A stretch of 64,000 bases of DNA, from positions 54,960 through 118,959 of the forward strand of contig CACGDO010000002.1 of assembly GCA_902571865.1 (NCBI GenBank). Direction: 5' to 3'. Both the position numbers and the translations under genes were made by a program. Positions within the stretch are counted from its first letter, which is position 1, and the number at the start of each line of letters is the position of its first letter. This DNA is from an uncultured Alphaproteobacteria bacterium. GTDB lineage: Bacteria; Pseudomonadota; Alphaproteobacteria; HIMB59; GCA-002718135. Of the stretch, positions 1 through 64,000 are shown in pieces. The notes beneath the pieces are model-generated. The model was not told where the DNA came from. It was given only the letters and a program-made list of their open reading frames with translations, and did not search any database.

Positions 1-2
1 AT

Positions 3-713
3 ATTGATTATCTTAAATCTGATGTAGGGTTTTGGACTAAATATTGGTTAATGGACCATGATATAAATAGGTTATTAAATATTCCAATAACAAGTTTAAT
101 TTTAATTTTTATTATTCTTATTTTTATTAAATTTAGACCAAATAAAAGACCTGAAGTTACCAAAATTGAAAATTTTCTTATTATTTTAATTTTGTTATCT
201 ATACTATTTTGGTTTTTCAAAACTCCACAATCAAGATTTGCTGGTTACGCTTTATTTGCAATCTTTTTTAGTTTGATTTCAATAAAAATAATCACGAGAT
301 TTTATTTTGAGAAATTTTTTTATAATAAAAAAATATTAATATTTTTTTTATTAATAATTTTTTCTAGTAATTTTTTTTATAATATTCCAAACACAATAAA
401 AAATTTAGATGAGTTAAATATTTCACTTAATGAGATGAAAAGTTTTGAAAAATTAGTTATTGGAAAAGATTATTATGAAAAAAATATTGATGGATTTACA
501 ATAAAAATAAGACTACCTACTCCCATATTATATGCTGGAAATATTCAGAAAGATGATAATTATATATTATTTTGTGGAAACATAGATCCATTATGTATTC
601 CTGAAAAAAAAGTAGTATGTTTTAAAAAAATAAAGAAAAAATTTAATTATATATTTTTTTATCCTAATAATCTTGGCTGTCTAAACTTGCTAAAAAATAA
701 TATAATTTATTAG
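3..713 (+). CDS. hypothetical integral membrane protein (5' end lies outside the window)
   Basis: The frame of ORF 51..713 stays open to the left window edge (IDYLKSDVGFWTKYWL precedes the first Met). The product is Ile/Leu/Phe-rich hydrophobic helices followed by a Cys-containing soluble tail. No family recognised. Confidence 0.4.
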   Translation: MDYLKSDVGFWTKYWLMDHDINRLLNIPITSLILIFIILIFIKFRPNKRPEVTKIENFLIILILLSILFWFFKTPQSRFAGYALFAIFFSLISIKIITRFYFEKFFYNKKILIFFLLIIFSSNFFYNIPNTIKNLDELNISLNEMKSFEKLVIGKDYYEKNIDGFTIKIRLPTPILYAGNIQKDDNYILFCGNIDPLCIPEKKVVCFKKIKKKFNYIFFYPNNLGCLNLLKNNIIY

Positions 714-739
714 ATGAATATTTAAAATCTCTAATTTTA

Positions 740-829
740 TGGCGGAGAGAGAGGGATTCGAACCCTCGGTAGTATTGCTACTACACACGCTTTCCAAGCG
801 TGCTGATTAAACCGCTCTCACATCTCTCC
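740..829 (-). tRNA. tRNA-Ser (anticodon GGA)
   Basis: The reverse complement folds as a full class II cloverleaf. It has acceptor GGAGAGA/TCTCTCC, D arm TGA-GAGCGGTTTAA-TCA, anticodon arm CACGC-TTGGAAA-GCGTG, long extra arm GTAGTA-GCAA-TACTAC, T arm GAGGG-TTCGAAT-CCCTC, G73 and an encoded CCA. Confidence 0.92.
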
Positions 830-834
830 TAAAT

Positions 835-2637
835 TTAGTTATCATTCATTTTTAAAGCATTTAAAAAAGTATTTTGTGGAATATCAACTTTTCCAAACTG
901 CCTCATTCTTTTTTTACCTTTTTTTTGTTTATCTAAAAGTTTATTCTTTCTTGTAACATCACCACCATATAGTTTTTGTGTTACATCTTTTCTAAATGAA
1001 GCTACAGTTTCACGCGCAATTACTTTACCTCCAATCGCTGCTTGAATTGCTACTTTAAATTGTTGTCTTGGAATTAAATCTTTTAATCTTTCACAAAGTG
1101 CTCTACCTCTTTGTTCAGATCTATCTTTGTGAACAATTAAAGATAAAGCGTCTACTGGATCTCCATTGATAAGTATCCCTACTTTAACTAAATTATTTAT
1201 CTCATATCCTGTAATTTCATAATCAAAACTTGCATAGCCTTTCGTAATTGATTTTAATCTATCATAAAAATCAAAAACAACTTCATTGAGTGGAAGTTTA
1301 TACTCAACTAATGGTCTATTTCCTGCATAACTCATATTTACCTGAATACCTCTTTTTGAAGTACATAATTCTAATACTGATCCTAAAAATTCTTCGGGAA
1401 CAATAATTGTTGCCTTTATCCAAGGCTCTGAAATATTTTCTACTTTAACTGGATCAGGCATATCCGTAGGGTTGTGAAGATTAATTGTTGATCCATCTTT
1501 CATTAAAATTTTATAAACAACTGATGGAGCAGTAGTTACAAGCTCTAAATTAAATTCTCTTTCAAAACGATCTCTTATAATTTCTAAATGTAGCAAGCCT
1601 AAAAAACCACAACGAAAGCCGTAACCTAAAGCAGGACTTACTTCTGGCTCATAAGAAAAACTTGAATCATTCAAAGCAAGTTTAGCCATACTATCACGCA
1701 TGTGTTCGTAATCATCTGAATCAACTGGGAACATACCACAAAAAACAACAGGTTGAGATGGTTTAAAACCTGGAAGAACTTCCTCTGTTGGAAGTTTATC
1801 ATCTGTTATTGTGTCACCAACTTTACAATCAGAAACACTTTTAATACCAGAATTTATAAAACCAATTTCTCCAGGTCCAAGTGTATCTACTTCAGTTGCC
1901 TTGGGAGAAAATATTCCTACTCTATCAATTGTATATGTGGCACCTGTTGCCATAAATCTTATTTTCTGACCTTTTTTTAATTCACCATTTATAACTCTTA
2001 CAAGTACCACAACACCAAGATAGCTGTCATACCAACTATCAACTAACATACATTTTAGTTCTTTATTTAGTTCACCTGATGGAGAAGGGAGAAGAGTTAT
2101 AATTTTATTTAATAAATCTTCTATGCCCACACCTGTTTTTGCTGAAACAAGAGAAGCATTTTCTGTTTCAATACCTAGCACATCTTCAATTTGTGATTTT
2201 ATTTTATCTGGCTCAGAAGAAGGGAGATCAATTTTATTTAGGACAGGTAAAATTTCATGATCATTATTAATAGCCTGATAAGCATTAGCTAATGTTTGAG
2301 CCTCAACACCCTGTGTAGAATCAACTATTAATAAAGACCCCTCACACGCTGCTAAAGATCTTGATACCTCATAAGAGAAATCAACATGACCTGGGGTATC
2401 CATAATATTAAGTATGTAAGTCTTTCCATCATTTGATTTGTAAGAAAGTCTAACTGTTTGAGCTTTTATTGTAATACCTCTTTCTCTTTCTAATTCCATT
2501 GAATCTAAAACCTGCTCTTTCATCTCCCTATCAGTTAAACCGCCACAAAACTGTATTAGTCTATCGGCTAACGTTGATTTTCCATGATCTATGTGAGCAA
2601 CAATTGAGAAATTACGAATAGAACTAAGTTCTGTCAT
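835..2637 (-). CDS. lepA: elongation factor 4 (LepA)
   Basis: 600 aa. GTPase motifs [17 protein letters not shown] and NKIDLP, plus a LepA-type C-terminal domain. The start ATG overlaps the pheT stop (TAATG). Confidence 0.97.
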
Positions 2638-5027
2638 TAGTTTCTTATAGAAGCATCAAGCGATTTAGATATTTGGTCTATTATTTTTTGTGATAATTCT
2701 TCTATTTCTTGATCGTTGAATGTTTTGTCTTGAGGTTGCAGTAATACCCTAAAAGCAATACTTTTTTTATTTTCTGGAAGTTTATCACCATCATAAACAT
2801 CAAATATTGTTACTTTTTGAATTATATTTTTATCTATTTTTTTTACTTTTTTAATTATCTCACCAGCCTTTACTTCTTTTGGGAAAAGAAAGGCAAAGTC
2901 TCTTTCAACCATTTGATAGGGATTGTTAGTAAAACCTCCTTTTGAAAAAGATTTATTCTCTTGAAATTGTGAAATATTCTCTAAGTATATTTCAAAACCG
3001 TATACCTTGAAATTAACATCCATTGTTTTTAATAGAACTGGATGTAATTCTCCAAAATTAGCTATTTTGTTTTTACCAAGCCTCAAAGAAGATGATTTGC
3101 CAGGATGATAAATTTTACCTTCTAGTTTTTCATATAGCAAATTATCTATAGGTACATTTAAATCAGCTAAAATAGCAAATAAATCAGTTTTTATACTAAA
3201 GACATCAATATTTTTTTTATTTGATAACCAATTTTGTTCATCAGATGGGCCATAAGCTATAGCAGTGGCAACATTTTCTTGCTGGTCAGGTAGTGATTTA
3301 GAAAAATTTGGACCTACTTCAAATATTTTTGCTCTTAAATACATTCTAGATTTATTTTGATTGATTGCTTCTAATAAATTTGGAAGCGTAGATGGTCTCA
3401 TAGAATTTAAATCAGTACTTATAGGATTTTTTAAACTAATTATTTCATCTGATATAATTTTTGCATTATTTTCATCCATAAACGACCAGGTTACAACTTC
3501 AGAATATCCATTCAAAGCCATAATTTTTTTACTTTTATAAAAAGTTTTTGTTTTGGTATTTAAAATCTGCTTTTTTTCTTCTTGATTATTTACTTTTTTA
3601 AGAGGAATTTTATTATAACCATAAATTCGAATTATTTCTTCTACTATATCTGCCTCACCAACAATATCTGGTCTAAAAGTAGGGCTTTTAATTTCAAATT
3701 TTGGTTTTTTTTCATTAACAGAAAAACCAAGTGAAACTAAAATTTTTTCTTGTTCCTCAATATTTATTTCTATTCCACCAAAAGTCTTCACTTTATTTGT
3801 GTCAAACATAAATGGTTTTCTTTTTTCTATATTAATTTCTGAAGAAATGAACTCACTTACTTCTCCTCCACATAATTTCAAAATCATTTGAGTTGCAGCA
3901 TCCACACCCCAATAGATAGAATCAGTATCAATCCCTCTTTCAAAACGGTAACGTGCGTCACTTTGAAGATTTAGTTTTCTTCCAGTTTTAGTGACAGAAA
4001 CCGGATCAAATAATGCAACTTCTAGAAAGACATTTTTAGTCTCCATACTACAACCACTATCAAAACCACCCATCACACCACCAATTCCATGAAGTTTTTT
4101 TTCATCGTCAGATATTACAATCATGTCACTGTCACATTTATAATTAACTTCATTTAATGCTAAACATTCCTCATTTTTGTTAGCTAAACGCATTGTTAAA
4201 TTGCCTGAAATTTTGTCCGCATCGTAAACATGAAGTGGTCTTCCTAAGTCAAAGGTAATATAATTTGTAATGTCAACAAGAGCTGAAATGGGTCTTAATC
4301 CGATTGCAGTTAATCTATCTTTAAGCCATTTAGGGCTTTCTACATTTTTGACATTTTTAAAATATCGACCTGCTACTCCAGGACATAGATTATTATTTTG
4401 AAATTCTTTTTTCCACGTAATTGGACTTTTGAATGATTCTTTTGATTTTTTATAATTTAAGTCTTTTAATTTACCAATTCCTGCTGCTGCTAAATCTCTT
4501 GCGATACCTCTGACCGATAAACAGTCAGATCTATTTGGCGTTAAATTAATTTCAATAATAGGTTCATCTATTGCAAAAATTTTACTAAATAAATCACCAA
4601 TTTTATAATTATCTTTTACTTCAATAATTCCATCATGTTCATCAGAAATACCCATCTCTCTTTCTGAGACAAGCATTCCGCAAGACTCAACTCCTCTAAT
4701 TTTAGTTTTTTTTAAATGTAAGTCAGTTCCAGGAATATAACTACTTTCTGGCGCAAAAATTCCAAGCATGCCTTCTTTTGCATTTGGAGCACCACACACA
4801 ACTTGATAATTTCCATTTATTGTTTCAACCTGACATACTTTAAGCTTATCTGCATCTGGATGTTTTTCTGCTTTTAAAACTTTAGCTACTGTAAAATTCT
4901 TAAATATTTCTGATTTATCTTCTACACTTTCAATCTCTAAACCAATATTGGTTAAAGTATCTGTTATGGTATTTAAATTTTCAGAAGTATCTAAATGATC
5001 TTTTAGCCAGTCTAGTGTAAATTTCAT
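2637..5027 (-). CDS. pheT: phenylalanine--tRNA ligase beta subunit
   Basis: 796 aa. N-terminal tRNA-binding OB fold ([16 protein letters not shown]) with B3/4 and B5 regions. It lies directly downstream of pheS. Confidence 0.95.
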
Positions 5028-6089
5028 TTATAGCCCTGATCGTGTTTGGTTATCCAAAATACTAAAACCATAATGATCCAGCCATCTATAATTTGGATCA
5101 AAAAAACTTCTTAAATCTGTAATGCCATATTTAAGCATCGACAAACGCTCAATTCCCATACCAAAAGCAAAACCCTGAAACTGTTTTGAATCGATATTAC
5201 AATTATCTAAAACTATAGGATTGACCATTCCACAACCCAATATTTCTAACCATTTATCTCCTTCACCAATTTTAATTTTATTATTTACTTTGGTATAAGC
5301 TACATCCATTTCTGCACTAGGCTCGGTAAAAGGAAAGTAACTAGGGCGAAAACGGTATTGTAAGTTTTTGACTTCGAAAAATTCTTCTAAGAATGAAACG
5401 AGTGTTGATTTTAAATCAACCATAGTAGAACTTGTATCAACGACTAAACCTTCTACCTGATGAAACATAGGAGCATGTGTAGCATCTGAGTCACTTCTAT
5501 AAGTTCTGCCAGGCACAATAATTTTAATAGGTGGTTTTGTGTTAAGCATAGTTCTCACTTGAACAGGACTGGTATGGGTTCGAAGAACATTTTTGTCTCC
5601 ATTATCCTGAACATAAAAAGTATCCTGCATTTCTCTTGCTGGATGATGTTCTGGGATATTTAAAGCTGTAAAATTATTAAAATCTGTTTCTATATCTGGA
5701 CCTGTTTCCACTGCATAATTTAAATTTCCAAAAATTTCTATAATATTAAATATTGTTTGACTAATTGGGTGTATTTTTCCTTTTTCAGAAATATTAGGTG
5801 GTAGAGTAACATCAATTGATTCTAAATTAATCTTGTTTGAAATTTCAATATTTTCAATTTCTGTTCTTTGGTTTTTAATACCTTCTTCAATTTCTTTTTT
5901 AATAATATTTAATTCCTGTCCTTTCGATTTTTTTTCTTCAATCGACAAAGAGCCTAATCCTTTTAAAGCTTCAGGTATTAATCCTTTTTTACCTAGATAA
6001 TATAGTCGAAGTTTTTCTAAATCTTCGAAGGATTTTGAAGCTTTAATTTTTTTTAGAACATCAATTTTATTTTCAGCAAATGCCATCAA
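5028..6089 (-). CDS. pheS: phenylalanine--tRNA ligase alpha subunit
   Basis: 353 aa. Class II aaRS motifs FRPSYFPFTEPSAEMDV and GFAFGMGIERL. Abuts pheT with no gap. Confidence 0.95.
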   Translation of the reverse strand: MMAFAENKIDVLKKIKASKSFEDLEKLRLYYLGKKGLIPEALKGLGSLSIEEKKSKGQELNIIKKEIEEGIKNQRTEIENIEISNKINLESIDVTLPPNISEKGKIHPISQTIFNIIEIFGNLNYAVETGPDIETDFNNFTALNIPEHHPAREMQDTFYVQDNGDKNVLRTHTSPVQVRTMLNTKPPIKIIVPGRTYRSDSDATHAPMFHQVEGLVVDTSSTMVDLKSTLVSFLEEFFEVKNLQYRFRPSYFPFTEPSAEMDVAYTKVNNKIKIGEGDKWLEILGCGMVNPIVLDNCNIDSKQFQGFAFGMGIERLSMLKYGITDLRSFFDPNYRWLDHYGFSILDNQTRSGL

Positions 6090-6115
6090 TATCTATTATA
6101 TTTTATTAATTAAAA

Positions 6116-6469
6116 TTATCTAGCAGATTGAGCTTTATCGACTAAAGCTTTAAAAGCCTCTGGCTGGTTAACTGCAAGATCCGCTAAAATCTTTCTATCT
6201 ATTTCAATTGATGATTTTTTAAGACCAGATATAAATTGCGAATATGTTAAGCCATGAAGTCTAACACCAGCGTTGATTCTTTGAATCCATAAACCCCTAA
6301 AATCACTTTTTCTTTTTTTACGATCTCTATAAGCATATTGCATACCTCTTTCGACAGCCTGCACAGCAACTCGAAAAACATTTTTTCTTCTACCGTAATA
6401 ACCTTTTGCTCTTTTAATTACTTTTTTGTGTCTAGCTCTTGCTGTAACACCTCGTGATACTCTTGCCAT
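6116..6469 (-). CDS. rplT: 50S ribosomal protein L20
   Basis: [16 protein letters not shown]... is a typical L20 N-terminus. I moved the start to the ATG at 6469, which is preceded by AGGGGA. The longer ORF-track start (6508) would overlap rpmI. Confidence 0.95.
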
Positions 6470-6479
6470 TGATTTCCCC

Positions 6480-6680
6480 TTACTTGTTGTATGGTAACAT
6501 ATGATCAATCAAAGCAGAATCACCTGGTGACATAATTGCAGATCTTTTCGTGTTACGAATAAATTTATTGGAACGTTTACTCATTCCATGTCTCTTTCCA
6601 GCAGGTTTAAATTTAATTTTACCAGTACCTGTTCTAGAAAATCTTTTTTTTAAACTACTCTTAGTTTTAAGCTTGGGCAT
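6480..6680 (-). CDS. rpmI: 50S ribosomal protein L35
   Basis: 66 aa, [14 protein letters not shown]... with an AGGAGA Shine-Dalgarno just upstream. Canonical infC-rpmI-rplT order. Confidence 0.95.
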
Positions 6681-6708
6681 TACTATCTCCTATATTGTAA
6701 GTTTTCCC

Positions 6709-6733
6709 GTTAGGCTGCCCCGCAGGCCATAAC
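6709..6733 (-). promoter_or_regulatory. GC-rich bulged stem-loop in the infC-rpmI spacer (possible L20/L35 operon control element or processing site)
   Basis: The transcript strand reads GTTATGGCCTGCGGGGCAGCCTAAC, giving about 10 bp (GTTA/TAAC plus GGC-TGC/GCA-GCC) with two 1-nt bulges and a GGG loop. No U-tract follows. It is the most GC-rich patch of any intergenic region here. Confidence 0.3.
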
Positions 6734-6782
6734 AAGTTTTGAAGGCTTATACTGATAATTGAGTATTTTGCAATATGTAGAA

Positions 6783-7322
6783 TTATTTAGCAACTTGAGG
6801 GACAAGTATCATCATTATTTGTCTTCCCTCAAACTTAGGAGCTACTTCAACTTTTGCATATTCTTCGACTTCTGAAGTTAATTTTTTTAGAAGATCAAAG
6901 CCTAAATTTTGATGCTCCATTTCACGTCCTCTGAAACGCATAGAGACTTTAACTTTATTACCACCACCTATAAACTTTGAGAGTGCTTTAATTTTAACAT
7001 TATAATCGTGGGTATCAATGCCAGGTCTCATTTTAATCTCTTTAACTTCAATTGTTTTTTGTTTCTTTTTTGCTTCTTTCTTACTTTTTTGCTCTCTATA
7101 TTTTAATTTACCATAATCTATAATTTTACAAACTGGTGGATTAGCTTCAGGAGACACTTCAACTAAATCAAAACCTTCATCTTCTGCTTGAATTAGAGCT
7201 TCACGAATGCTTAAGATCCCCATTTGTTTACCACTACTAGATATTAGTCTGACTTCACTTGCAGTAATCTGCTCATTGATTCTTGGACCAGTATCTTTCT
7301 TTGTTTTGAAATTTACAGCCAA
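6783..7322 (-). CDS. infC: translation initiation factor IF-3
   Basis: 179 aa with RINEQITASEVRLI and conserved N- and C-domains. There is no in-frame ATG: the only candidate starts after the upstream TAA (7341-7343) are ATA (7328), ATC (7325) and TTG (7322). Confidence 0.9.
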   Translation of the reverse strand: MAVNFKTKKDTGPRINEQITASEVRLISSSGKQMGILSIREALIQAEDEGFDLVEVSPEANPPVCKIIDYGKLKYREQKSKKEAKKKQKTIEVKEIKMRPGIDTHDYNVKIKALSKFIGGGNKVKVSMRFRGREMEHQNLGFDLLKKLTSEVEEYAKVEVAPKFEGRQIMMILVPQVAK

Positions 7323-7478
7323 GATTATATAGAGATTGAGTTAAAGCTATTAATTAATAGCATATTAGGAAATTAAGTCTTTTGTCATATTTTGTTAGGA
7401 TATAATCTCAAATGAATTTAAATTCAAGGGCTGATTTTAAAAAATATAAACTGTTTTTTAAGTTATTAAATACACTTT

Positions 7479-8486
7479 ATGAAAATTTGTTTAATTAGAA
7501 ACGATAAAATGGGAGATATGATCCTTACTCTTCCAGTTGTTCAAGGGCTAAAACAAGCTAATCAGGATTGTAAAATTGATATTGTATGTTCTCAAAAAAA
7601 TCAAAAAATATGTAAAAAATATAAATCTATTAACAAAATTTTTTTACTTCAAAATAAATTTTATCAAGTCTTGAAAATAATTTCAAAATTAAGAAATGAA
7701 GATTATGATTATATTTTCACATTTAGCCCTGGTATATTCAGTATATTAATATCAATTTTTTCTAAAAGTAAAATAAAGTCATTATTAATTTTTAAATCTC
7801 GATACAAAAATAATTACATGAGTAAATTTTTTGATAGAATTTTGGGTAAAATCTTTTTTACTCACTGCTTAATAATCGATCGTCAATTAAGATATTCCAA
7901 AAAAATCCCAATTCATCAAACAGAAATTATGATGGAGTTAGTTACTAAAAGTGGATTAAGTTATAATAATACTGCAGAAATTAAGAATGAATTAGGATTT
8001 AATAAAATAGAAATAAGTTCTAAGAAATTATGCTTAATTCACTTGTCTTCAAAATGGATCAATAAATATTTTTCAGAAGAAAACTTAATTACACTATTAG
8101 ACAATCTTAAAAATTTGAAAATCAATGTTGTAATGACAACTGATGGAACATCAAAAAATGTATTCTATGAAATATTTAAAAAATATGAAATTATTACTAA
8201 TGAAGAGTTTGAAAATCTTAAAAGTATAAATAATATTTTAATCTTAGATAGATTAAATTTTGATAATTGGACATCAATAATAAACTCTTCAACATATGTA
8301 ATTACACCTGAATGTGGATGCACACATATTGCATCACTTTCTGAAACGAAACTTTGTGTTATTTATGATTCAGATAATCTTCCAGGTATGATTGCAGAAG
8401 AATATGCGCCATGGAAGAAAAAATATACTAAACTATTCTCTAACAACCAAAATTTAGAAAAAGAATTAATTTCATTTATTGATTAA
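7479..8486 (+). CDS. glycosyltransferase family 9 (LPS heptosyltransferase-like)
   Basis: 335 aa. The N-terminus MKICLIRNDKMGDMILTLPVV and the late ...PECGCTHIASL segment resemble the GT9 G-D and D-x-G-x-x-H-x-A motifs. Confidence 0.7.
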   Translation: MKICLIRNDKMGDMILTLPVVQGLKQANQDCKIDIVCSQKNQKICKKYKSINKIFLLQNKFYQVLKIISKLRNEDYDYIFTFSPGIFSILISIFSKSKIKSLLIFKSRYKNNYMSKFFDRILGKIFFTHCLIIDRQLRYSKKIPIHQTEIMMELVTKSGLSYNNTAEIKNELGFNKIEISSKKLCLIHLSSKWINKYFSEENLITLLDNLKNLKINVVMTTDGTSKNVFYEIFKKYEIITNEEFENLKSINNILILDRLNFDNWTSIINSSTYVITPECGCTHIASLSETKLCVIYDSDNLPGMIAEEYAPWKKKYTKLFSNNQNLEKELISFID

Positions 8487-9407
8487 CTTACTATCTTGTA
8501 AAAAATCTAAAACTTTTTTTACTGAAATTGAGTCCATTGTATCGGTCAGAATCGTATAAGCATTTTTATATTCAGATAAGTTTGATTTTGAGATAACATT
8601 ATCTTTAGCTAAAAAAAGAATAGGTGAATTACTAAGAGCTGCTATATGACCTGGGCCAGTATCATTACTAATTATAAAATCACTTTTTTTAGCGATGGAG
8701 TAGATGATTTCAGGAGGTGATTTATCGCTTAAATCAATAACCTTCTGACATGCATTATTGATCGTTTCTACTGTTTGTTTATCTGATTTTTGCCCAATAA
8801 CACAAATATGATATCCTTTTTTTTCTAGAGTACTTGCAAGTATTGCAAATTTATCTGGTGACCATTGCTTTTCCTTACCTGATTTAGAAACACCAGGTAT
8901 CATTAAGATTATTTTATCTTCATTAATTGCCGTAATATCTCTGGAAAGCCAATCTACATTTTGATAAATTTCATTTACTCCAAGTAATTTTAGTTGATTG
9001 TATAAACCTTGTTGTGGAGATTCAGTTCCTTGTGGAGGAATTACATATTGAATATCACAATTAGAACGAGATCCGTTAACTTTTACTTCTGAAATAAATT
9101 TTAAGAATGACCAATAATTATTTGTTCTTTTAGAATTCTGTAAATCTATGATTAGATCGTATTTATTTTGATTAATTTTTAATATTACCTTAAGTGAATC
9201 AATTATTCCTTTTCTATTATCTTTAAAAATCGAATTAAAATAATTTGAATTGCTTAAAAAATTTGCGTATTTTTCTTCAGTTAGCAAGTCAATAGTGGCA
9301 TTACTAAAAAATTGCTTAATTGATGCCATAGCAAGTATAGAAAATGCAATATCACCAAGTGATCCATGCTTTACAACTAGTATTTTGTTAAATTGACTGC
9401 TGTTCAT
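8472..9407 (-). CDS. glycosyltransferase family 9 (LPS heptosyltransferase-like)
   Basis: 311 aa. ILVVKHGSLGDIAFSILA and NDTGPGHIAALS are classic GT9 motifs. The 3' end overlaps the convergent GT9 gene by 15 nt. Confidence 0.78.
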   Translation of the reverse strand: MNSSQFNKILVVKHGSLGDIAFSILAMASIKQFFSNATIDLLTEEKYANFLSNSNYFNSIFKDNRKGIIDSLKVILKINQNKYDLIIDLQNSKRTNNYWSFLKFISEVKVNGSRSNCDIQYVIPPQGTESPQQGLYNQLKLLGVNEIYQNVDWLSRDITAINEDKIILMIPGVSKSGKEKQWSPDKFAILASTLEKKGYHICVIGQKSDKQTVETINNACQKVIDLSDKSPPEIIYSIAKKSDFIISNDTGPGHIAALSNSPILFLAKDNVISKSNLSEYKNAYTILTDTMDSISVKKVLDFLQDSKLINK

Positions 9408-10515
9408 ATAAGTCTACGTAACTTTGTACCATTTGGTATTTTGAAAATGTTTTTGATATATATTCTTTACTTTCTAATGAAATATTAGAAAATTTTTCTT
9501 TATCTATTTTTATAATATTTTGAAGTTTTATGTTTATTTCATTATATTTATGAGGATCTACTTTATAAATATCATCTAATTTATTGAGCTGATCTTTAAC
9601 ACCACCATAGTTAAAGGCTAGTACCCTTTTTTTCATTATTAATGCTTCGCTTATAATTCTTCCAAAGCCTTCAGCTTGTAAAGGAAAAGAGGTAATAATT
9701 GATGATAGGTAATATAAAGTTTTCAAATCATCTCTTTCTAGATTGCCTATAATCTTACATTTATGACCAATGTTAAAACTTTGAATTTTATTTTGTAGTT
9801 TCTCTGTATAAGATTGATTTTTTGTATCACCTGCAAAATAAAGTAAAAAATTATCATTTTGCATCTTATTAAATATATCTAAAAACTCAATTTGACCTTT
9901 CCAGTTTGTTAGCCTTGCAGGATATAGAATAATATTTTTTGAGGTATCAATTTGATACTTATTTTTTATATTTTCTATTTGAGAATCTAAAATTGGTTTT
10001 TCAAAATATTTAACATCAACTCCTCTATTAATCACTTTAATTTTATTTAAATCCAAATTGTATTTTTTACTAATTTCATTTTTTACATAATTTGAAATAG
10101 CAACAATCTGATCAACTTTGGATAATTGCTTATTATAGATTTTTTTAAAATAAGAATTACCACTATACACATTATGAAATGTAGATATTGTTTTGAAATT
10201 TCTATTTTTTATAAAACTTAAAATCCATGCTGGTGCTCTTGATCTTACATGAACAACATTAATATTTTGATTAAAAATTAATTTTTTTAATTGATTAGCA
10301 ATTAATGGATAAATAAAAAAATTTTTTGAGTTAACTGGTAATTGAAAATGATTAGTATAATTTTTATCAATTTCCTTTATTAAACGCCCTCCATTTGAAA
10401 TAATATTATTTTTTAAATTTAATTCAGATAAATAATTTGCAACTTCAATAGTACCTCTTTCGACACCACCAGAATCTAAAGAGGGAAGAATTTGAGCGAC
10501 ATTAAATGATGACAT
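9388..10515 (-). CDS. glycosyltransferase family 4 (group 1)
   Basis: 375 aa. GT-B fold signature with the E-x7-E region (AEGFGRIISEALIMKKRV). Overlaps the downstream GT9 gene by 20 nt. Confidence 0.78.
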   Translation of the reverse strand: MSSFNVAQILPSLDSGGVERGTIEVANYLSELNLKNNIISNGGRLIKEIDKNYTNHFQLPVNSKNFFIYPLIANQLKKLIFNQNINVVHVRSRAPAWILSFIKNRNFKTISTFHNVYSGNSYFKKIYNKQLSKVDQIVAISNYVKNEISKKYNLDLNKIKVINRGVDVKYFEKPILDSQIENIKNKYQIDTSKNIILYPARLTNWKGQIEFLDIFNKMQNDNFLLYFAGDTKNQSYTEKLQNKIQSFNIGHKCKIIGNLERDDLKTLYYLSSIITSFPLQAEGFGRIISEALIMKKRVLAFNYGGVKDQLNKLDDIYKVDPHKYNEINIKLQNIIKIDKEKFSNISLESKEYISKTFSKYQMVQSYVDLYEQQSI

Positions 10516-10545
10516 TTTATTAAAATATAAGTATTTGTATCAAAG

Positions 10546-11274
10546 ATGCCTTACTTTATTAATAAGAAAAAAGAAAGAATTCGCTATAAATCTATAAAGG
10601 GTAAGGGGCCTGGTATCATCTTTATCCATGGCCTTAACTCAGATATGAGTGGTCAAAAAGCTTTGTCTTTAGAAAGATTTGCGCGAAAAAATAAATTGCG
10701 GTTCATCCGTTTTGAATGCCGTGGTCATGGTAAATCTGATGGAAAATTCGAAGATTTTACAATTTCAGATTGGAAGAAAGACTTAATTGATATCATTGAT
10801 AATATTGCAAAAGGACCGCAAATTCTGGTTGGTAGCAGTATGGGTGGATGGTTAATGTTTTTAGCAGCCAAAGCAAGACCAAAAAGAATTGCTGGATTAA
10901 TTGGCCTAGCGGCAGCACCTGATTATATCGATGGGTTTTACAAAAAACTCCCTTTAAAGAAAAAACAAGAAATGAAGAAAAAAGGCATTATTAAATATTC
11001 ATCCTACGGGTTTAGTTATCTTATAAAAAAGAAATACATTATTGAAGGTAGAAAAAATAAAATTTTAAATAAAGAATTCAAATGGAATAAGCCCTTAATT
11101 TTGATACAAGGACTAAAAGATAATGTTGTCACTCCAGATGTTCCAGAAAAAATAGTAAAAAAAATTAAAGGAAATCAAATCCAAATAAAATTATTAAAAA
11201 ATAGTGATCATAGATTATCCGATCCATTTGATTTAAAAATAATGAATGATTCTATTCAATCAATAATAAACTAA
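10546..11274 (+). CDS. alpha/beta-fold hydrolase
   Basis: 242 aa. Nucleophile elbow GSSMGGW, HG oxyanion region (IFIHGLNS) and a late His (NSDHRLSD). Confidence 0.75.
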   Translation: MPYFINKKKERIRYKSIKGKGPGIIFIHGLNSDMSGQKALSLERFARKNKLRFIRFECRGHGKSDGKFEDFTISDWKKDLIDIIDNIAKGPQILVGSSMGGWLMFLAAKARPKRIAGLIGLAAAPDYIDGFYKKLPLKKKQEMKKKGIIKYSSYGFSYLIKKKYIIEGRKNKILNKEFKWNKPLILIQGLKDNVVTPDVPEKIVKKIKGNQIQIKLLKNSDHRLSDPFDLKIMNDSIQSIIN

Positions 11275-11373
11275 GCAGATTTTTCTTCTTGAATTAATAC
11301 AGGTTTATCAAATTTATTGATCATTTCTTTTGGAACAATCTGCCAGAAGAGTAATTTCTCATTTTCCCAATTT

Positions 11374-14300
11374 TCAAGTAAATTTTTTTGCGTACATTGA
11401 ATTTGTTTCCTTGATATGTTCTTCAATTTTTTGATATAAAACTTTTTCCCAATAATTTGTCATTTGTTGTTGATAGAAAATATCCTCAAGATTTATTCGA
11501 AGTGGTAGAGTTCCTTCTTTATCGTACACAAATGCCATACCTCCAGTCATTCCAGCTCCAAAATTATTTCCTACTTCGCCAAGAATAACTGCACTTCCTC
11601 CAGTCATATATTCACATCCATTATCACCACATCCTTCAATAACAGCATGTGCGCCAGAGTTTCTAACAGCAAATCTATCGCCAGCAGTTCCAGCTGCAAA
11701 GAGTTTACCACGCGTTGCTCCATATAGGACAGTGTTCCCAATGATAACATTTTTGTTTGTTTTTAGTTGTGAAGATGAGCTTGGTTGTATAACAATTTTA
11801 CCCCCTGATAATCCTTTTGCAACATAATCGTTAGCGTCACCAAAAACTTTAAGAGTAGTTCCTTGCACACTCCATGATCCAAATGATTGGCCAGCAGAAC
11901 CATGAAAATTAACTGTAAAGAAATCCTCTGGAAGAGAACTCATTCCTTTTGTAGTAGTAATTTCTGATGCAAGTCTCGTACCAATAGCTCTATCAGTATT
12001 TTTGATATTATAGTTTAGTTCAATTTTTTGATCTGTTTCAAAGAAAGACTTAGCGTCTCCTATGATTTTAATATCAAGGCTATCGCTAACTTTATTAATT
12101 GTATTTTTCTTTATGTCAAATTCTCCAACTGATGAATCAATGGTTTGAATAATTGGATTTAAATCTAAATCATCAAGATCAGAACTTCCTCTACTGACTT
12201 GATATAAAAGATCAGATCTTCCAACTACTTCATCAAGAGAAGAAAAGCCTAGTAATCCTAAAATTTCTCTTACTTCATCAGCAATAAAACTAAAAAGGTT
12301 AATAACTTTTTCTGGTGTACCGGTAAATTTTTCTCTAAGTTTTTCATCCTGAGAGCAAACTCCAACGGGGCAAGTATTTGAATGACATTGTCTAACCATG
12401 ATACAACCCATAGCAACTAAACTTGCTGTCCCAATTCCATATTCTTCTGCCCCAAGCATAGCCGCAATAACAATATCTTTTCCTGTTTTCAAACCTCCGT
12501 CAGTTCTAAGAACAACTTTATCCCTTAAGTTATTTAGAGAAAGAACTTGATGTACTTCACTTAATCCAAGTTCCCAAGGAAGTCCTGCATACTTTATACT
12601 TGTTTGTGGGCTTGCTCCAGTTCCACCATTGTGACCTGATATGAGTATCGTATCAGCTTTTGCTTTTGCAACACCAGCTGCGACTGTTCCAATCCCTGAC
12701 TGAGCAACTAACTTAACGCATACTTTAGCTCTTGGATTAATTTGTTTCAAATCGTAAATAAGCTGAGCTAAATCTTCGATAGAATAAATATCATGATGAG
12801 GAGGAGGACTAATGAGCGTCACACCTTCGGTTGAATGTCTTAGTTTAGCAATTAATTCTGTAACTTTTCCTCCTGGCAATTGTCCACCCTCACCAGGTTT
12901 TGCACCTTGTGCAACTTTAATTTCAATTTCTTCACAATTGTTTAAATATTCCGCTGTTACACCAAATCGTCCACTTGCAATTTGTTTAATTTTTGATGAT
13001 GCGTTATCTCCATTTGGCTTAGGTTTAAATCTAATCGGATCTTCACCACCTTCACCTGAATCAGATTTAGCTCCTATCCTATTCATTGCTACAGAAAGAG
13101 TTTCATGCGCTTCTGGACTCAGGGCTCCAAGTGATATTCCTGGTGCAACTAGCCTTTTTCTAATTTCTTGAGAAGGTTCTACTGTGTTAGAGTTACTATT
13201 ATTGTTATGTTTTTTGAAGTCTAAAAGATCACGAATATTTATAGGATCCATTTCATCTATCATTGTAGAATATTTTTTAAATAAAGAATAATTATTAGAA
13301 GTTACTGCAGTTTGAAGCATGTGAATTGATCTTGCTTCAAAAGCATGTTTTTCTCCGCCAAATCTGTAGCGATAGTTTCCACCAATCGGCAGTGTAATAA
13401 CACTCTCTTCATAAGCATTATCATGAGCTAATCTTGATCTTCTTTCAATACCGCTGATACCGATACCGGATATTTTAGAACTCATAGAAGGGAAAAATTT
13501 GCTCATTAAATTTCTACTGAGTCCAATCGCTTCAAAATTACAACCACCTCGATATGAATTAATCACTGATATTCCCATCTTACTCATAGTCTTAAGCAGA
13601 CCATTATTTATAGAATTAATAAATCTCTCTACACATTCTTCATATGAGAGATTTTTAAATAATCCTTTTTTATGTCTTTCCGCTATAGCTTGTTGTGCCA
13701 TATATGCATTCACACTTGTTGCTCCAACTCCGATAAGAACTGCAAAATATTGTACATCTAAACATTCTGCAGATTGAACATTTAAGGAAATAAAAGTTCG
13801 AAGATTTTGTTTAATTAAATGATGATGAACAGAACTTGTAACTAATATCATAGGAAGAGCTATTCTTGTTTTAGACATTTCTTTGTCACTTAAAATTATA
13901 TGAACATACCCCTCTCTAACAGCTTGTTCTGCTTCTCGGTTTATTCTTGAAATTTCTATCTCAAAATTATTTTCAGGATTTGTTTTATCCATTGTTGTGT
14001 CAATGATCTTCACACTATCTTTCATATATCTTCGCATAGATTTGAATTGCTCAATTGAAAGAACAGGAGAGTTCAATTGTAAATGATCGCATTGATCTTC
14101 ATCTTCATCAAGAATATTACTTAAGTTTCCAATTCTAGTTCGAAGACTCATAACAACTCTTTCTCTTAATGAATCAATTGGTGGATTTGTAACTTGACTA
14201 AAATTTTGTCTAAAAAAGTGATGGAGTCCTCTATATTTATTTGAGAGCACTGCTAGTGGAGTGTCATCTCCCATCGATCCCGTTGCTTCTTTTTTTTCGG

Positions 14301-15789
14301 CAATCATTGGATGAAGTATTAATTCGATGTCTTCTACTGACCAGGCAAAGCATGCCATTCTTTTTCGTAGATCTCCAGAGTCTAAATCTCTAAATTCTTC
14401 ATCAACAGATTGAACAAGTTTATCAATATACGTGATTTTTTTAGTCCAATCACCAAATGGTTTAGTTTCTGCTAAATACTTTTTTATTTCATGATCTTTA
14501 AAAAATTTTTTCTCTTTAAAGTTGACTGCTATTAATTGACCTGGTCCTACCCTACCTCTTTCTACTATTTCATTATCTTTAATATCAACCATTCCAGTTT
14601 CAGAACCCGCAATAAGAAGATTATTTGTTAGTGTATATCTTATAGGTCTAAGACCATTTCTATCCATTCCAGCAATAGCCCAATCACCGTACGCGCCACA
14701 TATTGCTGCTGGACCATCCCATGGCTCCATAACTGCTCCACCATAAGCGTATAAATCTTTTATTTTTTTTGGAAAATCTCTTCTGTGGGACCAAGCTTCT
14801 GGAATTGTTATTATTTTAGCCATAGGTAAAGAACGATTAGCTTTAACTAATAACTCTATTGTTGAATCTAATGCAGCAGAGTCAGACGCTTTAGCATCAA
14901 TTATGGGTTTTAAATCATCTACATTATTGCCAAAATTTTTATGTTCCATTCTTGGCTCATGCGCAGCCATCCAATTTTTATTACCTTTAAGTGTATTTAT
15001 TTCACCATTATGCGCAATCACTCTAAAAGGCTGTGCTAAAGACCAAGTGGGAAATGTATTGGTTGAATAGCGCTGGTGATAAACTGCATATCTAGAAATA
15101 AAATATTCATTTTGGATGTCTGGATAAAAATTGGAAAGCTGTTCTGCTAAAAACATACCTTTATAAACAATGGACTGACAAGATAGTGAGCAAATATAAA
15201 AGTCTGAAATATTTTGATTTCTAATTTCTTTTTCTATTCTTTTTCTAATTATATAAAGTTTATTATCAAATTCTTTTTCATCTTCTAGTTCTTCATTACA
15301 AATTAGTATTTGTTCTATTTCAGGCCTTGTTGCTTTTGCTTTATCACCAATAATCGATGAATTAATTGGAACGTGTCTCCAACCATATATTTTCAAACCT
15401 TCTTTAATTATTTCAGATTCAACAATTGTACGAGCATTTTCTTGAGCGGCAAAATCTGTACGTGGTAAAAAAATCATGCCAACCCCGAAAGGTAAATCAT
15501 TAGGAGTGTGGCCAGTTCTTTCTATTTGTTGAGAAAAAAAATTCTTTGGTATGGATAACTGTATTCCTGCACCATCACCTGTTTTACCATCAGCATCAAC
15601 TGCACCCCGGTGAAACAAAACTCTTAAAGCTTGAACTCCTAACTCGACTATTTCTCTTGTCTCAGATCCATCTAAAGATGCTATTAATCCAACACCGCAT
15701 GATGAATGTTCATCTTGTTCATTATAAACATGATTTTCTTCTAAGAATTTTTTATCCTTTTTATACTTTTGAATAAAGTGATTAGGCAT
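11374..15789 (-). CDS. gltB: glutamate synthase large subunit (3' end apparently frame-broken, see findings)
   Basis: 1471 aa. Ntn-amidotransferase Cys after a short propeptide (SSCGVGLIA), a central FMN/Fe-S domain and a C-terminal GXGXG beta-helix domain. The conserved extreme C-terminus continues in the +1 frame to 11271. Confidence 0.95.
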   Translation of the reverse strand: MPNHFIQKYKKDKKFLEENHVYNEQDEHSSCGVGLIASLDGSETREIVELGVQALRVLFHRGAVDADGKTGDGAGIQLSIPKNFFSQQIERTGHTPNDLPFGVGMIFLPRTDFAAQENARTIVESEIIKEGLKIYGWRHVPINSSIIGDKAKATRPEIEQILICNEELEDEKEFDNKLYIIRKRIEKEIRNQNISDFYICSLSCQSIVYKGMFLAEQLSNFYPDIQNEYFISRYAVYHQRYSTNTFPTWSLAQPFRVIAHNGEINTLKGNKNWMAAHEPRMEHKNFGNNVDDLKPIIDAKASDSAALDSTIELLVKANRSLPMAKIITIPEAWSHRRDFPKKIKDLYAYGGAVMEPWDGPAAICGAYGDWAIAGMDRNGLRPIRYTLTNNLLIAGSETGMVDIKDNEIVERGRVGPGQLIAVNFKEKKFFKDHEIKKYLAETKPFGDWTKKITYIDKLVQSVDEEFRDLDSGDLRKRMACFAWSVEDIELILHPMIAEKKEATGSMGDDTPLAVLSNKYRGLHHFFRQNFSQVTNPPIDSLRERVVMSLRTRIGNLSNILDEDEDQCDHLQLNSPVLSIEQFKSMRRYMKDSVKIIDTTMDKTNPENNFEIEISRINREAEQAVREGYVHIILSDKEMSKTRIALPMILVTSSVHHHLIKQNLRTFISLNVQSAECLDVQYFAVLIGVGATSVNAYMAQQAIAERHKKGLFKNLSYEECVERFINSINNGLLKTMSKMGISVINSYRGGCNFEAIGLSRNLMSKFFPSMSSKISGIGISGIERRSRLAHDNAYEESVITLPIGGNYRYRFGGEKHAFEARSIHMLQTAVTSNNYSLFKKYSTMIDEMDPINIRDLLDFKKHNNNSNSNTVEPSQEIRKRLVAPGISLGALSPEAHETLSVAMNRIGAKSDSGEGGEDPIRFKPKPNGDNASSKIKQIASGRFGVTAEYLNNCEEIEIKVAQGAKPGEGGQLPGGKVTELIAKLRHSTEGVTLISPPPHHDIYSIEDLAQLIYDLKQINPRAKVCVKLVAQSGIGTVAAGVAKAKADTILISGHNGGTGASPQTSIKYAGLPWELGLSEVHQVLSLNNLRDKVVLRTDGGLKTGKDIVIAAMLGAEEYGIGTASLVAMGCIMVRQCHSNTCPVGVCSQDEKLREKFTGTPEKVINLFSFIADEVREILGLLGFSSLDEVVGRSDLLYQVSRGSSDLDDLDLNPIIQTIDSSVGEFDIKKNTINKVSDSLDIKIIGDAKSFFETDQKIELNYNIKNTDRAIGTRLASEITTTKGMSSLPEDFFTVNFHGSAGQSFGSWSVQGTTLKVFGDANDYVAKGLSGGKIVIQPSSSSQLKTNKNVIIGNTVLYGATRGKLFAAGTAGDRFAVRNSGAHAVIEGCGDNGCEYMTGGSAVILGEVGNNFGAGMTGGMAFVYDKEGTLPLRINLEDIFYQQQMTNYWEKVLYQKIEEHIKETNSMYAKKFT

Positions 15790-17227
15790 TTACTGCTTTC
15801 TTATTAATATTATTTTGATCAGAAAAAATATTTTCTAAATATTCATTAATATTTTTTGCTGCATCACGACCATCTTTGATTCCCCAAACAACTAAACTTG
15901 CACCGCGAACAATATCTCCAGCAGCAAATACTCCATCAATTGATGTCATCATATTTTTATAATTAATTTTTAGCGTACCCCATCTTGTAACTGTCAGGTC
16001 ATTGTAATCAAAAAGCTTAGGTAAATTTTCAGGTTCAAAACCCAAAGCTTCTATAGCTAAATCAACATCTAGCTCTTTTTCCGTACCTTCTTTTGGCTCT
16101 GGCTTCCTTCTACCTGACTCATCTGGTTCTCCAAGTTGCATTAAAACGGTTCTGACATTTTTCAATGACCCGTTTCCCGAATATTCAGTTGGTAAAGTCA
16201 ACCATTGAAAATCGACGCCCTCTTCTATTGCATTTTGAACTTCTCTTTGCGAACCAGGCATATTTGTCTTATCACGTCTGTAAAGACACTTAACAGATTT
16301 TGCTCCTTGTCTTACAGCCGTTCTAACGCAATCCATAGCTGTATCACCACCACCAATGACAACTACATTTTTTCCATTTGCGTTTAATCTTCCATTTGTG
16401 AAATCTTCAACTTTATCTTTTAAACCAGTCTTGTTACTCGCTATTAGGAAATCTAAAGCTGGTACAACATTATTAAAATTGGATGTATTTAGATTGATTT
16501 CTCTAAATTTGTAAACCCCAGTTGCTATAAGAACTGCATCATGCTTAATTTTAATATCTTCAAATGTAATGTCTTTGCCAATATCGCAGTTTAATTCAAA
16601 CTTAATTCCACTTTCTTTAAGTCGATTTGTTCTTCTTATAACAATATCTTTTTCTAGTTTAAAATTTGGGATACCATAAATTAAGAGACCTCCTGGTCTA
16701 TCATAGCGATCATATATTGTAACTTGAAATCCTTTTTTACGAAGTTCTTCTGCTGCAGCTAATCCAGCAGGACCAGAACCTATAATTCCAACACTTTGAT
16801 TTCTTTCTTCAACTGGTTCTATATTTTTAACCCAACCTTCTTCCCAAGCTTTATCTGTAATATATTTTTCTATCGATCCTATAGTAACAGTGCCGTGACC
16901 AGATTGTTCAATTACGCAGTTACCTTCACACAAACGATCTTGAGGACATATACGACCACAAATTTCAGGCATATTATTTGTAGAGCTGGAAATTTCAAAT
17001 GCCTCCTGCATTCTATCTTCAGCAGTTAGTTTTAGCCAATCTGGAATATTATTATGTAAAGGACAATGAACTTGACAGAAAGGAACGCCGCATTGAGAAC
17101 ATCTGGAAGCTTGTTCTTCTGCCTTTTGTGAGGCATATTTGGCGTAAATTTCATCAAATGATTTAACCCTCTCTTTGGCAGATACTTTACTAGGATTTTC
17201 CTTATTTATTTTAGTAAATTTTAGCAT
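15782..17227 (-). CDS. gltD: glutamate synthase small subunit
   Basis: 481 aa. Cys clusters CSQCGVPFCQVHCPL and CGRICPQDRLCEGNC, with two dinucleotide folds (GIIGSGPAGLAAA, VVVIGGGDTAMDC). It lies upstream of gltB and overlaps it by 8 nt. As I recall, gltD-gltB is the order described for Azospirillum. Confidence 0.95.
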   Translation of the reverse strand: MLKFTKINKENPSKVSAKERVKSFDEIYAKYASQKAEEQASRCSQCGVPFCQVHCPLHNNIPDWLKLTAEDRMQEAFEISSSTNNMPEICGRICPQDRLCEGNCVIEQSGHGTVTIGSIEKYITDKAWEEGWVKNIEPVEERNQSVGIIGSGPAGLAAAEELRKKGFQVTIYDRYDRPGGLLIYGIPNFKLEKDIVIRRTNRLKESGIKFELNCDIGKDITFEDIKIKHDAVLIATGVYKFREINLNTSNFNNVVPALDFLIASNKTGLKDKVEDFTNGRLNANGKNVVVIGGGDTAMDCVRTAVRQGAKSVKCLYRRDKTNMPGSQREVQNAIEEGVDFQWLTLPTEYSGNGSLKNVRTVLMQLGEPDESGRRKPEPKEGTEKELDVDLAIEALGFEPENLPKLFDYNDLTVTRWGTLKINYKNMMTSIDGVFAAGDIVRGASLVVWGIKDGRDAAKNINEYLENIFSDQNNINKKAVNA

Positions 17228-17345
17228 TTAGTTATCATTTGTTTACTATTTTATCTAGATCGAACCAAATACACATTCAAGATAAAAAAAGAAACAATAA
17301 TTTTGAAATAATAGTACCACTTATGTACTAAAACTAAGAAAACCC

Positions 17346-18251
17346 TTAATTTACAACAATATTTTTAAGTATTTGTAGTGTATCCTGTGGATTAATATCA
17401 AGATTTTGAAACGATTTATCGACATTTACGACAAGATTATCCTTTTCAAATAATATTAACTGTTCTGAAGTAAGAGGAGAAATCGGAGTTTTTTCAGCAA
17501 TATTTATCATAGGTTTCATAAATGCCATAGGAACAGGAACTAAAACTCGAGTTTTATTTAAAAAATTAGAAATATGATTAAAAAATTCTTTGTAAGAATA
17601 AATCCTAGGACCAGCAAGTTCATAAATATTTTTCCCTTTAATCTTAGAATTAATTATTTCATCAACAGCTAGAGATACATCATCAATAAACACTGGTTGG
17701 AATTTTGTTGAACCATCACCAAAAAGTGGGACAAAAAAAGAAGCTTTAAATATTGGTAAAAGTTTTTTCATGAAAATATCGCCACCACCTATAATAACTC
17801 CTGGCCTTATAATGATTACATTATCTAGTTGTTTATAAGCTTCCTTTTCAGATTTATGCACTGAATTACTTCTTGTTGAATTTTTATCAATATCTACACC
17901 AAGACCAGAAAAAAGAATGAATTGTTTTAATTCCTGGCTAGATTTTAAAATTTTAATAAGTTTTTGATTAAATTTAAATATTGTATTGTTAAAATTACCC
18001 TTCTTTTGATCATATGTAGTTTTCAAATTAATACATACTTCAGCGTTATTTAAAACAGATTTAAGCCTTTTATCTTCTAATGAAGAATAACGAAATGGAA
18101 TTACCTGTCCTGTTACGCCTAAAAGTCTGATTTTAGCTTCTTGTATTGATCTTTGATAGGGAACGATTATTTTATAGCCATTTTTAGTAAGACGCCTTAT
18201 TAAATGTTTACCTACAAAACCTGCGCCTCCAAAAATTACTATTGATTTCAT
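17346..18251 (-). CDS. NAD(P)-binding epimerase/dehydratase family protein (complex I NDUFA9-like)
   Basis: 301 aa. N-terminal Rossmann motif VIFGGAGFVGKHL. The size and layout match the NDUFA9-like SDR proteins common in alphaproteobacteria. Confidence 0.65.
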   Translation of the reverse strand: MKSIVIFGGAGFVGKHLIRRLTKNGYKIIVPYQRSIQEAKIRLLGVTGQVIPFRYSSLEDKRLKSVLNNAEVCINLKTTYDQKKGNFNNTIFKFNQKLIKILKSSQELKQFILFSGLGVDIDKNSTRSNSVHKSEKEAYKQLDNVIIIRPGVIIGGGDIFMKKLLPIFKASFFVPLFGDGSTKFQPVFIDDVSLAVDEIINSKIKGKNIYELAGPRIYSYKEFFNHISNFLNKTRVLVPVPMAFMKPMINIAEKTPISPLTSEQLILFEKDNLVVNVDKSFQNLDINPQDTLQILKNIVVN

Positions 18252-18313
18252 GACCTTTAATTAAATAAGTGATATAGAGAAAAAATATAAATTATACAGG
18301 CAATAAAATCAAA

Positions 18314-18922
18314 ATGAAAATTAATTTCTATAAAGAAGATCTTCCAGCAAATTTTAAAGCTACTAATACCATTGCATTGGATAGCGAAACAATGGGATTA
18401 AATCCTAAAAGAGATAAATTATGTTTAGTCCAAGTTTCTAATGGTGATGAAGTATGTCATCTAGTAAAAATTGACTTATCTACAAAAAAACCTCTAAATT
18501 TAATTAAAATTCTTAAAAATAATAAAATTCAAAAAATTTTTCATTATGCTAGGTTTGATGTAGCTGTATTCAAACACAACTTCAAAATTAATATTAAAAA
18601 TATTTACTGCACTAAAATTGCATCAAAGCTGGTTAGGACATATACAGATAAGCATGGATATAAAGATCTTTGTAGTGAATTATTAGGAAAATCAATTTCA
18701 AAAACTGAACAGTCTTCTGATTGGGGCGGGGAATTAACTAAGGAACAACAAAAATATGCTGCTACAGATGTTTTATATTTACACAAAATTAAAGATAAAC
18801 TTGATTTAATGTTATTAAGAGAAAAAAGAAGTAAATTAGCTAAAGCTTGTTTTGATTTTATTCAATACAGAACAGATTTAGATATCAATGGTTGGTCAGA
18901 GCAAGATATATTTAAACATTAA
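18314..18922 (+). CDS. DEDDy-type 3'-5' exonuclease (short RNase D-like)
   Basis: 202 aa. Exo I motif IALDSETMGL, Exo II FHYARFD and Exo III YAATDVLYLHKI. Confidence 0.75.
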   Translation: MKINFYKEDLPANFKATNTIALDSETMGLNPKRDKLCLVQVSNGDEVCHLVKIDLSTKKPLNLIKILKNNKIQKIFHYARFDVAVFKHNFKINIKNIYCTKIASKLVRTYTDKHGYKDLCSELLGKSISKTEQSSDWGGELTKEQQKYAATDVLYLHKIKDKLDLMLLREKRSKLAKACFDFIQYRTDLDINGWSEQDIFKH

Positions 18923-19881
18923 TGAAAAATAATAAAAAAATAATTAATAGTGCAAATAGAACCTTAGCACGAGAACTAAGTAGTATAAAAAATTTAAAGT
19001 CTACATTTAATTTGAATTTTTGTAGAGCAGTAAATTTAATTTATAATACAAATGGAAAAGTTATAATTACCGGTGTTGGAAAAAGTGCACATATAGGTAA
19101 TAAGATATCTGCAACTCTTACTTCAACAGGGACGCCGTCATATTTTGTGCATGCTACTGAAGCAAGTCATGGTGATTTAGGAGGTATAAAAAAAGATGAT
19201 TGTGTAATCGCAATCTCTAATTCAGGTGAAACATCAGAGCTTAATAATATTATTCAATTTACTAAAAGATTTAATATTAAGCTTATAAGTATAACGAGTA
19301 ATTCTAAAAGTATATTACATAAAAATGCTACCGTAGGTATTTTATATAAAAAACCAATAGAAGCTTGTCCTTTAAATTTAGCACCAACAAGTTCTACTTC
19401 GATGAGTATGATTATTGGAGATTGTATTGCGATTGCATTACTAGAATTGAGAGGTTTTAGAAGTAATGAATTTAAAAGTTTGCATCCTGGCGGTAATCTA
19501 GGAAAAGATTTAAAAAACTTAAGCGAACTAATGCATACTAAGAAAGAAATTCCATTAGCTAAGTTAGATGAAAAAATGTCTAAAGCTTTACTTACAATGA
19601 CACAAAAAAGTTTTGGTTGTGTTGGAGTGATTAATAATAAGGGTCAAATAGTGGGCATAATTACTGATGGTGATTTAAGACGAAAATTAAACTCTAAATT
19701 TTTTGATAAAAAAGCCTCTGATATGATGACAAAAAATCCAACTCTCGCAAACAAAAATATGTTAGTAGGTGAAGCAATTAACTTGATGAACACAAAAAAA
19801 ATTACAAGCTTGTTTATTTGTGAAAGCAAAAAACCATTAGGAATAGTACATATTCATGATTTACTAAGATTGACGAGTTAA
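18922..19881 (+). CDS. kdsD: arabinose-5-phosphate isomerase (KpsF/GutQ/KdsD family)
   Basis: 319 aa. SIS domain (ITGVGKSAHIGNKISATL) followed by a tandem CBS pair. It sits immediately upstream of lptC-lptA-lptB, as in other proteobacteria. Confidence 0.9.
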   Translation: MKNNKKIINSANRTLARELSSIKNLKSTFNLNFCRAVNLIYNTNGKVIITGVGKSAHIGNKISATLTSTGTPSYFVHATEASHGDLGGIKKDDCVIAISNSGETSELNNIIQFTKRFNIKLISITSNSKSILHKNATVGILYKKPIEACPLNLAPTSSTSMSMIIGDCIAIALLELRGFRSNEFKSLHPGGNLGKDLKNLSELMHTKKEIPLAKLDEKMSKALLTMTQKSFGCVGVINNKGQIVGIITDGDLRRKLNSKFFDKKASDMMTKNPTLANKNMLVGEAINLMNTKKITSLFICESKKPLGIVHIHDLLRLTS

Positions 19882-19882
19882 T

Positions 19883-20332
19883 TTGAATTTTTTTTTATAT
19901 ATCAACAGAAAATTAGTTTTTATATTTGGAACAATTCTAACATTTATTTTTATTTTATTAATATTCTCTAAACAATTTAAACTAAATAAAATTGAAATTG
20001 AGATTTTAGAAACAAATTTATCAAACGTTGATATTGCTGAACCCAAATTTGCAATAAATAATGATTCCAAAAAAATTTATATAACTGCTAATGAAGGTAA
20101 TTTTTTAAATAAAAATGAAATTTTATTAAAAGATAATGTTAAGTTTAAATCTAATGAGTTTAGTATTGAAACTGAAGAAGTTATCTTCAATAGAAATAAT
20201 CAAACTGCTCAAAGTAATACTAAATCATTTTTCAAATCAAAAAATACTACAATTTCTTCAGATGGATTTGATATAAATGATAAAGGAAATAATATAATTT
20301 TTTATGGAAAATCTTACATTGTCTTAAAATGA
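19883..20332 (+). CDS. lptC: LPS export protein LptC-like
   Basis: 149 aa with a TTG start. One N-terminal TM helix followed by a beta-rich periplasmic region. The call rests mainly on its position between kdsD and lptA. Confidence 0.5.
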   Translation: MNFFLYINRKLVFIFGTILTFIFILLIFSKQFKLNKIEIEILETNLSNVDIAEPKFAINNDSKKIYITANEGNFLNKNEILLKDNVKFKSNEFSIETEEVIFNRNNQTAQSNTKSFFKSKNTTISSDGFDINDKGNNIIFYGKSYIVLK

Positions 20333-21090
20333 AATTATTTTTAAAAATAATAATAATTTTTTTTTATTCATTCAGCATTTCTGCAGTAGATAATGGAGAA
20401 ACTGAAATATCTACAGATAATGGAATTGAAGTTTATCAAAATGAAAAATTTTACTTATTAAAAAAAAATGTAAAAATTAAATCAGAAAGTTTTTCTTTAA
20501 ACGCCAATGATGTAAAGGTTAATTTTAATGAAAGCCTTTATGACATCACAGAACTAAATGCGAATGGGGATGTCGATTTTAAGTCAGTAATATTTAATAT
20601 GGAGGGAAATGGAGAGTTACTAACATTTGAAGTCAAAAATGAAAAATTAAAAATTGAGGGCATAGGATCAAAGATAATAACTGAAGATATTGAAATGTTT
20701 TCTGATGGTTTTATTATAATTAACAACCTTAATGGTGAGTTTTCATTAAAAGGTCCTAATTCAAAATTAGAAAACGACAATATACTAATAAAAAGTAAAT
20801 CAATTGATGGCGTGTTTACAAACAATGATAACAAAAAAGAAATAATTTATCTAAATATTATCGATGATAAATTATCTTACATAAAAAATAAAGATACTGA
20901 GATGTATGCAAAAAAAATTAATTTTAATAATAATAATTCAACAATTGAACTAATTGATAGCGTTACAATAATTCGTAATAATGAGAAAATCACTGGTGAT
21001 TATGGAACTCTTGATACTAGTAATAATTCATATAAAATTAAATCTAACAATCAAAATAAAGTAAAAATAATAATTAAAAACAATGAATAA
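20329..21090 (+). CDS. lptA: LPS transport periplasmic protein LptA (OstA-like)
   Basis: 253 aa. Signal peptide followed by a repetitive beta-jellyroll-like sequence. Positioned between lptC and lptB with 4-nt and 8-nt overlaps. Confidence 0.6.
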   Translation: MKLFLKIIIIFFYSFSISAVDNGETEISTDNGIEVYQNEKFYLLKKNVKIKSESFSLNANDVKVNFNESLYDITELNANGDVDFKSVIFNMEGNGELLTFEVKNEKLKIEGIGSKIITEDIEMFSDGFIIINNLNGEFSLKGPNSKLENDNILIKSKSIDGVFTNNDNKKEIIYLNIIDDKLSYIKNKDTEMYAKKINFNNNNSTIELIDSVTIIRNNEKITGDYGTLDTSNNSYKIKSNNQNKVKIIIKNNE

Positions 21091-21829
21091 TAAATTTAAA
21101 ATTCTAGATGATGGTCTCATAATTAATAAAATTTCAAAAACGTATGGAAATAAAGAAGTAGTTAGAGACATCAGTATATCAATTAATAGAAAGGAAGTAG
21201 TTGGATTATTAGGACCGAATGGAGCGGGAAAAACTACAACATTTTATATAATTGTTGGTTTATTAAAACCGGATCGTGGAAGTATTATATTAGACAAAGT
21301 AGATGTTTCAAACCTGCCAATATATTTAAGAGGAAAACTAGGAATTAGCTATTTACCTCAAGAAGCATCAATTTTTAGAGGTATGAACGTTGAAGATAAT
21401 CTATTGTCAATTATTGAAATTAAAGAAAAAGATAAATTTAAACAAAATATTATTTTAGAAAATCTTTTAAATGAGTTTGATATTAATCATGTAAGAAAAT
21501 CTAAATCAATTGTTCTTTCTGGTGGTGAGAGAAGAAGATTAGAAATTGCAAGAACATTGGCTACAAATCCAAAGTATTTGTTATTAGATGAACCGCTTAC
21601 AGGTATAGACCCAGTTTCTATTGAAGAAATAAAAATGATTATAAAAAAATTGAAAGATAGAAATATTGGAGTTTTAATAACAGATCATAATGTTAGAGAA
21701 ACACTCAAAATTGTAGATAAAGTTTACATAGTCAATGAGGGTGCAATATTTTATGAAGGAGATCCTATATCCGCAACAAATGATGAAAAAATAAAAAAAT
21801 TTTATTTAGGTTCTAATTTTAAACTTTGA
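21083..21829 (+). CDS. lptB: LPS export ABC transporter ATP-binding protein LptB
   Basis: 248 aa. Walker A GLLGPNGAGKTT, signature LSGGERRRLEIAR and Walker B LLLDEP. Confidence 0.92.
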   Translation: MNNKFKILDDGLIINKISKTYGNKEVVRDISISINRKEVVGLLGPNGAGKTTTFYIIVGLLKPDRGSIILDKVDVSNLPIYLRGKLGISYLPQEASIFRGMNVEDNLLSIIEIKEKDKFKQNIILENLLNEFDINHVRKSKSIVLSGGERRRLEIARTLATNPKYLLLDEPLTGIDPVSIEEIKMIIKKLKDRNIGVLITDHNVRETLKIVDKVYIVNEGAIFYEGDPISATNDEKIKKFYLGSNFKL

Positions 21830-21830
21830 T

Positions 21831-23129
21831 ATGATCAGCAACCCTATAAGTAATGGTATAGTAGGAGAAGTAAATATACCTGGAGATAAATCAATATCAC
21901 ATAGATCAATTATAATACCTTCTATTTCAAATGGAATTTGCGAAATAACAAATATATTAAAATCAGATGATGTAATGCATACTCTTAATGCATTTCGAAA
22001 GATGGGAGTTAAAATTGAAGAAAATGATAAAAAAATAATTATTTATGGGCATGGTTTAAATTCTCTTAAGAAACCAGAAGAAGATCTCTACCTTGGAAAC
22101 TCTGGAACAAGTGCAAGATTATTAACAGGACTTTTATCATCGCAGAAATTTGATTCAATTTTAACTGGAGATAAATCTTTATCTAAAAGACCAATGGAAA
22201 GAATATCTGAGCCTTTAAAAAAATTGAACGGAAAAATTGAAACATCAAATGGTACTATGCCTCTTTTTATAAAAGGATCTAATTTAATTGCTAATAATAT
22301 AGATTTAAAAATTCCTTCGGCACAAATAAAATCTGGAATTTTACTAGCAAGTTTAAATGCTACGGGTCAAACAAAAATTATAGAAAATAAAATTACTAGA
22401 GATCATACAGAAACAATGTTAAAATCTTTTGGAGCCAATATTGACATTCAAATAGTAGAAAATAAAAAACAATTAAAAATAACCGGACAAAAAGAATTGG
22501 TATCTAAAAATATTAATGTACCAAATGACCTTTCAAGTAGTGCCTTCTTTATAGTCTCAGCTTTAATTAACAAAAATTCACATATAAAGCTAAAAAATAT
22601 TAATAATAACCCTACAAGAAATGGCATAGTTTTAGCGCTAAAGAAAATGGGTGCAAAACTAGTTTTCTCAAATGAAAGAGAAAATAATAATGAGAAAATT
22701 TGTGATATTGAAGTAGCTAGTTCAGATTTACATGGATGTGAACTTGGGCCAGAATTTGCAGATTTAATGATAGACGAATATCCAATTTTATCAATTGCTG
22801 CTTCTTTTGCTAGTTCTCCAAGTATATTTCGTGGGTTAAAAGAGTTAAGAGTAAAAGAAAGTGATAGGCTAAAGCTTATATTAACTAATCTCACAAATTG
22901 TGGGGTTAAATGTAAAAATGAAAATGATGACCTAATTATTTATCCATCAGATAAATACCACATAAAAAAAAATATAATTCAAACTGATTTTGATCATAGA
23001 ATAGCAATGGCATTTGCGGTTATGGGAACTAAGATAGGACCTCTTTCGATAAATGACTCTGAATCAATAAGCACCAGTTTTCCAAATTTTAAAAATGAAA
23101 TAAATAGATTAGGTGGAAATATTTCTTGA
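21831..23129 (+). CDS. aroA: 3-phosphoshikimate 1-carboxyvinyltransferase (EPSP synthase)
   Basis: 432 aa. PGDKSISHR and LGNSGTSARLL motifs. aroA-cmk-rpsA order. Confidence 0.93.
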   Translation: MISNPISNGIVGEVNIPGDKSISHRSIIIPSISNGICEITNILKSDDVMHTLNAFRKMGVKIEENDKKIIIYGHGLNSLKKPEEDLYLGNSGTSARLLTGLLSSQKFDSILTGDKSLSKRPMERISEPLKKLNGKIETSNGTMPLFIKGSNLIANNIDLKIPSAQIKSGILLASLNATGQTKIIENKITRDHTETMLKSFGANIDIQIVENKKQLKITGQKELVSKNINVPNDLSSSAFFIVSALINKNSHIKLKNINNNPTRNGIVLALKKMGAKLVFSNERENNNEKICDIEVASSDLHGCELGPEFADLMIDEYPILSIAASFASSPSIFRGLKELRVKESDRLKLILTNLTNCGVKCKNENDDLIIYPSDKYHIKKNIIQTDFDHRIAMAFAVMGTKIGPLSINDSESISTSFPNFKNEINRLGGNIS

Positions 23130-23767
23130 GAAATAAAATTATAGCTGTTGATGGTCCTGCTGCATCAGGAAAAGAAAAAATTTCTAAATACATAAGTAAG
23201 AAATGGAAGCTAAAACATTTGGATTCAGGAATACTTTATAGACGTTTAGCTCTAATTTTCCTAAATGAAAAAATTGATATTAAAAATTTAAACAATATTA
23301 ATAAAAAAATAAGTGAAATAGCCACAATTTCATACCAAAATAGTAAAAAATTAAGAACCCAAGAGGTGAGTAAATTAGCTTCGGAAATTGCTATATATAA
23401 TACTGTAAGACTTTATATTAATAGATTGCAACATGATTTTGTTAAAAAAAATAAAAATTATCAAGGTTTTGTAATTGATGGAAGAGATATAGGTTCAGTT
23501 GTTTTTAAAAAAGCAGATTTAAAACTGTATATTCATGTAAAACCTGAAATAAGAGCAAAAAGAAGATATAAACAGTTGATTGATAGTGGTGAAAAGTCTA
23601 TATACCCAAAAATTTTGAAGGATATAAAATTGAGAGATAACAGAGACAAACTAAGAAAACACTCACCGTTAGTTATTCCTAAAGATGCATATTTAATTGA
23701 TAATAATGGTACTTTTTTAGAAACAACAATGCAAATTGATAAATTAATCCTTAATAAGTACTTATGA
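23126..23767 (+). CDS. cmk: cytidylate kinase
   Basis: 213 aa with a TTG start overlapping the aroA stop. P-loop IAVDGPAASGK. Confidence 0.85.
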   Translation: MRNKIIAVDGPAASGKEKISKYISKKWKLKHLDSGILYRRLALIFLNEKIDIKNLNNINKKISEIATISYQNSKKLRTQEVSKLASEIAIYNTVRLYINRLQHDFVKKNKNYQGFVIDGRDIGSVVFKKADLKLYIHVKPEIRAKRRYKQLIDSGEKSIYPKILKDIKLRDNRDKLRKHSPLVIPKDAYLIDNNGTFLETTMQIDKLILNKYL

Positions 23768-25464
23768 ATCAAACAACTATTAATAAAATTTCTAATTCAG
23801 AGTATGACACACTAATTAGTAACACTTTAAAAAACTCATCGGCAAAAGAAAAAAGTATTTCTATAGGAAAGATAATATCAATTGAAAACGACATTGTTAC
23901 TATAGATGTTGGTTTAAAAAGTGAAGGCCGCGTTCCTTTAAGTGAATTTTCAAGACCTGGTCAGAAGTTTGAAATAAATGTGGGAGATGAAACTGAAGTA
24001 TTTATTGAAAATGTAGATAGTGCTAATGGTGAAACTATTCTTTCGAGGGAAAAAGCTGTTAAACAAAAAGCGTGGCAAAATTTACAAACGAGCTTTAATG
24101 AAAACAAAGTTGTTACTGGAATTCCTTTTAATAGAGTAAAAGGTGGAATGAGTGTAGATTTAGATGGAGTTGTTGCATTTCTTCCTGGGAGTCAAATAGA
24201 AACAAGGCAAATTATAAAAGATACTAAAGAATTATTAAACAAACCACTTGAGTTAATGATACTTAAAATGGATAAATATAGAGGTAATATAGTTGTTTCA
24301 AGAAAAGCAATTACGGAAAATGAACTTAAAGAACAAAGAACTGAGCTTCTTAAAAATATAAAAGAAGGTTCAATTATAGAAGGTAAAGTAAAAAATATTA
24401 CTGATTACGGCGCATTTATTGATCTTGGAGGTATAGACGGTTTAGTTCATGTTACAGACATTGCTTGGACAAAAATAAATAACCCTTCTGATATTCTTGA
24501 ACTTAATTCTACAGTACAAGTAAAAGTCCTAAAATTTGATGAAGAACTAGCAAGATTAAGCCTTGGAATAAAGCAACTTACAGATAACCCTTGGGATAAA
24601 GTAAATGATAATATTAAAGTTAATGAGAGAATAATAAGTAAAATTGTAAGTATGAATGATAATAACGTTCATATTATTATAAATGACCAATTTGACGGTA
24701 TTATAAATTTAAACGAACTTAGTTGGTTAAAAAAACCTCCTCATCCATCTAAAATTGTTAATGTTGGAGATGAAGTTGAGGTTTTAATTCTAGAAATTGA
24801 TGATGATAAAAAAAGAATAAATTGTAGCTTAAAGCAAATGAAAGAAAACCCTTGGCATAAGTTGAAAGATACCTTTGCCATTAACGACACATTTGAAACA
24901 GAGATTGTTAATGTTGTAGATTTCGGTATTTTCGTAAAAGTACTTGATGAAATAGACGGAATGGTTCACATATCTGACCTAAGTTGGGACGAAAAAGAAT
25001 GTGAGACTATTATTAAAGGGTTAAAAAAAGGTGAAAAAGTAAAAGTTAAAATACTTGATATTAATGCTGATAAAGAAAGAATTAGTTTAGGGATTAAACA
25101 CTTAAATAATGATCCAGTACAAGAGTATATTGAAGCCAACCCAATGAATACCAAAGTAACAGGAAAAATCATTAACATTGATGAAAAGGGTTTGAAAGTT
25201 GAACTTGACAAAGAGAAACAAATATTTGGGTTTGTTAAAAAATCAAATCTGTCTAATGATAAGAACGAAAATAGAACTGAAAGATTTGCATTAGATGAAA
25301 ATATTGATTCAATAATCACTTCAATTGACTCAAAAAATAGAACGTTGAATCTTTCAATTAAAGAATTAGAAATAAGAGATGAAAAGGAAGCTCTAAGTAA
25401 GTATGGATCTAGCACATCTGGTGCTTCTTTAGGAGATATTTTAGGTTCGGTTCTAAAAAAATAG
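23764..25464 (+). CDS. rpsA: 30S ribosomal protein S1
   Basis: 566 aa with six S1 (OB) repeats, for example GKVKNITDYGAFIDLGGIDGLVHVTDI. Confidence 0.95.
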   Translation: MNQTTINKISNSEYDTLISNTLKNSSAKEKSISIGKIISIENDIVTIDVGLKSEGRVPLSEFSRPGQKFEINVGDETEVFIENVDSANGETILSREKAVKQKAWQNLQTSFNENKVVTGIPFNRVKGGMSVDLDGVVAFLPGSQIETRQIIKDTKELLNKPLELMILKMDKYRGNIVVSRKAITENELKEQRTELLKNIKEGSIIEGKVKNITDYGAFIDLGGIDGLVHVTDIAWTKINNPSDILELNSTVQVKVLKFDEELARLSLGIKQLTDNPWDKVNDNIKVNERIISKIVSMNDNNVHIIINDQFDGIINLNELSWLKKPPHPSKIVNVGDEVEVLILEIDDDKKRINCSLKQMKENPWHKLKDTFAINDTFETEIVNVVDFGIFVKVLDEIDGMVHISDLSWDEKECETIIKGLKKGEKVKVKILDINADKERISLGIKHLNNDPVQEYIEANPMNTKVTGKIINIDEKGLKVELDKEKQIFGFVKKSNLSNDKNENRTERFALDENIDSIITSIDSKNRTLNLSIKELEIRDEKEALSKYGSSTSGASLGDILGSVLKK

Positions 25465-25469
25465 GATTG

Positions 25470-25778
25470 ATGTTAAAATCACAAATCCTAGAAAAATTAC
25501 ATAAAAAACACAACAATCTAAGTTTTGAAGATATTGAAATACTATTCGATATTTTCGTAAAAAAAATTTCGAAGTCATTAAAAAATGGGCAAAATATTGA
25601 GATTAGAGGTTTTGGTACAATGAGTAGAAAAATTAATAAAGAAAAATTTGTAAGAAATCCAAAAACAAACCAAAAACTTTTTAAAAATCAAAGTTACAAG
25701 TTACATTTCAAAATTGGAAAAATTTTACATGAAAGAATAAATGAACCAATTTTTTTAAAAAGAGAAGATGATATCTAA
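25470..25778 (+). CDS. ihfB: integration host factor beta subunit (HU/IHF family)
   Basis: About 102 aa. IEIRGFGT and RNPKTNQ arm motifs. It lies downstream of rpsA as in other alphaproteobacteria. I placed the start at the ATG at 25470; the ORF track begins at TTG 25467. Confidence 0.75.
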   Translation: MLKSQILEKLHKKHNNLSFEDIEILFDIFVKKISKSLKNGQNIEIRGFGTMSRKINKEKFVRNPKTNQKLFKNQSYKLHFKIGKILHERINEPIFLKREDDI

Positions 25779-26451
25779 TAAGGTAATTGTTGCTCTCGAC
25801 AATAATAATATTGTTAAAACAATAAAATTAGTAAAAGAACTTCGAAAAGATGTTTATGCTTTTAAAATAGGATATCAATTTTTTTTTAATTTTGGATTAA
25901 ATGGATATAAGAAAATTTATAAAATCTGCCCTAATATTTTCCTTGATTTAAAATTACATGATATTCCAAATACTGTTAAAAATGGTTTAAATGCACTTGC
26001 TAAAATTAAACCTTTATTAACAACAATACATATTTCCGGAGGTGATGAGATGATGTTATCTTCTAAATCTAAAAATAAATTTACTAAAATATTAGGAGTT
26101 TCAATTTTAACAAGTTTGGATTCAAGACAAACAAAAAAATACTATAACGAAAAAAAAGTCTCGGTTTTGGTAAAAAAATTTGCAAGATCAGCAATTAAAA
26201 ATAATTTAGATGGTATTGTTTGTAGTCCAAAAGAGATAAAAGATATAAGAAAAGAAACTGGAAAAAATTTTATTATTGTAACTCCAGGCATAAGAATAGA
26301 TAATAAAATAAAAGAAGATGATCAAAAAAGAGTTGAAACTCCAAAAAGAGCAATTGAAATGGGTGCTAATTACCTAGTTATAGGAAGGCCGATCACTGAA
26401 GCGGAAGCTCCGCTAAAAGTTTTAAGAGAAATTAATAGAACAATAGCTTAG
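25768..26451 (+). CDS. pyrF: orotidine-5'-phosphate decarboxylase
   Basis: 227 aa. DLKLHDIPNT active-site motif and C-terminal VIGRPI. Confidence 0.9.
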   Translation: MISNKVIVALDNNNIVKTIKLVKELRKDVYAFKIGYQFFFNFGLNGYKKIYKICPNIFLDLKLHDIPNTVKNGLNALAKIKPLLTTIHISGGDEMMLSSKSKNKFTKILGVSILTSLDSRQTKKYYNEKKVSVLVKKFARSAIKNNLDGIVCSPKEIKDIRKETGKNFIIVTPGIRIDNKIKEDDQKRVETPKRAIEMGANYLVIGRPITEAEAPLKVLREINRTIA

Positions 26452-26453
26452 AA

Positions 26454-27083
26454 ATGCTAACTAAAATTTGTGGAATAAAAAATGAAGATACATTAGTTTG
26501 CTGTGAAAATAATAAGGTGAATTTCTTTGGAATGATCTTTTATCCAAAAAGCCCTAGGAATATTTCATTTGAAAATGCAAGTATTCTTCAAAAAAAATCT
26601 GAAAGTTTAAATATTAAAGGTGTTGGTGTTTTTGTAAATAAAAATATTAATCAGTTGGAGGAATTAGTAACAAATTTAAAATTAAGATTTATTCAATTAC
26701 ATGGATCAGAAGATGAAGAATATATTAAATCTTTAAAAAAGAATGATGTTAAAATAATTAAATCAATTTCAATTAGTAATAAAGATGACACAAAAGAAAT
26801 TAAAAAATATAAAAGTGCAGATTATTTTTTGTTTGATTATAAACCATTGAAAGGAGAATTGCCTGGTGGAAATTCAAAAAGTTTTGATTGGAATTTATTG
26901 AAAAATCTTGAAACTGATAAACCATGGTTTTTGTCTGGAGGAATTAATATTAATAACATTAATCAAATTCTTAATGATATAAATCCATTTGGTATAGATT
27001 TGTCCTCTGGAGTAGAAAAAGAGCTTGGCATTAAAGATAATGGCATTATAAATAATTTTATGGGAAAATTACAAGATGCTTAA
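26454..27083 (+). CDS. trpF: phosphoribosylanthranilate isomerase
   Basis: 209 aa. N-terminus KICGI and FIQLHGSE. trpF-trpB-trpA order. Confidence 0.88.
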
Positions 27084-28284
27084 GAATACATACAAAAATT
27101 ATCCAAATGATAAAGGGTATTTTGGTCAGTTTGGTGGAAGATACGTTTCAGAAACTTTAATGCCATTAATTCTTGAAGTAGAAAAAGAATATGAAAAAAT
27201 AAAAAATGATAAAGAATTTATAAATGAATTTAACCATTATTTAAAAACCTATGTTGGTAGACCAAGTCCATTATTTTTTGCAGAAAGAATCAGTAATGAT
27301 CTTGGCGGTCCAAAAATTTATTTCAAAAGAGATGAACTTAACCATACAGGTGCTCATAAAATTAATAACTGTATGGGCCAAATTCTATTGGCAAAAAAAA
27401 TGGGCAAATCAAGAATTATTGCTGAAACAGGAGCAGGGCAACACGGTGTTGCAACAGCAACAGTATGTGCTTTATTTGGCCTACCTTGCATAGTTTATAT
27501 GGGTGAAAAAGATATTGAAAGACAATCACCTAATGTTTTTAGAATGAAACTTCTTGGAGCAGAAATAAGATCTGTTTCAACAGGTTCGAAATCACTTAAA
27601 GATGCGATGAATGAAGCCCTTAGAGATTGGGTAACAAATGTTAAAGATACTTTCTACATAATTGGAACTGCCGCAGGACCGCATCCTTACCCAGCAATGG
27701 TTAGAGATTTTCAATCTGTAATAGGAAAAGAGGTTCGAGAACAACTAAATAAAGTAGAGGGAAAATCACCAGATTTATTGATAGCCTGTATTGGTGGTGG
27801 CTCGAATGCTTTGGGACTTTTTCATGAATTTTTAGATGATCCAGATGTCGAAATGATTGCTGTTGAAGCAGCAGGTCATGGTATTAATACTAATATGCAT
27901 GCAGCAAGTTTGACTGGTGGTAAGCCAGGAGTATTGCATGGTAATAAGACATACTTATTACAATCGAACACTGGGCAAATTCAGGAAGCTCATTCCATTT
28001 CTGCTGGTTTAGATTATCCAGGGATTGGTCCAGAACATTCATTTTTATTTGAAGAAAAAAGAGTGAAATATATGTCAGCAACAGACAAAGAGGCTTTAGA
28101 AGCATTTAAGTATTGTTGCAAATTAGAAGGTATAATTCCAGCTTTAGAACCTGCCCATGCATTAGCAGCATTAAAGAAAATAGCCAAGAATTATAGTAAA
28201 GATAAAGTTATTGTAATGAATATGTGTGGTAGAGGAGATAAAGATATTTTTACAATAGCTGATGAATTAAAAATAAAAATTTAA
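27076..28284 (+). CDS. trpB: tryptophan synthase beta chain
   Basis: 402 aa. PLP-lysine motif [11 protein letters not shown] and GGGSNA. Confidence 0.96.
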
Positions 28285-29078
28285 TGTCTAATTTAATTAG
28301 TCAGGCATTTAAAAATAAGAAAAAAAAATTAGTAACATTCGTTACTGGAGGTGACCCTGATCTAAGCACTAGTTTAGAAATAATAAGAACAATTATTAAT
28401 AACGGAGCAGATATAATTGAAATTGGAATGCCTTTCTCTGATCCAATGGCTGATGGTCCAACAATTCAATTATCAAGTAATAGAGCTATAAGCAAAGGAA
28501 TTAATTTAGAAAATATATTTACTTTATCTTCAGAGGCAAAGAAAATTAAAGATGATTTACCTGTTATTCTAATGGGTTACTATAACCTAATTCTACATTT
28601 TGGAATTGAGCAGTTTGTAAAAAAATGTAAAGAAAATGGTGTTGATGGTTTAATAATAGTGGATTTACAGCCTGAAGAAGATGAAGATTTGATCAACGAG
28701 CTTAATCATCACAATATTGATCTGATAAGATTGATTACACCAACAACTGATGAAGATAGGCTTAAGCTGATACTAAAAAATGCTAGTGGTTTTTTGTACT
28801 ATGTTAGTGTTATGGGTATTACAGGACAGAAATCAGCTGATCTAAGTGAACTTGAAAAATCAGTGAAATTTATAAAAAAATTTACTAATTTGCCTGTTGT
28901 TCCTGGATTTGGAATTAAAAATTCAACTGACGTTAGTAATATATGTAGAGTAGCAGATGGTGCAATTGTTGGCTCAAGTATAATAAAAATTATCGAAGAG
29001 AATTTAAATGACAAAGATAAAATGTTATCAGAGATTGGTAAATTTTCAAAAGATTTAAAAAATGGAACGATTGTATGA
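28284..29078 (+). CDS. trpA: tryptophan synthase alpha chain
   Basis: 264 aa. EIGMPFSDPMADGPTIQ motif. Confidence 0.93.
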   Translation: MSNLISQAFKNKKKKLVTFVTGGDPDLSTSLEIIRTIINNGADIIEIGMPFSDPMADGPTIQLSSNRAISKGINLENIFTLSSEAKKIKDDLPVILMGYYNLILHFGIEQFVKKCKENGVDGLIIVDLQPEEDEDLINELNHHNIDLIRLITPTTDEDRLKLILKNASGFLYYVSVMGITGQKSADLSELEKSVKFIKKFTNLPVVPGFGIKNSTDVSNICRVADGAIVGSSIIKIIEENLNDKDKMLSEIGKFSKDLKNGTIV

Positions 29079-29917
29079 ATTGGCTAACAAATTTTGTTAA
29101 ACCCAAACTATCTTCACTAGTAAAAAGAAGAGATATCCCTGAAAAATTATGGAATAACTGTGTATCCTGTGGGAATATGATTCATCACAAAGATTTAAAA
29201 GAAAATCTGTATGTTTGTATTAATTGTAATTATCATTTTAGGATGTCAGCAGAAAATAGAATAAAATTTTTTTTTGAAGATGGTGATTTTAGTGAAATTA
29301 GTCTTGATAAAATTTCTGATGATCCACTAAAATTTTCTGATAAAAAAAAATATAAAGATCGATTAAAAGAATATAGAAAAAAAACAAAAAGGGATGATGC
29401 TTTCATACTTATTAGAGGTAAAATCAAAGATAAAGAAATAATATCTGGACTTATGAATTTTGAATTTATGGGTGGCTCTATGGGAAGAGCGGTAGGTGGA
29501 GCAATAGTTAAAGGAGCTAAAATTGCTGTAGAAAATAAATTACCTTATATAATTGTTACTTCATCTGGTGGAGCAAGAATGCAGGAAGGAATAGTAAGCT
29601 TAATGCAAATGCCTAGAACAATTGCTGCTGTTGATTTGTTAAATGAAAATAATATACCTTACATAGTAGTTCTTACTGAACCTACTACTGGTGGAGTGAC
29701 AGCTTCTTTTGCAATGTTAGGTGATATAACAATAGCAGAACAAGGTGCTACAATTGGTTTTGCGGGTAAAAGAGTTATACAAGATACCATCAGAGAAGAA
29801 TTACCTATAGATTTTCAAAAAGCTGAATATCTAAAAGATCATGGAATGGTAGATATTGTTTCTCACAGGAAAGACCTTAAAGAAACTTTATACAAAGTAT
29901 TAGATCACATAAGTTAA
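29075..29917 (+). CDS. accD: acetyl-CoA carboxylase carboxyltransferase beta subunit
   Basis: 280 aa. Intact N-terminal Cys4 zinc ribbon CVSCGNMIHHKDLKENLYVCINCNYH followed by the carboxyltransferase domain. Confidence 0.93.
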   Translation: MNWLTNFVKPKLSSLVKRRDIPEKLWNNCVSCGNMIHHKDLKENLYVCINCNYHFRMSAENRIKFFFEDGDFSEISLDKISDDPLKFSDKKKYKDRLKEYRKKTKRDDAFILIRGKIKDKEIISGLMNFEFMGGSMGRAVGGAIVKGAKIAVENKLPYIIVTSSGGARMQEGIVSLMQMPRTIAAVDLLNENNIPYIVVLTEPTTGGVTASFAMLGDITIAEQGATIGFAGKRVIQDTIREELPIDFQKAEYLKDHGMVDIVSHRKDLKETLYKVLDHIS

Positions 29918-29920
29918 TAA

Positions 29921-31180
29921 GTGAAATCTAAAACAGAAAAGTTGTTAGATGAACTTGTCACACTTCATCCTAAATATATTGATCTTTCATTAGACAGATT
30001 AAAAGTATTATTAAAAAAATTGGGTGATCCTCAAAATTATCTACCAAAAACAATTCATATTGCAGGAACAAATGGAAAAGGTTCAGTACAAAGTTTTATA
30101 AGAAATATTTTAGTTAAAAATGGGTATAAATGTGATGCATATATCTCCCCTCATTTATCTAGATTTAATGAAAGAATTATCCTAAATAATAAGGAAGTAA
30201 GCACAAAGAAACTTTACGATACTTTAAAATTTGTAAAAAAAATAAATAATAATAGACCAATAACTTTTTTTGAAATTACAACTGCCGCAGCTTTCATATT
30301 ATTTAAACAGTCAAAATCTGACTTCCTTATTTTAGAAACAGGTTTAGGAGGTAGATTAGATGCAACTAATATAATTCCAAAAAAGATTTGTAGTATTTTG
30401 ACTCCGATCGGTTTTGATCATGAGGAATTTTTAGGAAAAACTCTTAAAAAAATTGCTAATGAAAAATTAGGCATTGTAAAGAATTGTGGTTTTGTTTTAG
30501 TTGGCAAACAAAAAAAAGAGTTAAGAAGTTATATTAAAAAAAAATTAAATAATTTTGAAAATAAATATTTTTATGGAAAAGAATATCACGTTACAAAATC
30601 ATTGAAAAATAAGTTTGAGATAATAATGGATAGAAAAAAGTTTTTGTATTCTCAACCCTCATTGAATGGAAAACATCAGGAAGAAAATGCATCAATATCT
30701 ATATATTTTGCAAAAGTTATGAAAAATATGGGGTATAATTTGAATACAAAACAAATTAATTTAGCTATAAAAAAAACACTTTGGCCAGGAAGATTAGAAA
30801 TAATTAATTACAAAAATAATAAGATAATTCTTGATGGATCTCATAATATTGATGGGGCAGAAAAACTAAATATTTTTTTAAAAACTAAAAAAATAAAACC
30901 TATAGTTTTATTCGGAATGTTGAATAATAAAAAAGCACGTTTATTTTTAGGAAAAATAAAAAAAAGAATATCAAAAGTTTTAGCTATAAAAATTCCAGAA
31001 GAAAAAAATTCATTTGAAACAAAAAAAATTAATGAAGTATGTGATATACATTCTATAAAATGTGAGCAAATAGATAATATAAATGATGCTTTAAAATATT
31101 TTAGAGCTAATCAACAAAAAATATATTTAGTTACTGGTTCTTTGTATCTGATAGGAAAAATTAGAAGAAAATTACTCTAA
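29921..31180 (+). CDS. folC: bifunctional folylpolyglutamate synthase / dihydrofolate synthase
   Basis: 419 aa with a GTG start. Mur-ligase P-loop HIAGTNGKGS. Confidence 0.88.
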   Translation: MKSKTEKLLDELVTLHPKYIDLSLDRLKVLLKKLGDPQNYLPKTIHIAGTNGKGSVQSFIRNILVKNGYKCDAYISPHLSRFNERIILNNKEVSTKKLYDTLKFVKKINNNRPITFFEITTAAAFILFKQSKSDFLILETGLGGRLDATNIIPKKICSILTPIGFDHEEFLGKTLKKIANEKLGIVKNCGFVLVGKQKKELRSYIKKKLNNFENKYFYGKEYHVTKSLKNKFEIIMDRKKFLYSQPSLNGKHQEENASISIYFAKVMKNMGYNLNTKQINLAIKKTLWPGRLEIINYKNNKIILDGSHNIDGAEKLNIFLKTKKIKPIVLFGMLNNKKARLFLGKIKKRISKVLAIKIPEEKNSFETKKINEVCDIHSIKCEQIDNINDALKYFRANQQKIYLVTGSLYLIGKIRRKLL

Positions 31181-31495
31181 ATTAGATTGTATCCAAGTTT
31201 CTAAAGCTGTCTTTGGAAGACTACCAACTTTAGTATCCACTAACTCACCTTTTTTAAAAATCATTATCGTTGGAATTCCTCTTATACCATATTTTTGTGG
31301 AGTCATGGGATTTTCATCAATATTCATTTTATATATTTTAACTTTATCTTTGTTCTCTTCAGCAATTTCTTCTAAAATTGGATCGAGTACTTTGCATGGG
31401 CCACACCATTCTGCGCCAAAATCAACTACCACTGGCACATCATTAGTAGAGATATCTTTATCGAAAGTTTGATCGTTTGTTACATGAGTAGTCAT
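31172..31495 (-). CDS. trxA: thioredoxin
   Basis: 107 aa with the WCGPC active site. The 3' end overlaps convergent folC by 9 nt. Confidence 0.93.
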   Translation of the reverse strand: MTTHVTNDQTFDKDISTNDVPVVVDFGAEWCGPCKVLDPILEEIAEENKDKVKIYKMNIDENPMTPQKYGIRGIPTIMIFKKGELVDTKVGSLPKTALETWIQSNLE

Positions 31496-31541
31496 GATTT
31501 ATATTTAAGAAATATTTATCTATTATCAAGCTAAATTAAAT

Positions 31542-32222
31542 CTAATTTTCTAAAATTGATTTTTTATCCCCAATATGTCTAATTTTGGATGAAATAATAT
31601 ACCCTTTGATTTGATGTTTTTTTATTAGTTTTGTCCAAATTTCATTCATAGAGAATATTTTTTTTCTATTATTAAATATATTTTTAGATACGATTTGAAG
31701 ACCAGAATAATACAATTTCGCATTTTTACTTTTCCAATTTATGACTACATTTCTTTTTAAATTAAAGTCGCCATTTTCTTTTTTTAAGCCTAAAAAATTA
31801 ATATCTTTAGACAATAACATTTTACAGTGAGATACATCTTGATAATTGCTAAGAAAATTTTTGATATGTGATTTATTTTTTTTAGTCCAAAAAATATCAG
31901 AATTAACAACACAGATTTTATTTCTTTTTGTATGATTGAAAATATTTTTTACTCCTCCACCTGTGCCAAGTATTGTTTTTTCATAAATAATCTTAATTGG
32001 ATACTTTTTAAAATTTTTGTCCAAATACTTTTTAATTTTATGATGTAAGTAATGTGTATTTATTATGATTTCATCACATCCAATATTGGTAAAAAAATCA
32101 ATTGTGTTCTTTAATAATACTTTATTTTTATATTTTAACAGAGGTTTTGGGGTACTGCGTGTCAAATTTAGCATCCTTGATCCAAAACCTGCACATAAAA
32201 TCATTAACGTAAAATTCTTCAT
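31542..32222 (-). CDS. sugar-phosphate nucleotidyltransferase (MurU-like)
   Basis: 226 aa. N-terminus LCAGFGSRM...PKPLL, typical of NDP-sugar pyrophosphorylases. Paired with the upstream kinase-fold gene, as in the AmgK/MurU pair. Confidence 0.65.
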   Translation of the reverse strand: MKNFTLMILCAGFGSRMLNLTRSTPKPLLKYKNKVLLKNTIDFFTNIGCDEIIINTHYLHHKIKKYLDKNFKKYPIKIIYEKTILGTGGGVKNIFNHTKRNKICVVNSDIFWTKKNKSHIKNFLSNYQDVSHCKMLLSKDINFLGLKKENGDFNLKRNVVINWKSKNAKLYYSGLQIVSKNIFNNRKKIFSMNEIWTKLIKKHQIKGYIISSKIRHIGDKKSILEN

Positions 32223-32225
32223 AAA

Positions 32226-33143
32226 TTATAAATACTTTTCATAAATTGATCTTAGTTCATAATTTTTAATATTATTCAATGTCGCTATTGTTCTAGATTT
32301 AGTTATTTTTAAATAATCTAAGTATTGATTATCATTATTTGTGATAAGTAATTTTCTCCATCTACCAAGTAATCGGGTCTGACGAGCTAAACTTAAAACA
32401 TAATATTGTTCCCGAAAAATATTGAGATCTTCAATAATTGGCGTATTATTATAAAAATATTCAATTAATTTATCATTGTAATCTCTTGTAAAATTTATTC
32501 TTGGATTTTCTAATAATGATATTAGGTCCCATCCTATAAATCCCATAAAAGCACTTTGAAAATCAATAATTCCACATTGTAAATGTGATTCATAATTTTC
32601 TAAAAAAAATAAATTAACAAATTCAAAGTCTTTGTGAACAAAATTTTTCATATTATAATTTTGAGAATAAAATATACTTTCCCATAATTCATAAAATTTT
32701 GAAGTTGGAAAATTTGAATTTTTATTGGTAGTAATATAATAAGTAACAAACTCTTTAAGTTCAATTTTTAAATCTTCAAAAGTATATTCTTTTAAATTTT
32801 TTAAATTATTTAAATTTAATTCGTTTTGAATAACAATTATATTATCTAAAGCTAGTTTTAATAGTTTGTAAAGATTATCTTTATTATATATTTTATTAAA
32901 TCTATCATTTCCAAAATCTTGCATATATATTTTATATTGTTTTTGATTAACTTCATATATCTTAGGAATTGATACATTAACCTTTAGTAATATTTCATAA
33001 ATATTAAGGAAATTTTTAAACTCTTGTTTATCTTTAGAAAAATCAATTATTATTTGGGTGTTCTCATTTTTTCTAATTCTGTAAATTAATTTTTTAGATA
33101 ATCCGTCCTTGATTTTTTCTAAATCGTTAGGATCAGAATTCAT
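32226..33143 (-). CDS. aminoglycoside-phosphotransferase-fold kinase (AmgK-like)
   Basis: 305 aa. Catalytic loop VHKDFEFVNL (H-x-D-x4-N) and IIDFQSA metal-binding motif. Confidence 0.6.
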   Translation of the reverse strand: MNSDPNDLEKIKDGLSKKLIYRIRKNENTQIIIDFSKDKQEFKNFLNIYEILLKVNVSIPKIYEVNQKQYKIYMQDFGNDRFNKIYNKDNLYKLLKLALDNIIVIQNELNLNNLKNLKEYTFEDLKIELKEFVTYYITTNKNSNFPTSKFYELWESIFYSQNYNMKNFVHKDFEFVNLFFLENYESHLQCGIIDFQSAFMGFIGWDLISLLENPRINFTRDYNDKLIEYFYNNTPIIEDLNIFREQYYVLSLARQTRLLGRWRKLLITNNDNQYLDYLKITKSRTIATLNNIKNYELRSIYEKYL

Positions 33144-33594
33144 TAAACAATTGATTAAAACTAATATTAATTTTTCTTTTAGTTTCAGAAATCATATCTA
33201 AATTTATTAAATAATGTTTTTTGTTTAGTGGTAAATTTATTAACATTTCAGGCCATTCTATAAATGTAATATTGTTATTTAGATTTTCGAAAAAATCTAA
33301 TTCCTCTAATTCCTTTAAACTTTTAACTCTATAAAGATCATAGTGATAGATTTGTTTTGAATTTAATTCGTAGGTAATCAAAATTGGATATGTTGGACTA
33401 ATAATAGAAGTTGGTTTAGGCAGATTATTTAATACATGAAGATTATTAATTAAAGATCTTATATATGTTGTCTTGCCAGCACCTAGTTCTCCTTGAAATA
33501 GGTAAATATCTCCAAAAGATATGTCTTTACTTAAATTAGTAGTGAATTTTTCAAGTTCACGAAGATCTAAAATTTGATTACTTAATTTTTGCAA
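33133..33594 (-). CDS. tsaE: tRNA t6A37 biosynthesis ATPase TsaE
   Basis: 153 aa. P-loop GELGAGKTT and the YHYDLYR segment typical of TsaE/YjeE. Confidence 0.85.
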   Translation of the reverse strand: MQKLSNQILDLRELEKFTTNLSKDISFGDIYLFQGELGAGKTTYIRSLINNLHVLNNLPKPTSIISPTYPILITYELNSKQIYHYDLYRVKSLKELEELDFFENLNNNITFIEWPEMLINLPLNKKHYLINLDMISETKRKINISFNQLFNEF

Positions 33595-33600
33595 ATTTTG

Positions 33601-34770
33601 TTATGCAATACCTTTTAAAGCTTCCACTAAATCAGTTTTTTCCCAGGTAAAATGTCCCTTGTCACTTGGCTCTCTACCAAAATGTCCATAAGCAGAGGTT
33701 GGAACATAAATTGCATTTGTTAGTTTTAAATGTTCTCTTATTCCTCTTGGACTTAGATCGAATAAATCTTGTACAGATTTTTCAATCTTTTGTTCATCTA
33801 CTTTATTTGTTCCATTGGTATTTACATATACTGATAAAGGTTTTGAGACTCCTATTGCATAGGATAACTGTATAGTACATTCGTCTGCAAGATCAGCTGC
33901 AACTACATTTTTTGCTAGGTATCTAGCTGCATATGCTGCAGATCTATCAACCTTAGATGGGTCTTTTCCAGAAAATGCTCCTCCACCATGTGGGGCTGCA
34001 CCACCATATGTATCAACAATTATTTTTCTTCCTGTTAGACCAGAATCACCATCAGGACCTCCAATTACAAAGTTTCCAGTTGGATTAACATAGAATTCTT
34101 CATCTTTAAGACCTTCTAATAAGTTATTAGGTATACATTCATATACATAAGGTTTAACAATATCTTTCACATCCTCAGGAGATAAACCTTCTTTGTGTTG
34201 TGAGGAAATTACTAAAGATGTAACTTTGCTTGGTTTTCCATTTTCATAAAGCATTGTAACTTGGCTTTTTGAATCTGGTTCTAGACCAGATGCAGATCCA
34301 TCTTTACGGGCTTGAGCCATTTTATATAGGATTTGATGAGAATAATGTATCGGTGCTGGCATTAATGACGCAGTGTCTTTGCAAGCAAAACCAAACATGA
34401 TTCCTTGATCACCTGCGCCCTCATCTTTGTTGCTACCAGAATCAACACCCATAGCAATATCAGCTGATTGCTCATGAAGAAAACTTTCAACATCACAATT
34501 CTGCCAATGAAAGCCATCTTGTTCATAACCAATATCTTTAATACAATCTCTAACTTGAGATATAATCTGATCTTTAGAAACTGATGGGCCCCTAACTTCT
34601 CCAGCTAAAACTACTTTATTAGTGGTAGTCAAAGTCTCACAAGCTACGCGTGTTTGTGGGTCACCAGATGATAAATAAGTATCAACAACCATATCTGAAA
34701 TTCTATCACAAACTTTATCTGGATGACCTTCAGAAACTGATTCACTTGTAAATAAATAAGATCTATTCAT
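33601..34770 (-). CDS. metK: S-adenosylmethionine synthase
   Basis: 389 aa. [16 protein letters not shown] and GGGAFSGKD motifs. Confidence 0.97.
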
Positions 34771-34778
34771 ATTAACTC

Positions 34779-37772
<2,994 letters not shown>

Positions 37773-37801
<29 letters not shown>

Positions 37802-38486
37802 ATCTTGTTCTTATTTGATCAAAAGAATTATCATAAGATCTGAATTTTTTTCTTAATCTCTTTATATGGCTATCAATAGTCCTATCATCAACATATATAG
37901 AATCACCATACATAGCGTCCATCAATTGGTTTCTATCCTTTACTACTCCAGGATACTGAGCAAGAGATTTAATTAAATTAAACTCTGCAACTGTAAGTTC
38001 AATTTCTATACTTTTCCAAAAACATAATTGTTTATCTTCATCTAGTATTAAATCACCTTTTGTAAAATTTTGTTTTTTAATACTATTATCTTTTTGTTCT
38101 TCATTTCTATTATTATGAATTCTTAGCACTGTTCTTATGCGTTCATTTAATAATTTTTGTGAAAAAGGTTTTTTTATATAATCTGAAGCTCCCATTCTTA
38201 ATCCAATAATCTCATCTTGTTCATGATCTTTTGAGGTTAAAAAGATAATCGGAAGATCTTTTAGATCTTCAATCTTGCTCGAACGTACTTTTGAAAGAAG
38301 TTCATTTCCATCCATTTTAGGCATCTTAATATCAAACAATCCCAAATCATAAGATTTACTTTCAAGAGCCTCTAAGGCCTCAACACCATTAAGAAATGTA
38401 TCTACTGTAAACCCTTCACTTTGCAGAGAAAGAGATACTGATGTGAGAATCGACTGCTCGTCATCAACTAATGCTATCTTGGGCAT
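37773..38486 (-). CDS. chvI: OmpR-family response regulator ChvI/BvrR-like
   Basis: 237 aa. IALVDDEQSILTSVS, DIKMPKMDG, IFLTSKD and VDDRTIDSHIKRLRKKF closely track my recollection of rhizobial ChvI. Confidence 0.85.
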
Positions 38487-38628
38487 ATTGCTTTTTATTA
38501 ATAATTTATGGCAGATTTAAGTTCAAAGAAAAAATGAGTCGGTTAACAAAATGTGACTTAAGTTGATAAGTAAATGTAAATATTTCAATAACTTGTTTGT
38601 CTCCTCAAAATTTGAATTAAGTAAGGGA

Positions 38629-38656
38629 TTGACATGATAAAAAAAATATTTATGTT
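38629..38656 (+). promoter_or_regulatory. candidate sigma-70 promoter for the nrd operon
   Basis: TTGACA (38629-38634), a 16-nt spacer, then TATGTT (38651-38656). This would give a leader of about 100 nt before the nrdA ATG. Such matches are easy to find in AT-rich DNA. Confidence 0.3.
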
Positions 38657-38711
38657 CTTACTTTGTTCTTATTGCGATATTGAGCAAATGTTGTATTGTC
38701 CCTTTTCGGCG

Positions 38712-38727
38712 GCACTACATATTGTGT
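38712..38727 (+). promoter_or_regulatory. candidate NrdR box
   Basis: GCACTACATATTGTGT matches 14 of 16 positions of the NrdR-box palindrome as I remember it (acaCwAtATaTwGtgt). It lies 39 nt upstream of the nrdA start. No convincing second box found. Confidence 0.3.
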
Positions 38728-38765
38728 TTTTCGACAATAATTTTTTAAAAATGGATAGAATTTAA

Positions 38766-41519
38766 ATGGCAGACAATCTACAGGTATCAGCAAAAATCTC
38801 AGAAGAAAAAAGTGTAAATATTTTAACATTAAGTGTTGTACGTCGTGACGGAGCAATTACTCCTTTTAAATCGGAGAAAATTTCGAATGCTATTAAAAAA
38901 GCATTCTTAGCACAAACAAAAATTAGAAATGATAAAAATAAGGAAAAAGAACAACAAGATGGAATTCATAAAACCGTCGAAGCTTTAACACATAAAGTTG
39001 TCTCAGCATTAACCAGAAGGATTGCTGATGGAGACATGATTCACATAGAAGATATACAAGATCAAGTGGAATTAGCTCTTATGAGGGATGAGCATCATAA
39101 GGTTGCTAGAGCATATGTTTTGTATAGAGAACAAAGAGCAGCTTCAAGATATCATACTAAAAAACTAAAAGAACAAGTTGGAGAAAAAGCTTCTTCAATG
39201 ATGGTCACTAAAAGAGATGGAAGTAAAGAACCAATTTCACTTGATAAAATTACCAATAGAGTTTCTGTTCTATCGACTGGTTTAAATATTGATCCAATTG
39301 TTGTTGTTCAAAAAGCAGTTCCAGGATTGTATAGTGATATTAGTTCTGTTGAAATTGATACTTATCTTGCTGAAACAGCAGCAGCTTTAACAGTTGAACA
39401 TCCTGATTATTCTTACCTAGCAGCAAGGATAAAAGTTAATTCTCTTCATAAAGAAACTCCAGGCTTCATAATAGCTACAAAGAACTTATACGATGATGGT
39501 TTATTGAGAGAAGATTATTATAAAAAAGTGATGGAAAATGCAGATGCAATAGAATCAGTGATTGATTATGACAAAGATTATACCTTTGATTATTTTGCTC
39601 TTACAACACTAATCAGGGCATATTTATTAAAGTTTGATAATAAAACAATTGAAAGACCTCAAGACCTATGGATGAGAGTAACTTTAACAGTTACCGGTAA
39701 TGAGTTTAATTTAGATAAAATAAAAGAAACTTATAAAAATTTATCAACTGGTACGTATACACATGCTACTCCAACTTTGTTTAATAGTGGATTAAAAATG
39801 CAACAATTATCGTCGTGCTTTTTAATAGGTATGGAGGATGATTCTATTGAAGGTATTTTTAACACCATAAAAGATTGTGCTCTAATATCTAAAACCGCAG
39901 GTGGTATTGGCATGCACGCACACAACATTAGAGGTAGTGGAAGTAGAATAAAATCAACAAATGGTAAATCTAATGGTCTTATTCCATTTCTTAAAATTTT
40001 TAATGAGACTGCTAAATCAGTTGACCAAGGCGGAGGTAAAAGAAAAGGTTCTTTTGCAGTTTACTTAGAGCCCTGGCATGCTGACATTGAGAAATTTTTA
40101 GAACTTAGAAAAAATACTGGCGCCGAAGAATTTAGAGCAAGAGATTTGTTTTACGCTTTATGGATACCAGATTTATTCATGAAAAGAGTAGAAAATGATG
40201 AAGAATGGACACTTATGAGTGAACATGAATGTCCAGGACTTTCTAATGTTTATGGTGATGAGTTTGAAAAACTTTACACTAAGTATGAAAATGAAATGAA
40301 GCATTTAGAAAAAATTAAAGCAAGAGATCTAATGTCTAAAATTATAGAAGCGCAGATAGAAACAGGACAGCCTTATATGCTCTATAAAGACTCAATCAAT
40401 AACAAGTCAAACCAAAAAAATATTGGTGTTATTAAATCTTCAAACCTGTGTGCAGAAATAGTTGAATACTCAGATAAGAACGAGACATCTGTATGTAACT
40501 TGGCTTCTATAGCTCTGCCAAAATTTGTAAAAAAATCAGATAAAAAATTAATATATGACTATGATGCTCTTTATGAAACAGCAAAATTGGCCACAAAAAA
40601 CTTAGATGAAGTAATTGATATTAATTTTTATCCAACTGATAAAACGGAAAGATCTAATAATAAACACAGACCAATAGGTTTAGGAATACAGGGTCTTGCA
40701 GATGTCTACTTCAAGTTAGGAATAGCTTATGATTCTGAAGAGGCTAAAGAAATAAATAAATTAATTTTTGAAACAATTTACTTTGGAGCTCTAGAAGCTT
40801 CATGTGAATTAGCAAAAGAAAAGGGAGCATACGAAACATTTAAAAATTCACCAATTTCGGAAGGTAAATTTCAATTTGATCTGTGGAATGTTAATCCTTC
40901 TTCAAAATGGGATTGGGATGCGCTAAGAGCTAGAATTAAAGAGCACGGTGTAAGAAACTCTTTAACCACAGCTTGTATGCCAACTGCGTCAACAGGCATT
41001 ATATTAGGTAACACTGAAACATTCCAAATACAAACCTCTAATATATATAAAAGACAAACACTCTCGGGTGAGTTCCTACTCGTAAATAGATATTTGGTGA
41101 ATGAACTTTCTCAAAGAGGACTGTGGAATAAAGATATGAGAGACAAAATAATTTTAGAAAATGGATCGGTTGAAAACATAAATGAAATTCCAACTGAGCT
41201 AAAAGAAATCTATAAAACAGTTTGGGAAGTATCACAAAAAACTGTCATAGATATGTCAGCAGATAGAGCGCCATTTATTGATCAAACCCAATCAATGAAT
41301 CTTTGGCTTTCAACGCCTACATTTGGAAAAGTTAATTCAATGCATATGTATGCTTGGAAAAAAGGTCTTAAAACAGGAATGTATTATCTAAGAAGTAGAT
41401 CAGCAGTTGATGCTGTAAAAGTTACAGTTTCATCAGAAAAAGCAGCAAAAGATGCTTATATAAATACTGCTATTAAACAAAACAATGAACCAGAAGATTG
41501 CGAAACTTGCAGTGCATAA
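38766..41519 (+). CDS. nrdA: ribonucleoside-diphosphate reductase alpha chain, class Ia, eukaryote-like, with two ATP-cones
   Basis: 917 aa. Two VxKRDG ATP-cone starts (VVRRDGAITPFKSEKI, MVTKRDGSKEPISLDKI), LSSCFL, catalytic SSNLCAEI, and a C-terminal CETC redox pair. Confidence 0.96.
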   Translation: MADNLQVSAKISEEKSVNILTLSVVRRDGAITPFKSEKISNAIKKAFLAQTKIRNDKNKEKEQQDGIHKTVEALTHKVVSALTRRIADGDMIHIEDIQDQVELALMRDEHHKVARAYVLYREQRAASRYHTKKLKEQVGEKASSMMVTKRDGSKEPISLDKITNRVSVLSTGLNIDPIVVVQKAVPGLYSDISSVEIDTYLAETAAALTVEHPDYSYLAARIKVNSLHKETPGFIIATKNLYDDGLLREDYYKKVMENADAIESVIDYDKDYTFDYFALTTLIRAYLLKFDNKTIERPQDLWMRVTLTVTGNEFNLDKIKETYKNLSTGTYTHATPTLFNSGLKMQQLSSCFLIGMEDDSIEGIFNTIKDCALISKTAGGIGMHAHNIRGSGSRIKSTNGKSNGLIPFLKIFNETAKSVDQGGGKRKGSFAVYLEPWHADIEKFLELRKNTGAEEFRARDLFYALWIPDLFMKRVENDEEWTLMSEHECPGLSNVYGDEFEKLYTKYENEMKHLEKIKARDLMSKIIEAQIETGQPYMLYKDSINNKSNQKNIGVIKSSNLCAEIVEYSDKNETSVCNLASIALPKFVKKSDKKLIYDYDALYETAKLATKNLDEVIDINFYPTDKTERSNNKHRPIGLGIQGLADVYFKLGIAYDSEEAKEINKLIFETIYFGALEASCELAKEKGAYETFKNSPISEGKFQFDLWNVNPSSKWDWDALRARIKEHGVRNSLTTACMPTASTGIILGNTETFQIQTSNIYKRQTLSGEFLLVNRYLVNELSQRGLWNKDMRDKIILENGSVENINEIPTELKEIYKTVWEVSQKTVIDMSADRAPFIDQTQSMNLWLSTPTFGKVNSMHMYAWKKGLKTGMYYLRSRSAVDAVKVTVSSEKAAKDAYINTAIKQNNEPEDCETCSA

Positions 41520-41533
41520 AGAAGGAGTAAAGA

Positions 41534-42523
41534 ATGATATCAAAAGGCGTTAAATCAATATTTCCAATAAAAAACCAAGAAATTTGGGATAGGTACAAAC
41601 AACATATTCAAGCCTTTTGGACAACCGAAGAAGTATCATTGCAAGATGATTTAAGAGACCTTGAAACTTTAAATGATGGTGAAAAGCATTTTATTAAGCA
41701 TGTACTTGCATATTTTGCAAACTCTGAGGCAATGATTAATGAAAACTTAGCAAGTAGATTTTACAAAGAAATCCTAATACCTGAAGCAAGATGTTTTATC
41801 TCAATACAAATGTTGAACGAATCCATTCATGCAGAAATGTACGGTCTTCAAATTGAGGCTTATGTAAAAGATGCAAAAGAAAAAGATATGCTTTTTGATG
41901 CAATTCAAAATGTACCATGTATTAATCATAAAGCACAATGGGTATCAAAATGGCTTAATGGCAGTCAAAATCTCCTAACCAGATTGATAGGTTTTGGATT
42001 AGTTGAAGGTTTGTTTTTTGCTGGCTCTTTCTGTGCCATATATTACTTTAGGAAAAGAGGGTTATTACCTGGCTTAGCCCTATCTAACGATTGGATTGCA
42101 AGAGATGAAGGAATGCACTTTAGCTTTTCATCATTAATGTTTAGGACTTTAAGAGACAAGTTTAATAATAAAACATTAACTGATGCAGATATTAGTGATT
42201 TATCCTTGATTCCTTCAGACGTACCTCAATCACAGTTTGAAGAAATTGTTAGAGAAGCAGTAGCTTTTGAAAAAGAATTTGTAAAAGATGCACTGCCAGT
42301 AGATTTAATTGGTATGAATCAAGACTTAATGTGTCAGTATATCGAAGCTGTTGCAGACAGAATTGCTGATCTATTTGAATTTGACAGAGTCTTTAAAACA
42401 GAGAATCCTTTTGATTTTATGAGAGCTTTGGATGTTCAAAATGTTACAAACTTTTTTGAAAAAAGAGTATCTGAGTATCAAAGACCTACTGATAGAGCTT
42501 TAAGTTTTGATGAAGCATTTTGA
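41534..42523 (+). CDS. nrdB: ribonucleoside-diphosphate reductase beta chain, class Ia
   Basis: 329 aa. Di-iron/tyrosyl motif ESIHAEMY, EGLFFAGSF and SNDWIARDEGMH. C-terminal tail ...LSFDEAF. Confidence 0.96.
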   Translation: MISKGVKSIFPIKNQEIWDRYKQHIQAFWTTEEVSLQDDLRDLETLNDGEKHFIKHVLAYFANSEAMINENLASRFYKEILIPEARCFISIQMLNESIHAEMYGLQIEAYVKDAKEKDMLFDAIQNVPCINHKAQWVSKWLNGSQNLLTRLIGFGLVEGLFFAGSFCAIYYFRKRGLLPGLALSNDWIARDEGMHFSFSSLMFRTLRDKFNNKTLTDADISDLSLIPSDVPQSQFEEIVREAVAFEKEFVKDALPVDLIGMNQDLMCQYIEAVADRIADLFEFDRVFKTENPFDFMRALDVQNVTNFFEKRVSEYQRPTDRALSFDEAF

Positions 42524-42762
42524 TGGAAGCAGAGATATATTCTAAAACTAATTGTGGATACTGTGATAGAGCTAAACTACGGTTAGCTAAATATAATCCA
42601 AAGATTTATATGCTTGATACAGATTATACTAGAGAAGATTTTTTTGAAAAGTTTCCAAACGCTAAAACCTTTCCTCAAATAATTTTAAATGGTGAAAAAA
42701 TTGGAGGGTATCATGAGCTTGAAAAATGGTTCGCAATGAATACCTTTGATGAAGAATTCTAA
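42523..42762 (+). CDS. glutaredoxin-like protein (probable RNR reductant)
   Basis: 79 aa from the ATG at 42523 (TGATG overlap with the nrdB stop). CGYC active site and TFPQIILNGEKIGGY glutaredoxin signature. Confidence 0.85.
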   Translation: MEAEIYSKTNCGYCDRAKLRLAKYNPKIYMLDTDYTREDFFEKFPNAKTFPQIILNGEKIGGYHELEKWFAMNTFDEEF

Positions 42763-42887
42763 ATAACCTTTTTTTTTCCTTTTCTTGTGTAAGTTTTTTT
42801 ATTTCTAACAATTCTTTGTTTATACTTAGGTAGTTTTAAATCTTGAGCAAAGGGATTTCTCTTCTTAATTTTTTTTTTTATTTCCAT
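42759..42887 (-). CDS. unlisted 42-aa highly basic small protein, ArfA-like
   Basis: ATG at 42887, TAG at 42759-42761. The translation is MEIKKKIKKRNPFAQDLKLPKYKQRIVRNKKTYTRKGKKKVI, with 18 of 42 residues K or R. It fills the polA-nrd gap and shares the CTAA stop overlap seen at other convergent pairs. It resembles the ArfA core N-x-x-x-A-x-L-x-x-P-x-F-R-Q-R-V-x-x-N-K-K-...-Y-x-R-K-G-K. Confidence 0.45.
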   Translation of the reverse strand: MEIKKKIKKRNPFAQDLKLPKYKQRIVRNKKTYTRKGKKKVI

Positions 42888-42897
42888 AAACTATGGT

Positions 42898-45639
42898 CTA
42901 ATGTGCCTGCCCCCAATGATCACCAGCACCAAAATCAACAGTGAGTGGAACTGAAAAATCTTTATATTTTAAATGTACTGACTCCATAATTGTTTTTACA
43001 TTACTTACTAAATTGTCATATTTTTTACTTTCGACTTCAAAAATTAGTTCGTCATGTACCTGTAAAAGCATTTCAGCCTCAATATTTTTAAGTTTTATTT
43101 CCTTGTGAATTTCAATCATTGCTAACTTAATAATGTCTGCTGCACTACCTTGAATTGGTGCGTTAATAGCTTGTCTTTCTGCAAAACCTCTAACAGCAAA
43201 ATTCTTATCAGCAATTCCCTTAATATTAATTTTTCTTTTAAAAATTGTTTCTACGTATTGATTTGTTTTTGCGAAATCAATTTGATGGTCCATATATTTT
43301 TTGATTTTTGGATATTTAATAAAATACTCATTTATATAATCTTTTGCTTCTGTATTGGAAATATCAAGTTGTTTAGCTAAACCGTATGGACTGATTCCAT
43401 ATAGAATACCAAAATTAATTGCTTTTGCTTTTCTTCTATAGTCATTGTTTATTTGACTATCATTTAAATTAAATATTTCCTTAGCAGTTGATGCATGAAT
43501 ATCTTCATTGTTTTTAAAAGCTTTAATGAAATTTTTATCACTAGAAATTTCTGCAGCTAATCTAAGCTCTATTTGAGAGTAATCAAAACTGACTAATTTT
43601 TTTCCTTTTCCACTAACAAAAGCTGTTCTTATTTTTTTTCCATTTTCAGTTCTAATTGGAATATTTTGAAGATTTGGATCTGTAGAACTTAATCGACCTG
43701 TTAAAGTATTAGCCAAACCAAATGATGTATGAACTCTACTTTTATCATCTGTTAATCTAAATAAAGCATCAGTATAAGTTGATTTAAGTTTTGTTAATTC
43801 CCTCCATTCAAGAACGAGATGTGCAATTTCAAATCCATCTGAGGCTAAACTATTTAAAGTTGAAGAATCAGTAGAATATGTTCCTGATTTTGTTTTTTTC
43901 CCACCAGGTATTTTAAGATTTACAAATAATATCTCTCCTAATTGTTTAGGCGAGCCAATATTGAACTCTTCTTTTGAGAGTTTATAAATATTCTTTTCAA
44001 GTATTTTACTTTCATTTTCAAATTCATTACTTAGACTTGTTAAAAACTTTTTATTCACCTCTATGCCATTTGCTTCAATTGAAGATAATACCTCTACAAG
44101 AGGCAAATCAATGTTTTGATAAACAAAATTAGCCCTTTCTTTTATTAAACGAGGATAAAGATTTTTAAAAAGCCTGAAAGTTAATAGGGAATCTTCTGCA
44201 GCATAATTAACTGCGTTATCAATAGTTACTTTATCAAAAGTAATTTCATTTTTTCCTGTACCAACAACTTCTTTGTATTTAATTGTTGTATGATTTAAAT
44301 GATTAAATGAAAGATCATCTAAGTTGTGTTTATAAATTCCATTATCAATTGAATAGGAGATTAACATTGTGTCTGCAATTGAATTAAAGGTGACTCCATA
44401 CTTATTTAAAATTCTAATATCGTATTTTATGTTTTGACCAATTTTTAAGATTGATTTGTTTTCACAGATTTTATTAATAAGATTAATTACATATTTTTCA
44501 TCTAACTGACCATTAACTCTTTTAGATCCATCTAGTGTAGTATGGTTGATTGGGATATAATAAGAAATGTCTTCATTGTAGGAAAGTGAGATACCAACTA
44601 ATTGAGCTTTTTCTATATTGAGTGAATTTGTTTCAGTATCTATTGCACATATACCTTTTTTTTCAATTTCGTTTAAAATCTTTTCAAAATTTTCCTTTGA
44701 ATTAATTAATTGGTATTTTGGTTCTATTTCTTTTTTGTGAATAATATTATTATTATCACTAGATATAAAAGAATTGGATTTTAATCTTTCAGAGGTTGAC
44801 CTAAAGCCCTGTTCTTTTAGAAATTTAAAGATGTTATTATTTTCTTTTTTTAATTCGTTATATGTTTTTATTTTCTCAATACCCTCAGGTATTTTTACAT
44901 CATTTTTTAGTGTTACAAGTTCCAAACTTAATCTGATATCATTTTCTGATTCTGTAAGAATATTTCTTCTTTTTTCTTGCTTAATTTTATCAAGATTTTT
45001 TATTAAACCGTCAATGTCGTTAAATTCATTTATTAACTGAGATGCAGTCTTAGGCCCAATACCAGGTGCACCTGGAATATTATCTACTTTGTCTCCTGTT
45101 AAAGCTTGAATAAAAATAACCTTATCTGGCTGTACACCAAACTTTTCTTCAACATCTTTGATTTCTATTTTTTTATTTTTCATTGGATCAAGCATTGTTA
45201 CATGTTTACTAACAAGCTGCATTAAATCTTTATCTGAGGAAACTATGATAGTTTCAATTTTATCTTTTTCAGCTAAGCTAACATAAGTAGCTATTAAATC
45301 ATCAGCTTCATATCCCTCAATTTCTAATTGAGGTATATTAAAACTCTTTACACACTCTCTTATTAAAGGAAATTGTGGTATCAAATCATCAGGAGCCTCA
45401 CCTCTATTAGCTTTATATTCTGGATAAATTTCATTTCTAAAATTTTCCCTTGCAGCATCAAATATCACTATCATTTTATCCTGACTGTAATCTTCTATCA
45501 GCTTAACAAGCATATTAGTAAATCCAAAAACTGCATTAATTGGTGTGCCGTCAGCACGATTCATTGGAGGAAGACCATAATAAGCCCTAAAAATATAGGC
45601 AGAACCATCAACTAGTATTAATCTACTCTTTTTATTCAT
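42898..45639 (-). CDS. polA: DNA polymerase I
   Basis: 913 aa with 5' nuclease, 3'-5' exonuclease and polymerase domains. Motifs DYSQIELR and QVHDELIFE, with the canonical ...HWGQAH C-terminus. Confidence 0.97.
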   Translation of the reverse strand: MNKKSRLILVDGSAYIFRAYYGLPPMNRADGTPINAVFGFTNMLVKLIEDYSQDKMIVIFDAARENFRNEIYPEYKANRGEAPDDLIPQFPLIRECVKSFNIPQLEIEGYEADDLIATYVSLAEKDKIETIIVSSDKDLMQLVSKHVTMLDPMKNKKIEIKDVEEKFGVQPDKVIFIQALTGDKVDNIPGAPGIGPKTASQLINEFNDIDGLIKNLDKIKQEKRRNILTESENDIRLSLELVTLKNDVKIPEGIEKIKTYNELKKENNNIFKFLKEQGFRSTSERLKSNSFISSDNNNIIHKKEIEPKYQLINSKENFEKILNEIEKKGICAIDTETNSLNIEKAQLVGISLSYNEDISYYIPINHTTLDGSKRVNGQLDEKYVINLINKICENKSILKIGQNIKYDIRILNKYGVTFNSIADTMLISYSIDNGIYKHNLDDLSFNHLNHTTIKYKEVVGTGKNEITFDKVTIDNAVNYAAEDSLLTFRLFKNLYPRLIKERANFVYQNIDLPLVEVLSSIEANGIEVNKKFLTSLSNEFENESKILEKNIYKLSKEEFNIGSPKQLGEILFVNLKIPGGKKTKSGTYSTDSSTLNSLASDGFEIAHLVLEWRELTKLKSTYTDALFRLTDDKSRVHTSFGLANTLTGRLSSTDPNLQNIPIRTENGKKIRTAFVSGKGKKLVSFDYSQIELRLAAEISSDKNFIKAFKNNEDIHASTAKEIFNLNDSQINNDYRRKAKAINFGILYGISPYGLAKQLDISNTEAKDYINEYFIKYPKIKKYMDHQIDFAKTNQYVETIFKRKINIKGIADKNFAVRGFAERQAINAPIQGSAADIIKLAMIEIHKEIKLKNIEAEMLLQVHDELIFEVESKKYDNLVSNVKTIMESVHLKYKDFSVPLTVDFGAGDHWGQAH

Positions 45640-45670
45640 TATAAATTTAAATATATAAGATTTTAAATAA

Positions 45671-46609
45671 ATGTCAGAATATAAATATTCAATTGAAGCT
45701 AAAAATGTAAATAAAGTTTTTTATAAAAAAACTCAAAAAGTTAATGCATTAATTGATTTTAGTATAAAGCTAGAAAGAGGAACAATTCATGGTCTATTAG
45801 GACCAAATGGTGCAGGCAAATCAACCTTTATTAATATTCTTGGAGGTTTAGTCAAAAAAAATTCAGGAGATGTTAATATTTGTGGCATAAATATAGATAA
45901 AAACATTAAATTAAGTAAATTCAAAATAGGTATAGTTCCGCAAGAATTAAATATTGATCCATTCTTTTCTCCAGCTGAATTATTAGAGCTGCAAGCAGGT
46001 TTATATGGGGTTCCTAAAAGAAAAAGAAAAACTGATGAAATTCTTGATAATTTAAAATTGACAGATCAAAGAAATGCTTACGCTAGAACCTTGTCTGGTG
46101 GGATGAGACGAAGATTACTAATTGGAAAGGCTCTTGTTCATGATCCAGAAATGATAATTTTAGATGAGCCAACTGCAGGTGTTGACATTGATATTAGAAC
46201 ATCTGTTTGGAATTATATAAAAAAAATAAGCAAACAAGGAAAGACGATATGTTTAACAACTCATTATTTAGAGGAAGCTGAAAGTCTTTGTGACAAAATT
46301 ACTATTATTAATAATGGTAAAAAAGTTATCGAAGGATCTAAGACTGATTTACTAAATATTATATCAACTAAGTCAGTTTCTTTTGTCTTAGATGAAAGCG
46401 TAAGCATTCCTAAAGAGTTAAATGAATTTAAACCAGTAATTACGGATAACATATTAAAACTAAATTATGATAAAAATAAAACTAATATAAAAAAAATTAT
46501 TAATATTTTGAATAGTAATGGAATTGAATTTAAAGAAATTAATACATCTGAAGGTGATTTAGAAGACGTCTTTATTAAAGTAGTTAGTAAAAATGATACT
46601 GCAGTCTAA
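45671..46609 (+). CDS. ABC transporter ATP-binding protein (ABC-2/NatA-DrrA-like), no adjacent permease
   Basis: 312 aa. Walker A GLLGPNGAGKST, signature LSGGMRRRL, Walker B IILDEP, and a C-terminal extension of about 80 aa. Confidence 0.9.
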   Translation: MSEYKYSIEAKNVNKVFYKKTQKVNALIDFSIKLERGTIHGLLGPNGAGKSTFINILGGLVKKNSGDVNICGINIDKNIKLSKFKIGIVPQELNIDPFFSPAELLELQAGLYGVPKRKRKTDEILDNLKLTDQRNAYARTLSGGMRRRLLIGKALVHDPEMIILDEPTAGVDIDIRTSVWNYIKKISKQGKTICLTTHYLEEAESLCDKITIINNGKKVIEGSKTDLLNIISTKSVSFVLDESVSIPKELNEFKPVITDNILKLNYDKNKTNIKKIINILNSNGIEFKEINTSEGDLEDVFIKVVSKNDTAV

Positions 46610-47915
46610 AAATTTATTTAGTTACCTTTTTTTACTGATCCCTTTGTTTTTAATTACTGGTCCAGCGATACCTGATATTGTAATTACATTAGGTGTAATA
46701 TTTGGAATATTTTATATTCTTTATCAAAAAGAATATGAAAACTTTATAAAGTTAAATTTTTTTAGAATTTCAATTATATTTTGGTTAAGTTTAATATTAA
46801 TAAGTTTTTTTTCATATAATAAAACTTATTCTTTCCAAGATTCTCTAATTTTTATTAGAATTTTATTAATACCATTTTTTTGTTATTTTGTATTTTTTAG
46901 AGATAATAAATTTTTTGAGAGATTATTATTGGTTTTATTTATTATTGTTGTGTTTGTTAGTATAGATACACTTTATCAATTCATTAATTATACATCTAAA
47001 GATGGTTTTAAAGAAGATTTATTAGGATTTAAGTCAAACTGGTATGGAAGATTAACTGGTCCATTTGGAGATGAATTAATTCCTGGATCATACCTATCAA
47101 AGTTTGGTTTATTTGGATTTGTATTTCTTATATCTAAAAAAAAATTAGAAAATAATATAATTTTTCAATCACTTTATCTATCTATAATTATTTTAGTTTG
47201 CTATGTATCTGGTGAAAGAATGGCATTTGCAACATTCTCTTTAAGCTTACTGCTTTTACTTATTTTTTTAGACGGTTTTAGGAAATCTATTATGTCATCA
47301 ATTTTGATTGGTGCATTATTTATATTTTTAGCAAATTATCTACATCCCTTTTATAATGACTTTAATATAATTGAGTCTACTGAATATCATCAAGGTCAGA
47401 AAATTGAAAAATTTTTTCAATGTGAAAACAATACTGAAAAAATCTGTTCAAAAATTATAAATATTCAGCCCAATTTTTTCGAGGTAATTAAAAATTTTAG
47501 CAGTTCTGCTTATGGTGAAATTTATTTATTGTCGTTTAAAATGTTTATAGATAACCCAATTACAGGAATTGGTATTAATAATTTTAAATATCTATGTAAC
47601 TACAATGAATTATATAAAAATATGATGATAAATTATGAGTGTGCATCACATCCACACAACATTTATATACAATGGTTAGCAGAGGGTGGTTTAATAGTGT
47701 TTATTTCATTTATTTTATTCTTATTTTTCTTGGTAAAGTTTATAATAAATAATACTGCTGATAAAAAATATAAAATAATTTCTATTGTGATAATTTTAAT
47801 AATGTTTTGGCCTATTATGTCGACTGGGAGTTTAATTAAAAATTGGTTTGGAGTGACTACATTTTTTATTATTGGATTATGTATGTGTCTTAGTAAATTT
47901 AAAAATAATTACTAA
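46593..47915 (+). CDS. O-antigen ligase / Wzy_C-domain membrane protein
   Basis: 440 aa, about 10-12 TM helices, with a periplasmic loop carrying ASHPHNIYIQWLAEGG (the H-x-H-N type motif of WaaL/PglL-like ligases). Overlaps the ABC ATPase gene by 17 nt. Confidence 0.72.
   Translation: MILQSKNLFSYLFLLIPLFLITGPAIPDIVITLGVIFGIFYILYQKEYENFIKLNFFRISIIFWLSLILISFFSYNKTYSFQDSLIFIRILLIPFFCYFVFFRDNKFFERLLLVLFIIVVFVSIDTLYQFINYTSKDGFKEDLLGFKSNWYGRLTGPFGDELIPGSYLSKFGLFGFVFLISKKKLENNIIFQSLYLSIIILVCYVSGERMAFATFSLSLLLLLIFLDGFRKSIMSSILIGALFIFLANYLHPFYNDFNIIESTEYHQGQKIEKFFQCENNTEKICSKIINIQPNFFEVIKNFSSSAYGEIYLLSFKMFIDNPITGIGINNFKYLCNYNELYKNMMINYECASHPHNIYIQWLAEGGLIVFISFILFLFFLVKFIINNTADKKYKIISIVIILIMFWPIMSTGSLIKNWFGVTTFFIIGLCMCLSKFKNNY
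47197..47306. repeat. left arm of a perfect 110-bp inverted repeat
   Basis: Checked block by block: the reverse complement of 47197-47306 equals 48027-48136 (110/110). Weaker similarity continues to 47321. Confidence 0.95.
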
Positions 47916-48143
47916 GCTTTGAATTTGAAAAAGTTTTTTTAGATTTTAGAGCAACTAATAATCCTAATATAAAGAAAATTATCACAGCTAGTGTTGTTCC
48001 ATTACCTTTACCAAATAATGAACCAACAAAATTGATGACATAATAGATTTCCTAAAACCGTCTAAAAAAATAAGTAAAAGCAGTAAGCTTAAAGAGAATG
48101 TTGCAAATGCCATTCTTTCACCAGATACATAGCAAATATGATC
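47899..48143 (-). pseudogene. frameshifted, internally deleted inverted copy of the O-antigen-ligase-like gene
   Basis: The minus strand reads ...CYVSGERMAFATFSLSLLLLLIFLDGFRKSIMSSIL (ligase residues 203-238). A missing A then shifts the frame. The restored frame gives IGSLFGKGNGTTLAVIIFFILGLLVALKSKKTFSNSKLSNYF*, which resembles the ligase C-terminus. Confidence 0.5.
48027..48136. repeat. right arm of a perfect 110-bp inverted repeat
   Basis: Exact reverse complement of 47197-47306. It extends to 48013 with one substitution and one 1-nt deletion. It overlaps the last 6 codons and the stop of the GT2 gene. Confidence 0.95.
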
Positions 48144-48924
48144 CTACGAATGCCATATAAACTGCAGAATATGCTATTGATAAATTTGTTGAAGCAGAAT
48201 TATCAAAAAATCTTACTTTGATAAGATAATAAAAAGATTTTAGACCATCAACCCATGTAATTTTTTTTCCTTGTACTTTGGATCTAAAAAAATATGAGAC
48301 ACCAAATTCATAAATAAAAAAGTTATTTCTTACAATTTGTGAAGCTAGATCGATTTCAATACCAAAATCATTTATACTAAGTTGAATTTTTTCTATTACA
48401 CTTCTATGTAAAATTTTTAATCCACAATGAACATCACTTAATGATTGTGAAAAAAAAATGTTGAATATTAAGGAATTTATTTTTCCTACAAGGTTATTAA
48501 AAAAATAATTATTTTTCTTTAATTTGCCTGATAAGTATCTGCTGCCAAAAATACATTTTATCTCTTTATTAGTAGAAATCATTTCAAACATTTCTTTAGC
48601 ATCTTTACAATCTAATTCTAAATCTGCATCTTGAAGCAAAACATATTCTCCATTTGAATTTTTAATACCTATCTGAATTGCTTTTCCTTTTCCTGAATTG
48701 ATATCAAGTCTTATAATTTTAAGTGAGAATTTGTAGTTATATTTTTTTTTTAATTCTGCTAATAAGTCGGATGAACCGTCGTTTGAACCATCATCAACAA
48801 TAATAACTTCAGTATATTCATTATTAAAAAATTTTTTAATTTGTTCGAAGAGTTTTCTAAGAAAGTTAATTTCATTAAAAACAGGTATTACTATGGATAA
48901 CGTTTTACTATTCTCTTGGGGCAT
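48118..48924 (-). CDS. glycosyltransferase family 2
   Basis: 268 aa. SIVIPVFNE, DDGSNDGS and LQDADLE (DxD) motifs with a hydrophobic C-terminal tail. The start overlaps the regA stop region by 17 nt. Confidence 0.85.
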   Translation of the reverse strand: MPQENSKTLSIVIPVFNEINFLRKLFEQIKKFFNNEYTEVIIVDDGSNDGSSDLLAELKKKYNYKFSLKIIRLDINSGKGKAIQIGIKNSNGEYVLLQDADLELDCKDAKEMFEMISTNKEIKCIFGSRYLSGKLKKNNYFFNNLVGKINSLIFNIFFSQSLSDVHCGLKILHRSVIEKIQLSINDFGIEIDLASQIVRNNFFIYEFGVSYFFRSKVQGKKITWVDGLKSFYYLIKVRFFDNSASTNLSIAYSAVYMAFVGSYLLCIW

Positions 48925-49435
48925 GTTTATTCAGTATTCTCTGCAATGTTCGTCTATGCATTCTTAATCTTCTAGCTGTTTCAGATACATTTCTATTACA
49001 CTGTATAAACACTCTTTGTATATGTTCCCATCTAATTCGATCTGCTGTCATTGGATTTTCTGGAGGAGGTGGTAGTATTTCCTTTGAATTGGTAAGAGCA
49101 TCATAAATTTGATCAATTTCTGCTGGTTTAGGGAGATAGTCTATTGCTCCTGATTTAATTGCAGCAACAGCTGTTGCTATATTTCCATAACCAGTTAGAA
49201 GAAGTGATTTGGTTTGAGGACTAATTTTTTGCAGTTCTTTTACTAATTCTAATCCAGACCCATCCTCTAATCTCATATCAACAACTGCATAATCAAAATT
49301 ATTCTGGTTAACCTTTAACAATGAATCTTTAAAACCTGGTGAAGATATTACTTCAAATCCTTTTTTTTCCATGGATCTTGTAAGTCTCTCTCTAAAAGGA
49401 AGGTCATCATCAACAATCAGTAATTTCATACTCAT
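48908..49435 (-). CDS. regA: redox response regulator RegA/PrrA/ActR
   Basis: 175 aa. Receiver domain, PPPPENP linker, and the invariant RegA helix-turn-helix NVSETARRLRMHRRTLQRIL. Confidence 0.9.
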   Translation of the reverse strand: MSMKLLIVDDDLPFRERLTRSMEKKGFEVISSPGFKDSLLKVNQNNFDYAVVDMRLEDGSGLELVKELQKISPQTKSLLLTGYGNIATAVAAIKSGAIDYLPKPAEIDQIYDALTNSKEILPPPPENPMTADRIRWEHIQRVFIQCNRNVSETARRLRMHRRTLQRILNKHAPRE

Positions 49436-50661
49436 ATATTTAAGATAGAGTTATCGAAGTTAATTTCAACAACAGCGTTGCCATCTTTGGAATTATAAAA
49501 ATCAAGGTTGCCACCCATATTTTCAATTAGGTTTTTTGCTATAAATATACCTAATCCCATTCCCTGATTATTTTTCGAAACATATGGCTCTCCTAATTTA
49601 TCAATTATATCTTTAGAAAAACCACTGCCATCATCAGATATAGTTATATTAACGGTTGTTTTTTTATAGTTTAATTCAACTTTAGTTGTATTCATAGAGT
49701 AGAATATTGCATTTTGAATTATGTTACCCAAAGCGTACATTATTTCATCTCTATAAACAATCTCAGGCTCAAAGTCAGAGGGGTTTATTTTTAAAAGTAG
49801 ATTTTTATTTTTATTAAATTTATCAAAGTTTATTTTAATTAAATCAGATATTTTTACTTTTTCCAAAAAATTATCTTTTAATTTAAGGGGATTTTTTGAA
49901 AATCTTTGTAATATTTCTTTACATCTTTCTGCTTGTGATTTTAACAACACAATATCTTTAACTATATTCTTATCATCAATTAATTTTTTTTCTTTTAATA
50001 AATCATTTAAAATTAAAAATATTGTATTAAGCGGGGTACCCAATTCATGAGCTGCAGCAGCACTAAGAGAACCTACTTCGGTCATTTTCTTTTGATTTAA
50101 AATTTGTAGTTTTGAAACTGAAAGTGCATTTGAAATTTTTCTCGAAGAACTTGCAAATAAATAAGCATAAATAGCAATAAAAATTACTGTAATAATTAAT
50201 GAGGCAACTAAACCAAAACTATAAAGATTTGGTAAATAAAATTTAGGTCCTAGATCAAGAGGTATATAATAAAAATTTAATATAATTATAATAATTATTG
50301 AAATAGTTGAGAGAATAACTGTCATTAATGCAGGTAGATATGATGCTGATGTAATTACTGGTGCTAAAATTAATATTGAAAAAGGGTTAATTATTCCTCC
50401 AGTCAAAAATAACAAAAAACCTAATTGCAAGGTATCGAAAAGTAAATATGAAAAAGCTTTTGTGTTGCTGATAGATTTATTTTTTCTTTCTTCATAATAA
50501 GAATAAAAATTTACTGCAACTGATAATAAGATTATTGTCAGAGTTTCAAAAAATGGAATTTGAATTTTGGTAACAAATGATACGAAAAAAATTGCTAAGG
50601 CCTGTCCAAAAATTGCTATCCATCTTATTTTAATTAAATTTCCAAGTAAAATTGTATTCAT
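49432..50661 (-). CDS. regB: redox sensor histidine kinase RegB/PrrB/ActS
   Basis: 409 aa. Six TM helices containing the GGIINPF quinone-box motif, H-box AAAHELGTPLNTI, and a Cys in QAERCKEIL where the RegB redox Cys sits. Confidence 0.85.
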   Translation of the reverse strand: MNTILLGNLIKIRWIAIFGQALAIFFVSFVTKIQIPFFETLTIILLSVAVNFYSYYEERKNKSISNTKAFSYLLFDTLQLGFLLFLTGGIINPFSILILAPVITSASYLPALMTVILSTISIIIIIILNFYYIPLDLGPKFYLPNLYSFGLVASLIITVIFIAIYAYLFASSSRKISNALSVSKLQILNQKKMTEVGSLSAAAAHELGTPLNTIFLILNDLLKEKKLIDDKNIVKDIVLLKSQAERCKEILQRFSKNPLKLKDNFLEKVKISDLIKINFDKFNKNKNLLLKINPSDFEPEIVYRDEIMYALGNIIQNAIFYSMNTTKVELNYKKTTVNITISDDGSGFSKDIIDKLGEPYVSKNNQGMGLGIFIAKNLIENMGGNLDFYNSKDGNAVVEINFDNSILNI

Positions 50662-50667
50662 TAAAGT

Positions 50668-54212
<3,545 letters not shown>

Positions 54213-54215
54213 ATT

Positions 54216-55331
54216 TTAAACTCTCATTGGCATTAAGACATAAACTAAATTAGTATTTGAATTTTCAAGAGCAGTAATTGGAGAAGTATTGTCTTTTAAA
54301 TTAATTGATATTTCTTCATCTTCTAAATTATTAACTATATCCATTATATATTTTGAATTGAATCCAATTTCTATATCATCACCATTATAATTTATTTTTA
54401 AATCTTCAGATGCAGTGCTACTTTCATTATTGATAGTATTTAAATTTAATACATTATTTAATAATTTAAACTTTATTACTGGTGATTTTTCATTAGCAAT
54501 TGTGCTTACCCTATCTACTGCAGAAAGTAATAATTCCCTTTTTATTTTGAGAGTATTTAAATTATCTTTAGGAATTACTCTTTTATAATCTGGAAAACTT
54601 CCATCAATTAGTTTTGATATAAATATTATATTTTGTAATACAAAAACAATTTTATTTGAGCTAATGTATATTTCTACTTCAGTGTTATTTTCTGATAATA
54701 ATTTAGAAATTTCATAAATTGTTTTTTTAGGAATAATTACACCAGATATTTGGTCAATATTTTCTTCAACCTCATAAGAAAATTTTGCCAATCGGTGACC
54801 GTCAGTACCGACTAAAGTTACCATATTTTTATTGTTTTCGCTGCTAATATTAAAATATAATCCATTGAGAAAGTATCTTGTTTCTTCATTAGAAATTGCA
54901 AACTTTGTTTTATCAATCAATTTAAATAATATATTTGAATTAATTTTAATTTTGACGCCCAAAGTGTCTTGATCAATTATTGGATAGTCCTCTTTTGGTA
55001 AACAAGCTAATGAAAACCTAGACCCATCAGCACGTAAGGTTAGTAACTTTCCATTATTTGAAATTATTTCTATTTCACTATTACCATCAATTTTTCTTAC
55101 TATATCATATAATATTTGAGAATTTATAGTAGTGGCACCTTCCTCAAATATATTACAATCAATTTTTTCAATTATAGAAATATCCATATCTGTTGATGAT
55201 AAAATCAATTGATCATTTTTTGCCTCAATTAAAATATTTGATAGAATTGGCAATGAATTTTTTTTGTCAACTATGCCTTGGAGGTGAGATAATGTTTTAA
55301 AAAAATTTGATTGTGATATTTTAAATTTCAT
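54216..55331 (-). CDS. dnaN: DNA polymerase III beta sliding clamp
   Basis: 371 aa. Three-domain clamp-length protein ending ...LMPMRV. Positioned between dnaA and recF. Confidence 0.93.
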   Translation of the reverse strand: MKFKISQSNFFKTLSHLQGIVDKKNSLPILSNILIEAKNDQLILSSTDMDISIIEKIDCNIFEEGATTINSQILYDIVRKIDGNSEIEIISNNGKLLTLRADGSRFSLACLPKEDYPIIDQDTLGVKIKINSNILFKLIDKTKFAISNEETRYFLNGLYFNISSENNKNMVTLVGTDGHRLAKFSYEVEENIDQISGVIIPKKTIYEISKLLSENNTEVEIYISSNKIVFVLQNIIFISKLIDGSFPDYKRVIPKDNLNTLKIKRELLLSAVDRVSTIANEKSPVIKFKLLNNVLNLNTINNESSTASEDLKINYNGDDIEIGFNSKYIMDIVNNLEDEEISINLKDNTSPITALENSNTNLVYVLMPMRV

Positions 55332-55355
55332 ATCATAACAATATGATAAAAATTA

Positions 55356-56750
55356 TTAAGAATCTATAAGTCTTTTTAACAATTCAAGATCTTCATTAAA
55401 GTTAACATCAGATAACTTAAGTTCTTCAATTTTTTTAACTGCATGCATTACAGTGGTGTGATCTCTACCACCAAATTTTCTTCCTATTTCTGGTAATGAT
55501 CTAGATGTAATTGATTTTGCTAAATACATAGCAATTTGTCTAGGTCTAGCTACTGATCGTGATCTTCTTGGAGAGTGCATATCTGTAATCCTGATATTAA
55601 AATGTTCAGCAACTTTCTTTTGAATTTCTTCAATAGTGATTTTTTTATTTGATGATTTTAATAAATCCTGAAGAACTAATTGAGCTGTTTCAACTGTGAT
55701 TGCAGTACCAACTAAAGTTGCATGGGCAACTAATCTATTCAATGCCCCCTCCATTTCCCTTACATTAGATATGATTCTGTGAGAAAGGAATTCTAAAACT
55801 TTTGGTGGAATCTCTACACCTCTTTTCTGAGCTTTTTCAATTAGTATACCAAGCCTTAATTCATAAGTAGTTGGGTGAATATCTGCTACAAGTCCACAAC
55901 CAAGTCTAGATTTTAATCTTTCTTGAACTCCATCAAGGTCGGTTGGAGTTTTATCAGCTGAAATTACAATTTGTTTATTCTGTTCTATTAATGCATTAAA
56001 AGTATGAAAAAATTCTTCTTGAGTATTATCTTTACCACTAATGAATTGAACATCATCAATCATTAAAACATCGATGGATCTAAACTGTTCTTTAAATGCA
56101 GACGTATCTTTGTATCTTAGTGCTCTTACAAATTGATACATAAATTTTTCTGCAGATAGATAAATAACTTTTCTTTCAGGGTTTTGTTGTTTGATCTTCC
56201 AACCAATAGCATGCATTAGATGTGTTTTGCCAAGCCCCACGCCTCCACATAAAAATAATGGATTAAATGTTATTTTATTTGCTTCTGAGACTCGCTGAGA
56301 TGCAGCAAATGCTAACTCATTTGGTTTTCCAACAACAAAATTTTCGAATGTGAATCTAGGATCAAGGGGGGCTCCAAATTCATTTGGGTATGTAGATGCC
56401 TGATTAGATCTTAGATCCATACTTGATTTCCAATGATTATCATTACTTTTGATTGTTCTAGTAGTACCAGGAACTATTCTGCCACCAGAAGGTTTTACTA
56501 CGAATTTAATAGTATCTACTTTTTCAGCTATATGCTTTGATTCTCCTTTAATCTTATCAGAGTAATTATTTACTATCCAATCTCTCAAAAATTTAGTTGG
56601 AACAGAGAAAGTTACTGTTGTTTCATGTAAGGAGACATATTTTAAATGTTTTAACCAATTATTGTAAGCTGAGTCACCAACATTTTTCTTTAAATTTTTT
56701 TTAAAAGATAACCATTTACTTTCGTCAATATTAGTAGATGTATTATCCAT
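55356..56750 (-). CDS. dnaA: chromosomal replication initiator protein DnaA
   Basis: 464 aa. AAA+ Walker A GGVGLGKTHLMHAI, and domain IV with GGRDHTTVMHA. Confidence 0.96.
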   Translation of the reverse strand: MDNTSTNIDESKWLSFKKNLKKNVGDSAYNNWLKHLKYVSLHETTVTFSVPTKFLRDWIVNNYSDKIKGESKHIAEKVDTIKFVVKPSGGRIVPGTTRTIKSNDNHWKSSMDLRSNQASTYPNEFGAPLDPRFTFENFVVGKPNELAFAASQRVSEANKITFNPLFLCGGVGLGKTHLMHAIGWKIKQQNPERKVIYLSAEKFMYQFVRALRYKDTSAFKEQFRSIDVLMIDDVQFISGKDNTQEEFFHTFNALIEQNKQIVISADKTPTDLDGVQERLKSRLGCGLVADIHPTTYELRLGILIEKAQKRGVEIPPKVLEFLSHRIISNVREMEGALNRLVAHATLVGTAITVETAQLVLQDLLKSSNKKITIEEIQKKVAEHFNIRITDMHSPRRSRSVARPRQIAMYLAKSITSRSLPEIGRKFGGRDHTTVMHAVKKIEELKLSDVNFNEDLELLKRLIDS

Positions 56751-56894
56751 TTTCCCCCAACATAACGATTTTTCTTAAAAATATTTTACGCAAAAAATCA
56801 AAAGTCGTAAAATTATATCACCAAATTAATTTACTTAATCAACACCCTTTAAGTATTTTTAGCAAGAAGAAAAGTGAAAAAAATTAAAAAAAAA

Positions 56895-57155
56895 TTATTT
56901 TTTTGAAAATTGTTTTGATAAGGAGGATAACTTTCTGGATATGTATTCTCTTTTAAAAATACCTCTTTTTAAACCTCTAGCCATGATTGAGTTGACGCTA
57001 CTAAAGGATTTATGTATTTCTTCCTCATTTTTTGCTTCAACTGATGATTTAAATTTATTTAGAGCGTTTCTAAATTTGGATAAGTATTGAGAATTAACAG
57101 TATTTCTAGTTTTGTTCTGTCTTGATCTTTTTTTTGCTGAAGCATGATTAGCCAT
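56895..57155 (-). CDS. rpsT: 30S ribosomal protein S20
   Basis: 86 aa, MANHASAKKRSRQN... It is adjacent to dnaA, as in many alphaproteobacteria. Confidence 0.93.
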   Translation of the reverse strand: MANHASAKKRSRQNKTRNTVNSQYLSKFRNALNKFKSSVEAKNEEEIHKSFSSVNSIMARGLKRGIFKREYISRKLSSLSKQFSKK

Positions 57156-57207
57156 AGGTGTGCTATAAATTCAAAATATATTAAGTCAATTAATATTTAA
57201 TGTTGAA

Positions 57208-58026
57208 TTACTTATTATTTTGGAGTTTTGGGCAGTAAAAAGTTGATCTTCCATACTGAACTATCTTTTTAACCTTATCAGTGCCAATTTTCATTCCCTC
57301 TTTATTATATACTCTAAAATTTGACTGAAAACTTCCTAATGTTCCATCTATAGATCTATAATCTCTTATACTAGACCCTCCATATCTTATTGCTTTCTTC
57401 AAAATTTTTTTTATTGACTTAATTAGTTTCGAAATGAGACTAATTTTTAAATCTTTACCCAAAATTAGAGGTGAGATTCTGGCATCAAATAAAATTTCAG
57501 AAGCATATATATTTCCAATACCAGCTATTATTTTTTGGTTGAGTAAAATCTGTTTTATAGGTACTTCAGATTTTGAAATTTTTTCAAATATCATTTGAGG
57601 TTTAAGATTTGGACTCAAAGCATCAACGCCCAGACTCAAAATATAATTTTGTTTTTGAAGATCTTTTGTTTTTACTATGTCTATAAAGCCAAATTTCCTT
57701 GGATCATGATAAATAAGTATCTTTTTACTTAAAAAATATAGAACAATATGATCATGTTTTATTCTTTTGTAGGCTGATGAAGCAGTTTTTAGTCTTCCAG
57801 ACATTCCTAAATGTATTACAAGAGAATAATTAATATCTAAATCTATGATAATGAACTTTGCTATTCGTCTTAGGTTGGATATCTTGGAGTTACGTAGTAT
57901 ATTACTTATATTATTAGGAATTTTAAAACGTAGTTTTGTTGTATGAATTTTGACATAAGATATTTTTTGATTCAATATTACACAGAGTCCTCTAACTGTA
58001 GTTTCAACTTCAGGTAATTCTGGCAT
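57208..58026 (-). CDS. mutM: formamidopyrimidine-DNA glycosylase (Fpg/MutM) with a degenerate, probably zinc-less, finger
   Basis: 272 aa. Catalytic N-terminus MPELPEVE and an H2TH region. The C-terminal finger region retains only one of the four canonical cysteines. Confidence 0.9.
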   Translation of the reverse strand: MPELPEVETTVRGLCVILNQKISYVKIHTTKLRFKIPNNISNILRNSKISNLRRIAKFIIIDLDINYSLVIHLGMSGRLKTASSAYKRIKHDHIVLYFLSKKILIYHDPRKFGFIDIVKTKDLQKQNYILSLGVDALSPNLKPQMIFEKISKSEVPIKQILLNQKIIAGIGNIYASEILFDARISPLILGKDLKISLISKLIKSIKKILKKAIRYGGSSIRDYRSIDGTLGSFQSNFRVYNKEGMKIGTDKVKKIVQYGRSTFYCPKLQNNK

Positions 58027-58027
58027 A

Positions 58028-58759
58028 ATGAAAAAAGATTATAATTTTGGTTATACAAAAGTAAACTCAAAACAAAAGACTAAACTTGTTCAGAATGTAT
58101 TTTCAAGTGTAGCTCCAAGCTACGATATAATGAATGATTTAATGAGCTTAGGCATGCATCGATTATGGAAAAAAAGATTTGTAGAGATAATGGACATAAA
58201 AGGAAATGAAATTATCTTGGATGTTGGTTCTGGCTCTGGTGATATTGCCAGTGAAATCTTAAAAGAAAATTTATCAACATATCTTTATCTTTTAGATCTA
58301 AATGAGGAAATGTTATTAGAAGGGAGAAAAAGATTAAAAAAAGAGAAAAATATAAAGTATTTTATTGGCAATGCAGAAAAATTAAATTTTGAAAGCAATT
58401 TTTTTGATAAGTATGCAATATCATTTTGCCTAAGAAATGTAACAGAATATCTTTCATCTTTAAAAGAAGCCTACAGAGTTCTTAAACCTGGTGGAAAATA
58501 TTGTTGTTTAGAATTTAGTACGCCTAAGTCAACTTTGGTATCAAGTTCATATAAAATTTACAAATCAAAAATCTTACCTCTGTTAGGAGAAATAGTTGCT
58601 AAAGATAAAAATGCTTATAAGTATTTAAGTGAAAGTATTGATTTATTTCCATCACAAGAAGAGCTTAGCAAAAATCTACATGATTGTGGATTTACTAAAG
58701 TCAAGACTATTAATCTATTTAATGGAATTGTGGCTATACACACTGGTTACAAATTGTAG
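58028..58759 (+). CDS. ubiE: demethylmenaquinone/ubiquinone C-methyltransferase UbiE
   Basis: 243 aa. YDIMNDLMSLGMHRLWK and the SAM motif LDVGSGSGD. The start codon is 1 nt from the divergent mutM start. Confidence 0.92.
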   Translation: MKKDYNFGYTKVNSKQKTKLVQNVFSSVAPSYDIMNDLMSLGMHRLWKKRFVEIMDIKGNEIILDVGSGSGDIASEILKENLSTYLYLLDLNEEMLLEGRKRLKKEKNIKYFIGNAEKLNFESNFFDKYAISFCLRNVTEYLSSLKEAYRVLKPGGKYCCLEFSTPKSTLVSSSYKIYKSKILPLLGEIVAKDKNAYKYLSESIDLFPSQEELSKNLHDCGFTKVKTINLFNGIVAIHTGYKL

Positions 58760-59928
58760 TGAATAAAGTTTTATTAATAATAACTGGCTCTATTGCTGCA
58801 TCCAAGTGTAAAGAAATTATTACTTTGCTAAATAATAATGAAGTTATGATTAGCTGTATTCTAACTAACGAGGCAAAGAAATATGCAAAAATATTAGATA
58901 TAAAAACATTACTTAAAAATAGAATATTTACTGATGAAGATGAGAAAAAAAATAAGATGCTACATATTAATTTATCAAGAGGTAATGATATAATAGTAGT
59001 GTGTCCAGCTACAGCTAATTCTATTGCAAAATTTGCTAATGGATATGGAAATAATTTAGCTTCTAATACGTTGCTTGCTGCAAATAAAAAAATTTTGTTT
59101 GTCCCCGCAATGAATAGTTTTATGTGGCATAATAAAATTAATCAAAAAAATGTGAGATTATTAAAAGATAATGGTCATGAGTTTATTGGTCCAAAAGTTG
59201 GAAATCTAAAATGTGGAGAATTTGGTTTAGGAAGAATTGATAACTCAAAAAATATAGTAAATAAAATTTTAAGCAGATTAGAAAATATTAATTTATTAAA
59301 AGGTAAAAAATGCCTAGTAACTGCAGGACCTACAATTGAAATGATTGATCCAGTTAGATTTATTTCTAATCAATCTTCTGGAAAACAAGGCTATGAAATT
59401 GCTTCACAACTAGTTTTATATGGAGCGAATGTAACCTTGATATCTGGACCAACAAAATTAGATCCTCCACCAAATTTGAAATTTATTCAAATAAAATCAG
59501 CAAACGAAATGTATCAAAAAATTAGAAAAATTTCTAAAATTGATATTGGAATTTTTACTGCTGCAGTATCTGATTTCAAAAATAATAATATCTATAAATC
59601 CAAGATTAAAAAGAATAAAAAATTAAATATTAGTCTTCATAAGAATATTGATGTTTTAGAAAAAATCGGAAAAAGTAAAACTCAAAGGCCTACATATTTA
59701 GTAGGTTTTGCAGCTGAAACAGGAGGCATTAATAATGCTAAAAAAAAACTAGCAAATAAAAATTGTGATATGATTGTTTACAATAAAATCGATAGTAAAA
59801 ATAAAGTTTTTGGTTCAGATTATAATCAAATATCGATAATTACAAAAAACCAGATAAAAAAATTTAAGAAAATGACAAAGGTAAATTGTGCAAAACAAAT
59901 TATAAAACAAATTTATAATACTTTATAG
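58759..59928 (+). CDS. coaBC: bifunctional phosphopantothenoylcysteine decarboxylase / synthetase
   Basis: 389 aa with a GTG start overlapping the ubiE stop. Flavoprotein domain PAMNSFMW and CoaB motif SSGKQG. Confidence 0.92.
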   Translation: MNKVLLIITGSIAASKCKEIITLLNNNEVMISCILTNEAKKYAKILDIKTLLKNRIFTDEDEKKNKMLHINLSRGNDIIVVCPATANSIAKFANGYGNNLASNTLLAANKKILFVPAMNSFMWHNKINQKNVRLLKDNGHEFIGPKVGNLKCGEFGLGRIDNSKNIVNKILSRLENINLLKGKKCLVTAGPTIEMIDPVRFISNQSSGKQGYEIASQLVLYGANVTLISGPTKLDPPPNLKFIQIKSANEMYQKIRKISKIDIGIFTAAVSDFKNNNIYKSKIKKNKKLNISLHKNIDVLEKIGKSKTQRPTYLVGFAAETGGINNAKKKLANKNCDMIVYNKIDSKNKVFGSDYNQISIITKNQIKKFKKMTKVNCAKQIIKQIYNTL

Positions 59929-59932
59929 AATT

Positions 59933-60685
59933 ATGAATGATTACTCTGAGGAAGAATATAAAATTTTTAGCAGGTTATTTATTTTAAACGAATTTTCTGA
60001 AGAAAACCTAAAAAAATTATCTAACATAAAAATTGGTATTGTTGGTATGGGAGGTATAGGATGTCCTTTAGGTCAATATTTAGTAAACTCTGGAATTAAA
60101 GAATTATTAATAGTAGATGGAGATATTGTTGAAAAAAGTAATCTTAATAGACAAATTTTGTTTAATTTAAATGATATTGGAAAAAAAAAGGTTGATGTAG
60201 CAAAATATAAATTAAAATTAATTAATACTGAATGTAAAATTAATACTATTGATGAGAATATTAACTCTTTAAATTTAAATTTTTTAAAAGAATGTTCTAT
60301 AATTGTTGATGCAACTGATGATTGGTTCAGTTCTAAATTATTAAATGAATATTGCCTTAAGAACTCAATCAATTTTTTATATTCCTCTGCATTAAGACAC
60401 GATTTACAAATAATTCTTTTCAATAATGCGAATAAAAATAATCATCTATGTTTAAATTGTATCTTTCCTAACAAAGATGATATTGATCTTCCAAGATGTA
60501 GTGTAGTAGGTATTTCAGGCATTTCTGCAGGGTTAGCAGGTTTGATTACTGCTCAAAAAATAATTAATTTCTATTTAAATTTAAAGGATGAAACTAATAT
60601 AATGACAATTTCCGATGGAAAAAAATTAAGCATTGAAAATATTGTTATTAAAAGTAAACATAATTGTTATTTAAAATCAGTTTAA
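59933..60685 (+). CDS. ThiF/MoeB/HesA-family adenylyltransferase (E1-like)
   Basis: 250 aa. Nucleotide-binding GMGGIGCPLGQYL, NLNRQ and DATDD motifs. Only a partial Cys set is present (CLNC ... RC). Confidence 0.72.
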   Translation: MNDYSEEEYKIFSRLFILNEFSEENLKKLSNIKIGIVGMGGIGCPLGQYLVNSGIKELLIVDGDIVEKSNLNRQILFNLNDIGKKKVDVAKYKLKLINTECKINTIDENINSLNLNFLKECSIIVDATDDWFSSKLLNEYCLKNSINFLYSSALRHDLQIILFNNANKNNHLCLNCIFPNKDDIDLPRCSVVGISGISAGLAGLITAQKIINFYLNLKDETNIMTISDGKKLSIENIVIKSKHNCYLKSV

Positions 60686-60724
60686 GTTAATTGATAAATA
60701 CATAAAAAAAGTTTAATTAAAATT

Positions 60725-61231
60725 ATGAAACAAAATTCATTTACCTACGATCAATTAATTGATTGTGCAAAAGGTGATCTTTTTGGAAAAGGGAATGCTC
60801 AACTTCCAATGCCTCCTCTGTTAATGTTTGATAGAATTACTTCAATAAATGATACTGGTGGAGAATTTTCTAAAGGTGAGGTTATTGCAGAACTAGATAT
60901 TAAGGAAGACTTATGGTTTTTTGAATGTCATTTTAAAGATGATCCCGTAATGCCAGGTTGTTTAGGTTTGGATGCTATGTGGCAATTACTTGGTTTTTAT
61001 TTAGGATGGCTTGGTCAACCAGGCAAAGGTAGAGCTTTAGGAGTTGGTGAAGTTAAGTTTACCGGTCAGGTATTACAAAAAGTCAAAAAAGTAACTTACC
61101 AAATATCTCTTAAAAGACTCATACTAAGAAAATTGATTTTAGGAGTTGGAGATGGTGTTTTAAAAGCTGACGGTGAAACAATTTATGAAGCTAAAGATAT
61201 GAAAGTCGGTTTATTTTTACCTGAGCAATAA
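60725..61231 (+). CDS. fabA: 3-hydroxydecanoyl-ACP dehydratase/isomerase
   Basis: 168 aa. Active site [21 protein letters not shown]. Confidence 0.95.
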
Positions 61232-61234
61232 GTA

Positions 61235-62452
61235 ATGAATAGAGTAGTAGTAACAGGATTAGGTATAGTATCATGTATTGGTAATAATCAATCGCATGTT
61301 ATAGACAGTCTTAAAAATTTAAAATCTGGGATAACAAGTGCAGAAGAGTATGAGGAATTTTCTTTTAGAAGTCTTGTACACGGTAAACCAAATATAGATA
61401 TTAGTAACGAAATTGATAGAAGATTATTAAGGTTTATGGGTGATGGAGCTGCCTACAACTATATTGCGATGAAAGATGCTATAGACGACTCAGGGCTAGA
61501 GGATGGTGATATTTCAAATGAAATGACTGGTATAATTGTTGGTTCAGGTGGTCCATCTACACAAAATTTATTTAAGTCTTCTGAAATTGGAAAGAGTTCG
61601 GGTTCAAAAAAAATTGGACCATTTATGGTGCCAAGAGCAATGTCTAGTACAAATTCTGCAACTCTCGCAACTCCTTTTAAAATTAAAGGAGTTAACTATT
61701 CAATTACTTCAGCATGTTCTACAAGTTCACATTGTATTGGTAATGCGTACGAACTAATTCAGATGGGAAAACAAAATATTGTTTTTGCTGGAGGAGGTGA
61801 AGAGCTCCATTGGACTTTATCAATTTTATTTGATGCAATGGGTGCTTTGTCATCAAAATATAATTCTACTCCAAACAAATCTTCAAGGGCATACGATGCA
61901 GATAGAGATGGATTTGTAATTGCTGGTGGGGGTGGAACTTTAGTACTTGAAGAGTTAGAGCATGCAAAAGCTAGAGGTGCTAAAATATATGGTGAAATAA
62001 CAGGATATGGAGCAACTTCAGATGGATACGATATGGTACAGCCTTCTGGAGAAGGAGCAGAAAGATGCATGAAGCAAGCATTAAAAAATATTGATGGTAA
62101 TATTGATTATATAAATACACATGGAACAAGCACTCCAATAGGAGATGTAAAAGAATTGGAAGCAATCAAAAATGTTTTTGGCTCAAATATTCCTAAAATG
62201 AGTTCAACAAAATCTTTGACTGGTCATTCTTTAGGTGCAACTGGTGTGCATGAAGCAATTTATAGTTTATTGATGATGAAAAATAATTTTATTTGTGGTT
62301 CTGCTAATATTGAAAATCTCGATGATAGTGCCAAAGATTGTAATATTCTTTTAAAAACGGAAAATGAGGTTGAAATTGAGCATGTTATGTCTAATAGTTT
62401 TGGTTTTGGTGGTACAAATGCAACATTAGTATTTTCAAAATATCATGCTTAA
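61235..62452 (+). CDS. fabB: 3-oxoacyl-ACP synthase I
   Basis: 405 aa. Active Cys [13 protein letters not shown], with His motifs HGTSTPIGD and GHSLGATG. Confidence 0.93.
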
Positions 62453-63218
62453 AAATAAAAAAGGTTTAGTATTTGGTATTGCAAATAATCATTCAATTGC
62501 ATGGGGAATAGCAAAACAACTAGCTGAAAATGGTGCTGAAATAGCCATTGGTTATCAAAATGAAATATTATTGAAGAGGGTGAAACCACTTTCTGAAGAA
62601 ATTAATTCAAAAATATTAATAGAATGTGATTTTAATAATGATGACTCAATAAACAAATCTGTAGATATTATAAAAAAAGAGTGGGGCACAATTGATTTTA
62701 TAATTCATGCTGTTGCATTTGCAGATAAGTCAGAATTAAATGGTAGATATGTTGATACTTCAAAGGATAATTTTATTAATTGTTTGGAAATATCATGTTT
62801 TTCTTTAACTAGTCTTGCAAGATATTTTGAGCCTATAATGAATGATGGAGGAAGTATTCTTACCCTTACTTTTTATGGGTCAAATAAAGTAATACCAAAT
62901 TACAATTTAATGGGAATTGCAAAAGCTGCATTAGAAACTAGTGTAAAATACTTGAGTGTTGATTTAGGCACAAAAAATATTCGTGTTAATGCAATCTCAG
63001 CAGGACCTATGAGAACAATTGCTGGCGCAGCAATAAATAATGCAAGAGAAGTGTTTAAATTTACAGAAGAACATTCAGCATTGAAACGAAATGCAAAACT
63101 AGATGAAATTGGTAAATCTGCTTTATACTTTGTTAGTGATTTATCTTCTGCAGTTACTGGTGAAATACATTATGTTGACTGTGGTTACAATATTATTGGA
63201 ATGCCCAATAAGTTCTAA
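62445..63218 (+). CDS. fabI: enoyl-ACP reductase (NADH) FabI
   Basis: 257 aa. [13 protein letters not shown] and the Tyr/Lys region [11 protein letters not shown]. fabA-fabB-fabI cluster. Confidence 0.95.
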
Positions 63219-63970
63219 AATTTTCCCAACAAATCTAAAGGATTATCAACAAAAATACTATCAACACCTATGGAGAAAATATCAGTAGCGCTAGATAAAT
63301 TTATATTTTTATCTGAATAAACAGTTATTGCCATATTGGATTTTTTAATTTTTTTTATAATATCAGCAGTGACAAGATCTATATTTAATCCACAAATTTT
63401 TAAATCATGATTAATTGATATGCTAATCAAATCATCAATATTATATTCTTTAAAATCATCTAATAAAAAACTACGTATAGATTGAGGGTAAAGTTTTGAA
63501 ATTTCTAAAATAGAAATAATATCAAATGAGGAGAAAAAAATATCTATTTGATTAATATTTTTAGTAATTTTATATATTTGATAAACATTTTCTTTTTCAA
63601 AATTTTTATTGGGTTTTAATTCGATATTTAAATTACCATTATTGTTAGTACACAAACTAAGAATATCTTCTAACTTTGGAACAAAAATATTTGTATTTTC
63701 TTTATAAAAAAATTTTCCCGCATCAAGTTTTTTTATGTTCTCATAATCATAATCAATTGCAAGCCCACTGCCGTCAGTAGTTCTATCAAGTGTGTCATCA
63801 TGTAGTAAAATTGGAACCCTGTCTTTAGAAATCTTAACATCTATTTCTACAAAACTTAAACCTAAATCAAATGCCTTAAAGATAGATTCTAAAGTGTTTT
63901 CTGGACACAGATCTTTTACACCTCTGTGCCCAATTAATTTAGGTAATTTAAGCGTTTTCTTCTGCGTCAA
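63215..63970 (-). CDS. ugpQ: glycerophosphodiester phosphodiesterase (cytoplasmic UgpQ-like)
   Basis: 251 aa with a TTG start. GDPD motifs LIGHRGV, EIDVKISKD and LHDDTLDRTT. The stop overlaps the fabI stop (CTAA). Confidence 0.82.
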   Translation of the reverse strand: MTQKKTLKLPKLIGHRGVKDLCPENTLESIFKAFDLGLSFVEIDVKISKDRVPILLHDDTLDRTTDGSGLAIDYDYENIKKLDAGKFFYKENTNIFVPKLEDILSLCTNNNGNLNIELKPNKNFEKENVYQIYKITKNINQIDIFFSSFDIISILEISKLYPQSIRSFLLDDFKEYNIDDLISISINHDLKICGLNIDLVTADIIKKIKKSNMAITVYSDKNINLSSATDIFSIGVDSIFVDNPLDLLGKF

Positions 63971-64000
63971 CTGCTTTCATAGAAAGTTTTATTTTTCCTC

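Follow-up and report, generated by a model that had tools for sequence, protein, structure and literature searches.

This locus raises the question of whether a very short open reading frame lying behind polA is a gene and, if it is, whether its product belongs with ArfA, which serves in reserve to release ribosomes trapped on damaged mRNAs. The window analyzed (64,000 nt of contig CACGDO010000002.1, from an uncultured Alphaproteobacteria bacterium) carries on its minus strand a 42-codon CDS with a TAG stop (42759..42887), the product of which, MEIKKKIKKRNPFAQDLKLPKYKQRIVRNKKTYTRKGKKKVI, has 18 basic and 2 acidic residues among its 42 aa. Ribosome rescue is considered essential, and the loss of trans-translation is survived only with ArfA, ArfB, ArfT, BrfA or RqcH. 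A published survey found arfA in 0 of 2376 Alphaproteobacteria, and scored Ca. Pelagibacter ubique as smpB+, ssrA+, arfB- and arfA- (PMC11633108).

The reading frame downstream of polA

The start codon (ATG, 42885-42887, minus strand) is found 10 nt past the stop of polA (DNA polymerase I; 42898..45639, minus strand), the upstream same-strand gene and conserved syntenic anchor of the locus. The TAG stop (42759-42761, minus strand) overlaps by 4 nt that of a convergent glutaredoxin-like gene with a CGYC motif (42520..42762, plus strand), the last of an nrdA-nrdB-grx row, and the overlap reads CTAA on the plus strand (42759-42762). The intergenic gap between polA and grx is 135 bp. The start and stop of the frame, its 10-nt distance from polA, the CTAA overlap and the 135-bp gap, along with an A11 run inside the frame, had been given in an earlier note made from the DNA letters, and all were verified. 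The frame was described there as unlisted, which is correct for the first-stage ORF track, whereas public gene callers do list it, as a 'hypothetical protein'. No Shine-Dalgarno-like sequence occurs in the 10-nt spacer between polA and the ORF (42888..42897, minus strand); the spacer is 9-10 nt across related loci, and again 10 nt in the more distant lineage L026, and the ORF is likely to be co-transcribed and coupled with polA. In searches of the whole window with Rfam and ARAGORN, a tRNA-Ser at 740-829 was the only hit; neither a tmRNA nor another known RNA was detected close to the gene, and none of prfB (RF2), smpB or ssrA is present within the window.

At the base composition of 28.3% GC, the probability of 42 open codons is about 0.026, and when the gap was shuffled 5000 times, an ORF of 42 aa or more beginning with ATG appeared in 43 cases. 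This agrees with the earlier statement that such a frame is unlikely by chance, and a chance origin is unlikely from open-frame length alone, but that measure is not decisive. The comparative evidence (synteny, codon-position pattern and pN/pS) is decisive, and for this reason the 42-codon ORF is a real gene under purifying selection. Of 23 related genomes of the SAR11 type, all 23 keep it in the polA/grx/nrdB slot, and a homolog (P0076) occupies the post-polA slot in L026. Among the related loci, the variable sites at codon positions 1, 2 and 3 number 11, 8 and 29, respectively, and pN/pS is 0.17 in the frame of the ORF against 0.8-2.1 in the other frames, with the exception of the antisense frame that shares third positions (0.38). 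The conserved position and the selection (pN/pS 0.17-0.19) that the earlier note had named as points to check are both present. Relatives of the peptide in databases number 77, almost all of precisely 42 aa, while the identical peptide is found on at least 1000 public contigs, where its label is always 'hypothetical protein'. Homologs are also present in GC-rich genomes with unrelated DNA, and other Alphaproteobacteria have chromosomal copies, each with its own conserved synteny.

When pN/pS was compared within the same genomes, the ORF had a value of 0.19, and its neighbors polA, grx and nrdB had 0.08, 0.06 and 0.02, respectively; that of the ORF exceeds those of its neighbors 2-10 times.

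Relationship to ArfA and other rescue factors

Direct searches with the peptide were negative. Scans against Pfam, with PF03889 and DUF7230, and against all NCBIfam models gave no match at E<=10, including the comparison with the ArfA model PF03889 (gathering threshold 25.5 bits) that had been proposed earlier, and the cluster representative P0004 did not match that model either. A phmmer search of the PDB with the peptide returned no ArfA and only chance matches, such as CagT and TnsC, a narrow SAR11 profile (A1) likewise did not match ArfA in the PDB, and a word-indexed homolog search seeded with a GC-rich relative recovered 3 proteins only.

Relatives of the protein provide the connection. 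P0076, the positional ortholog behind polA in L026, carries the motif KKGKGSF, exceeds the PF03889 cut-off of 25.5 with a score of 29.4 bits, and matches E. coli ArfA chains in the PDB (E=0.005). An exhaustive HMMER search gathered 907 clusters at E<=1e-3, a short, 'GKG-less' family overlapping both Pfam DUF7230 and ArfA; among 116 short-form members that were scanned, 51 matched DUF7230 (E<=0.01) and 20 matched ArfA, and one GKG-less relative (P0102) scored 37.5 bits, above the ArfA threshold. The profile built from the short-form alignment (A3) found E. coli ArfA in the PDB at E=4.7e-9. A purged short-form profile, from which SAR11 and GKGS-type sequences had been removed beforehand, gave the window peptide 66.4 bits and E. 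coli ArfA 35.4 bits, where the top score among 4000 shuffles was 13.6 bits, and it aligned with the enterobacterial (canonical) ArfA profile in hhalign (96.9%, E=1.5e-10). A profile of SAR11 sequences alone also aligned in hhalign with an ArfA profile confined to enterobacteria (P=3.9e-5; 29 columns at 45% identity). Some short-form relatives bear the JGI/IMG label 'stalled ribosome alternative rescue factor ArfA'. Judged on this profile-level, transitive and syntenic evidence, which is significant via the intermediate family, the window protein is homologous to experimentally characterized ArfA. The description of it in the earlier note as a real, very basic, ArfA-like and minimal small protein is supported by the purifying selection, the profiles and P0076.

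The relatives of the window protein grade continuously into Pfam-grade ArfA. The DUF7230 (PF23876) or PHROG 20887 family shares with the SAR11 protein the architecture K-R-N-P-x-A-x-x-L-x-x-P-K-Y-R-x-R-V-V-x-S-K-K-x-Y-[ST]-R-K, and the SAR11 family and this short-form family align in hhalign at 99.5% (E=2.6e-22), but the DUF7230 HMM (gathering threshold 27 bits) does not match the window peptide, and the best individually listed member scored 25.2 bits. Most DUF7230 members differ from the SAR11 protein in ending with K-H-K and in having variable C-terminal extensions that are at times hydrophobic. Many are also phage-borne and some have a 3' hairpin (L024, L028), unlike the SAR11 gene.

E. 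coli ArfA (YhdL; Pfam PF03889; PDB 5MDV, 5MGP, 5U4I, 5H5U) is collinear with the SAR11 protein over N-x2-A-x2-L-x2-P-x-[FY]-[RK]-Q-R-[VI] ... KK ... Y-x-R-K-G-K, with 15 identical and 7 similar residues among the 42, and the two have small size and strong basicity in common. HMMER and hhalign reproduce exactly the alignment that the earlier note had put forward (N..A..L..P-aromatic-K/R-Q-R-V/I..N-K-K, a 3-residue gap, then Y-x-R-K-G-K). In E. coli ArfA, the counterpart of these 42 residues is the stretch 4-48, the part that is ordered on the ribosome in cryo-EM. Residues 12-21 (PFAQDLKLPK; 42825..42854, minus strand) align with E. coli residues 15-24, for which a helix role at the decoding center has been described (PMC8012679). 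Residues 22-27 (YKQRIV; 42807..42824, minus strand) align with F25-R26-Q27-R28-V29-E30 of E. coli ArfA, in which F25 makes a hydrophobic RF2 contact and the strand Q27-E30 augments the sheet of RF2 domain II/IV (PMC8012679). In this sequence-level test, Y22 and Q24-R25-I26-V27 align without gaps to the RF2-docking segment, and within the SAR11 family Y22 is invariant, with conservation of 90% or more at K23 and at Q24. The basic tail, residues 28-42 (RNKKTYTRKGKKKVI; 42762..42806, minus strand), aligns with K31-R48 of E. coli ArfA, which bind the mRNA entry channel (PMC8012679). The KGKGS motif is absent: by a deletion of three residues, GKG, the N-K-K-G-K-G-S-Y of E. coli is shortened to N-K-K-T-Y in SAR11, and none of the KGKGS residues is individually essential (PMC6299226). 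At the position of the KH motif, H45 is replaced by K in SAR11 (N-K in some relatives), while the wider short-form family keeps K-H-K.

ArfA truncated to residues 1-40 is inactive, and so is the A18T mutant, the small A18 permitting RF2 activation. The SAR11 tail reaches the equivalent of residue 48, and its R35-K36-G37-K38 corresponds to R41-K42-G43-K44 of E. coli. In the ungapped alignment Q15 faces A18 and the family-invariant A14 faces E17, and a one-residue shift in helix register is possible. An AF2 model places helix at residues 12-16 and 20-22 with a pLDDT of about 90, where ArfA has helix, and the sole two matches of a Foldseek search against the PDB were both ArfA chains, at non-significant values (E=3.3 and 9.2). 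As read from the alignments, equivalents of the RF2-docking residues F25 and Q27-E30 and of the RKGK tail are retained.

The two genes differ at their 3' ends. In E. coli a 72-codon ORF is truncated to a product of about 55 aa, whereas the SAR11 gene stops right after residue 42, and a C-terminal hydrophobic extension is missing from its product. The genomic neighborhood differs too, the SAR11 gene having polA next to it. Neither a hairpin within the gene nor an RNase III site was found in or after the ORF, and RNA of the ORF region has less structure than its shuffles (z=+1.85 for 251 nt, z=+0.95 for the 3' end); 3' hairpins do occur in two relatives, L024 (z=-3.4) and L028 (z=-4.6). No terminator-like sites are present in 42300-43200. 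The suggestion of RNase III-dependent or antisense truncation, flagged as speculation when it was made, found no hairpin or terminator-like structure to act on, and regulation by RNase III, hairpin or antisense RNA was rejected. Since both the hairpin and the C-terminal extension are absent and the gene has its own stop codon, it is probably expressed from a normal mRNA with no tmRNA-tagging gate, that is, without tmRNA control.

Other small rescue factors show partial similarities. Francisella ArfT, a late-annotated protein of about 40 aa, has its own stop and no control by mRNA truncation, and is a backup to trans-translation (PMC6299226). It resembles the SAR11 protein in length, stop codon and lack of truncation-based regulation, but is without the N..A..L..P-Y-K-Q-R-I-V core and uses RF1 or RF2. 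ArfT has the tail KKGGSTNKK and is a member of a KGG-repeat stress-protein family (PMC6514570). Its sequence showed no relationship to that of the SAR11 peptide, and membership of the SAR11 protein with ArfT was rejected, as a tail of this type is absent from the peptide (by comparison of motif descriptions, PMC6299226, PMC6514570). Bacillus BrfA is RF2-dependent, adds a beta-strand to RF2 and has a basic tail (PMC8012679). A basic tail is also found in the SAR11 protein, for which beta-strand addition to RF2 is predicted, but BrfA is made from non-stop mRNA, and the only motif common to BrfA and ArfA, KH, is missing in SAR11. Among pelagiphages, gp30 of HTVC027P was reported to carry PF03889 (PMC12753301), and gp18 of HTVC115P has an ArfA-like N-terminal domain that begins MKLRNPIAKELRTPKYKSKVVENKK, matching the SAR11 core, although an acidic domain replaces the basic tail. 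Both share the ecosystem and host clade of SAR11, but are phage genes expressed during infection. A tblastn search of phage records with P0076 and P0128 gave no match, possibly an effect of the low-complexity filter.

Proposed role and alternative explanations

The most probable reading is that the ORF is a genuine gene of the expressed type, encoding a minimal member of the ArfA superfamily from its short-form, GKG-less branch and acting by a rescue mechanism like that of ArfA. At a ribosome halted on the 3' end of a stop-less mRNA, the Lys/Arg-rich tail (residues 28-42) would enter the 30S subunit's vacant mRNA channel, residues 12-21 would form a short helix at the decoding center, and Y22 and the strand K23-V27 would dock on the beta-sheet of RF2 domain II/IV. 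Hydrolysis of the peptidyl-tRNA by RF2 would follow, with no stop codon being read. The protein itself would be made from an ordinary mRNA, most likely together with polA, with no tmRNA-tagging gate. From the comparison with ArfA, we infer ribosome binding, RF2 recruitment, rescue activity and constitutive low-level expression. Points that weigh against this reading are the negative direct searches, the shortened KGKGS and altered KH motifs, the ambiguous counterpart of A18, the missing non-stop regulation typical of ArfA and BrfA, and a pN/pS above that of the neighboring genes. A broader proposal, that a minimal, constitutively encoded ArfA ungated by tmRNA is used by SAR11 and also by several further lineages of Alphaproteobacteria and by many phages of marine origin, is about evenly poised.

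A different function for the same protein is a weaker but serious contender: a conserved basic member of the ArfA/DUF7230 superfamily could bind ribosomes in a role other than classical RF2-dependent non-stop rescue, and might, like ArfT, recruit RF1 or the two release factors alike, take part in ribosome hibernation or assembly, or influence termination. Experimentally, the short-form family is uncharacterized, corresponding to a Pfam DUF (DUF7230) that is mentioned in no paper, and the missing GKG and KH motifs, the missing non-stop regulation and the example of ArfT, which shows that small tail-bearing factors can vary in release-factor specificity (PMC6299226), point the same way. However, the best-conserved stretch of the protein is the RF2-docking segment (Y22, K23-V27) with the RKGK tail, and the gradation of its relatives into Pfam-grade ArfA also argues for the classical role.

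An origin as a phage gene lodged in the chromosome, with little or no host role, is improbable. Such an origin would fit the match of the peptide to phrog_20887 (E=1e-5), the many short-form relatives on phage-like contigs (L027, L028/L029) and the ArfA encoded by pelagiphage HTVC027P (PMC12753301), but the fixed core-genome slot at polA/nrd in 23/23 genomes, with no phage genes nearby, its sharing by the distant lineage L026, the purifying selection and the chromosomal copies with their own conserved synteny in other Alphaproteobacteria all oppose it. Scarcely credible is a non-coding explanation, in which the frame is open by chance in an AT-rich spacer that owes its conservation to something else, e.g., a polA/nrd 3'-end or terminator function. 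The chance probability of the open frame (only about 1-3%), the lack of a Shine-Dalgarno sequence and of direct matches to family HMMs can be cited for it, and against it stand the three-periodic substitutions and low pN/pS in the frame of the ORF only, the conserved length of 42 aa, the homologs in GC-rich genomes of unrelated DNA, and RNA that is less structured than shuffles and has no terminator-like site. A chance ORF is effectively refuted by the codon-periodic substitutions, the family recovered by HMMER and the scores of the purged profile.

If the ArfA reading is true, a host-encoded, core-genome ArfA homolog would revise the tmRNA-SmpB-only picture of the dominant, genome-streamlined SAR11, and the most abundant bacterium of the ocean would have a rescue route besides trans-translation. 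With DUF7230 included, the ArfA superfamily would be far wider than the 'Beta- and Gammaproteobacteria only' of the literature, and a function would be assigned to the uncharacterized DUF7230 / phrog_20887, with at least 900 sequence clusters. With its 42 aa, which match the core of E. coli ArfA that is ordered on the ribosome, the protein would be the smallest natural release-factor-recruiting rescue factor, and a natural minimal ArfA of 42 residues would lend itself to structural and mechanistic work on the activation of RF2 without a stop codon. Very short, lysine-rich proteins of AT-rich genomes are of a kind that HMM- and nhmmer-based surveys overlook.

Homopolymer runs and lysine codons

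Two homopolymer runs lie within the gene. The A11 run across codons 3-7 (42869-42879, minus strand) is the longest homopolymer of the window and is prone to length errors; the codons of K4-K6 are nearly always AAA, and one related locus (L017) carries an indel at the run. An A9 run spans codons 37-40 (42769..42777, minus strand), and A8 and A10 variants of it in assemblies give read-through products of 64-74 aa that are antisense to grx. As a slippery site the A9 run is unconserved, since K38N interrupts it in more divergent SAR11. Programmed frameshifting at the A9 and A11 runs was rejected, as A9 is unconserved, both A8 and A10 occur, as length errors predict, and AAG has a larger share of the lysine codons here than in sampled genes of the window. 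Beyond giving rise to frameshifted database entries, the runs, of which A11 had been called slippage-prone in the earlier note, have no apparent importance. Among the lysine codons of the ORF, 4 of 14 are AAG, while sampled genes of the window use AAA for 88% of theirs.

Locus and coding status of the ORF

A 42-codon ORF on the minus strand (42759-42887; ATG at 42885-42887, TAG at 42759-42761) lies between its upstream neighbour polA (42898-45639, minus strand) and a convergent glutaredoxin-like gene (grx; 42520-42762, plus strand), the last in an nrdA-nrdB-grx row. The polA stop and the ATG are separated by a 10 nt spacer lacking a Shine-Dalgarno sequence, the stop codons of the ORF and grx have the plus-strand tetranucleotide CTAA in common, and an A11 run (42869-42879) is the longest homopolymer of the 64-kb window (28.3% GC); coordinates, strand, length, spacer, stop overlap and A11 run are all exactly as described in the earlier note. 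The product, MEIKKKIKKRNPFAQDLKLPKYKQRIVRNKKTYTRKGKKKVI, has 18 basic and two acidic residues. The grx start is apparently TTG (42520-42523) and overlaps the nrdB stop codon, another of the 4 nt gene overlaps typical of this compact genome. Further along, a recF-dnaN-dnaA-like row of ORFs (53124-56750, minus strand), with a gyrB-like ORF (50668-53127) upstream, was recognized from N-terminal sequences alone, and this row places the chromosomal replication origin probably near 56.8-57.2 kb.

The argument that so long a frame is unlikely by chance proved suggestive but not decisive: the open stretch has P ~0.026 from base composition, and when the 135-bp gap was shuffled 5000 times, 43 of the products contained an ATG-initiated ORF of at least 42 aa. 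Among 5.8 billion proteins searched, 77 relatives were found (64-98% identity), 54 of them exactly 42 aa long; those with names are called 'hypothetical protein', one being from Pelagibacteraceae, and gene calls on at least 1000 contigs give the exact window peptide. When species-representative genomes were scanned, they yielded 23 SAR11-type loci, from single-cell genomes or MAGs, and the order polA > ORF < grx < nrdB, with the ORF after polA, is kept in all 23. Among 20 intact copies, variable sites at codon positions 1/2/3 numbered 11/8/29, and pooled pN/pS was 0.17 in the ORF frame, 0.38 in the antisense frame with third positions in common, and 0.80, 1.17, 1.03 and 2.08 in the four other frames. 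Across the same genomes the values were 0.19 (ORF), 0.08 (polA), 0.06 (grx) and 0.02 (nrdB). The ORF is under purifying selection, looser than that on the neighbouring genes, and the family retains a near-invariant core, NP[FY]AQDLKLPKYKQRIV..KK.Y[TS]RKG.KK, with residue 2 free to vary. Conservation of the nucleic acid alone, as a purely non-coding explanation, is excluded because homologs occur in GC-rich Alphaproteobacteria with unrelated DNA (loci L024 and L025). That the ORF is a real gene seems to us almost certain.

Homopolymer-length variants call for caution in annotating it. In three of the 23 assemblies (L009, L014, L016) an A8 replaces the A9 at 42769-42777, and in a fourth (L017) the 5' A10/A11 run is altered by an indel. 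Read-through in both alternative frames (A8 or A10), antisense to grx, accounts for database entries of 64-74 aa (e.g., P0005, with 40 members). Programmed frameshifting at the A-runs was considered and rejected: the A9 run is broken by K38N (AAC/AAT) in more divergent SAR11, length variants go both ways, and four of the 14 Lys codons are AAG, proportionally more than in seven sampled window genes (AAA 88%). The variants probably represent sequencing or assembly length errors, or ordinary slippage polymorphism.

Relationship to ArfA

The window peptide had no match in Pfam or NCBIfam at E≤10, the ArfA family (PF03889) included; phmmer against the PDB returned no ArfA chain, and a narrow SAR11 profile found nothing there. 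At the sequence level, homology to ArfA is established by three independent lines: a positional ortholog, a bridging family and controlled profile tests. The ortholog, P0076 (MLIKKKIKKRNPYAQDLKLPKYKQRIVKPKKGKGSFKRKKLKV), is encoded in L026, a locus of a related AT-rich lineage, 10 nt past the stop of a polA whose product ends in VDYGAGDNWGQAH; the downstream gene differs from that in SAR11. Its first 27 residues are the same as in the SAR11 family, yet its motif is the canonical KGKGS[FY]. With 29.4 bits it clears the PF03889 cut-off of 25.5, and it matches the E. coli ArfA chains of ribosome structures (E=0.005-0.014).

The bridging family emerged when a 14-sequence profile was run exhaustively with HMMER against 1.84 billion representatives; 907 clusters were found at E≤1e-3, with the consensus K-R-N-P-i-A-k-d-L-r-t-P-k-Y-R-q-R-V-V-k-S-K-K-x-Y-s-R-K-x-K-H-K. 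Among 116 members scanned, 51 matched DUF7230 and 20 matched ArfA. The member P0102, which has no GKG, exceeds the ArfA threshold at 37.5 bits and matches DUF7230 too, E. coli ArfA weakly matches DUF7230 (E=0.11), and the L024 peptide matches both weakly; some GKG-less proteins are already named 'stalled ribosome alternative rescue factor ArfA' in JGI/IMG. DUF7230 (PF23876) and ArfA (PF03889) look like one superfamily.

A control profile of 126 short-form (GKG-less) members, with all SAR11 and all GKG-containing sequences left out, gave the window peptide 66.4 bits and E. coli ArfA 35.4 bits (E=6.5e-8 for a database the size of the PDB), against at most 13.6 bits for 4000 composition-matched shuffles. 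With hhalign, it matched an independently gathered enterobacterial ArfA alignment at 96.9% probability (E=1.5e-10), the SAR11-only profile matched the short-form family at 99.5% (E=2.6e-22), and narrow SAR11-only and enterobacteria-only profiles matched at P=3.9e-5 (45% identity, 29 columns). All profile alignments have a single 3-residue gap facing the GKG of E. coli KKGKGSY, and every one reproduces the alignment given in the earlier note. An AlphaFold2 model built with the family alignment (mean pLDDT 80.7) has short helices at 12-16 and 20-22, the remainder being extended, and Foldseek against the PDB (E≤10) returned two matches only, both non-significant ArfA chains (5mdw_6, E=3.3; 5mdy_6, E=9.2), a weak corroboration. 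The ORF very probably encodes an ArfA homolog, and as far as homology and conserved functional motifs go, the ArfA-like reading holds.

In E. coli ArfA, a helix of residues 15-24 sits at the decoding centre, F25 provides a hydrophobic contact specific to RF2, Q27-E30 extend the domain II/IV sheet of RF2 by a beta-strand, and the basic C-terminus with its KH motif occupies the vacant mRNA entry channel; the protein is ordered only up to residues 46-48, and a 1-40 truncation is inactive (PMC8012679). The alignment pairs the 42-residue SAR11 protein with residues 4-48 of the E. coli one (15 identities, seven conservative matches). PFAQDLKLPK (42825-42854, minus strand) is the counterpart of the helix, Y22 with K23-Q24-R25-I26-V27 (42807-42824, minus strand) that of F25-E30, and R35-K36-G37-K38 pair with R41-K44, whereas GKG is missing, H45 is replaced by K, and the equivalent of A18 is ambiguous. 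From this alignment the SAR11 protein would be, in essence, just the part of ArfA that is ordered on the ribosome, as expected of the minimal form proposed earlier. Action as a release-factor-dependent non-stop rescue factor is the somewhat favoured function.

Expression and regulation

Enterobacterial arfA and brfA are translated from mRNA truncated at an intragenic hairpin, and their products therefore build up only once tmRNA is overwhelmed (PMC8012679, PMC4235212). In contrast, the SAR11 gene ends in a stop codon right behind the core and lacks a hydrophobic extension. Its mRNA has less structure than shuffled sequences do (z=+1.85 for a 251-nt span, z=+0.95 for the 3'-terminal 91 nt), the P0076 locus shows just as little (z=+1.5), and no terminator-like sites were found on either strand at 42300-43200. 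Nothing in the sequence supports the idea, flagged as speculation in the earlier note, of antisense, RNase III-dependent truncation. Such non-stop regulation is resembled in two relatives. In L024, the ORF contains a perfect 8-bp GC hairpin just past the core (~4104-4127; z=-3.4, 0/200 shuffles) and then a hydrophobic tail (...HLGLTLLNH), and phage-like L028 has a long hairpin across the stop codon (~2620-2690; z=-4.6, 0/200 shuffles); none was found in four other relatives examined. Judged by these hairpins and their absence from SAR11, the ArfA-style regulatory module is patchy, being present in parts of the short-form family and lost or never present in SAR11. Expression of the SAR11 gene is probably ordinary and low-level, coupled to polA via the short spacer.

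Distribution and other relatives

ArfA has been ascribed to Gamma- and some Betaproteobacteria, with no ArfB found in the rickettsial branch of Alphaproteobacteria (PMC4235212). A 2024 census of 15,259 genomes recorded arfA in 0/2376 Alphaproteobacteria, and in its Table S1 the entry for Ca. Pelagibacter ubique HTCC1040 reads smpB+, ssrA+, arfB-, arfA- and rqcH- (PMC11633108). A SAR11 ArfA homolog contradicts these tables for a very important organism. It would be directly testable and would extend a known mechanism, not introduce a new one. Our literature search found no mention of DUF7230 and no host-encoded ArfA in SAR11, the sole SAR11-related mention being a pelagiphage ArfA (HTVC027P gp30, PMC12753301). 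ArfT, whose tail is KKGGSTNKK, is a distinct protein from a KGG-repeat family. The family link is not wholly new, since some proteins without GKG already pass as ArfA in IMG and Pfam. What is new is its extension to SAR11, where every curated HMM misses it, the recognition of DUF7230/phrog_20887 as the same superfamily as ArfA, and the minimal, apparently unregulated architecture.

The window peptide matches phrog_20887 (function undescribed), and short-form genes occur in phage-like surroundings at L027 (3001-3144) and L028/L029 (2501-2671), among rows of small co-directional ORFs with a 5'-3' exonuclease and a SprT-like gene; from these contexts and that match, much of the DUF7230-type family may be phage-borne. 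L034 (1201-1461) corresponds to gp18 of Pelagibacter phage HTVC115P (MN698247.1, 5463-5723), annotated 'hypothetical protein', which begins MKLRNPIAKELRTPKYKSKVVENKK. This start resembles the ArfA helix and RF2-docking strand, and is followed by an acidic 60-residue domain, not the basic Y-x-RK tail; gp18 might serve the phage as a decoy for, or a modulator of, RF2 or rescue. Four Methyloceanibacter-type contigs (L030-L033) carry a chromosomal short-form gene in conserved synteny, the upstream neighbours being DUF6494 and a GBBH-like gene (divergent) and the next gene downstream moaA, whose start the short-form gene overlaps in L030.

Follow-up and report, generated by a model that had tools for sequence, protein, structure and literature searches.

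A perfect 110-bp inverted repeat at a surface-glycan locus carries the signature of a double template switch, probably made by phi29 polymerase during genome amplification

Two arms of 110 nt (47197-47306 and 48027-48136), 100% complementary to each other (110/110) and 720 nt apart, enclose the 3' half of an O-antigen-ligase-like gene in a 64-kb stretch of DNA (the window, that is, the whole sequence analysed). The locus raises the question of whether such a repeat is a functional element or the trace of a copying accident and, if the latter, whether the accident took place in a cell or in vitro. When the repeat was recomputed, the arms were identical in coordinates to those of the original prediction, which was also borne out in placing the left arm at ligase codons 202-238 and the HPHN motif (residue 353) in the interval, in reporting ~15 nt more of similarity beyond the inner arm ends (with one substitution and one 1-nt indel), and in finding nothing else in the window duplicated at such a scale. 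The next-longest inverted pair was 58 nt at 71%, the 110-nt pair being the sole long repeat, and the chance expectation for perfect 110-nt inverted repeats at 28% GC was ~2e-49.

The repeat arms and the truncated GT2 gene

The ligase-like gene (Wzy_C; 46593-47915, + strand) was intact and encoded 440 aa, with a match to PF04932 over residues 195-374 (E = 3.7e-19). The left arm (47197-47306, + strand) was native coding sequence of this gene, in frame inside the Pfam Wzy_C match, and is regarded as the donor or template of the copy. On the opposite strand and convergent with the ligase-like gene, a truncated GT2 glycosyltransferase ORF was located at 48118-48924 (- strand, 268 aa; PF00535, E = 1.2e-27), and the right arm (48027-48136, - strand) was recognised as a reverse-complement copy of the left arm inside GT2 by alignment with the intact GT2 of the closest related locus and by breakpoint mapping. 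This locus, L001, is the contig of the best GT2 homologue (P0001), comes from a single-cell genome (GCA_902567605.1) and aligns to window positions 37897-58924; its ligase-like protein has the same length as that of the window.

Approximately 0.8% of positions differed between the window and L001 over ~46.6-52 kb, and the patch at the right arm was the one large difference, L001 having the native 108 nt at the site and an intact GT2. In a four-way alignment, the ligase copy of the arm was native in both the window and L001, and the GT2 copy was present in the window alone. The left-arm sequence occupied the same place in the L001 ligase gene (109/110) and was recognisably conserved in 10 further relatives. 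The right arm was identical to the window's own ligase gene at 110/110 positions, to that of L001 at 109/110, and to those of the ten other relatives at no more than 83%; the template was therefore in the same molecule or genome and not in foreign DNA.

The reading frame of GT2 runs across the arm through 36 arm-encoded codons with two in-frame stops and is then open as VGSLFGKGNGTTLAVIIFFILGLLVALKSKKTFSNSKLSNYF, followed by a stop. This orphaned 3' remnant (47899-48027, - strand) is in frame with the 5' part and identical to the C-terminus of P0001. The right arm had originally been described as running into the end of the GT2 gene; it does overlap the last codons of the ORF, but the arm itself creates the stop, because the GT2 frame stays open past the arm to the native stop at 47899-47901, and the last 5 residues and stop of the truncated ORF are patch-encoded. 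P0001 was 100% identical to the window GT2 over the shared part, carried a 38-residue membrane segment (FGMGLGNTLFIIIFFIIGLILGIHFKILSSSIIFFLIF) at the position of the arm, and then continued with exactly the orphaned C-terminus of the window. The product was 268 aa in the window against 343 aa when intact, and a length of exactly 343 aa was found in 113 of the 120 best GT2 homologues. The replaced segment, part of a hydrophobic C-terminal domain, was conserved at 84% mean identity over 112 full-length homologues. Judged from these alignments, the right arm is a patch overwriting 108 nt of the convergent GT2 gene, with the predicted effect of breaking GT2.

The full-length GT2 family was most like polyprenyl-phosphate glycosyltransferases (AglJ, PpgS, ArnC, PgfS), with all matches far below the curated cut-offs. 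The best NCBIfam match of the ligase-like protein was the O-oligosaccharyltransferase TfpM, and neither GT2 nor the ligase reached any curated NCBIfam cut-off. The 343-aa GT2, with its hydrophobic C-terminal membrane domain, and the 440-aa Wzy_C protein were kept as a pair beside regB/regA-gyrB-recF-dnaN-dnaA in all Pelagibacter-like relatives fetched (L001-L011). This pair is an uncharacterised core glycan module.

For the patched allele, a second carrier was sought in related genomes and in metagenome records, as had been proposed with the original prediction. The inverted repeat between the two genes was absent in 11/11 related loci, all with an intact 343-aa GT2, and the 268-aa GT2 product was on record on one contig only. 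Degenerate patterns of the chimeric junctions, one per junction, matched the window once, with no match in any fetched locus or in 241 million metagenome records. Each half of the proximal pattern matched 5/11 distinct relatives, and the scan could therefore detect the allele well beyond the window's own lineage; the distal pattern is narrow in reach, its ligase half matching the closest lineage alone. Neither a second independent observation nor inheritance of the allele was found among the 11 loci, the 120 best homologues and the 241 M metagenome records, the distal-junction part of the scan being narrow. In these records the patch is a singleton, apparently belonging to one assembly only.

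Switch, stem, gene conversion and transposon readings

The arrangement could be read as a functional element, either a programmed invertible switch by which the ligase-like gene is shut off or a long dsRNA stem at which the convergent transcripts are terminated or processed. With a perfect repeat of 110 bp, homologous inversion is feasible, and a read-through transcript would fold completely along it; after inversion the ligase would be cut short at 250 aa, ending in the 12-codon out-of-frame tail that had been foreseen (LVHYLVKVMEQH). The layout, moreover, is that of invertons of the fim/hin type, where two inverted repeats enclose DNA within or adjoining genes for surface structures. Invertons, however, are characterised by a recombinase, by conservation and by short recombinase sites, whereas here the arms are 110 bp of coding sequence, one gene is destroyed and both orientations are defective: GT2 is 268 aa in either, and the ligase is intact only as seen, with 250 aa predicted for the inverted state. 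Families of recombinases, integrases or invertases were absent from the genes called at 37.9-58.9 kb of the window (precomputed Pfam assignments of the syntenic L001, ~10 kb either side). Conservation is likewise missing, since the relatives without the repeat include one that is ~99% identical locally. The right arm is not an addition; it overwrites and inactivates a conserved gene that neither orientation restores, and the microhomologies at its junctions point to a copying accident. A functional element of either kind is extremely unlikely, and the ON/OFF inversion switch of the original prediction was not supported, given the absence of the repeat from the 11 loci and the metagenomes, the absence of a recombinase at 37.9-58.9 kb and the broken products both ways. 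Of the dsRNA stem, the 110/110 pairing stands by construction; the stem is nonetheless a side effect of a copy event seen once, and is not conserved as a structure. The repeat does not bracket anything by design.

Three successive gene overlaps of 17 nt were noted along this part of the window, between the ABC ATPase and ligase genes (46593-46609), between the native convergent 3' ends of GT2 and the ligase gene (47899-47915), and between regA and GT2 (48908-48924). As the native convergent ends overlap by 17 nt, there is no intergenic space or terminator between them.

Ectopic gene conversion also produces a non-reciprocal, perfectly identical short tract within 1 kb, as was found here. It needs homology, whereas the donor and recipient at this locus share junction microhomologies only; the two being non-homologous, RecA-type conversion had no substrate before the event. 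A conversion with a decaying paralogue, as had been suggested, thus holds as far as a very recent non-reciprocal copy is concerned; the paralogue does not, the recipient being an unrelated and otherwise intact GT2, and conversion between paralogues was rejected. A transposon or MITE with terminal inverted repeats was rejected as well: in L001 both the left arm and the 720 nt between the arms occur as native, syntenic DNA, and the right arm alone is new and replaces sequence rather than being inserted into it.

Breakpoints and a proposed double template switch

Within the right arm, 102 nt (48032-48133) were unambiguously derived from the ligase gene and replaced 108 native GT2 nt (38 codons of the membrane domain). 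The net change of -6 nt keeps the frame, which has a 1-in-3 chance and is uninformative. At the proximal junction (48134-48136; the return switch in the mechanism proposed below), the GT2-sense strand of the window equals native GT2 as far as ...GGATCATATTT and then the ligase gene from TTTGCTATG..., the two sharing 3 nt. This overlap (TTT, GT2-sense), common to native GT2 and the ligase gene, lies in a longer imperfect match, TTTG[G/C]TATG (8/9), with a duplex energy of -8.8 kcal/mol. At the distal junction (48027-48031; the initiating switch), ligase-derived ...CATCAATTTTG shares 5 nt with native TTTTGTTGGTTCATTATTT, reading TTTTG on the GT2-sense strand and CAAAA on the + strand. The 14 native GT2 nt beyond the distal overlap (48013-48026) were already 13/14 complementary to ligase positions 47308-47321; sequence comparison gave 47307-47321 as the ligase-side partner of this pre-existing imperfect inverted match. 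Together with the 5-nt overlap, a 19/21 primer-template match with one bulge is obtained (-15.0 kcal/mol; both energies were computed with DNA parameters). The native junction sequences, from the GT2 site without the patch, are GGATCATATTTTGGTATGGG and TTTTTTAATTTTTGTTGGTTC; the chimeric junction sequences are CATATTTGCTATGTATC and CAATTTTGTTGGTTC, as against the native CATATTTTGGTATGGG and TTAATTTTTGTTGGTTC.

The 19/21 inverted match was present also in L001, which has no repeat. Inverted microhomologies of this kind (14 nt with no more than 1 mismatch, arms 200-1500 nt apart) occurred approximately once per 550 nt in the 28% GC window. Potential template-switch sites are therefore everywhere and the patch site is an ordinary one, and a special hotspot at the site was rejected.

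With L001 as a proxy for the ancestor, the site has a three-fragment pattern consisting of ancestral flank, a reverse-complement fragment from nearby and ancestral flank again. As read from these sequences, the repeat has the signature of a scar left by a single double template-switch event of a DNA polymerase. In the mechanism proposed, a nascent + strand, made from left to right through the 3' end of GT2, would leave its template at ...GAACCAACAAAA-3'. The freed 3' end would anneal at the pre-existing 19/21 site to the + strand of the ligase sequence 720 nt behind, whether in the same strand or in a sister copy that had been displaced, and ~105 nt would be copied leftwards, from ~47302 to ~47197. 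The strand would then rejoin the original template at the TTT/AAA microhomology, six bases out of register. The predicted outcome is the replacement of 108 nt of GT2 by 102 nt of reverse-complemented ligase sequence, by which GT2 gains two in-frame stops and a perfect inverted repeat of 110 bp arises. This direction and order of the two switches are favoured because the 19/21 complementarity would then already have been synthesised at the moment of the switch. The GC skew showed no clear origin, and hence no fork direction could be assigned at the locus; its sign changed near 19 kb, 32 kb, 38 kb and 57 kb, apparently tracking gene orientation in the 28% GC sequence, and an origin relative to dnaA (~55.4-56.7 kb) was not readable.

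A template-switch scar is not novel as a kind of event, and this patch is a clean worked example for recognising such patches.

Timing of the switch and surroundings of the locus

The patch is probably an artefact of phi29 whole-genome amplification, made by template switching, and probably never existed in a living cell. The proteins of the window map to a single NCBI contig of 226,192 bp on which proteins bear neither accessions nor names. The closest relatives, AG-xxx single-cell assemblies (L001 from GCA_902567605.1; L002-L011 named AG-xxx NODE_n), share this signature and are similar in contig size, from which we infer that the window contig also comes from a single-cell amplified genome and that the switch took place in vitro. 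Chimeras made in MDA are 85% inverted, arise mostly from <10 kb away and intramolecularly, and start from a primer match of 2-21 complementary nt (PMC1855051); their overlaps are typically 5-8 nt, with hotspots at 12-13 nt (PMC9984789). The right arm agrees with this description in being an exact reverse complement of a ligase segment, in having its source 720-830 nt away in the window's own allele, and in its overlaps of 3 nt and 5 nt, extended to 8/9 and 19/21. An MDA chimera is also unique to one amplified sample, phi29 amplification being presumed for the window. Single-cell genomes of the AG-xxx kind are produced with WGA-X, a variant of phi29 MDA with a read-level chimera rate equal to that of standard MDA, and are assembled with SPAdes --sc (PMC5519541). 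For benchmark cultures taken through the workflow of the producing laboratory, ~1.5 misassemblies per 100 kb were reported (PMC11247762), and roughly one is therefore expected per 64-kb window.

The likeness is incomplete in one respect. A typical MDA chimera has a single junction and an intervening deletion, whereas the patch has two junctions, flanks collinear with L001 and a net change of -6 nt. A patch with two junctions, in which synthesis goes back to its first template, counts against an amplification artefact and has the classic look of an in-vivo template-switch mutation. Under in-vitro switching, the polymerase would have to be displaced twice, and the branched products of MDA make this plausible. 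A chimera formed early would outgrow the native copy at the locus; in the assembly graph the two versions would appear as a simple bubble, of which the assembler would keep the more amplified branch with the higher coverage.

The main alternative, though less likely, is that the same double template switch happened in vivo, as a quasipalindrome-type mutation that arose at a replication fork among the ancestors of one cell and left a very recent GT2 loss-of-function allele. Two-junction patches of this kind are the normal outcome in vivo and are described by the four-point template-switch model (PMC7954356), with quasipalindrome mutagenesis as the matching mechanism (PMC7202029; for the same class, see also PMC8794818). 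In this class a near-perfect inverted repeat becomes perfect and extended, the new sequence is the reverse complement of nearby sequence, flanks are unchanged and microhomology is found at the switch points, all of which holds for the patch. A pre-existing imperfect inverted repeat, also typical of the class, was present as the 19/21 match shared with L001, though such sites occur about once per 550 nt. The 110/110 identity of the arms and the undecayed GT2 remnant fit a very recent event, and surface-glycan genes would be plausible targets of phage-driven loss.

Against an in-vivo origin, no second sighting was obtained in the loci, homologues or metagenome records searched, and a heritable or population allele is unsupported. 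The destroyed GT2 is strongly conserved in length and sequence, so that carriers should be rare and short-lived. Among in-vivo template-switch mutations, a fragment of 102-110 nt with its source 720 nt distant lies toward the upper end of the size range, both fragment and distance being large for the quasipalindrome class. If the contig was single-cell amplified, moreover, the base rate of amplification and assembly errors of ~1.5 per 100 kb lies far above the frequency at which new complex mutations could plausibly be met in 64 kb. It is less likely that the patch records a genuine 720-nt template switch in one wild Pelagibacter cell, with a GT2 knockout in a genome almost free of pseudogenes and a new 110-bp substrate for inversion. 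If it did, the repeat could invert the 3' half of the ligase-like gene by RecA-mediated homologous recombination, and the locus would show directly the way in which streamlined marine bacteria come by inverted repeats and surface-glycan knockouts. Such an event would be a textbook-clean long template-switch mutation in a wild cell, of modest interest for studies of mutation mechanisms and not a new biological system.

An artefact of assembly had been listed among the explanations in the original prediction. An artefact is indeed favoured, as a template switch in amplification; a pure assembler error is not. Purely computational misassembly is very improbable; here the assembler would have joined two independent chimeric reads of one junction each, or mis-resolved a repeat, via shared ligase k-mers while the native 108 nt had no coverage. 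Coverage does drop out severely in single-cell data, and inverted chimeras with one junction are frequent there, but this error would need two independent chimeras 105 nt apart from the same donor segment and, in addition, the dropout of exactly the intervening native sequence. The overlaps of 3 and 5 nt are also far below any assembly k-mer; as a de Bruijn assembler cannot bridge them, each junction must have existed in real molecules, which must have carried both junctions and dominated the reads.

On the favoured reading, phi29 template switching in vitro, the locus calls for caution. What mimics a phase-variation switch, with perfect inverted arms on either side of half a surface-glycan gene, is shown by a near-identical genome to be a one-off copying scar, and users of this public assembly would annotate GT2 as a pseudogene and list a repeat, neither of which the cell itself probably ever had.

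Upstream of the ligase-like gene, a separate step in divergence from L001 was observed. The two sequences differ by ~0.8% at 46.5-52 kb and onward and by ~10-15% at 44.0-46.5 kb, a region that takes in polA together with the larger part of the ABC ATPase gene; the step falls within the 3' end of the latter. On sequence comparison, it has the appearance of a boundary left by homologous recombination, the two genomes being very close otherwise.
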